A model generated the notes under the pieces. It did no database searches, was not told the DNA's origin, and saw only the letters and a list, made by a program, of their open reading frames with translations. Shown here piece by piece: positions 1-32,000 of a DNA stretch of 32,000 nucleotides. The stretch's first letter is position 1; each line of letters begins with the position of its first letter. A program made the position numbers and the translations under genes. The stretch comes from Alphaproteobacteria bacterium. Lineage in GTDB: Bacteria; Pseudomonadota; Alphaproteobacteria; Rs-D84. The stretch covers positions 330,001 to 362,000 of the forward strand of contig JAFVFD010000005.1 of the NCBI GenBank assembly GCA_017475605.1, read 5' to 3'.

Positions 1-605
1 GGTGTCCCAGCCAAATCATTATTATACCTTTTTTCCAACCCTGTAATTCCGGTTGTATAGAAAGGTGCCGCCGCAATTGGTTTTGCAGGTTCGCCTACAT
101 AGCCCAAAAATTGTGAACCGGCCGGCCCCATTTCATAAATACGCGCAAACCCATTCGCCACCCGTAACCCAGGCAGATTTTTTGCCTGTATTTTTGCTAA
201 TTCAGACCAATCTGTATTCTGACTTACCAATACAGGCTGAAAAGCCGGTTGTTTCGCGATTTTTTCGCGTATCTTTTTTACCCTTTTTTCCCGCAGGTTT
301 AATTCATGCGCAACTGTATCAACCAAACTGTCCACATCGTCCGATTCTTCGGGAACGATGTATATGCGGTAAATTGGCGTATCGCGCGAAAGTGGGGTAC
401 CATTTCTTGATAATATTTTTCCGCGTGGTGGCATATTTATTTGAATGCGAAAAGAATTATTTTCGCTTTGTTTCAAATAAGATTTATGATTAAACACCTG
501 CATCTGTAACATACGCAATACCAACACAGATGTTAAAATTGCGCCACCCCCAAGAAACAGTGCACTGCGACGATCGAAAAGATTTGATATTTCTTTATCT
601 ATCAC
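1..605 (-). CDS. mrdA: Penicillin-binding protein 2 (peptidoglycan D,D-transpeptidase MrdA), N-terminal part; the gene continues past the left window edge
   Basis: Absent from the ORF track because it is open at the window edge. My reverse translation of 1-605 is uninterrupted: (V)IDKEISNLFDRRSALFLGGGAILTSVLVLRMLQMQVFNHKSYLKQSENNSFRIQINMPPRGKILSRNGTPLSRDTPIYRIYIVPEE...GSQFLGYVGEPAK...TGITGLEKRYNNDLAGT. That is a TM anchor followed by the PBP2 N-terminal domain pattern. It lies directly downstream of mreC-mreD. GTG at 605 is the only start candidate after the in-frame stop and overlaps the mreD end by 11 nt. Confidence 0.75.
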   Translation of the reverse strand, partial: MIDKEISNLFDRRSALFLGGGAILTSVLVLRMLQMQVFNHKSYLKQSENNSFRIQINMPPRGKILSRNGTPLSRDTPIYRIYIVPEESDDVDSLVDTVAHELNLREKRVKKIREKIAKQPAFQPVLVSQNTDWSELAKIQAKNLPGLRVANGFARIYEMGPAGSQFLGYVGEPAKPIAAAPFYTTGITGLEKRYNNDLAGT

Positions 606-1053
606 GATGCACCACCCGTATAAGATTTGTTATTGGTAAATAAAGCGCAACCATCCACGCAAATGTCCATATAAGCCGACCAAACACCGTCCAATTTATA
701 TGTATTATTTCAGATAATACTAGCCCAACACCCACAAATACCATAAAGAAGTCTATTGCGTTATATTCAAGTTCTGGTAAATCTACGATAAATTGAAAAC
801 CATTTATCGCATAGCAAAGGCAATAAATAATTGTCCAATAACAAAGTCGCCCCAAATTATAATCAATTAAAAAACAAAACAATAAACCAAATGGCATAAA
901 CCATGGAACCGGCCGAATGAATGTACAATAAAATATCGGAACAAGTGCCAGTATCCCACCTGGATTCCAAAACGGAATTGCCAATCGCCACAAAAATACA
1001 ACCGTTAAAAACGGAAATGCGGCGCGTAAAAAATTAACAATTTTTTCAATCAT
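595..1053 (-). CDS. mreD: Rod shape-determining protein MreD (polytopic membrane protein)
   Basis: 152 aa and very hydrophobic. Its ATG overlaps the mreC stop (ATGA overlap at 1050-1053). Its position between mreC and mrdA is the canonical one. Confidence 0.75.
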   Translation of the reverse strand: MIEKIVNFLRAAFPFLTVVFLWRLAIPFWNPGGILALVPIFYCTFIRPVPWFMPFGLLFCFLIDYNLGRLCYWTIIYCLCYAINGFQFIVDLPELEYNAIDFFMVFVGVGLVLSEIIHINWTVFGRLIWTFAWMVALYLPITNLIRVVHRDR

Positions 1054-1871
1054 TTGTATTCTGTTTCGGTGTCGAATTGTAATACAATTACACGCGACAG
1101 TGTGCCGGGTTGTAATACATCAACATCTGTCTGATTCTTCATTTTTCCGACATAAATACCTGCGGGTAAAACACCGCTTATATTACTGGTAATTAAACTT
1201 AAATCTGCGGCGGCACGAAATTGAGGATCGCTAAAAAATCCAATTGTTGGGGTCGCAGAACCGTTGCCTGATAGAAAACCATAAACCTCGTACCCGGCGA
1301 TACGGACGGCAATATTTGTGTCAGAATCTGTAACCGCACGTACACGCGCAAAACCAGCCCCCGCATCAATAACCATACCCGCAAATTGATTTGAAGTAGA
1401 TACCACGACCATACCGGGCGCAATACCATCATTTGTTCCGCGGTTTATTATAAATATATTATGGTGTAATGCGCGGTAATCATGAATAACATCCGCAATA
1501 ATTGCCTTGTGCGGTATTTGCGCGACAATACCTATTTCATTTGCCATTTTTTTGTTTTCAGCAATAGATATTTCGCATTGTGTGCGGGTTGCCATTGCTT
1601 CGTCCAGGCGGACGCGTAATTCTTCGTTTTCTGCGCGCAGGGTCGATAATTCGTGTAAATTATCAAACATATCGCCCACAACACGTACCGGCCATGTTAT
1701 AACATCACCAACCGCATTTGCCACAGGTAACACAATATGCGCCAGACCGTTCATTATACGATAGTCAGGCTTTGCAATCATGATATAGATAAACAGAACA
1801 GGCAAAACCGCCGCCGCCGCCGCGGATTTTATAATTGTCATGATTTTGGAATATACCGAAGTCTGTATCAT
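1050..1871 (-). CDS. mreC: Rod shape-determining protein MreC
   Basis: 273 aa with an N-terminal TM segment, a coiled-coil stretch (LRAENEELRVRLDEA) and a C-terminal beta-rich domain. Synteny with mreD and mrdA supports the call. Confidence 0.85.
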   Translation of the reverse strand: MIQTSVYSKIMTIIKSAAAAAVLPVLFIYIMIAKPDYRIMNGLAHIVLPVANAVGDVITWPVRVVGDMFDNLHELSTLRAENEELRVRLDEAMATRTQCEISIAENKKMANEIGIVAQIPHKAIIADVIHDYRALHHNIFIINRGTNDGIAPGMVVVSTSNQFAGMVIDAGAGFARVRAVTDSDTNIAVRIAGYEVYGFLSGNGSATPTIGFFSDPQFRAAADLSLITSNISGVLPAGIYVGKMKNQTDVDVLQPGTLSRVIVLQFDTETEYK

Positions 1872-2009
1872 CGGTTTTCAGTTTAATCACCAAAAACCGA
1901 ATACGCAATAAAAACTTGATTTTTTGTTTTATTATGCCAGAATATAGGCAAGTTAGGTGTCCAAAGTGGCATATGGCAGCCATCAGGACGATTAAAAAAA
2001 GAGGTTAAA

Positions 2010-2213
2010 ATGCCAAAATTAAAAACAAAGTCGTACTTGAAAAAGCGCGCATCTATGACTGCAACGGGTAAAATTCGCGTTGCCAGAAATGCTCACAAAA
2101 AATTACTGCGTCACAAATCGAAACGCGCGAATAACGCTGGTTCGAAAGCACAGTATTTGAACGAAAATATGGTCGGTCAGGCGAAAATCTTGGCTCCGTA
2201 TGGTTTGAAATAA
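2010..2213 (+). CDS. rpmI: 50S ribosomal protein L35
   Basis: 67 aa and highly basic, starting MPKLKTKSYLKKR... An AGAGG SD lies 6 nt upstream. rplT follows immediately. Confidence 0.95.
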   Translation: MPKLKTKSYLKKRASMTATGKIRVARNAHKKLLRHKSKRANNAGSKAQYLNENMVGQAKILAPYGLK

Positions 2214-2228
2214 TAAAGGGGGCACATT

Positions 2229-2597
2229 ATGGCAAGAGTAAAACGCGGAACAACCGTTAAACAAAAACACAATAAAATCTTGGCTCGTGCCAAGGGGTAT
2301 CTTGGTCGCCACAGCACAACATATCGTGCCGCCCGCGAAAAAACAGAAAAAGCGGGACAATACGCATATCGCGATCGTCGTGTCAAAAAACGCGAATTTC
2401 GTGGTTTGTGGATTGTTCGTATCAATGCAGCGGTACGCACACATGGTTTGACTTACAGCCAATTTATGAACGGATTAAAGAAAGCAGGTGTTAGCCTGGA
2501 TCGCAAGGTTTTGGCCCAAATGGCATATGCCGGCGATGAAAACTTCGTTAAATTGGTTGATACCGCAAAACGATTTACGGCTGGGGATAATAAATAA
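2229..2597 (+). CDS. rplT: 50S ribosomal protein L20
   Basis: 122 aa. [24 protein letters not shown]... is the hallmark L20 N-terminus. It sits in the rpmI-rplT-pheST arrangement. Confidence 0.97.
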
Positions 2598-2630
2598 ACC
2601 CTTGGCGGTGGTGTTTTGTTTTGTAATAAT

Positions 2631-2661
2631 AAGACCGTCAAGCGACGGTCTTGTTTATTTA
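2631..2661 (+). terminator. Intrinsic terminator or attenuator hairpin between rplT and pheS
   Basis: AAGACCGTC-aagc-GACGGTCTT (9-bp stem, 4-nt loop, 2631-2652) followed by GTTTATTTA. It ends 24 nt before the pheS ATG. Confidence 0.7.
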
Positions 2662-2676
2662 TAAAAGGTACAAGTT

Positions 2677-3624
2677 ATGCAGGAACAAATTAAAAAAATT
2701 GATACACTGGAAGAATTACAGGCATTGTATACCGCGACATTTGGTAAAAATGGCACGATGACGGCACGCCTTAAAACGATGAAAGATTTATCAAACGATG
2801 AACGCGCCGCATTAAATCGTGAAAATGTCGAATTGCGCGATTTATTTAAGTCGCGCCAGGCGGAAATTGAAAATAATGTCATGATGGCGGCATTAAAACG
2901 CGAAAAATTAGACCCTTCGTTAAACGCATTACCGGAAAATCGCGGAACATTACATCCGGTAACACAAAGTTTGCGTGAAATATCGGCAATTTTGGAATCT
3001 TTTGGTTATTCCCTGCGTACTGGTCCGGAAATAGAAGACGACTGGCATAACTTTACCGCCTTGAATACACCATCGTATCACCCTGCCCGCGATATGCAGG
3101 ATACATTCTTTTTACCAAATGGTAATGTTTTGCGTACCCAAACAAGTGCAATTCAGATTCGTTCCATGGAACAAGATGGTGTGCCAATCAAGATTTTTGG
3201 TATTGGTTCCACTTATCGCAAGGAAATGGACGCGACACATGCGCCTATGTTCCGTCAAATAGAAGGTTTATATGTTGATAAAAATATAACAATGTCTGAT
3301 TTGGTTGCGGATATTCGTGCGTTTTTGTCGGCATTTTTTGGAATGAAAACGATAGAATTGCGTATTCGCCCATCGTATTTCCCGTTTACAGACCCCAGTA
3401 TAGAAGTTGATATGAAATGGCATGGTGGTAAATGGTTGGAAATTATGGGGGCCGGAATGGTTCACCCAAATGTATTGCGTAATTGTAATATAGACCCAGA
3501 TGTATACCAAGGTTTTGCCTTTGGTTTTGGGTGGGACCGACTTGCTATGCTGAAATATGGACTGGACGATATACGTGAATTTTCAGCGTCTGATGTGCGC
3601 TGGTTAAAAAACAGTGGGTTTTAA
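2677..3624 (+). CDS. pheS: Phenylalanyl-tRNA synthetase alpha subunit
   Basis: 315 aa. Class II core motifs are present (HPARDMQDTFF, FRQIEGL, GFAFGFGWDRLAML). pheT follows. Confidence 0.95.
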   Translation: MQEQIKKIDTLEELQALYTATFGKNGTMTARLKTMKDLSNDERAALNRENVELRDLFKSRQAEIENNVMMAALKREKLDPSLNALPENRGTLHPVTQSLREISAILESFGYSLRTGPEIEDDWHNFTALNTPSYHPARDMQDTFFLPNGNVLRTQTSAIQIRSMEQDGVPIKIFGIGSTYRKEMDATHAPMFRQIEGLYVDKNITMSDLVADIRAFLSAFFGMKTIELRIRPSYFPFTDPSIEVDMKWHGGKWLEIMGAGMVHPNVLRNCNIDPDVYQGFAFGFGWDRLAMLKYGLDDIREFSASDVRWLKNSGF

Positions 3625-3640
3625 GATACGGGGGCAAATT

Positions 3641-5947
3641 ATGAAATGGACTTTTGATTGGTTAAAAGAATACCTGGATACAAAATTGTCGGCAAATGGA
3701 ATCGCCGATGAATTGACCCGTATCGGACTGGAAGTTGAAGATTTATCATCACCCATCGCGCCAATTGCGGCAAAAATTGTTGAATGTAAAGCACTAACGG
3801 GCAGCGACCATTTACACGTGTTAATGGTGGACGATGGCACCGGAACATTGCGTCAGGTTGTCTGTGGTGCGCCAAATGCGCGTGTTGGGCTGATTTCTGC
3901 ACTGGCATTGCCGGGGTGTGTGATTGATGGTCATGAAATTAAATCCGGTAAATTGCGTGGTGTGGAATCAAATGGAATGATGTGCAGTGCGCGCGAACTT
4001 GGTATCGGCGACGATCACAGTGGTATTATTGAATTGCCCGCCAAAACAAAAATAGGTTCATCCGTTTTGGATGTGAAAACAGTGTTTGATGCCGGCATTA
4101 CACCAAATCGTCCGGACTATTTGTCGGTACGTGGGGTGGCACTTGATTTATCTGCGGCGGACGCGGGTAAATATATTGGAACCGAACCCAACGAATTAAA
4201 ACCGGTGAAATCGGCGCGTGGTGTGCGTGTTGAAACAGATTTATGTAATGTATATCGTATGGCTGAAATTCATAATATTAAAATGGCTAAAAGCAGTGAA
4301 AAAATAGCATCACGCCTGGCAGCCATCGGAATTAACCCGAAAAATGCACCAATTGATGCGACAAACTATGTTTGTTATGACATGGGACAACCAATGCATT
4401 GTTTTGATGCGGACAGGGTTTCTGGTGATATTGTTGTGCGCATGGCGCGTAACGGCGAAGAATTCACAGATTTGTTTGGTAACACCCATGAATTAAAATC
4501 AACCGATATTGTTATCGCCGATGATGCGGGTATTTTGGCATTGGCGGGTGTCGTTGGTGGCGCGCGTGCGATGACGACAGATGAAACCAAAAACATTATT
4601 TTGGAATCGGCATATTTTAATCCAGTTGCTGTGCGCAAAACATCAAAACGGCTGGGAATATCAACTGATTCATCATATCGCTATGAACGCGGAATTGACC
4701 CAACGATGACAGGTCGTGCGCTGGGGTTGGCGACTGAAATTATCATGGCACAATGTGGTGGTAAAATTGTGGGTACTGTTATTGCCGGTAAAAACAAATA
4801 CACACCGCGCCATATAAAATATTCACCAGATATGTTGGCTAAAAAGACAGGTATTGATATTGATGCGAAAACCCAGGAAAAGATTTTAACAAAACTTGGG
4901 TACGATATTGACATCAAGAAATCTTACTGGAATATAACCCCACGTCCTGCGCGTGTTGATGTGGAAATACCTGAAACAATAATCGCAGATTTAATAAGAA
5001 TCTATGGTTATGAAAAAATCGCACAATCAACAAAACGCACATCGGGTATCGCGGCGGTGGCGCATGACAGTTTTGAAATAAAAATAAAAATGCAACTGGC
5101 GGCGCGTGGCTTGAACGAATGCCAAACATTTGGTTTTGGTAATTCTGAAATCGAAAGTATTTTATCAGATAAGCCATCTGTAAAAATAGCAAATCCGATT
5201 ACGAATGAACTTGATACTGCGCGGAATACATTGTTGGAAAATCTGCTGATTGCGGTGGCAAATAATGAGAAGCGCGGATATGGCGATTTGAACTTATTTG
5301 AACTGGGGACGGTGTTTGATGGCGATATGCCGGGCGAACAACACACACAAATCGCGATTGTTCGTACAGGCGCAAATTCGCCAAAGCACTGGACACATCG
5401 CAATCGTAATGTTGATATTTATGATGTCAAGGCAGATCTTGTATCGTTAATGTGTGGTCAAAACTTTACAGTATCTGTGGATAACGCACCACTTTGGGCG
5501 CACCCATTTCAATATGGCAAGGTTGTCCAGGGTAAAAAAGTTATTGCCGAATTTGGCGCATTACATCCGGTGGTTGCAAAAAAACTACATATTAAAACAC
5601 CGGTTGTTGTTGCGATTGTTGATAATATTGATAACTTGCCGCGGGGTTGGAAATTGAAACACGAAACATTAAGTGATTTTCAACCGATAACACGCGATTT
5701 CGCATTTATTGTGGATGCGGATACCATGGCGGAAAGTTTGACTGGCACCGCAATATCAACGGATAAACGCATAACATCTGCGGTTGTGTTTGATTCGTTT
5801 AATATGGCTGACGGTAAAAAATCAATTGCGTTCACAATTACTATTATTCCAACAGAAAACATGAACGATTCCGAATTACAAAAATTACAAGATGCGGTTA
5901 TCGCAAATGTAGAGAAAAAATGTAACGCAAAAATAAGGGATAAATAG
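3641..5947 (+). CDS. pheT: Phenylalanyl-tRNA synthetase beta subunit
   Basis: The track ORF runs 3614-5947. I prefer the ATG at 3641 (MKWTFDWLKEYL..., the typical PheT N-terminus), which is preceded by GGGGGCAAATT. It has an N-terminal tRNA-binding fold (VVCGAPNARVG...GVESNGMMCS), a B3/4 region and a C-terminal FDX-ACB-like domain. Confidence 0.95.
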   Translation: MKWTFDWLKEYLDTKLSANGIADELTRIGLEVEDLSSPIAPIAAKIVECKALTGSDHLHVLMVDDGTGTLRQVVCGAPNARVGLISALALPGCVIDGHEIKSGKLRGVESNGMMCSARELGIGDDHSGIIELPAKTKIGSSVLDVKTVFDAGITPNRPDYLSVRGVALDLSAADAGKYIGTEPNELKPVKSARGVRVETDLCNVYRMAEIHNIKMAKSSEKIASRLAAIGINPKNAPIDATNYVCYDMGQPMHCFDADRVSGDIVVRMARNGEEFTDLFGNTHELKSTDIVIADDAGILALAGVVGGARAMTTDETKNIILESAYFNPVAVRKTSKRLGISTDSSYRYERGIDPTMTGRALGLATEIIMAQCGGKIVGTVIAGKNKYTPRHIKYSPDMLAKKTGIDIDAKTQEKILTKLGYDIDIKKSYWNITPRPARVDVEIPETIIADLIRIYGYEKIAQSTKRTSGIAAVAHDSFEIKIKMQLAARGLNECQTFGFGNSEIESILSDKPSVKIANPITNELDTARNTLLENLLIAVANNEKRGYGDLNLFELGTVFDGDMPGEQHTQIAIVRTGANSPKHWTHRNRNVDIYDVKADLVSLMCGQNFTVSVDNAPLWAHPFQYGKVVQGKKVIAEFGALHPVVAKKLHIKTPVVVAIVDNIDNLPRGWKLKHETLSDFQPITRDFAFIVDADTMAESLTGTAISTDKRITSAVVFDSFNMADGKKSIAFTITIIPTENMNDSELQKLQDAVIANVEKKCNAKIRDK

Positions 5948-5951
5948 GAAT

Positions 5952-5981
5952 AAAAAATACCGGCTTTTGCCGGTGTTTTTT
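5952..5981. terminator. Bidirectional intrinsic terminator, repeat-family copy 1 (pheT vs nth)
   Basis: AAAAAAT-ACCGGC-tttt-GCCGGT-GTTTTTT. An A-run lies on one side and a T-run on the other, at a convergent gene junction. Confidence 0.8.
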
Positions 5982-6636
5982 ATATTTTTTTATCTTTACA
6001 TTCGCACCATTTTGCAACGGGACATTCACCGCACTTTGGGCTTATTGCCCGACAGATATATCGCCCATGTAAAACCATAACATGATTTACAATCGCGTGA
6101 TATTTTTTCGGAATAACAGTTAATAACTTTGCCTCGACTTTTTCAGGTGTGTTTTCCGCATCACCGACCCAGCCATATCGATGCGCGTTGCGAAAAACAT
6201 GTGTATCAACACCAATGTTTGGTGCGCCCCACAAAACATTCATAATAACATTTGCGGTCTTTTGCCCGATGCCAGGCAATTTCATAAGTTCATCGCGATT
6301 ATGATATTTTTTTGGAAATACCCATTGGTTATTATCCGTCTTGTATTCGGCGAGTTTTTCAGATAATGCAAAAATATTTTTCGCCTTGTTATTAAAAAAT
6401 GATATTTGTGAAATATATTTTTTAATTCCATCAATACCCAACGCCACCATTTTTTCAGGTGTTGGTGCCGCGGCAAATAATGCAGGGGTTACTTCGTTGA
6501 CCTTTTTATCGGTGGCCTGGGCCGACAAAATTACCGCGACCGCAAATGTGAATTCGTTGGTATGTGTTAATTCAGAACGAATTTCCATATTTATGGATTT
6601 TGGGACCACGGTAAAATATCTGTCGGGTGTAATCAT
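5980..6636 (-). CDS. nth: Endonuclease III (DNA glycosylase/AP lyase)
   Basis: 218 aa with an HhH-GPD core (LSAQATDKKVN, LPGIGQKTANV) and a C-terminal 4Fe-4S cluster loop, C-x6-C-x2-C-x5-C (CRAISPKCGECPVAKWC). Its ATG overlaps the ileS stop (TAATG). Confidence 0.93.
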   Translation of the reverse strand: MITPDRYFTVVPKSINMEIRSELTHTNEFTFAVAVILSAQATDKKVNEVTPALFAAAPTPEKMVALGIDGIKKYISQISFFNNKAKNIFALSEKLAEYKTDNNQWVFPKKYHNRDELMKLPGIGQKTANVIMNVLWGAPNIGVDTHVFRNAHRYGWVGDAENTPEKVEAKLLTVIPKKYHAIVNHVMVLHGRYICRAISPKCGECPVAKWCECKDKKI

Positions 6637-9600
6637 TATATCTTTTCAATTGTGATTGCAAACGCATAGCCTTCGATTTCGGTTTTGTATTCGCCGATAC
6701 CTGTTTCCATTTCACGAATCAGCGCATCGCGCATAATACGTTTTTGGTGTGCGCGAATCGCAACATCCAGTCCCGGGTCCGCAGAATACACTATCTTGAT
6801 TCGGTCGGAAACATCCAGGCCGATTTCTTTGCGTGTATCCTGGATAAAGCGCAGCGCATCGTTCGCCAACCCTTCGGCAACCAATTCGGCATTGATTTCT
6901 GTATTCAACACCACAACCGCGGTATTATCTGGTAATGCCGCACCGGTTATACCATCACGCATGGTAAGGCGCATTTCAAATTCATCTGGTTCCAGTGTAT
7001 ATTCGCCGACAATCAATTTATTACCATCGATTGTGTAATTGCCGGATTTTACCGATGGAATAATCTTGCTTAATGCACCACCCAGACGCGCGCCAATCTT
7101 TGGCGTAATTAAATACACAAATGAATCAGCAACGTCGGCAGTGTTCGCGCGGAACTTAACATTTTTCACATTTAATTCATCGGCAATGATATCAACATAT
7201 TCCGACAAATCGGCACCAGCAATTGTCATGTCAGACAACGGCAAACGATTACGCAATTTATATTGTTCGCGTAATTGTTTTCCGGTTGATACAACCATTT
7301 GCACACGACGCATATCGTTTACGATTTTTTCATCCGTTTCTTTCGCCATCGGAAAATCGGTCAAATGCACAGATTCCGCACCCGTCAGATTCTTGTAAAT
7401 ATATTCACTTATAAACGGTGCAAACGGCGCCAATGCGCGACAAAGCGTGGTTAAAACCACATACAATGTGTTAAACGCTGACTGGTCTTCGTCCCAGAAA
7501 CGCGCACGCGACCGGCGAATATACCAATTGTTTAATATGTCCAGGAATCGTACAAACTCTTTTATTGCAACATCTGGTTTGTATTCGTCAAGTGCTTCGC
7601 CAACCGTTCTAACCAACACATTTAATTCAGATAAAATATATTTATCCAATGCGTTTTGTGAAGACGCATCATCGGTCGCGGTGATGTTGCCCGCGTTCGC
7701 ATACAGTGTAAAGAAATGATATGCGTTCCAAAGTGGCGTTAAAATAGTTTTAATTGGTTCGCCAAAAACTTTACCTTCTTTATCCATACAAATTGGTTCG
7801 GCTTTCATAAAATTACTGCCCTGGATAAACAGACGAATTGCATCTGCACCGTATGTTTCAAATGAATCACTTGGGTCAGAATAGTTGTGTAATGATTTAG
7901 AAAACTTGCGTTTTTGTTCGTCCAATGCCATACCATTCGCAGATACTGTTTTGAACGCGGGTTTATCAAACAATGCCACCGCCATAATCATCAATGCATA
8001 GAACCAGCCACGGGTTTGATCCTGGCCTTCGATAATATAATCTGCGGGGAATGTTGCGGCAAATTTATCTTTGTTTTCAAATGGGTAATGCAAACGCGCA
8101 AACGGCATAGAACCACTTTCCACCCAGCAATCAAGAACATCACTTATGCGTTTCCAGCCATCGCGTTCCAATTTATCCAATGTTGGTCGGTGTAAATCAT
8201 CAATTTTTGTACCAAAGAATTCTTCCATTTCCGCTATTGAACCGAATACCTTGTATTCGCCATTTCGTTCCCAAATTGGTAATGGTACACCCCAAAAACG
8301 ATTACGCGAAATACCCCATGGGCGTGCGCCCTCGATCCATGACAAGAAACGATTTCCCGCTGATGTCCATGTTGTGTCGCGTTTTGTAATTTCAACAACA
8401 CGGTCACGGATTTTTGGCACATCAATATACCACGCATCCGTTGCACGATAGATTAATTTTTCATGGCTGCGCGGGCCAAATGGATAACTGTGTTTATGTT
8501 GTGCCTTTTGTACCAGGCGCCCGTTTTGTTTCAACCAATCGATAATTTTTGGGTTTGCGACAAAAATATTTTCACCAGCCCAATCGGTCACGGTCGCATC
8601 AAAATTACCATAGTCATCAACATTTAAGATAATCGGGAAAGACGAATCAACATTACGTGCGGCGATATAGTCATCTTCACCAAACGCGGGCGCAATATGC
8701 ACGATTCCCGTGCCATCACCGTCCGATACATAGTCCGCACCGATAATGGTGTGCAGTGATTTATTTTCCGCATGCATATTTGCATAATAATCAAATATCG
8801 GTGTATAGCGCATACCGATTAAATCGGCACCCATAACTTCGCCAACGCGTTCCGCATCGGCAAAAACTTTGTCATAGGCTTTTAAACGCGATTCCGCCAA
8901 AACATATACATGGCCGTCCGCGTGACGCATACGAACATATTTCATTGTTGGGTTCACCGCCAACGCAGAATTTGCCGGCAATGTCCACGGTGTTGTTGTC
9001 CATGCAATTGCACGGTCACCATTTTCCAGTTCAAACCAAACGGTCACTGTATCATCAACAATATCTTGATATTCGCTTGACGCTTCGGAATTAGACAAAA
9101 CTGTTCCCAATTTCCAATCGTATGGGTTTACCTTGAAATCTTTATACAACAAACCCCGGTCATATAACTGCTTTAATGCCCAGATAACAGATTCCATGTA
9201 ATTTTTATCCATGGTGCGATAACCATATTCGTTACCACCATCAACCCAACGACCAATGCGTTCAATATAGTATAACCATTCGTTTGTATATGTTAATACA
9301 TCAGCGCGGCACATTTCACAAAAATCGCCAATGCCAGATTCTGCAACAATATCCTTGGCACTTTTGTTTTGCTTTTTTTCAACACTGTTTTCAGCCGGCA
9401 ATCCATGGCAATCCCAGCCCAGTTCACGTTCCACATGAAAACCACGCATAGTTTTATAGCGTGATACCATATCCTTTATCGCAGATACCCCTAAATGTCC
9501 CAGGTGTGGCAATCCGTTTCCAAACGGTGGCCCGTCATAGAACGAAAACGGATGTCCCAATTTGGTGCGATTCAACGATTTATGAAAAGTATCATCATCG

Positions 9601-9671
9601 CGCCAAAACGCCATTATTTCGCGTTCAATCTGCGGAAAGTTTGCTTTTGCATCGGTCTTTGGATATGCCAT
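6636..9671 (-). CDS. ileS: Isoleucyl-tRNA synthetase, long type-2 (eukaryote-like) form
   Basis: 1011 aa. It carries a class I HIGH motif (PHLGHLG in FYDGPPFGNGLPHLGH), a KMSKS motif as KFSKSLHNYSDP, and a CP1 editing insert (TTTPWTLPAN). Confidence 0.95.
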   Translation of the reverse strand: MAYPKTDAKANFPQIEREIMAFWRDDDTFHKSLNRTKLGHPFSFYDGPPFGNGLPHLGHLGVSAIKDMVSRYKTMRGFHVERELGWDCHGLPAENSVEKKQNKSAKDIVAESGIGDFCEMCRADVLTYTNEWLYYIERIGRWVDGGNEYGYRTMDKNYMESVIWALKQLYDRGLLYKDFKVNPYDWKLGTVLSNSEASSEYQDIVDDTVTVWFELENGDRAIAWTTTPWTLPANSALAVNPTMKYVRMRHADGHVYVLAESRLKAYDKVFADAERVGEVMGADLIGMRYTPIFDYYANMHAENKSLHTIIGADYVSDGDGTGIVHIAPAFGEDDYIAARNVDSSFPIILNVDDYGNFDATVTDWAGENIFVANPKIIDWLKQNGRLVQKAQHKHSYPFGPRSHEKLIYRATDAWYIDVPKIRDRVVEITKRDTTWTSAGNRFLSWIEGARPWGISRNRFWGVPLPIWERNGEYKVFGSIAEMEEFFGTKIDDLHRPTLDKLERDGWKRISDVLDCWVESGSMPFARLHYPFENKDKFAATFPADYIIEGQDQTRGWFYALMIMAVALFDKPAFKTVSANGMALDEQKRKFSKSLHNYSDPSDSFETYGADAIRLFIQGSNFMKAEPICMDKEGKVFGEPIKTILTPLWNAYHFFTLYANAGNITATDDASSQNALDKYILSELNVLVRTVGEALDEYKPDVAIKEFVRFLDILNNWYIRRSRARFWDEDQSAFNTLYVVLTTLCRALAPFAPFISEYIYKNLTGAESVHLTDFPMAKETDEKIVNDMRRVQMVVSTGKQLREQYKLRNRLPLSDMTIAGADLSEYVDIIADELNVKNVKFRANTADVADSFVYLITPKIGARLGGALSKIIPSVKSGNYTIDGNKLIVGEYTLEPDEFEMRLTMRDGITGAALPDNTAVVVLNTEINAELVAEGLANDALRFIQDTRKEIGLDVSDRIKIVYSADPGLDVAIRAHQKRIMRDALIREMETGIGEYKTEIEGYAFAITIEKI

Positions 9672-9691
9672 TTGTTTTACCCTTTATTTAT

Positions 9692-9716
9692 AAAAAACGG
9701 GCGCCCCACGCGCCCC
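9692..9716 (-). terminator. Intrinsic terminator 20 nt upstream of the ileS ATG (proposed attenuator terminator)
   Basis: The minus strand reads GGGCGC-gtggg-GCGCCC (an all-GC 6-bp stem, 9715->9699) and then G-TTTTTT (9697->9692). Confidence 0.7.
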
Positions 9717-9743
9717 AGCCACCGCCAAAGCGCAGTTGCCTGT

Positions 9744-9776
9744 TTATCTAATAATAATTATCGTGTCCATTTTCAT
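9744..9776 (-). CDS. Candidate ileS leader peptide MKMDTIIIIR
   Basis: ATG AAA ATG GAC ACG ATA ATT ATT ATT AGA TAA on the minus strand. Four consecutive Ile codons sit 9 nt upstream of an antiterminator/terminator pair. The SD is weak, and this is a hypothesis. Confidence 0.4.
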   Translation of the reverse strand: MKMDTIIIIR

Positions 9777-9790
9777 TTATTTTACCAATC

Positions 9791-9866
9791 TGGTGCCGGT
9801 GATAGGACTTGAACCTACGACCCCCTCATTACGAATGAGATGCTCTACCAGCTGAGCTACACCGGC
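9791..9866 (-). tRNA. tRNA-Thr (anticodon CGU), CCA encoded
   Basis: The reverse complement GCCGGTG-TA-GCTC-AGCTGGTA-GAGC-A-TCTCA-TTCGTAA-TGAGG-GGGTC-GTAGG-TTCAAGT-CCTAT-CACCGGC-ACCA folds as a 76-nt cloverleaf. The anticodon loop is TT-CGT-AA. Confidence 0.93.
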
Positions 9867-9990
9867 AACAGCCCAAGTTTATACCATCTTTTTGCCAATT
9901 TCCAGTATTAAATTAGGCGATTTTGGGTTTTTTGTCGTATGGTGTTGGTGTGTGTGGGGGTGCTATGTTTTTCATATATTTGGGGGCAAA

Positions 9991-10649
9991 ATGCATATCA
10001 ATTTTATGATTTATGGAATTATGGTAATAAAACTGGTTATGGCGATTGTCGCGGCGGTTGTATTTATGCGCCTTTTTACACCATCGGGGACACTTAAAAA
10101 CATGACACCGTTGGCGGTGATTATAAACTTTTGTTAAGTGCGATTTTGTCCGAGTTTATTTTGAACAAAAGTATAAATATTTCCGAATTCATTATCGTTA
10201 TTTTGATATATGGCATATTAATAAGCATATTAAACCGCTTTGCGTTTTATACTGATGTTGGGCATCGTATCTTTATCGGCGATCCAATGGTTATTATTCA
10301 AAACGGGCAAATTGATGTTAATAAAATGGAAAAATTGAAAATATCTGCGCGTGATCTGGCGGTTGCGATGCGGCAACATAAAATACACAGTTTGCGTGAA
10401 ATTGAAATGGCACAAATTGAACCGAACGGCGAATTAACAATCGTGAAACGCGGTGAAAAGAAATATTCGGTTGTTGTGATTGATAATGGCGATATAGATG
10501 AAAGCGCGTTACAGAAAATAAATCGTTCTGAAAAATGGCTGCGCACGCAGTTGCGGAAAAAGCGAATTCGCGATATTGAAAATATCTTTGTTGCCCAGTG
10601 GCATAACGGCAAATTAAAAATAGTTAAAAAAGATGCCGGCAAAAAGTAA
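9991..10649 (+). pseudogene. YetF-family DUF421 membrane protein, interrupted by a 1-nt frameshift near 10129-10137
   Basis: Track ORFs 9892-10137 and 10131-10649 are the two halves of one protein: ...NMTPLAVIINF|LLSAILSEFIL...IFIGDPMVIIQNGQIDVNKMEKLKISARDLAVAMRQ...IEPNGELTIVKR. This matches the B. subtilis YetF pattern as I recall it. The N-half ends at TAA 10135-10137 and the C-half frame is open from 10107. The likely start is ATG 9991, preceded by TGGGGGCAAA. Confidence 0.8.
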
Positions 10650-10678
10650 AAAAACACCGGAAAATACCGGTGATTTTT
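10648..10678. terminator. Bidirectional intrinsic terminator, repeat-family copy 2, variant (DUF421 vs mnmG)
   Basis: AAAAAAA-CACCGG-aaaata-CCGGTG-ATTTTT at a convergent junction. Confidence 0.7.
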
Positions 10679-12320
10679 AATTCTTGATTTTCCGCAAAAC
10701 AACCATTATTCCAGCCGGGGTCATGCCGGGGATTCGCGACATATCTGCGATATTTTCTGGGCGGGTCGCGGTTAACTTTTCAATCAATTCATTTGTTAAC
10801 CCAGGCAGGCCCGAATAATTAAAATCGGTTGGAATCTTTAATTCCGCGTCCCGCTTGTATGCGGCGATTTCCCGCGCATTGCGTTCAATGTATCCGGCAT
10901 AAAACTTGTCGTTTTCGGTTATTTCTTTTTCACGCATTTTATATTTTTCGTCATAATATTTTTGCGTGATTAAACCGCATTTAATACCCATCTGCCCAAG
11001 GCGCACAATCGCATTATCTGCGCGCAGGCTTAACCGGTATTCCGCGCGTGAAGTGAACATACGGTATGGTTCGTCCACCCCAAGTGTTGTTATATCATCA
11101 ATCAAAACACCAATCATTGAATTGGTTCGGTCCAGCACCAAGTATTCGCCACCGGTGGCAAATGCCGCGGCATTTGTGCCTGCAACTATGCCCTGGGCGG
11201 CGGCTTCCTCGTATCCGGATGTGCCGTTGATTTGTCCCGCAAAGAACAGGTACGGAATATCCTTAGATTGTAATTTATCGTTCAAGCCCCTTGCGTCAAT
11301 CGCATCATATTCAATGGCATATCCGTATCGCGCAATACGCGCGTTTTCCAGGCCTGGAATCGTACGAATCCACATATCCTGGATATCTGCACCAAACGAT
11401 GTTGAAATACCGTTCGGGTAAATTAAATCACTGTCTAACCCTTCGGGTTCCAGGAAAACATGGTGCGATGTATGCGCGGGAAAACGCATAACCTTGTCTT
11501 CTAAACTGGGGCAATAGCGGGGACCAATACCTTCTATGTCGCCGTTATACATTGGTGCGCCAGATATATTTTCACGAATGATTTCGTGCGTTTTTTCCGT
11601 TGTGTGCGTGATATAGCATACGGCGGAATAGTTGTTTTCTGGGTTCGGGCCACTAAACCAATCGTGTGGGTTGTCGCCGGGTTGTAATTCGCAAACCGCA
11701 AAGTTTATACTGTCGCGATAAATGCGTGCAGGGGTTCCTGTTTTTAACCGCATAAGTTTAAATCCAGCATCACGCAATATGTCGGAAATATATATATCTG
11801 GCGATTGGTATTCGCCGTTGTCCATCAATCGTCCTGATGGTATTTTTTCCGCACCACGTGTAACCAGGCCATGTAAAAAAGTCCCCGTTGTAAACACAAT
11901 TGCGCCAAACGAATATTTATCATTTACGATTTTATTTTGAATATCGATTGTTTCAACTGGTTCATAAAGAACGGAAAGGTTTTTATATTCACCCAATATT
12001 TTCATAACCGCATCGTGATAAAGGTTGCGGTCAATCTGGGCGCGTAATGCCCTTGTCGCCGCACCATGTGATGCGTTAAGTGTGCGAAAATGAATACCCG
12101 CCGTGTCCGCCGCGCGACCCATTACACCGCCCAATGCATCTATTTCTGCAATCATTTGTGATTTGCCTGGGCCACCCATTGACGGATTACAACTCATCGC
12201 GCCAATGTCAGATTCCCGCATGGTAAGCAGCAACGTTTTTGCACCACGACGTGCAGATGCCGCCGCGGCTTCCGTACCGGCGTGTCCCCCACCAACAATG
12301 ATTACATCAAATTCGGTCAT
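10677..12320 (-). CDS. mnmG: tRNA uridine 5-carboxymethylaminomethyl modification enzyme MnmG (GidA), short form
   Basis: 547 aa. It has an N-terminal FAD motif (FDVIIVGGGHAGTEAA), MSCNPSMGG, GPRYCPSLEDK, and the conserved C-terminus (SRIPGMTPAGIMVVL). Confidence 0.93.
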   Translation of the reverse strand: MTEFDVIIVGGGHAGTEAAAASARRGAKTLLLTMRESDIGAMSCNPSMGGPGKSQMIAEIDALGGVMGRAADTAGIHFRTLNASHGAATRALRAQIDRNLYHDAVMKILGEYKNLSVLYEPVETIDIQNKIVNDKYSFGAIVFTTGTFLHGLVTRGAEKIPSGRLMDNGEYQSPDIYISDILRDAGFKLMRLKTGTPARIYRDSINFAVCELQPGDNPHDWFSGPNPENNYSAVCYITHTTEKTHEIIRENISGAPMYNGDIEGIGPRYCPSLEDKVMRFPAHTSHHVFLEPEGLDSDLIYPNGISTSFGADIQDMWIRTIPGLENARIARYGYAIEYDAIDARGLNDKLQSKDIPYLFFAGQINGTSGYEEAAAQGIVAGTNAAAFATGGEYLVLDRTNSMIGVLIDDITTLGVDEPYRMFTSRAEYRLSLRADNAIVRLGQMGIKCGLITQKYYDEKYKMREKEITENDKFYAGYIERNAREIAAYKRDAELKIPTDFNYSGLPGLTNELIEKLTATRPENIADMSRIPGMTPAGIMVVLRKIKN

Positions 12321-12323
12321 AAA

Positions 12324-13052
12324 TTAAAACCGTCCCATACCGCCGTTGATGTTGATTGTTTGACCGTTGATATACGCGGCTTCTTCGCTGGCTAAAAACA
12401 CACATGCGTTTGCAATATCGTCTGGTTCACCAAAGCGACCCGCCGGTATTTGTTTCAAATATGTTTCTTTTAATTCGTCCGGCAAAACATCTGTCATCGG
12501 TGTTTTGATAAAGCCCGGGGCAATACAGTTTGCGGTGATATTGCGGGACGCAACCTCGGCTGCGATTGATTTGGTCATTGCAATCATACCGCCCTTGCTT
12601 GCCGCATAGTTCGCCTGGCCTGCACCACCGATAACACCAATAATTGATGCCATATTTATAATACGACCATAGCGGTTTTTCATCATTGGCATAATCGCCG
12701 CACGGCACAATTTGAAACACGATTTAAGATTTGTGTTTAACACTTCGTCAAACTGTTCGTCCGACATACGCATTAACAATGTGTCGCGTGTGATACCGGC
12801 ATTATTCACCAAAATATCAATTTTGCCCGCGGCTTCAATCGTGTTCATCATCAGTTCAACCGCCGCGCCTTCCGCCGCCAAATCGCATGGAATCTTGATA
12901 AACGCGTCATCAAATTCGCTGTTTAATTTCGCAACATTACGACCGGAAACAACAACCGTTGCCCCTGCCTCTTTCATTTTATGTGCGATTGCGCCACCGA
13001 TACCACCTGTGGCCCCGGTAATAAGTGCCACGCGTCCAGTTAAATCAAACAT
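12324..13052 (-). CDS. fabG: 3-oxoacyl-[ACP] reductase
   Basis: 242 aa SDR with TGATGGIG, NNAGI and a YAASKGG catalytic region. It lies directly after fabD with a TAATG overlap and a GGAGG SD. Confidence 0.9.
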   Translation of the reverse strand: MFDLTGRVALITGATGGIGGAIAHKMKEAGATVVVSGRNVAKLNSEFDDAFIKIPCDLAAEGAAVELMMNTIEAAGKIDILVNNAGITRDTLLMRMSDEQFDEVLNTNLKSCFKLCRAAIMPMMKNRYGRIINMASIIGVIGGAGQANYAASKGGMIAMTKSIAAEVASRNITANCIAPGFIKTPMTDVLPDELKETYLKQIPAGRFGEPDDIANACVFLASEEAAYINGQTININGGMGRF

Positions 13053-13930
13053 TATGCTACCTCCAACTTATGTGCGTTAATTTCCGGACAAATGCGACCG
13101 CAAAGCCCCGTCAGAACATTTCCCGGTCCAATTTCAATCATTTCATCAATGCCCAAATCGTGCATTTTTAATACAGATTCGCGCCACCGAACACCATGTG
13201 TCATTTGATAAATAAGTTCATCCTTTATTTCGGTGGGCTTTGTCATCGCGTCCGCGGTTTTGTTAGAAATAAATATCGCGTTCGGCATACGAATTTCAAT
13301 TGTATCCAGGGCGGCACGCATCGCATCCGCCGCCGGTGATTGCATACGACAATGAACCGGCACAGACAATGCCAACGGCATAGCGCGTTTTGCACCGGCG
13401 GCCTTTAATTCTTCCATTGTTTTTTCGACAGTTTCCTTTGCGCCGGAAATAACAACCTGGCCCGGGCAATTATCGTTTGCAACATCGCAATCTGTTTTCG
13501 CACAAATATCGCGTACTGTATCAATATCAAGTCCCAAAATAACAGCGGTAAGGCCATGTCCCACCGGTACCGCACGTTGCATTGCATCCCCGCGTGCGCG
13601 CAACAGACGTGCCGCATCACGCAAAGAAATTGCCCCGGCGGCACAAAGTGCGGTATATTCGCCCAACGAATGCCCCGCGACATATTCTGGTAACACCGCG
13701 CCCGATGCACGCAACATGGCAATAGAAGTTGCCATAATCGCCGGCTGAACATTCGCGGTAAGTGTTAATTCTTCCATCGGGCCATTAAAAATAATGTCCG
13801 ATAATTTTTGATTTAACGCATCATCCACTTCGTCAAACACTGCGCGTGCGGCGGCGGATGTCTCATATAATTCGCGTCCCATGCCAACGCTTTGTGCACC
13901 CTGGCCTGGAAAAACAAAAACTTTTGCCAT
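13052..13930 (-). CDS. fabD: Malonyl-CoA:ACP transacylase
   Basis: 292 aa with FVFPGQGAQSVGMG and the active-site GHSLGEY. Confidence 0.93.
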   Translation of the reverse strand: MAKVFVFPGQGAQSVGMGRELYETSAAARAVFDEVDDALNQKLSDIIFNGPMEELTLTANVQPAIMATSIAMLRASGAVLPEYVAGHSLGEYTALCAAGAISLRDAARLLRARGDAMQRAVPVGHGLTAVILGLDIDTVRDICAKTDCDVANDNCPGQVVISGAKETVEKTMEELKAAGAKRAMPLALSVPVHCRMQSPAADAMRAALDTIEIRMPNAIFISNKTADAMTKPTEIKDELIYQMTHGVRWRESVLKMHDLGIDEMIEIGPGNVLTGLCGRICPEINAHKLEVA

Positions 13931-13976
13931 AATCGTCCTTTGTTATGTTTATATATAAATTATAGTTTGCGTATAT

Positions 13977-14543
13977 CTATTTCGCAACCAAAAGAATTTC
14001 CTTTGCTGGTTGGGTGTTTTTTCTAAAACTAAATTCACAACCACAATAATTTTGACGATAGAAATTAGATGCACGACCAATTGATTGCCGCAGGTTTTCA
14101 TCCCAGCGAACCGGAATATATTTTATTTCGCCCAACGCGCGCCGCGCCGCGTTGTCCACTTGTTCCTGGCTTTTGTGGCGCGACACACCAAATACAGATG
14201 CCACCGCATCATATCCATTTTTTAACGCAAATTCGCGCGCATAGGCAAACCGATATGCAAAGCACACATCGCATCGTGCGCCACGTTCTGGTTCAGATTC
14301 CAGACCACGCACCGCCTGTTTCCAGGTATCATGGTCCCAATCGCCAACGGCATATTTTACCCCCAGTTCTTCGCAGTAACGAATTTGTTCGTTCATACGT
14401 TTTAAATATTCTTCGTTTGGAAAAATATTTGGGTTGTAAAAAAGCACAATAAAATCATCAACACCGGCAATATCGCCATCCGCCAATTGTTTTATTGCGC
14501 CCGCACTGCATGGTGCACAGCAAGATGCCAAAACAACACGCAT
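13977..14543 (-). CDS. queH: Epoxyqueuosine reductase QueH (DUF208)
   Basis: 188 aa with CCAPCS, FYNPNIFPNEEY, RCDVCF and YCGCEFS, which together form the QueH cysteine signature. Confidence 0.88.
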   Translation of the reverse strand: MRVVLASCCAPCSAGAIKQLADGDIAGVDDFIVLFYNPNIFPNEEYLKRMNEQIRYCEELGVKYAVGDWDHDTWKQAVRGLESEPERGARCDVCFAYRFAYAREFALKNGYDAVASVFGVSRHKSQEQVDNAARRALGEIKYIPVRWDENLRQSIGRASNFYRQNYCGCEFSFRKNTQPAKEILLVAK

Positions 14544-14710
14544 TATTTTGTTCTTTGCTTTTTAACTGTATTGAAAAGATTGCGTATTGCGCGTTTTGTC
14601 GTGCCCCAATTTAATGCCATTGTTTCAACCATGGCATCTTCACATTTCCTGTCATCAAAACGATTTTTTGTTTCGTTTAATCTTTGTAAAAAGGTTATAG
14701 AATACAACAT
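14543..14710 (-). CDS. Small hypothetical protein (55 aa), not in the ORF track
   Basis: My translation is MLYSITFLQRLNETKNRFDDRKCEDAMVETMALNWGTTKRAIRNLFNTVKKQRTK. Its ATG lies 3 nt after the metG stop (spacer AAA), and its stop overlaps the queH ATG (TAATG). It exactly fills the 167-nt gap between metG and queH. Confidence 0.4.
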   Translation of the reverse strand: MLYSITFLQRLNETKNRFDDRKCEDAMVETMALNWGTTKRAIRNLFNTVKKQRTK

Positions 14711-14713
14711 TTT

Positions 14714-16699
14714 TTACCCCATATATTTTTCACCGATTTTTGCGTCGGTATTCAGTTCAATAATTTCATTTGCATTATCGCCCGCGCCTAATTCCGCCGC
14801 ACTGCACATCATGCCATAACTTTCAATGCCTGCAACTGTGCGTTGTGAAATAGGCTTTTTTTGCCCCGGAAGAACACAACCAACCGGTGCCAAAACACCA
14901 ATCATTCCGGCGCGTACATTTGGCGCACCACATACTATTTGTAAATCGCGTGTTCCGTCGTTCACCGTAAGTATGTGCAGGTTTTCGCGCCCCGCGTGAT
15001 TTTTTACATCAACGATTTTTGCGACAACAGGCACAATTTTATTTTCGTCTTTTGGTGCGTATTTTTCGGTAAGTTTCGCGACCGTTTCGTCGTCAATGCG
15101 GTTAAACAGGTTTTCCGGTACCACAAATTCTTCACCATCATTGATGCGTGATTCGAAATGTTCCGGCCATGATAAATCATGGTTGCCCGCGAATATGTTT
15201 TGCATCTTTGTCGCCGCATCCGGTATGAACGGTGCAGACACGCGCGCATATAAATCAATTAATTGGAAACAGGTATTAAGGACCGCGCCGGCCGCCGCCA
15301 TATCGCCATTTTTCACCAGTGTCCAAGGCTCGTTAACAGTCATATATTCATTACCGATTGCATACAGCGAACGCAGCGCAACAATCGCCGCACGGAATTC
15401 ACATGCATCCAACGCAGTTGTCAATTCAGTGATTTTTTCGTTTACTTGATTGACCAAATCTGAATCAAGTTTGGTTGCCGCCGGGACCGCGTTTCCAAAG
15501 TTTTTCGCGGTCAATTTACATACGCGCGAAACAAAGTTCCCCAACATTCCATTAAGGTCTTTATTCACGACATCGGCGAAACGCGCAAATGTAAAATCGT
15601 TATCGTCTGTTTCAGGGGCCGATGCCATCAACGCATAACGCCACGCATCACTTGGTGCGATTGAAATTGCATCTTCCAGGAAAACACCACGTTTTTGCGA
15701 TTTAGAAAACTTGCCACCTTCAAAATTCAAAAAGTTCATAGATTTAAGCATATCAACGGTTTTCCAACCATCGTGCATTGCCAACTGTTGTTCCGGGAAA
15801 AACACCGCATGAAACTTCACATTATCTTTGCCCATAAATTGCGCATAGTATGTGTCGTCATTTTTCCACCAATCCGCCCAATTTTTATTTGCCGCCATTG
15901 AAATCGAAACATAGCCCCATGGCGCATCAAACCATACATAAAAAACTTTATTTTCATACCCAGGCTTATTTACTGGAATACCCCATGGCAAATCGCGGGT
16001 AATAGATGTGTCGTGTAATTCATCCGCCGCCCAGCCACGCGCGATGGCACCCGCCGTCTTTGACCAATGTGGTGCGTGTGTGGACAACCATTTGCGCCAT
16101 TCGTCCTGTAATTTAGATGCCAAGAAAAACAAGTTTTTCGTTGGGCGCATTTCAATATTTGTTGAACCAGATATTGTGGAACGCGGGTTGATAAGTTCGG
16201 TTGCCTCGTACGTTGCACTGCAATTATCGCATTGGTCGCCACGTGCCTTTTCATAGCCGCACTTGGGACATGTACCAACTAACTGTCTGTCCGCAAGGAA
16301 CATTCCGTCATCAACCGAATATGGTTGTATTGTTTCGCGTTCTTCTATTAACCCCTGGGCATCCAGGCGGGTAAATAAATCATGTATTAAATCTTCCTGT
16401 AATTTGGTGTGCGTGCGTCCATATAAATCAAACGACAGGTTAAAATCGCGCACAGCACGCAAATGTTTTTCATAATATTTGTTGTTATATTCAATAACAG
16501 GCAGGCCTTCCTTTGCCGCACCAACAACGGCGGGTGTTCCATGTTCGTCCGCGCCACATACAAACAATACATCGCGACCGCGCGCACGACAGAAACGTGC
16601 ATATACATCACTTGGCAGCCAGCACCCAACAAGATGCCCCAGGTGTAATTCACCGTTCACATATGGTAATGCCGATGTAATCAAATATTTCTTTGCCAT
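14714..16699 (-). CDS. metG: Methionyl-tRNA synthetase with C-terminal tRNA-binding (Trbp111/EMAP-like) domain
   Basis: It has a HIGH motif (GELHLGHLVG), a zinc knuckle (CPKCG...CDNC), KMSKS as KFSKSQKRG, and a C-terminal IVCGAPNVRAG...GIESYGMMCS. The track ORF extends to 16777. I prefer the ATG at 16699 (MAKKYLITSALPYVNG), which follows GGGGCAAACA. ATG 16711 is an alternative. Confidence 0.95.
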   Translation of the reverse strand: MAKKYLITSALPYVNGELHLGHLVGCWLPSDVYARFCRARGRDVLFVCGADEHGTPAVVGAAKEGLPVIEYNNKYYEKHLRAVRDFNLSFDLYGRTHTKLQEDLIHDLFTRLDAQGLIEERETIQPYSVDDGMFLADRQLVGTCPKCGYEKARGDQCDNCSATYEATELINPRSTISGSTNIEMRPTKNLFFLASKLQDEWRKWLSTHAPHWSKTAGAIARGWAADELHDTSITRDLPWGIPVNKPGYENKVFYVWFDAPWGYVSISMAANKNWADWWKNDDTYYAQFMGKDNVKFHAVFFPEQQLAMHDGWKTVDMLKSMNFLNFEGGKFSKSQKRGVFLEDAISIAPSDAWRYALMASAPETDDNDFTFARFADVVNKDLNGMLGNFVSRVCKLTAKNFGNAVPAATKLDSDLVNQVNEKITELTTALDACEFRAAIVALRSLYAIGNEYMTVNEPWTLVKNGDMAAAGAVLNTCFQLIDLYARVSAPFIPDAATKMQNIFAGNHDLSWPEHFESRINDGEEFVVPENLFNRIDDETVAKLTEKYAPKDENKIVPVVAKIVDVKNHAGRENLHILTVNDGTRDLQIVCGAPNVRAGMIGVLAPVGCVLPGQKKPISQRTVAGIESYGMMCSAAELGAGDNANEIIELNTDAKIGEKYMG

Positions 16700-16726
16700 T
16701 GTTTGCCCCATTATTGTTATCGCCCC

Positions 16727-16754
16727 ATTATAGAATAAAAATGACAGAAAGCAA
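16727..16754 (-). promoter_or_regulatory. Putative sigma-70 promoter of the metG operon
   Basis: The minus strand reads TTGCTT-N16-TATAAT, 27 nt upstream of ATG 16699. Confidence 0.5.
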
Positions 16755-16771
16755 GAAAACCGAAAATAATA

Positions 16772-16799
16772 TTGCAATCAGATTTTTCTTTGTTATAAT
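16772..16799 (+). promoter_or_regulatory. Putative sigma-70 promoter of the tRNA-Val unit
   Basis: TTGCAA-N16-TATAAT, with the -10 element ending 12 nt before the first (decayed) tRNA-like copy. Confidence 0.55.
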
Positions 16800-16811
16800 G
16801 CCTTTCGCTTT

Positions 16812-16886
16812 GGGTGGTTAGCTTAGTTGGAAAGCCGCGTCACGTTGACATTGTTGTGGTCGTTGATTCCCGGCGCGAGAACACCA
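16812..16886 (+). pseudogene. Decayed tRNA-Val-like copy (pseudo-tRNA)
   Basis: It shares GGGTGGTTAGCT.AGTTGG, CGTCACGTTGACAT and GGTCGTTG with the tRNA-Val 91 nt downstream. However, the D-stem (GCTT/GCCG), the T-arm and the 3' acceptor strand (GAGAACA vs ACCACCC) no longer pair. Confidence 0.6.
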
Positions 16887-16902
16887 GAAAAGCAAAAGTT
16901 TT

Positions 16903-16979
16903 GGGTGGTTAGCTCAGTTGGCTAGAGCGTCACGTTGACATCGTGGAGGTCGTTGGTTCGAGCCCAATACCACCCACCA
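16903..16979 (+). tRNA. tRNA-Val (anticodon GAC), CCA encoded
   Basis: GGGTGGT-TA-GCTC-AGTTGGCTA-GAGC-G-TCACG-TTGACAT-CGTGG-AGGTC-GTTGG-TTCGAGC-CCAAT-ACCACCC-ACCA folds as a 77-nt cloverleaf. Confidence 0.93.
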
Positions 16980-16984
16980 GAATT

Positions 16985-17009
16985 ACGGGGTTTATCCCCG
17001 TTTTTTTTT
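16985..17009 (+). terminator. Intrinsic terminator after tRNA-Val
   Basis: CGGGG-tttat-CCCCG followed by T9. Confidence 0.8.
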
Positions 17010-17022
17010 ATTTTATTATTAT

Positions 17023-17050
17023 AAAAAAACACCGGCAAATGCCGGTATTT

Positions 17051-17052
<2 letters not shown>
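17023..17052. terminator. Bidirectional intrinsic terminator, repeat-family copy 3, inverted loop (end of mreB)
   Basis: AAAAAAAC-ACCGGC-aaat-GCCGGT-ATTTTT. The loop AAAT is the reverse complement of the ATTT loop in copies 4-6. Confidence 0.8.
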
Positions 17053-18130
<1,078 letters not shown>

Positions 18131-18211
18131 CTATAAAACGTGAATCATAAAAAATCAAGAATGCACATTAAAAAAGTTTGATTATTTATATATTGTGGTA
18201 TTATACCCCCC

Positions 18212-18562
18212 ATGCGAGATACGATTAAGAATCATAAAGATTTTTTAATGACCGATGATAACCCGGTGGCTAAATCGGCGTTCTTTTTCGTACGCATGAA
18301 GCCAGCAGTGGTTCCGAACAAGGCGCGTTATGGGTTAATTGCGACAAAAAAAACCTTTAAATTTGCGGTTCAACGCAATCTGGCTAAACGCAAATTGCGT
18401 GATTGGATACGCTTTTCTGAAAAACATATGCGTCCCGATATGGACTATGTATTTATCGCGCGCAAACCTATTTTGGATGCCCCCCGTGAAGATGGGCGGT
18501 CGGCAATGGTGCGTGCGCTGGTCTATCTTAAAAAACACCCCTTCCCAGATGATGCCGAATAA
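18212..18562 (+). CDS. rnpA: RNase P protein component
   Basis: 116 aa and basic, with KFAVQRNLAKRKLRDWIR (the RNR-box region) and DYVFIARK. yidD follows. Confidence 0.8.
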   Translation: MRDTIKNHKDFLMTDDNPVAKSAFFFVRMKPAVVPNKARYGLIATKKTFKFAVQRNLAKRKLRDWIRFSEKHMRPDMDYVFIARKPILDAPREDGRSAMVRALVYLKKHPFPDDAE

Positions 18563-18788
18563 GCCTTCTTTGCCGGCGCGTATCGCAATTCGTGCCATTC
18601 GTTTCTATCAGCGGAATATTTCCCCTGTAATTGGTGGGCGGTGCGCGTGCCGTTTTACCCCCAGTTGCAGTGAATATACCATAACCGCAATTGCACGATA
18701 TGGGGCGTTTCGTGGGGTATATATGGGGATTAAACGCATATTGCGCTGTCGGCCGGGTGGTGGGTATGGGTATGACCCTGTGCCTTGA
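18549..18788 (+). CDS. yidD: Membrane protein insertion efficiency factor YidD
   Basis: It contains AIRFYQRNISPVIGGRCACRFTPSCSEYTITAIARYGAFRGVYMGIKRILRCRPGGGYGYDPVP. ATG 18549 lies inside the longer track ORF (18339-18788) and overlaps the rnpA end. Confidence 0.88.
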   Translation: MMPNKPSLPARIAIRAIRFYQRNISPVIGGRCACRFTPSCSEYTITAIARYGAFRGVYMGIKRILRCRPGGGYGYDPVP

Positions 18789-18812
18789 CTTTAATTGTTT
18801 ATGTGCTAGAAT
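18785..18812 (+). promoter_or_regulatory. Putative sigma-70 promoter of accBC
   Basis: TTGACT-N16-TAGAAT, 50 nt upstream of the accB ATG. Confidence 0.5.
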
Positions 18813-18861
18813 CAAAGAATACAAGACAAAATATGTATTTATATACAAAAGGGATAATGAT

Positions 18862-19296
18862 ATGTCTTTACGCAGCACCATGAAATCATTGTCAAAAACA
18901 ATGGACGACATGGGCATAACAGAAATCGACTTTGAACGCCGGTATTTATTCGGCCTGGTCAATCGTCGTATACATTTATCAAAGCAGGCCGTTCTGACCG
19001 CACCGGTGGCGAATGCGCCGACTGCACCTGCAACACCGGGTGAAGCAAAACCTGAAATAACCGGACACGCATTAAAATCACCAATGGTTGGTGTCGTTTA
19101 TTTGGCATCTGAACCGGGTGCGGCACCGTTTGTAAAGGTTGGTGCCACCGTACATGCCGGCGATACAGTCGCATTGGTAGAGGCCATGAAAACCTTTAAC
19201 CCAATTAAATCGGATGTTGATGGTGTTGTGAAAAAGATTATGGTTTCAGACGGCGCGGCCGTTGAATTTGACCAACCGTTAATTATTATTGAATAA
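18862..19296 (+). CDS. accB: Biotin carboxyl carrier protein of acetyl-CoA carboxylase
   Basis: It has a C-terminal biotinyl domain with EAMKTFN (the biotinylated Lys), an Ala/Pro-rich linker, and an N-terminal GITEIDFE. The track ORF starts at 18691. I prefer ATG 18862, which follows an AAGGGA SD. Confidence 0.9.
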   Translation: MSLRSTMKSLSKTMDDMGITEIDFERRYLFGLVNRRIHLSKQAVLTAPVANAPTAPATPGEAKPEITGHALKSPMVGVVYLASEPGAAPFVKVGATVHAGDTVALVEAMKTFNPIKSDVDGVVKKIMVSDGAAVEFDQPLIIIE

Positions 19297-19297
19297 A

Positions 19298-20692
19298 ATG
19301 CCAAAGATAAAGAAAGTTTTAATCGCAAATCGTGGTGAAATAGCACTGCGAATAATTCGTGCGTGTCGCGATATGGGTATTCGTACCGTTGCTGTATATT
19401 CAACCGCGGATAAAAACGCAATGCATGTACAGTTGGCGGACGAATCTGTGTGTATAGGGCCCGCGCCGGCGCGCGATTCATACCTGAACGAATCTGCTAT
19501 TTTGACGGCGGCATTGTTGACTAATTCTGATGCGATACACCCGGGATATGGCTTTTTATCTGAACGTGCCGATTTCGCACAAAAGGTTGAACAACATGGC
19601 ATGATTTGGATTGGCCCAAGTCCAGAAATGATTACAAAGATGGGGGACAAGGTTAATGCCAAACAAACCGCGATAAAATGCGGACTGCCGGTGGTACCGG
19701 GGTCGGATGGTGCGGTAAAGTCTGTTGATGATGCGTTAAAATGGGCGGAAAAAATCGGATACCCCGTTATGTTAAAGGCGGCCGCCGGTGGTGGTGGTCG
19801 TGGTATGCGGGCGGTTATGTCCGCCGACGACATGGCCGAGGCTTTTAATATCACCAAGAATGAGGCTAAATCTGGTTTTGGCGACGATACATTGTATATG
19901 GAAAAATTGTTATTACATCCGCGCCATATTGAATTTCAGGTTTTGGGCGACAAACATGGTAATGTTGTGATTTTTGGTGAACGCGATTGTTCGTTACAAA
20001 GAAAAAATCAAAAGGTTATGGAGGAATGCCCCGCCGCCGCCCTTACCCAGAAACAGCGCGATGATATGATTGAAATATGTAAAAACGCGGCCAAGAAAAT
20101 GGGCTATACCAATGCGGGTACCTTTGAATTTATGTTCCAAGATGGCAAGTTTTATTTCCTGGAAATGAATACCAGATTACAGGTGGAACATCCGGTAACA
20201 GAAATGGTTTATGGTGTGGATCTGGTGCGTGAACAAATTCGTGTCGCCGCCGGGGAAAAATTGGGATATACACAATCTAATGTTATCCCGCATGGGCATG
20301 CGATTGAATTTCGTATCAATGCCGAAGATCCTGAAACATTTATTCCATGCCCGGGGACAATATCGCTTTATGCGCCGTCTGGGGGCCTTGGGGTGCGTGT
20401 GGACAGCGCGGTTTACACTGGATACACAATTCCGCCGACATACGATTCAATGATTGCGAAATTGATTGTTCATGCGCAAAGCCGTAGCGCCTGTATAATG
20501 CGTGCATCACGTGCGCTGGACGAATTTGTAATAGAAGGAATCAAAACCACAATTCCATTACAGCAACGTCTGCTTAAAAATGATGATGTGCGGAAATTGA
20601 AATTTGATAATCACTGGTTGGAAAAATATTTGTCCCAAAAGCATGATGAAGATTCGGACGAAGATTCCACCGATGAACCAAAAGAAAAATAA
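19298..20692 (+). CDS. accC: Biotin carboxylase subunit of acetyl-CoA carboxylase
   Basis: It contains KVLIANRGEIALRIIRAC and ATP-grasp motifs (GYPVMLKAAAGGGGRGMR, EMNTRLQVEHPVTE). The ATG lies 1 nt after the accB stop. There is an unusual acidic C-terminal tail, HDEDSDEDSTDEPKEK. Confidence 0.95.
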   Translation: MPKIKKVLIANRGEIALRIIRACRDMGIRTVAVYSTADKNAMHVQLADESVCIGPAPARDSYLNESAILTAALLTNSDAIHPGYGFLSERADFAQKVEQHGMIWIGPSPEMITKMGDKVNAKQTAIKCGLPVVPGSDGAVKSVDDALKWAEKIGYPVMLKAAAGGGGRGMRAVMSADDMAEAFNITKNEAKSGFGDDTLYMEKLLLHPRHIEFQVLGDKHGNVVIFGERDCSLQRKNQKVMEECPAAALTQKQRDDMIEICKNAAKKMGYTNAGTFEFMFQDGKFYFLEMNTRLQVEHPVTEMVYGVDLVREQIRVAAGEKLGYTQSNVIPHGHAIEFRINAEDPETFIPCPGTISLYAPSGGLGVRVDSAVYTGYTIPPTYDSMIAKLIVHAQSRSACIMRASRALDEFVIEGIKTTIPLQQRLLKNDDVRKLKFDNHWLEKYLSQKHDEDSDEDSTDEPKEK

Positions 20693-20720
20693 AAAACACC
20701 GGCATTTGCCGGTATTTTTT
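20691..20720. terminator. Bidirectional intrinsic terminator, repeat-family copy 4 (accC vs T4CP gene)
   Basis: AAAAAAC-ACCGGC-attt-GCCGGT-ATTTTTT at a convergent junction. Confidence 0.8.
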
Positions 20721-22992
20721 ATTCTTTTTCATTAACAAATTCTTTTAATTCACCGGTCATCGGATTATATACACGCGGGTTGCCCGAATAGCCCATAATT
20801 TTATGGTGTGATGGTATCAAAAATTCCGGCAACGGCGATGATTCACCCATCAAAACCTTGGCATGTAGTGCCTTTTGTATCGGTGTTTTATCAAGGAAGT
20901 GTCTTTCCTGGGTGGCCTCTATTGGACGGTGATACCATCCCTGATAAATAACAATTTGTTTACCTTCGTCTAATTTCATAATGTCCATTGGCGAATACAA
21001 CGGTTCAGGGGTCTTTTCTTCCTTGTCCTTGCCATCGGCACCCTTGACAGTTTTAATTTTGATTTTTTGCCCCATCATATTTGAGAAACGTTCCGCCGTT
21101 TCGGGATCGTTTTGGCGCAAAACAATTTTTGCCGCCGTTGTTGATATAATAGTGTCCGCCGCATCCGCACCGTATTTTTCGCGAATCTGGTGAATATCTT
21201 GGCCGATGATAAGGTATGATATTTTCTGTCCGCGCCCAAGGTCGGGTCCCTGGATAATAGCCTGTAATTTTTGCATTTTGGGCATTTCGTCCATTACAAA
21301 CAATACCGGATATGGTCCCATTTTTTTACCATCGCGTTCTGTGTCCGGCGCATTTGCCAGCAGGAAATTAGACATCAATTCAATAAATATACCGGTAATC
21401 GGGTTTAGTGCCTGGGCATCAACCATATTGATAGAAAGGTATACGGATACCGGTTTAACCTTGCCATCACGTGGATCAACCATGCCACGCAGGTCCGAAA
21501 AATGAAAATCGGAATGACTGGTCCGGTTACGCACCGCGGCATTACGGAATATGGACAATCCAGCCATCGCAGTTGATAAAATAGATCCGCGTTCTTTGTC
21601 CGGGGTATTTGCCAATTGGGTCAATTCCAAAACCGCACGATGTGAATATGCGTAACGGCGCGCCTCGTCCACTGCGCCAAGGAACAGTTTTTGCATATTA
21701 TCTTCCATCATAACCATCTGATCGCCGGCACGACGGCGTTCTTCTAATTCATTGGCAATAGAAATCTGGGATGCGTTTAACCAATCAAGAATCATGGAAA
21801 GTGATGCTTCGCGTCCAACCCAGGCGGGCGGAATATGTTCCCATGTGCCAACATGAACATAATTGTCCGCCGTTAATTCACCGCGTTTTAAGGTTGCGAC
21901 CGCCGCGTATGCATTTGGGTCGTCCATCATAGACAGGTAATAATCAGACAATACCGCCGCATCGTCGTCGTTAAATGTTCCATCCTTTAATCGCGCATAA
22001 AAATAGTCATCGGCCTTGGCCCGTTCAACCTTGGATACAATAAAGTGAACCATTCCAGAAAGTGCCGCGCGCCCTGTTATTGTCCAGTGCGGGTCCGCAG
22101 ACGACCCACCAACATCTGGCACCAAAACATTACAAATTGTATCAACATACAAATCGCGTTCTTCGGAATTAAACGGCACATGTTCCGGCGACAACGGATT
22201 CCACGACGGGTAATAAATACCACGCGCGGGGTCGTCCTGGCCCGCCCAATTCATGATAAACACCGGCCCAACCGTCGAACGATAGCCAGATGATTGTTGT
22301 TTCAATTCAGGCTTTGGGTCATTGATAATCATTGAAACATTATCACAATCTAAAATAGTTGGCAAAACAACACCTGCGGTTTTACCGGTCCCCGGGGGCG
22401 CAAGACACAATGCCGACAAAGATTCATCAAACATCAACGGCGCATTTTTCCCCTTGTACTTGAAATAGCCCAACACCATCATAAAGCCGTTAAACAAGCC
22501 TTCTTTATTCTTGTGGTCCTGGCCCATTTGTTTGATATCTTCGGCGGTTGCCTTGCGCGAAGATTTTTCGTCCAATTTATCTTTATCGTTCGGGTTAAAT
22601 TCGGAAACCAATGTGCTGTCCGCCATAATGTAATATGCAATTATTGGAAACAGTGGTGCCATACATGCCATATCTGTATACATCAAACACCGCCATATCC
22701 ACGACGGTATTTCAGCCACAACGGACAAACCAAATGTAGTTAACGCATTGTGCAGATATATTTTTGTCCAAACCATACTTGCCGGGGAAAAGCCATACCG
22801 CCAAACATGTTCTAAAATAAACGATGCGCCAAATGCCAACGCGCAAATCAGCCATATACCAATCGTCCAGCGCAATTCCCAAAATAATCGCGCCATAGGG
22901 ATGCGTTCATGTTCCTTGTACGAAGATGAACTAAAAATATTAAGGCCTTTGCCCTTGCCGCCTGCTGATAAAATCTTGAACTGATTTGCCAT
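20719..22992 (-). CDS. VirD4/TraG-family type IV secretion coupling protein (T4CP)-like ATPase
   Basis: 757 aa. N-terminal TM helices are followed by Walker A in the T4CP context (LCLAPPGTGKTAGVVLPTILDCDNVSMIINDPKPEL). A Walker B/TraG-D_C-type block follows (VLFVMDEMPKMQKLQAIIQGPDLGRGQKISYLIIGQDIHQIREKYGADAADTIISTTAAKIVLRQNDPETAERFSNMMG). Confidence 0.8.
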   Translation of the reverse strand: MANQFKILSAGGKGKGLNIFSSSSYKEHERIPMARLFWELRWTIGIWLICALAFGASFILEHVWRYGFSPASMVWTKIYLHNALTTFGLSVVAEIPSWIWRCLMYTDMACMAPLFPIIAYYIMADSTLVSEFNPNDKDKLDEKSSRKATAEDIKQMGQDHKNKEGLFNGFMMVLGYFKYKGKNAPLMFDESLSALCLAPPGTGKTAGVVLPTILDCDNVSMIINDPKPELKQQSSGYRSTVGPVFIMNWAGQDDPARGIYYPSWNPLSPEHVPFNSEERDLYVDTICNVLVPDVGGSSADPHWTITGRAALSGMVHFIVSKVERAKADDYFYARLKDGTFNDDDAAVLSDYYLSMMDDPNAYAAVATLKRGELTADNYVHVGTWEHIPPAWVGREASLSMILDWLNASQISIANELEERRRAGDQMVMMEDNMQKLFLGAVDEARRYAYSHRAVLELTQLANTPDKERGSILSTAMAGLSIFRNAAVRNRTSHSDFHFSDLRGMVDPRDGKVKPVSVYLSINMVDAQALNPITGIFIELMSNFLLANAPDTERDGKKMGPYPVLFVMDEMPKMQKLQAIIQGPDLGRGQKISYLIIGQDIHQIREKYGADAADTIISTTAAKIVLRQNDPETAERFSNMMGQKIKIKTVKGADGKDKEEKTPEPLYSPMDIMKLDEGKQIVIYQGWYHRPIEATQERHFLDKTPIQKALHAKVLMGESSPLPEFLIPSHHKIMGYSGNPRVYNPMTGELKEFVNEKE

Positions 22993-23049
22993 TGTGTTAT
23001 GATTATATCAGAAAAAAGGCACTTAATAAATCAGATTTGCTAAAAAAAC

Positions 23050-23703
23050 ATGAAAAATATACCAAGAATTTTTATCGGTGATGATATTAAAACCGGTATG
23101 ATAATACCGGCATCACGCGAAATAGCGCATTATCTGGGTCGCGTTATGCGAACACACAACGCGATTGTTTTTGGGGGTGGACATGAATATACCGCAACCC
23201 TGGACGATGCCGGAAAAAATATTATTGTTGGCGCGGACACCGGCCACACCGATCCCACACGTGATATTACACTGTATTTTGCACCGGTAAAACGCACTGA
23301 TGATTTGATAAACATGGCGACACAATTGGGTGTTCGTAGAATAGTTCCTGTTATAACCGAACATACGGTGGCGGAACATATCAATTGGGACCGCATGCGC
23401 AAGATCGCAACCGAGGCATCTGAACAATCAAATCGTAACAGTGTGCCCGAAATTACCCCGCCCGTTAAATTTTCTGATATTGATTTGGCACATATTGCAT
23501 TCGCAGATGAACGCGCGGCACATGGCATGGCGCGCCCAAATACAACAAATATAAAATCTGTTCTTGTCGGACCCGAAGGGGGCTTTTCAGATTCAGAATT
23601 TGCCGCATTGGACAATGCGGGCGCACCCCCCATATCGTTGGGCAAAACAATTTTGCGTGCAGAACTGGCCGCCGCAATCGCAGTATCAAGGGTTGCTGAA
23701 TGA
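23050..23703 (+). CDS. rsmE: 16S rRNA (uracil1498-N3)-methyltransferase
   Basis: 217 aa with IPRIFIG, a PUA-like N-terminus, EASEQSNRNSVPEI, and the SPOUT knot LVGPEGGFSDSEF...ISLGKTILRAE. Confidence 0.88.
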   Translation: MKNIPRIFIGDDIKTGMIIPASREIAHYLGRVMRTHNAIVFGGGHEYTATLDDAGKNIIVGADTGHTDPTRDITLYFAPVKRTDDLINMATQLGVRRIVPVITEHTVAEHINWDRMRKIATEASEQSNRNSVPEITPPVKFSDIDLAHIAFADERAAHGMARPNTTNIKSVLVGPEGGFSDSEFAALDNAGAPPISLGKTILRAELAAAIAVSRVAE

Positions 23704-24395
23704 AAACACGCATCGCAAAGTTTATTGCTGATTCCGGGGTCGCATCACGTCGTGCCGCCGAAGATTTAATCGCAAATGGGCACGTCTTGGTTAACGGCGA
23801 AAAAATTGATACACCGGTGTTCTTTGTTGATGAAAACGATTCTGTTGTTGTTGATGGCAAAAAAATAGAAACGCGCGGCGAAATAAAACTTTATGCTTTT
23901 CATAAACCAATAAACACCATGACGACACGCGCCGACCCGATGGGTCGAAAAACGATTTATGATGTATTGCCGGCGGAATATAAAAACCTTAAATACATCG
24001 GGCGACTTGATTACAAAACGACGGGGTTATTGTTGTTAACAAATGATGGCGAATTGGCACGAAAAATGACCCTGCCCGCATCAAATATTTCGCGTACATA
24101 TATCGCAACTGTATATGGTGATTTATCAAAACTGGATTTGGCGCGTCGTGGTATAACCGTTGATGGTATTAAATATAAACCGATGAAAATAGATGTTATG
24201 GACGAACACAATTTGCGCGTTACAGTTACCGAAGGTAAAAAGAATGAAATTCGCATTGTTCTGCGTGCAATTGGTGCGCCGGTAAAAAAATTACATCGCA
24301 TTTCTTTTGGCAAAATAGAACTTGGTGATTTGCCTGTTGGAAAAATTCGTTTAATTCATCAGAAAACAATTGACCTGATATTAAAATCTTTCTAA
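23700..24395 (+). CDS. Pseudouridine synthase, RsuA/RluB family, with S4 domain
   Basis: It has an S4 domain (RIAKFIADSGVASRRAAEDLIANGHVLVNG), the catalytic GRLDYKTTGLLLLTNDGEL, and TEGKKNEIR. An ATGA overlap links it to rsmE. Confidence 0.88.
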   Translation: MKTRIAKFIADSGVASRRAAEDLIANGHVLVNGEKIDTPVFFVDENDSVVVDGKKIETRGEIKLYAFHKPINTMTTRADPMGRKTIYDVLPAEYKNLKYIGRLDYKTTGLLLLTNDGELARKMTLPASNISRTYIATVYGDLSKLDLARRGITVDGIKYKPMKIDVMDEHNLRVTVTEGKKNEIRIVLRAIGAPVKKLHRISFGKIELGDLPVGKIRLIHQKTIDLILKSF

Positions 24396-24423
24396 TATTG
24401 AATTAAAAGGAAGGGAGATTTAT

Positions 24424-25410
24424 ATGAAAAAAACTACCAAGGCAAAGACGACAAAAACCGTACAGGCCACGAAAACTGCGCCTGTGGCAAAGCCTGCGGC
24501 GAAACAATCATACAACCCGTGGTCGTTTTCGATTTATGTGTATTGGATGATAATTTTGTTTTTCATTGCGGCAACATTTTATATCCTGGGTCGCAGTCAT
24601 GGTGTTTTGAATCATCGTGTTCCATTGAATAATTCTGCAACCGTTACCGAAGAGGCTTTGTTACAGGGTTCAGATTATTACGAATCGGGCAAAACAAAAT
24701 TGTTGGCTGGTAATATCGAAGATGCGATTGCTGATTTGACAACCGCAATTGATGCGGGCAACCCAACGGTTGATATGTATGTTCTGCGTGGCGAGGCTTA
24801 TATGCAAACCGCAAATTATTCCGGTGCGCTGGACGATTTCAATATGGCATTGGAAATGAACCCAACAAGTTCGGTCGCATATTATGATCGTGCATTGTTG
24901 AATACACGTCTTGATAACTATGAAGCGGCCCTGGCCGATATTAATAACGCATTGGCGGCGCGCGCAACAACAGACGAAGATATTTTACAATTGCGTGATT
25001 TGTATGCGAAACGTGGCCAGTTGAATTTATGGTTAAAGAATTGGGACGGTGCAATTGCCGATTATACCAATTCATTGGCGCGGCCAGATGGTATTGTTAA
25101 CCCAACTGTATATGCCGAACGTGCCGAAGCATACACTGCAATCGGTGATTATGCGGCTGCTATTGCGGACTATTCCGCGGCGGTTCGTGTGATTTCTGAA
25201 CAGATTCAGGGCGCACCAACATCGGCGGAACGCGAATCGATGTCTGCGAATGCGATGTCCTATTTTGAAAAGTCTGCGGCATTAAACCTGCAACAGGGCA
25301 ACCCAGATGCCGCAATAAGCGATTTAGAATCGGCGCGTACAATCGCGGTCGCGTTGAATGATACGGAAACGATTGACCGTCTTAATGGCTTAATCGAAGA
25401 ATTGCAGTAA
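24424..25410 (+). CDS. Membrane-anchored TPR-repeat protein
   Basis: 328 aa. A Lys/Thr/Ala-rich N-tail and one TM helix (FSIYVYWMIILFFIAATFYIL) are followed by several TPR-like repeats (AIADLTTAID..., ALDDFNMALEMNP..., ALADINNALA...). A strong SD, GGAAGGGAG, precedes it. Confidence 0.7.
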   Translation: MKKTTKAKTTKTVQATKTAPVAKPAAKQSYNPWSFSIYVYWMIILFFIAATFYILGRSHGVLNHRVPLNNSATVTEEALLQGSDYYESGKTKLLAGNIEDAIADLTTAIDAGNPTVDMYVLRGEAYMQTANYSGALDDFNMALEMNPTSSVAYYDRALLNTRLDNYEAALADINNALAARATTDEDILQLRDLYAKRGQLNLWLKNWDGAIADYTNSLARPDGIVNPTVYAERAEAYTAIGDYAAAIADYSAAVRVISEQIQGAPTSAERESMSANAMSYFEKSAALNLQQGNPDAAISDLESARTIAVALNDTETIDRLNGLIEELQ

Positions 25411-25423
25411 TCATACAAAAAAC

Positions 25424-25454
25424 AAAAAAACACCGGCATTTGCCGGTGTTTTTT
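25424..25454. terminator. Bidirectional intrinsic terminator, repeat-family copy 5 (TPR gene vs porin gene)
   Basis: AAAAAAA-CACCGGC-attt-GCCGGTG-TTTTTT. Confidence 0.85.
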
Positions 25455-25455
25455 A

Positions 25456-26490
25456 TTAAAATGTTAATCGTAGGCCCGCCGATACGAATGGTGTTTCACT
25501 TGTCATACCGGCCGATATCCAACCATCTACATTTTCACTGTATTTATAACGGAACGATGATAAAACAACATGGTTCAAATAATCGTCTACATCGCTTTGC
25601 CAGACACCCGTATCAGACAAAGAATAAGTTAATGATACGCTGTATTTAAGGAAATCATAACTTACCCCGGCACCAACGATAAAACCGTCCGACACAACAC
25701 CAACCGGGTTTTTATCATAAATTGCCCGGCCAGTTAATGCGAAAACCCAACTGTTATATTGAACATTGACCGCAAACGAGGTCTGGGCGCGCCAATCGGC
25801 CGTTACATGCGGCGAATATATAGATTGGCTAAAATTATCCGGCGCATTCATAAACGACATACCAAATGAATATGCTGTTTTAGTTTTTCCGTTCGGCCGA
25901 CGGATTTTTATACCACCATCAATTGTAAAATCATACTTGCTGGTAATACCCGCAACGGAAAGTCCGTATTGAATACCATTTTTGACCGCCGACACAGCAT
26001 TCAAGCGCAAGGCACTTTCCCCGGTGTCCAAGGTAGAATCTGAAATCACTGCGCCATCTGGCTTTATTTCCCGATAAAATATTGGATCATCGTTCGTACG
26101 TAACCCACCAACATCTGGCAGACCCAATCCCAACTTTTCAGACACAGAATCGGTTAACCCAATTTCAATGCGCCCATAATCTTTGACCTGGTACAACGCA
26201 AACAGGTCATCAATTGCACCACCAGTTTCTGTTGTTTTTTGATTTAATGAATAGACCATACCAATTCGTTGACCGTCAGTCAGGTCGTATGTTAATTGTG
26301 CACGTGCCGACCAATCACCAATAAATTCGGCATTCGGTAACGCAAAATTTGGTTCTATTACACCAACATTACCATAGCCGGATACGCGTGCAGAAAAAGC
26401 ATCTTTTTTATATTCAAGTGGTGCCGCAAATGCTGCGCCTGATAAAACGGTGGCAATAACAGATGCTATACCGATATGTGCGATTTTCAT
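25456..26490 (-). CDS. Outer-membrane beta-barrel porin-like protein
   Basis: 344 aa with a signal peptide (MKIAHIGIASVIATVLSGAAFA|AP), alternating amphipathic beta-strand pattern rich in Gly/Tyr/Ser, and a C-terminal aromatic residue (...AGLRLTF). Confidence 0.65.
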   Translation of the reverse strand: MKIAHIGIASVIATVLSGAAFAAPLEYKKDAFSARVSGYGNVGVIEPNFALPNAEFIGDWSARAQLTYDLTDGQRIGMVYSLNQKTTETGGAIDDLFALYQVKDYGRIEIGLTDSVSEKLGLGLPDVGGLRTNDDPIFYREIKPDGAVISDSTLDTGESALRLNAVSAVKNGIQYGLSVAGITSKYDFTIDGGIKIRRPNGKTKTAYSFGMSFMNAPDNFSQSIYSPHVTADWRAQTSFAVNVQYNSWVFALTGRAIYDKNPVGVVSDGFIVGAGVSYDFLKYSVSLTYSLSDTGVWQSDVDDYLNHVVLSSFRYKYSENVDGWISAGMTSETPFVSAGLRLTF

Positions 26491-26493
26491 AAA

Positions 26494-27402
26494 TTACCCC
26501 TGGGATTCTTTTAAAATTGCATCGCGCAGTTTTGCGTATGCGCGTTCTTCTATTTGTCGTACGCGTTCGCGCGAAATATTATATTTTTGCGCCAATGCCT
26601 CTAGTGTTAATGCCGGTTCCGTTAAACGTCGGGCGCGTAAAATCTCGCGGTCGCGTTCCGGTAATGCCGCCAAGTGTTTTTTAAGCAATTCGTACCCCCG
26701 ACGGCGCGTTTCCATTTTTTCAACAGTATCCGCAATACTTTCGCGACCGTCCGACATATTTGATAAAATATCGGTTGATTCTTCGTCGCTTTTCATTGGT
26801 GCGTTCAATGACACATCACGCGCAGAAATACGCGTCGCCATACGTTTTACCTCTGATTCAGGGACGGACAAATATTCCGCCACCTGACGCGTCTGGTCGT
26901 CTGACATATTATTATCCATTATACCCAGTGCGCGTTTTGCGCGCGCCAGGTTAAAGAACACACGTTTTTGATTCGCAGATGTGCCGATTTTAACAATGGA
27001 CCAATTGTTAAGAATTGTTTCATAAATTTCCGCCTTGATCCAAAACATAGCATATGTCGAAAAACGGAAACCTTTTTCCGGGTCGAATTTCTGTAAAGCC
27101 TGCATCAAGCCCATATTACCACTTGCTATTAATTCGCCCAATGGCACACCGTAATTTTTAAAATCATACGCAACAGATACCACAAGGCGAAGATGACTTG
27201 CCACCAGTTTTTCCGCCGCGACATTATCCTGATTTTTTACCCATTGGGTTGCGTATTCATATTCCTGTTCGGCGGTCAAAATGGGTATTTTTTGGATAGT
27301 TTGAATATATTGCGCCAGCCCATTTTCATCACTTACACCACGGGCAGCCACGATACTCGTGTTTGGATTTGCCGGTAATGTGTTCTTGATTTGCTTTTTC
27401 AT
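26494..27402 (-). CDS. rpoH: RNA polymerase sigma-32 (heat-shock sigma factor RpoH)
   Basis: 302 aa with sigma-70 regions 2-4 (SHLRLVVSVAYDFKNYG, GNMGLMQALQKFDPEKGFRFSTYAMFWIKAEI) and the RpoH box (QKRVFFNLARAKR). Confidence 0.92.
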   Translation of the reverse strand: MKKQIKNTLPANPNTSIVAARGVSDENGLAQYIQTIQKIPILTAEQEYEYATQWVKNQDNVAAEKLVASHLRLVVSVAYDFKNYGVPLGELIASGNMGLMQALQKFDPEKGFRFSTYAMFWIKAEIYETILNNWSIVKIGTSANQKRVFFNLARAKRALGIMDNNMSDDQTRQVAEYLSVPESEVKRMATRISARDVSLNAPMKSDEESTDILSNMSDGRESIADTVEKMETRRRGYELLKKHLAALPERDREILRARRLTEPALTLEALAQKYNISRERVRQIEERAYAKLRDAILKESQG

Positions 27403-27411
27403 TACTTTTAT

Positions 27412-27439
27412 AGTATAGCAATAAATTAGGAATTATCAA
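27412..27439 (-). promoter_or_regulatory. Putative rpoH promoter placed for a near-leaderless transcript
   Basis: The minus strand reads TTGATA-N16-TATACT. Only 9 nt (ATAAAAGTA) separate the -10 element from the ATG, and no SD is present. Confidence 0.35.
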
Positions 27440-27469
27440 GGGCACCATTAACGAACAGGAGAATATTCA

Positions 27470-28123
27470 ATGGCTTCCATTTTACAAAGAAACAAAGATT
27501 TAAAACCAAAACCCAAGAAAACCCGCGAAGAATACGCCGAAGACGCACTTTACCGCGAAGTTTGGGAAGAAGTAAACAACGATAAAACAACCGCTTTTAT
27601 CAAAAAATACTATCGTCAAATGCTGGCTGCGGCATTGGTAATAATGATTGCCGTAACCGGTATTCAAATTGGTATTCGCGAATATCGTGCGCGCCAAATT
27701 GCACGCGCAATCAATTATGAAACTGCGGTGGAAAATGTTGATGCGGCGGCCCTGGCATCAATTGGCGAAAACACATCGGGTGCAACGGCTGATTTAGCGC
27801 TGTTCCAGGCATATATGTTGACTGGCGATGCGGAAAAAATTGAAAAGTTGGCACGCGACGGTGATACACGCGATTTTCGTGATTTGGCGCGTTTACATGT
27901 AATTGGTATTCGTGGCGATGAAATGACAGGGGCGGATGTTGAAAAGTATTTGTCTGATTTGAATACAAAATCATCACCTTTCTATTATACCGCCATGTTA
28001 ACCATCGCGCAAAAGTATTTGTCCGAAGACAACCGCGATGCTGCAAACAAATGGCTGGATAAAATCATTAAGGATGAAAACGCACCGGCATCTATTTCCG
28101 GTACCGCACAAATGTTAAGATAA
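27470..28123 (+). CDS. YfgM-like membrane-anchored helical-repeat protein (tentative)
   Basis: 217 aa with a charged N-terminus, a single TM helix (MLAAALVIMIAVTGIQIGI) and a helical periplasmic part. It lies immediately upstream of a BamB-like gene, as yfgM does upstream of bamB in E. coli. The call rests on architecture and synteny only. Confidence 0.45.
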   Translation: MASILQRNKDLKPKPKKTREEYAEDALYREVWEEVNNDKTTAFIKKYYRQMLAAALVIMIAVTGIQIGIREYRARQIARAINYETAVENVDAAALASIGENTSGATADLALFQAYMLTGDAEKIEKLARDGDTRDFRDLARLHVIGIRGDEMTGADVEKYLSDLNTKSSPFYYTAMLTIAQKYLSEDNRDAANKWLDKIIKDENAPASISGTAQMLR

Positions 28124-28135
28124 AAGAAGTACAAT

Positions 28136-28870
28136 ATGCGTAAGAATGCGATTTTTTATGGTTTTGTGGGATTGATGGCGCTTTCCGCGTGCAGTAAACA
28201 CGACCCGATTTTACCGGGCGTACGCACATCTATTTTTGACACAACCACAATTAAAACAACAAACGATAAAATCGCATCTTTGCCAGATACCGCATTTGAA
28301 ATGCCCACAACCGATTGTCCGTACCGCCAGGATGCATCAAATATAATCTGGGCCGGCGAACGCAAAATATTTACCGGTTTTCCGACACCTAATTCGGTAA
28401 AAAATGATGCAAAACCGGTTTGCGTGGGAAATTATCTTTATGCGGGCCTTACAACAGGCGAATTGATAAAAATTAACCCACACACCCGTAACATTGTATG
28501 GATTGCCGATATTTACCGGGCAAGTAATATGACCGGTGGCGCATCCGTTTTGGATATTGTTTCCCCGATTGTTATTCGTGGGCAAAATGTCTATGCGGGG
28601 GGGCTGGGTGATGCGTTTTGTAAAATAAACGCTGGTACGGGCGCAAAAAAGTGGTGTGTTGAAATTGGTACCGCCGAACCATTTATCGTTGCTGATGGGG
28701 TAATTTTTGTTGTGGGAATTGATAATAAACTCTATGCCATTCGCGATACTGATGGCGCGGCATATTGGACCACAAATATTGAAAAGCAAAAATCACCAAA
28801 ATATGAAAACGGTGTTATTATGGTCGGTAAAGAAAAATTTGACGCATTAACCGGCAATAAAATCAAATAA
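28136..28870 (+). CDS. BamB-like outer-membrane lipoprotein with PQQ-type beta-propeller repeats, about half normal length
   Basis: 244 aa with a lipobox (LMALSA|C). It has four repeats of the G-x-hydrophobic-Y-x-G...W type: GNYLYAGLTTGELIKINPHTRNIVW, GQNVYAGGLGDAFCKINAGTGAKKW, DGVIFVVGIDNKLYAIRDTDGAAYW, NGVIMVGKEKFDALTGNKI. Confidence 0.55.
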   Translation: MRKNAIFYGFVGLMALSACSKHDPILPGVRTSIFDTTTIKTTNDKIASLPDTAFEMPTTDCPYRQDASNIIWAGERKIFTGFPTPNSVKNDAKPVCVGNYLYAGLTTGELIKINPHTRNIVWIADIYRASNMTGGASVLDIVSPIVIRGQNVYAGGLGDAFCKINAGTGAKKWCVEIGTAEPFIVADGVIFVVGIDNKLYAIRDTDGAAYWTTNIEKQKSPKYENGVIMVGKEKFDALTGNKIK

Positions 28871-28897
28871 AAAACACCGGCATTTGCCGGTGTTTTT
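28869..28897. terminator. Bidirectional intrinsic terminator, repeat-family copy 6 (BamB-like gene vs ABC permease gene)
   Basis: AAAAAA-CACCGGC-attt-GCCGGTG-TTTTT. Confidence 0.85.
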
Positions 28898-30113
28898 ATT
28901 CATATCTTAAACTGTCAATCGGGTTTAATTTTGCGGCCTTGAATGCCGGCACCACACCGGATGCCAGACCCACCACAACCGCAACGGTTACCGACAAAAT
29001 AACCGGCCAAAGTGAAAATGGCACATTATATCCCAACACAAACCGCCCCACCCCCTGGGACAGTCCAACACCGATAACCAAACCCGCCATTGAACCAATA
29101 AACGAAATCAAAATAGATTCAGACAAAAACTGAATAATTATCTGCTTTTCGCGGGCACCAATAGCCTTGCGAATACCTATTTCGCGCGTACGTTCCGCAA
29201 CCGATACCAGCATCATGTTCATAATTCCAATCGCGCCAACCAGCAATGACACCGCCGCAATCGCAATAAGCAACATTTTCATATACCCCGTAACCGTCGT
29301 CATGGTTTCCATAATCTGCTTCATATCCATAATTTGAAAGTCGTCTTCGACCCCGTCTTTCAATTTGTGCCGTTCGCGTAATAGTGATGTGATTTGATCT
29401 ATCACAATATTGTTGTCCGCATCAGAATATAATTTAAGACTTATCATTTGTACAGAATTAGGAAAACGACTGCCCTGGATGCGCTTTTTTAGTGTTGTTA
29501 TCGGAATTAAAATCATATCGTCCTGGGATCCCATGGCAGAATCGCCCTTGGCCTTGGTTACACCAATTACGGTAAGTGGTGTATTTTGTACACGAATTGT
29601 TTGCCCAACAGGATTTTTGGGCATACCCAATTCTTCGGCAGTTTCTGGTCCGATAACCGCATATGTTGATGCGTTGCGAACTGCCGAATTATTAAAAAAT
29701 GTTCCTTGCTCTATCTCGATATTTTGAACGGTTGTGTATCCTGGATACACCCCGATAAGTGATGTCGAAAGATTTTTGTTTCCGTATACAGCCTGGGCTG
29801 CGCCGTTTTGAACGGGGCTTACCGCGGCAACATCTGGCAACATCGCGATATATTCGGCATCATCAATAGTTAATGTTTGGCGGTTTCCTGTTCTTACGCC
29901 TGCACTCTGTGCCGCGCCGGCACGAATTATGATGGTGTTTGTCCCAAGGGATGAAAATTGGTCCGTAATTTGCTTTTCAACGGTTTCACCAACCGCAACC
30001 ATTATAACGACCGCCATAACCCCAATAACGATGCCCAGAACCGTCAGGAACGACCGAATTTTGTTCCCGCTAATAGACAACCACGATTCTTTTAAGATGT
30101 CGTTAAATGTCAT
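28896..30113 (-). CDS. MacB-type ABC transporter permease (MacB periplasmic domain plus FtsX fold)
   Basis: 405 aa. The N-terminus (ILKESWLSISGNKIRSFLTVLGIVIGVMAVV) is followed by a large periplasmic loop and three C-terminal TM helices with REIGIRKAIGA. Confidence 0.85.
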   Translation of the reverse strand: MTFNDILKESWLSISGNKIRSFLTVLGIVIGVMAVVIMVAVGETVEKQITDQFSSLGTNTIIIRAGAAQSAGVRTGNRQTLTIDDAEYIAMLPDVAAVSPVQNGAAQAVYGNKNLSTSLIGVYPGYTTVQNIEIEQGTFFNNSAVRNASTYAVIGPETAEELGMPKNPVGQTIRVQNTPLTVIGVTKAKGDSAMGSQDDMILIPITTLKKRIQGSRFPNSVQMISLKLYSDADNNIVIDQITSLLRERHKLKDGVEDDFQIMDMKQIMETMTTVTGYMKMLLIAIAAVSLLVGAIGIMNMMLVSVAERTREIGIRKAIGAREKQIIIQFLSESILISFIGSMAGLVIGVGLSQGVGRFVLGYNVPFSLWPVILSVTVAVVVGLASGVVPAFKAAKLNPIDSLRYE

Positions 30114-30859
30114 TTTTTGTGCACCCTTGCTTCCGATTTAGTAAGGACAGATTCCGATTTCGGTACCGGCCCATCATACGCGATATGCCCGTCATAAATA
30201 TGAATTATACGATGCGCATAACTGGCAATATCAAATTCGTGGGTAATCATGATAATAGTTATGCCTAAATCACGATTTAATTTTTCAAAGAACTTTAATA
30301 TCTCGTTTCCCATTTTGGAATCAAGTGCACCCGTTGGTTCGTCCGCCAAAATAATTTTCGGGTCGCCCGCCAACGCACGCGCAATTGCAACACGTTGTTT
30401 CATGCCACCGGACAATTGTGTCGGCAGATATGTTTCGAATTTTTCCAGCCCCACCAATTTTAACATTTCGCGTGCGCGCCGTACGCGTTCAGACATAGGC
30501 AGCCCGCGATACATTAACGGCAACATTACATTGTCCAACACACTTCGTTTAGGTAATAAATTAAAGTTCTGAAAAACGAAACCAATATATTCGTTTCGCA
30601 CACGCGCCAATTCGTCTGCATCCATGGTGGTAATATCGCGACCATATAATTCATATACACCCGATGTTGCGGAATCCAGCGCACCAATGATATTCATACA
30701 GGTTGATTTGCCCGAACCCGACGGTCCCATAATCGCGACAAATTCACCAACACGAATATCAATATCGATATCAAACAAAACCTGTTGTTCCCCGCCCATT
30801 TCAAGTGGGAAACTTTTACAGACTTTCCGCATAGAAACGACACTGTCAGATTTTTTCAT
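30110..30859 (-). CDS. ABC transporter ATP-binding protein (MacB/LolD-like)
   Basis: It has Walker A (GPSGSGKST), the signature LSGGMKQRVAIARAL and Walker B (ILADEPTGALD). Its stop overlaps the permease start. Confidence 0.92.
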   Translation of the reverse strand: MKKSDSVVSMRKVCKSFPLEMGGEQQVLFDIDIDIRVGEFVAIMGPSGSGKSTCMNIIGALDSATSGVYELYGRDITTMDADELARVRNEYIGFVFQNFNLLPKRSVLDNVMLPLMYRGLPMSERVRRAREMLKLVGLEKFETYLPTQLSGGMKQRVAIARALAGDPKIILADEPTGALDSKMGNEILKFFEKLNRDLGITIIMITHEFDIASYAHRIIHIYDGHIAYDGPVPKSESVLTKSEARVHKK

Positions 30860-30870
30860 TTTTCAATTCT

Positions 30871-32000
30871 TTACATTGGTGGACGTCCGCCGCCCATGCC
30901 ACCGCGATTGCCGTTTGTATTTGTCCGGGCACCCGTTGCGCCAACCTTGCCTATAACAATTTTATCGCCGTCAACGATACCATCAGATACGATTTCTGTT
31001 TCTGTTGCACCAACCAACCCCTTGGTATATTCAACAAATGTTATTTTTCCATCACGTAATATAGCCAGGTGTGTCGCCGGTGTTGCGCCATTTGTTTCCG
31101 CACCCAATGAATCAAAAGAACGAATCAAAAATGCCGAGTTTTGAACCTTGAATGTATTAAACCGTTCATCGACAATAATTGTTACAAATGCTGTCATCCC
31201 CGGCATCAATGAAAGGTCCGAATTATCAACTTCTATTACGACGGTATAAACAACAACATTTGATGTCGTTGTTGGCGAAAGGCGAATTTGATGTACACGC
31301 CCTTCAAATGTTTTGTTCGGGTATGCGTCAACTGTAAATGTTACGCGTTGACCTTCTTTGACGGCACCGATATCAGCCTCGGATACAGATGTTTCAATTT
31401 GCATTTTTGATAAATCTTCGGCGATTTCAAAAAGGTCTGGTGTTTGGAACGATGCCGCAACGGTTTGACCGACATCCACCTTGCGCGAAATAACAGTACC
31501 ATCAACCGGCGATGTAATTGTCGCATAGCCACGATTTGTTTTTGCGCGTTCATATTGCGATTTCATGCGAACAACATCTTGTTCGGCTTGTTCGTACGAT
31601 GCCTGGGCTTGTTCCATTTCTGCGCGCGCAATAAAGTCTGATTCGTACAATGTTTTTGCGCGTTCATATTCACTTTTTGCCAAACGCGCCTTGGACTGCG
31701 AACTGGTTAACGATGCTTCGGCTTCGCGTACCTGGGCCTCTAGCACTGATGGTTCAATAGTCAGCAATAAATCACCCTTTTTCACCTTGGAATTATAATC
31801 AACATAGATATTGTCAATTGTGCCAGATACCTGGGAACCAATGTTAACAGTATTTACAGGTTTGATTTCACCGGTTGCGCTTACAATTTGCCGCATATCG
31901 CCACGTGTAATCTCAACGGTGGAATAGCCTGCTTTTTCCGCCTTTTTGGTGCCACCAAAAATCATATTTGCGCCAATAACAATAACCGCAATAATCAGTA
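30871..32000 (-). CDS. HlyD/MacA-family periplasmic adaptor (membrane fusion protein), 5' end beyond the window
   Basis: It contains GEIKPVNTVNIGSQVSGTI, a long coiled-coil hairpin (EAQVREAEA...QAQASYEQAEQD) and beta-barrel domains. The frame stays open upstream of the track ATG (31965) to the window edge and encodes a TM-like ..LIIAVIVIGAN, so the true start is probably outside the window. Confidence 0.85.
   Translation of the reverse strand, partial: LIIAVIVIGANMIFGGTKKAEKAGYSTVEITRGDMRQIVSATGEIKPVNTVNIGSQVSGTIDNIYVDYNSKVKKGDLLLTIEPSVLEAQVREAEASLTSSQSKARLAKSEYERAKTLYESDFIARAEMEQAQASYEQAEQDVVRMKSQYERAKTNRGYATITSPVDGTVISRKVDVGQTVAASFQTPDLFEIAEDLSKMQIETSVSEADIGAVKEGQRVTFTVDAYPNKTFEGRVHQIRLSPTTTSNVVVYTVVIEVDNSDLSLMPGMTAFVTIIVDERFNTFKVQNSAFLIRSFDSLGAETNGATPATHLAILRDGKITFVEYTKGLVGATETEIVSDGIVDGDKIVIGKVGATGARTNTNGNRGGMGGGRPPM

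Follow-up and report, generated by a model that had tools for sequence, protein, structure and literature searches.

The window, which is the whole 32,000-nucleotide stretch of DNA analyzed, comes from an uncultured, host-associated gut Alphaproteobacteria lineage of the Enterousia-like type. On its minus strand, a tRNA-Thr gene is closely followed by ileS, and the spacer between the two holds a short ORF and several overlapping hairpins. From upstream to downstream, the features are:

9905-9878, minus strand: predicted promoter, with a -35-like CTGGAA (9905-9900), a 16-nt spacer, and a -10-like TATAAA (9883-9878), assigned from the sequence and from relatives
9866-9791, minus strand: tRNA-Thr (anticodon CGU) with an encoded CCA end, found by ARAGORN and by an Rfam tRNA match of 70 bits
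9776-9744, minus strand: leader ORF MKMDTIIIIR-stop, 10 codons plus TAA (ATG AAA ATG GAC ACG ATA ATT ATT ATT AGA TAA)
9761-9750, minus strand: putative regulatory Ile codons 6-9 (ATA ATT ATT ATT), recognized by codon conservation in relatives
9742-9716, minus strand: P1, candidate anti-antiterminator hairpin (CAGGCAACUGCG / CGGUGGCUG), from the MFE and centroid folds
9734-9727, minus strand: UGCGCUUU, the antiterminator 5′ segment named in a preliminary description of this DNA, read from the sequence
9734-9709, minus strand: AT, candidate antiterminator hairpin of 11 bp, UGCGCUUUGGC-GGUG-GCUGGGGCGCG, from the MFE fold of a transcript truncated before the terminator 3′ arm
9715-9692, minus strand: T, intrinsic terminator GGGCGC-GUGGG-GCGCCC, then G and U6 (hairpin 9715-9699; U6 9697-9692), from a terminator pattern scan
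9682-9680, minus strand: ileS Shine-Dalgarno sequence GGG, read from the sequence
9671-6636, minus strand: ileS coding sequence, 1011 aa, a type-2 IleRS with DUF5915 (TIGR00392, E=2e-225; Pfam domains)
5980-6636, minus strand: nth, joined to ileS by a stop/start overlap (NCBIfam TIGR01083)

Re-reading of the minus strand placed the ORF, UGCGCUUU, the terminator hairpin, its U6 run, and the ileS ATG exactly where the preliminary description had put them. The leader ATG follows the CCA end of tRNA-Thr after 14 nt, and 20 nt, the Shine-Dalgarno sequence among them, separate the end of the U run from the ileS ATG.

Constraint on the leader was assessed in a set of metagenomic ileS loci in which the IleRS N-terminus is 66-93% identical. 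This set was taken from a metagenome scan because a scan of GTDB genomes with an IleRS alignment returned few close loci: mostly distant Actinobacteria were retrieved, one of the back-translated patterns being generic for type-2 IleRS, and only L004, L005, L006, and L016 were close. The same 10-codon ORF is found in 75 of 84 related loci. Among 66 distinct relatives, 64 keep its length, frame, start (ATG or GTG), and stop and follow the pattern M-x4-IIII-(K/R/E)-stop. Isoleucine occupies codons 6, 7, 8, and 9 in 62, 64, 64, and 63 of these 64 ORFs, respectively, and nearly all differences within the four codons are synonymous and confined to the third position, as opposed to the free variation of codons 2-5 and 10. 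At codon 6, ATA is used by 59 of the 64 ORFs, as compared with 21% of the Ile codons in 12 genes of the window, and the placing of the Ile codons at the 3′ end of the ORF is itself conserved. Translation is the sole explanation for an ORF pattern in which variation is synonymous only, and, judged by these substitutions, the leader ORF is under codon-level selection. Upstream of ileS there is, as an attenuator calls for, a short ORF rich in cognate codons and conserved as coding sequence.

The element as a whole was captured in a covariance model, R1, which matched 78 of 80 metagenome loci exactly once each, the match invariably lying immediately before ileS or a GNAT-ileS pair; it matched once in the 32-kb window, with no second match in 338 kb. 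A cmscan of positions 9300-10300 against all Rfam families, with E up to 10, returned the tRNA and noise only—no T-box (RF00230) and none of the amino-acid leader families (Thr, Leu, His, Trp, Phe, and others)—so the element defines a family of its own, represented by R1. A tRNA CCA end lies at most 45 nt upstream of the leader ATG in 16 of the 84 loci, and 51 distinct loci combine the ORF with P1, AT, and T without any adjacent tRNA. Natural variants comprise leaderless leaders, tRNA-fused leaders in which one terminator serves both units, a lineage in which a GNAT gene has been inserted between the attenuator and ileS, and another from which the leader has been lost.

P1 begins 4 nt past the leader stop codon, has a predicted energy of approximately -11.4 kcal/mol, and is part of both the MFE and the centroid fold of the 119 nt between tRNA-Thr and ileS. 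It competes with the antiterminator and was missed by the preliminary description, whose list of elements was incomplete in this respect. Across relatives, 80-82% of the P1 cells are paired, both sides have changed at 3-4 pairs, and the paired fraction was reached by 0 of 500 shuffles; the outer pairs are poorly conserved. AT (approximately -16 kcal/mol; -15.8) has the loop GGUG and holds the 5′ arm of the terminator within its 3′ strand. The pairing of UGCGCUUU proposed earlier does exist, its size excepted: the truncated transcript folds into an 11-bp hairpin rather than one of 8 bp. In the 66 distinct sequences, 96% of the AT cells are paired; most columns are invariant, and one base pair appears as U-A, U-G, or C-G. 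T, the intrinsic terminator between the leader ORF and ileS, has an energy of -14.1 kcal/mol, is paired in 99.4% of cells, and shows two C-G to U-A replacements in the RNAalifold consensus. In L087, the shared strand has GCGU in place of GCGC, and two G to A changes, one in the AT 5′ strand and the other in the T 3′ arm, compensate for this, so that one lineage keeps both alternative helices. AT and T are mutually exclusive, and covariation is sparse: since AT and most of T are nearly invariant, its support rests on few events. RNAalifold, run on a MAFFT alignment, gave the terminator only, P1 and AT being specified by hand. A long-range helix between UAUUAAA (Ile/Lys codons) and UUUAAUA (the end of the U tract) seen in the consensus is absent from the window and was dropped.

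Two checks suggested in the preliminary description were carried out on these parts. The energies obey the order expected for a switch: at equilibrium, P1 (-11.4) plus T (-14.1) lies below AT (-15.8), and AT is favored over P1 before T has been made. The alignment of relatives retains the Ile-run mini-ORF, with compensatory stem changes in T and AT (L087). The single-sequence signal is weak: compared with shuffles, the 119 nt reach an MFE z-score of just -1.58, and four ATT/ATA codons in a row could arise accidentally in AT-rich spacer DNA; despite this, the comparative data lift the element beyond chance.

The promoter predicted upstream of tRNA-Thr would place the transcription start approximately 4-5 nt before the tRNA 5′ end. 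The CTGGAA/TATAAA pair was not listed by a generic sigma-70 scan. The same ACTGGAAAT box is conserved upstream of tRNA-Thr in the other fused loci and, in one group of relatives without the fusion, immediately precedes the leader ORF, and 51 distinct loci have a conserved promoter immediately upstream of the leader. Because this promoter lies only 6-8 nt before the leader ATG in most relatives, their leader ORF is probably leaderless; in the tRNA-fused arrangement, the leader ATG has no Shine-Dalgarno sequence. The position of the -35 box upstream of tRNA-Thr in the lineage of the window indicates that tRNA, leader, and ileS are co-transcribed. This agrees with the earlier proposal that ileS is transcribed from the tRNA-Thr promoter, as does the lack of room for a promoter past the terminator, on which the proposal had drawn: the 20 nt left include the Shine-Dalgarno sequence, and the sequence there is not conserved as a promoter (many relatives read, e.g., CAATGC). 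An internal promoter in TTTTTTATAAAT, after the terminator, was considered and rejected, as it is not conserved in relatives.

It is likely that these parts make up a transcription attenuator of the ribosome-mediated, leader-peptide kind, sensing charged tRNA-Ile and controlling ileS, probably as an ileS-nth unit. Such an Ile-codon leader with an antiterminator/terminator switch had been put forward in the preliminary description, and codon-level conservation of the ORF, conservation of the helices, specificity for the region upstream of ileS, and the shared promoter all speak for it. Transcription would start at the CTGGAA/TATAAA promoter upstream of tRNA-Thr, and the nascent RNA would encode MKMDTIIIIR followed, past the stop codon, by the three overlapping hairpins P1, AT, and T, the last all-GC and trailed by U6. 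On free RNA, P1 would form first, since its 3′ strand is transcribed ahead of the AT 3′ strand, and would trap the AT 5′ strand; T would then form and transcription would end 20 nt before ileS. When Ile-tRNA is scarce, a ribosome would linger on the last part of the Ile run and cover or fray the P1 5′ strand with its leading edge. With this strand blocked, AT could form and RNA polymerase would read into ileS. When Ile-tRNA is plentiful, the ribosome would reach the stop codon, fray the base of AT, and be released, and P1 and T would form. P1 probably also acts as a pause hairpin synchronizing polymerase and ribosome, the part played by hairpin 1:2 of trp. In the lineage of the window, T would end the tRNA-Thr transcript as well. 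The direction of the switch, from stalling to read-through, and its kinetics we infer by analogy.

How a ribosome would act on these helices was modeled with a downstream footprint of 12 nt, a value uncertain by approximately 3 nt. With the ribosome at Ile6, Ile7, and Ile8, the leading edge stands at -3, 0, and +3 from the stop codon and P1 is intact; at Ile9 it stands at +6 and P1 still retains -9.6 kcal/mol. P1 is thus reached only from Ile9, codon 10, or the stop codon, and AT is favored only at leading edges of +9 to +13, that is, when the A site holds codon 10 or the stop codon. The direct path from P1 to AT has a barrier of approximately 15 kcal/mol in free RNA and of 6-8 kcal/mol when 9-12 nt from the start of the stop codon are masked; in this model, the helix energies fit a kinetic switch. 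Almost all relatives have a spacer of 7-9 nt between the stop codon and the AT 5′ strand, so that a ribosome at the stop codon would mask P1 but at most 0-2 nt of AT. The masking geometry of the preliminary description consequently needs revision. Masking of the AT 5′ strand by a ribosome at the stop codon is too simple a picture, and a ribosome stalled at Ile codons 6-8 of the run does not reach P1. Because such ribosomes leave P1 intact, the classical direction calls for a footprint 2-3 nt longer or for synchronization by a pause. When calibrated on characterized leaders, the same masking test gave a shallow, weakly informative dip at the Trp codons of trpL and no dip for hisL; being weak on the proven trpL and uninformative on hisL, equilibrium masking cannot settle the direction of the switch.

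This geometry opens the way to a translation-dependent or "timer" attenuator built from the same parts, in which antitermination occurs only if a ribosome stands at the last sense or stop codon when polymerase reaches the terminator, and the Ile run only sets the time at which the ribosome gets there. In one version, moderate Ile-tRNA shortage would shift this arrival into the permissive window and severe shortage would lead to termination; in an inverse version, efficient leader translation would turn ileS on and stalling would turn it off. The AT-permissive leading edges at codon 10 and the stop codon rather than at Ile6-8, and the spacer that exposes P1 but hardly AT to a terminating ribosome, speak for such a reading. 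Codons serving as a mere timer, however, need not be placed at the 3′ end of the ORF, yet this placement is conserved, and the masking evidence carries the footprint uncertainty and the poor calibration described above. The inverse version would moreover impose positive feedback on an essential synthetase, which is implausible, and to our knowledge every characterized cognate-codon leader (trp, his, pheST) induces on stalling. A timing mechanism of this kind seems unlikely on balance. Similarly low odds attach to a broader variant that departs from plain trp logic: the A/U-only regulatory codons would be part of no helix and the decision would be made by a ribosome parked at the end of the leaderless 10-codon ORF (last Ile, codon 10, or stop), with the Ile run as a delay line, and/or the terminated leader RNA would act in trans as a small RNA. 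The leader RNA sequence is almost invariant, and in the lineage of the window the terminated leader RNA would be released as a 3′ trailer of tRNA-Thr. A terminated leader RNA that acts in trans is known as rnTrpL in Sinorhizobium.

The remaining explanations depart further from the attenuator sensing charged tRNA-Ile. In a nascent-peptide arrest of the Erm/Cat leader type, a small molecule or antibiotic would cause IIII (residues 6-9) to arrest the ribosome while Ile9 occupies the P site, thereby opening AT; this position, with codon 10 in the A site, is indeed the best AT-favoring one, and ErmCL arrests at codon 9 on a motif of similar length, IFVI. Arrest is nevertheless highly improbable here. 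The regulated gene encodes the synthetase for precisely the amino acid that is repeated, a match directly accounted for by amino-acid sensing; there is no constraint on residues 2-5 and 10; the ORF lacks the length for an extensive tunnel interaction; and no resistance gene lies downstream. A structured RNA sensor with an incidental ORF—T-box-like, or an operator for IleRS or another protein with the near-invariant GCGCUUUGGCGGUGGCUGGGGCGC as its binding site—would account for the conservation of the AT region beyond the needs of pairing, for its GGUGG, reminiscent of the T-box core, and for the exact 10-mer TTGGCGGTGG that is found again at 2602-2611, upstream of pheS. Strong sequence constraint is, however, already accounted for by three overlapping helices, there is no stem I or specifier structure, and the synonymous-only variation of the ORF is explained by translation only, which leaves a sensor of this sort very unlikely. 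A T-box-like contact between UGGN in the GGUGG loop and tRNA NCCA was considered separately and rejected: besides the missing Rfam match, the discriminator base is wrong (UGGC mismatches the ACCA end), and six distinct relatives carry GGGG in the loop. When the region upstream of pheS was searched for a Phe-codon leader, it proved to contain, besides a strong rplT terminator, just a weak ORF in which Phe codons occur twice. Finally, nothing regulatory might be present at all, the hairpin being the terminator of tRNA-Thr, the ORF an accidental string of ATT triplets in AT-rich spacer DNA, and ileS having a start of its own downstream. A tRNA gene does precede the terminator, shuffled sequences fold with a stability not significantly below that of the whole region, the last part of the U run overlaps with a TATAAAT-like string, and one relative (L148) has tRNA-Thr, a plain terminator, and ileS without a leader. 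Against this stand the conservation of the ORF at the level of codons, the 20 nt past the U run, which show no promoter conservation, and the tRNA-free loci, in which ORF, P1, AT, and T follow a promoter of their own; a plain tRNA-gene terminator was discarded on the latter ground, and this view as a whole, contradicted by the comparative data, is scarcely credible.

Leader peptides with cognate codons are described for pheST (pheM), trpS, leuS, hisS paralogues, and cysS (PMC1262725, PMC2965389, PMC4007540). The likely attenuator of ileS shares with E. coli pheM-pheST a short cognate-codon ORF, alternative hairpins, an intrinsic terminator just before the synthetase gene, and, presumably, a negative feedback that acts by way of charged tRNA. 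The two are unrelated in sequence and differ in several respects: the leader has 10 codons rather than 14, its four regulatory codons are contiguous, it is probably leaderless or else tRNA-fused and lacks a Shine-Dalgarno sequence, and its anti-antiterminator lies wholly downstream of the stop codon whereas that of pheM overlaps the regulatory codons. The topology is that of E. coli trpL, with P1 corresponding to 1:2, AT to 2:3, and T to 3:4, and the distance from the last regulatory codon to the AT 5′ strand (16-20 nt) is close to the approximately 17 nt of trpL. In trpL, segment 1 overlaps the Trp codons and is fully masked by the stalled ribosome, and the stop codon lies approximately 2 nt from segment 2. 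In contrast, P1 starts after the stop codon, which is separated from AT by the longer spacer given above, and the Ile codons, consisting of A and U only, cannot join a helix.

For Deinococcus deserti, 14 leaderless leader peptides have been reported, e.g., a 10-aa Cys-containing cysS leader, with attenuation predicted as their mode of action (PMC4007540). They resemble the present leader as ORFs of approximately 10 aa that start at the transcript 5′ end upstream of aminoacyl-tRNA synthetase genes; they belong to another phylum and are unrelated in sequence. T-box riboswitches precede ileS in Firmicutes and Actinobacteria (PMC1262725). They serve the same gene and signal, tRNA-Ile charging, in Firmicutes through a choice between terminator and antiterminator. 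A T-box, however, senses uncharged tRNA directly, without translation, and its structural features are absent here. The earlier statement that leader-peptide attenuation has not been described for ileS holds within the literature searched, in which the only precedent found is a mention of an "ileS leader CDS" (CCNA_03934) in ribosome profiling of Caulobacter crescentus, as a negative control only and without sequence, Ile content, or structure (PMC4117421). Like the present leader, this ORF is small and precedes ileS in an alphaproteobacterium; the profiling detected its translation. Calculated from coordinates, the Caulobacter ileS product has approximately 969 aa, as against the 1011-aa type-2 enzyme encoded here. 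The gene is followed by that of lipoprotein signal peptidase, with a riboflavin kinase/FMN adenylyltransferase gene two genes upstream, and from this size and these neighbors we infer an IleRS of the E. coli-like type.

As a mechanism of textbook kind, attenuation at ileS brings a modest conceptual surprise. Regulation of ileS is poorly understood outside the phyla that use T-boxes, and isoleucyl-tRNA synthetase would join the short list of synthetases whose genes carry cognate-codon leader peptides. With approximately 66 distinct sequences, the RNA family is well populated and ready for an Rfam-type model. Its unusual geometry, in which every helix lies past the stop codon, suits it to the testing of kinetic models of how ribosome and polymerase are coupled, and its leaderless, tRNA-fused, GNAT-inserted, and leader-lost variants provide natural material for the study of attenuation.

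The analysis supports the interpretation that ileS in the window is controlled by an attenuator with an Ile-codon leader, and the element itself is real. The elements placed by the preliminary description were all correctly located when the minus strand was read again; together with the promoter boxes, the layout is as follows.

9905-9900 and 9883-9878, minus strand: -35-like and -10-like elements of a promoter upstream of tRNA-Thr
9866-9791, minus strand: tRNA-Thr(CGU) (ARAGORN; Rfam tRNA)
14 nt, minus strand: spacer from tRNA-Thr to the leader ATG
9776-9744, minus strand: leader ORF ATG AAA ATG GAC ACG ATA ATT ATT ATT AGA TAA
Between leader ORF and terminator hairpin, minus strand: ACAGGCAACUGCGCUUUGGCGGUGGCUG
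9715-9699, minus strand: terminator hairpin GGGCGC-GUGGG-GCGCCC, found by pattern scan
9697-9692, minus strand: U6, preceded by a G, 3′ of the terminator hairpin
20 nt, minus strand: interval with an AAAGGG Shine-Dalgarno, between the U run and the ileS ATG
9671, minus strand: ATG of ileS, a 1011-aa ORF (TIGR00392, E=2e-225; type-2 enzyme with DUF5915)

By itself, the leader region is not statistically remarkable (minimum free energy (MFE) -27.6 kcal/mol, z = -1.58 against shuffles). Related loci were collected by scanning metagenomes with IleRS residues 1-300 as query, yielding 80 loci at 66-93% identity, and L005, L006, and L016 were added from a genome scan; 66 distinct leader sequences served for codon, pairing, and barrier counts. 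The related contigs stem from human-gut and other gut metagenomes; the exact IleRS protein of the window is found on metagenome contigs only, its nearest named relatives being "Alphaproteobacteria bacterium" MAGs and Candidatus Enterousia. The Ile-run mini-ORF, whose conservation the preliminary description had left to be checked, is kept in these relatives: 75 of 84 loci have a 10-codon ORF at a distance of 66-90 nt upstream of ileS, and the pattern start-x4-I-I-I-I-x-stop recurs in 64 of the 66 distinct leader sequences. Among these 64 ORFs, codons 6, 7, 8, and 9 encode Ile in 62, 64, 64, and 63 cases, 62 of them begin with ATG and 2 with GTG, and 61 end in TAA. Codons 6-9 vary almost entirely at the third position (ATA/ATT/ATC), whereas changes at all three positions are seen in codons 2-5 (K/N/T/Q-rich) and in codon 10 (K/R/E). 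Since the Ile codons change in this way, they are not the product of an untranslated RNA motif; the codon pattern matches what translation-level selection for the Ile run predicts and marks the leader ORF as genuine. Codon 6 is ATA in 59/64 ORFs, as against 21% of Ile codons in 12 window genes, and ATC is under-represented at codons 7-9, which suggests an extra constraint, either a C/G-free stretch or sampling of both tRNA-Ile isoacceptors.

Three hairpins lie between the leader ORF and ileS, numbered here from the first nucleotide of the leader stop codon (index 0, window 9746).

Index 4-14 with 21-30: P1, anti-antiterminator hairpin, about -11.4 kcal/mol, contained in the MFE fold of the full region
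U12-C22 with G27-G37, loop GGUG: AT, antiterminator hairpin, 11 bp, about -16 kcal/mol, MFE of the transcript truncated directly before the 3′ arm of T
Index 31-47: T, intrinsic terminator, -14.1 kcal/mol, recovered by RNAalifold

The antiterminator and terminator proposed earlier are thus both present, but the antiterminator is an 11-bp hairpin rather than an 8-bp one, and the third hairpin, P1, was missing from that account. P1 is built from the 5′ strand of AT and the top of its 3′ strand, so that it excludes AT and remains compatible with T. T is 99.4% paired, one C-G pair being replaced by U-A in two sequences. AT is paired in 96% of cells across the 66 sequences; its columns are mostly invariant, and covariation is sparse yet present: 30 sequences close the helix with U-A, 22 with U-G, and 5 with C-G, G-U is replaced by G-C or A-U in the upper stem, and, by our own reading, one relative (L155) has a rebuilt helix top, GCAG/CUGU. 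In another (L087), the shared strand GGGGCGC has become GGGGCGU, with G to A changes in both the AT partner and the 3′ arm of T, so that both competing helices are retained in one lineage. Compensatory stem changes therefore do occur in AT and T, though few. P1 is 80-82% paired, with both-side changes at 3-4 pairs and poorly conserved outermost pairs, and its observed paired fraction was reached by 0/500 shuffles. A conserved GGCAC 3′ of the stop codon is explained by P1 only, having no role in AT or T.

R1, a covariance model built on the leader ORF, P1, and T, matches exactly once in the 32-kb window and once in each of 78/80 metagenome loci, in every case directly next to ileS; 338 kb of these loci contain no further match. 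Three loci that were not used for training (L158, L154, L006) are matched as well. Among the loci searched, no match was obtained upstream of more distant type-2 ileS genes (Actinobacteria, free-living Alphaproteobacteria), and no Rfam family, T-box and amino-acid leader families included, matched at E up to 10. One of the two metagenome loci below threshold is cut at a contig end (L115); the other (L148) has lost the leader and consists of tRNA-Thr, a plain terminator (AGCGACGC-UAAA-GCGUCG plus U7, about 1860-2003), and ileS 20 nt further on. No leader ORF, antiterminator, or obvious promoter is seen in its tRNA-Thr/ileS interval, and its ileS appears to depend on terminator leakage.

Variant leaders were observed in further loci. 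In L154 (1740-2000), a termite-type or other divergent relative, the leader has 11 codons (MINKTIIIIEN, two codons after the Ile run), the antiterminator is rebuilt as CCCCGA...UCUUGGGG, and between attenuator and ileS lies a second hairpin region rich in GC. In L006 (1-642), the contig end truncates the attenuator, and a 190-aa ORF comes between it and ileS, overlapping the ileS ATG with its stop codon; if this ORF is GNAT-like, as its sequence suggests, the attenuator would control a GNAT-ileS pair. A separate NCBIfam model exists for IleRS fused to a GNAT domain. Four more distant gut alphaproteobacterial MAGs (L007, L009, L010, L011; IleRS 45% identical), in which R1 has no match, carry unrelated ORFs about 90-170 nt upstream of ileS (locus positions about 2330-2420), each with C-terminal I-I-I-P-stop. 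Their ends, AT(C/T)-ATC-CC(T/C)-TAG/TAA-GGGGAT, form a small hairpin across the stop codon, followed by a U-rich tract, and may represent an independently evolved Ile-codon leader of different design.

The leader is transcribed in more than one context. In 51 distinct loci, which have no tRNA next to the leader, it is preceded by a conserved promoter (-35 CTTGAT or CTGGAA, spacer about 17 nt, -10 TATAAA(T), TAGTAT, or TAAAGT); 6-8 nt separate the end of the -10 box from the leader ATG, and standard -10-to-start spacing would place the ORF at or within 1 nt of the transcript 5′ end, i.e., leaderless. Leaderless leader peptides of synthetase genes have a precedent in Deinococcus deserti (PMC4007540). 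In 16/84 loci, the window included, the CCA end of tRNA-Thr lies ≤45 nt upstream of the leader ATG, leaving no space for an intervening promoter; the same ACTGGAAAT box as in non-fused relatives and a -10-like element are found just upstream of tRNA-Thr in the fused loci, and relatives show no promoter conservation in the sequence 3′ of the U run. The proposal that ileS is expressed by read-through from the tRNA-Thr promoter gains support from these boxes, and the attenuator terminator would then also serve as the tRNA-Thr gene terminator. In L091 and L099, tRNA-Thr(CGU), about 190 nt upstream of ileS, is encoded on the other strand and points away from the leader promoter, and in L005 it lies on the same strand upstream of that promoter, making it a recurrent neighbor of the ileS leader in three arrangements.

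Other features of the window were noted in passing. The exact 10-mer TTGGCGGTGG, part of the ileS antiterminator (its top and loop), recurs at 2602-2611 in the rplT-pheS spacer (2598-2676, plus strand) and has no further exact copy in the window. Downstream of it, a strong terminator, GACCGUC-AAGC-GACGGUC (region z = -3.2), ends about 15 nt before the pheS ATG, and a possible ORF (GTG GTG TTT TGT TTT ...) holds two Phe codons only; a second synthetase operon thus lies directly behind a terminator, without a convincing leader. A degenerate second tRNA-Val copy (16812-16890, plus strand), uncalled by ARAGORN, probably a decayed tandem gene, lies next to tRNA-Val(GAC) (16903-16979), just upstream of the divergently oriented metG. 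The longest metG ORF (14714-16777, minus strand) begins with TTG at 16777; NCBIfam alignments cover it from residues 26-32 onward, an ATG near 16711 is probably the true start, and metG would accordingly be over-extended in the ORF list.

The calculated energies describe the architecture of a kinetic three-hairpin attenuator. At equilibrium, P1 plus T (about -25 kcal/mol) is more stable than AT (-15.8), and AT is more stable than P1 until the 3′ arm of T is made; the 3′ strand of P1 is synthesized 7 nt ahead of that of AT, so P1 can fold before AT does. In free RNA, the direct-path barrier from P1 to AT has a median of about 15 kcal/mol across the 66 sequences; masking 6, 9, or 12 nt, counted from the first base of the stop codon, lowers it to 11.7, about 8, and 6 kcal/mol, respectively. 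If trpL and pheM are a guide, a shortage of Ile-tRNA would hold the ribosome on the Ile run, blocking P1 so that AT forms and transcription reads through into ileS.

The modeled geometry agrees with this classical scheme only in part. With a footprint of 12 nt counted from the first A-site nucleotide, the leading edges of ribosomes waiting at Ile6, Ile7, Ile8, and Ile9 fall at -3, 0, +3, and +6; P1 is intact up to +3 and still -9.6 kcal/mol at +6, and equilibrium favors AT only at +9 to +13, positions where the A site holds codon 10 or the stop codon. Because 7-9 nt separate the stop codon from the AT 5′ strand, a terminating ribosome masks P1 but just 0-2 nt of AT, which is reduced to -11.3 in two typical relatives (L096, L099), about equal to the family-median terminator (-11.6); the median P(T) is 0.8 at an edge of 12. 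In this model, the stall-to-antiterminator logic put forward earlier finds P1 unaffected at Ile6-8 and would need a longer footprint at Ile9. A timer or an inverse logic in place of the classical direction is rather improbable. The masking test, calibrated on E. coli trpL and hisL, gave only a shallow dip for trpL, correctly located at the Trp codons, and none for hisL, so equilibrium folding cannot decide the direction of the switch; we infer direction and kinetics, the former by analogy. The classical direction needs an effective footprint 2-3 nt longer, which could come from helicase fraying at the mRNA entry site and would make Ile9 the decisive codon; P1 would probably also have to serve, as in trp, as a pause hairpin that keeps the polymerase waiting for the ribosome.

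Cognate-codon leader peptides before pheST, trpS, leuS, hisS paralogues, and cysS are established or predicted (PMC1262725, PMC2965389, PMC4007540), and ileS is under T-box control in Firmicutes and Actinobacteria (PMC1262725). A Caulobacter 'ileS leader CDS', CCNA_03934, is named without description (PMC4117421); the ileS behind it would be of the E. coli-like type. Searches of the openly accessible literature turned up no account of ileS attenuation through Ile codons, and the claim of novelty holds to that extent. Distinctive traits of the element are a leader that is fused to a tRNA or, as promoter spacing suggests, leaderless, and helices that lie wholly downstream of the stop codon. It constitutes a new, well-populated family within a known kind of regulator and, if the classical direction is true, would provide homeostatic control of IleRS.
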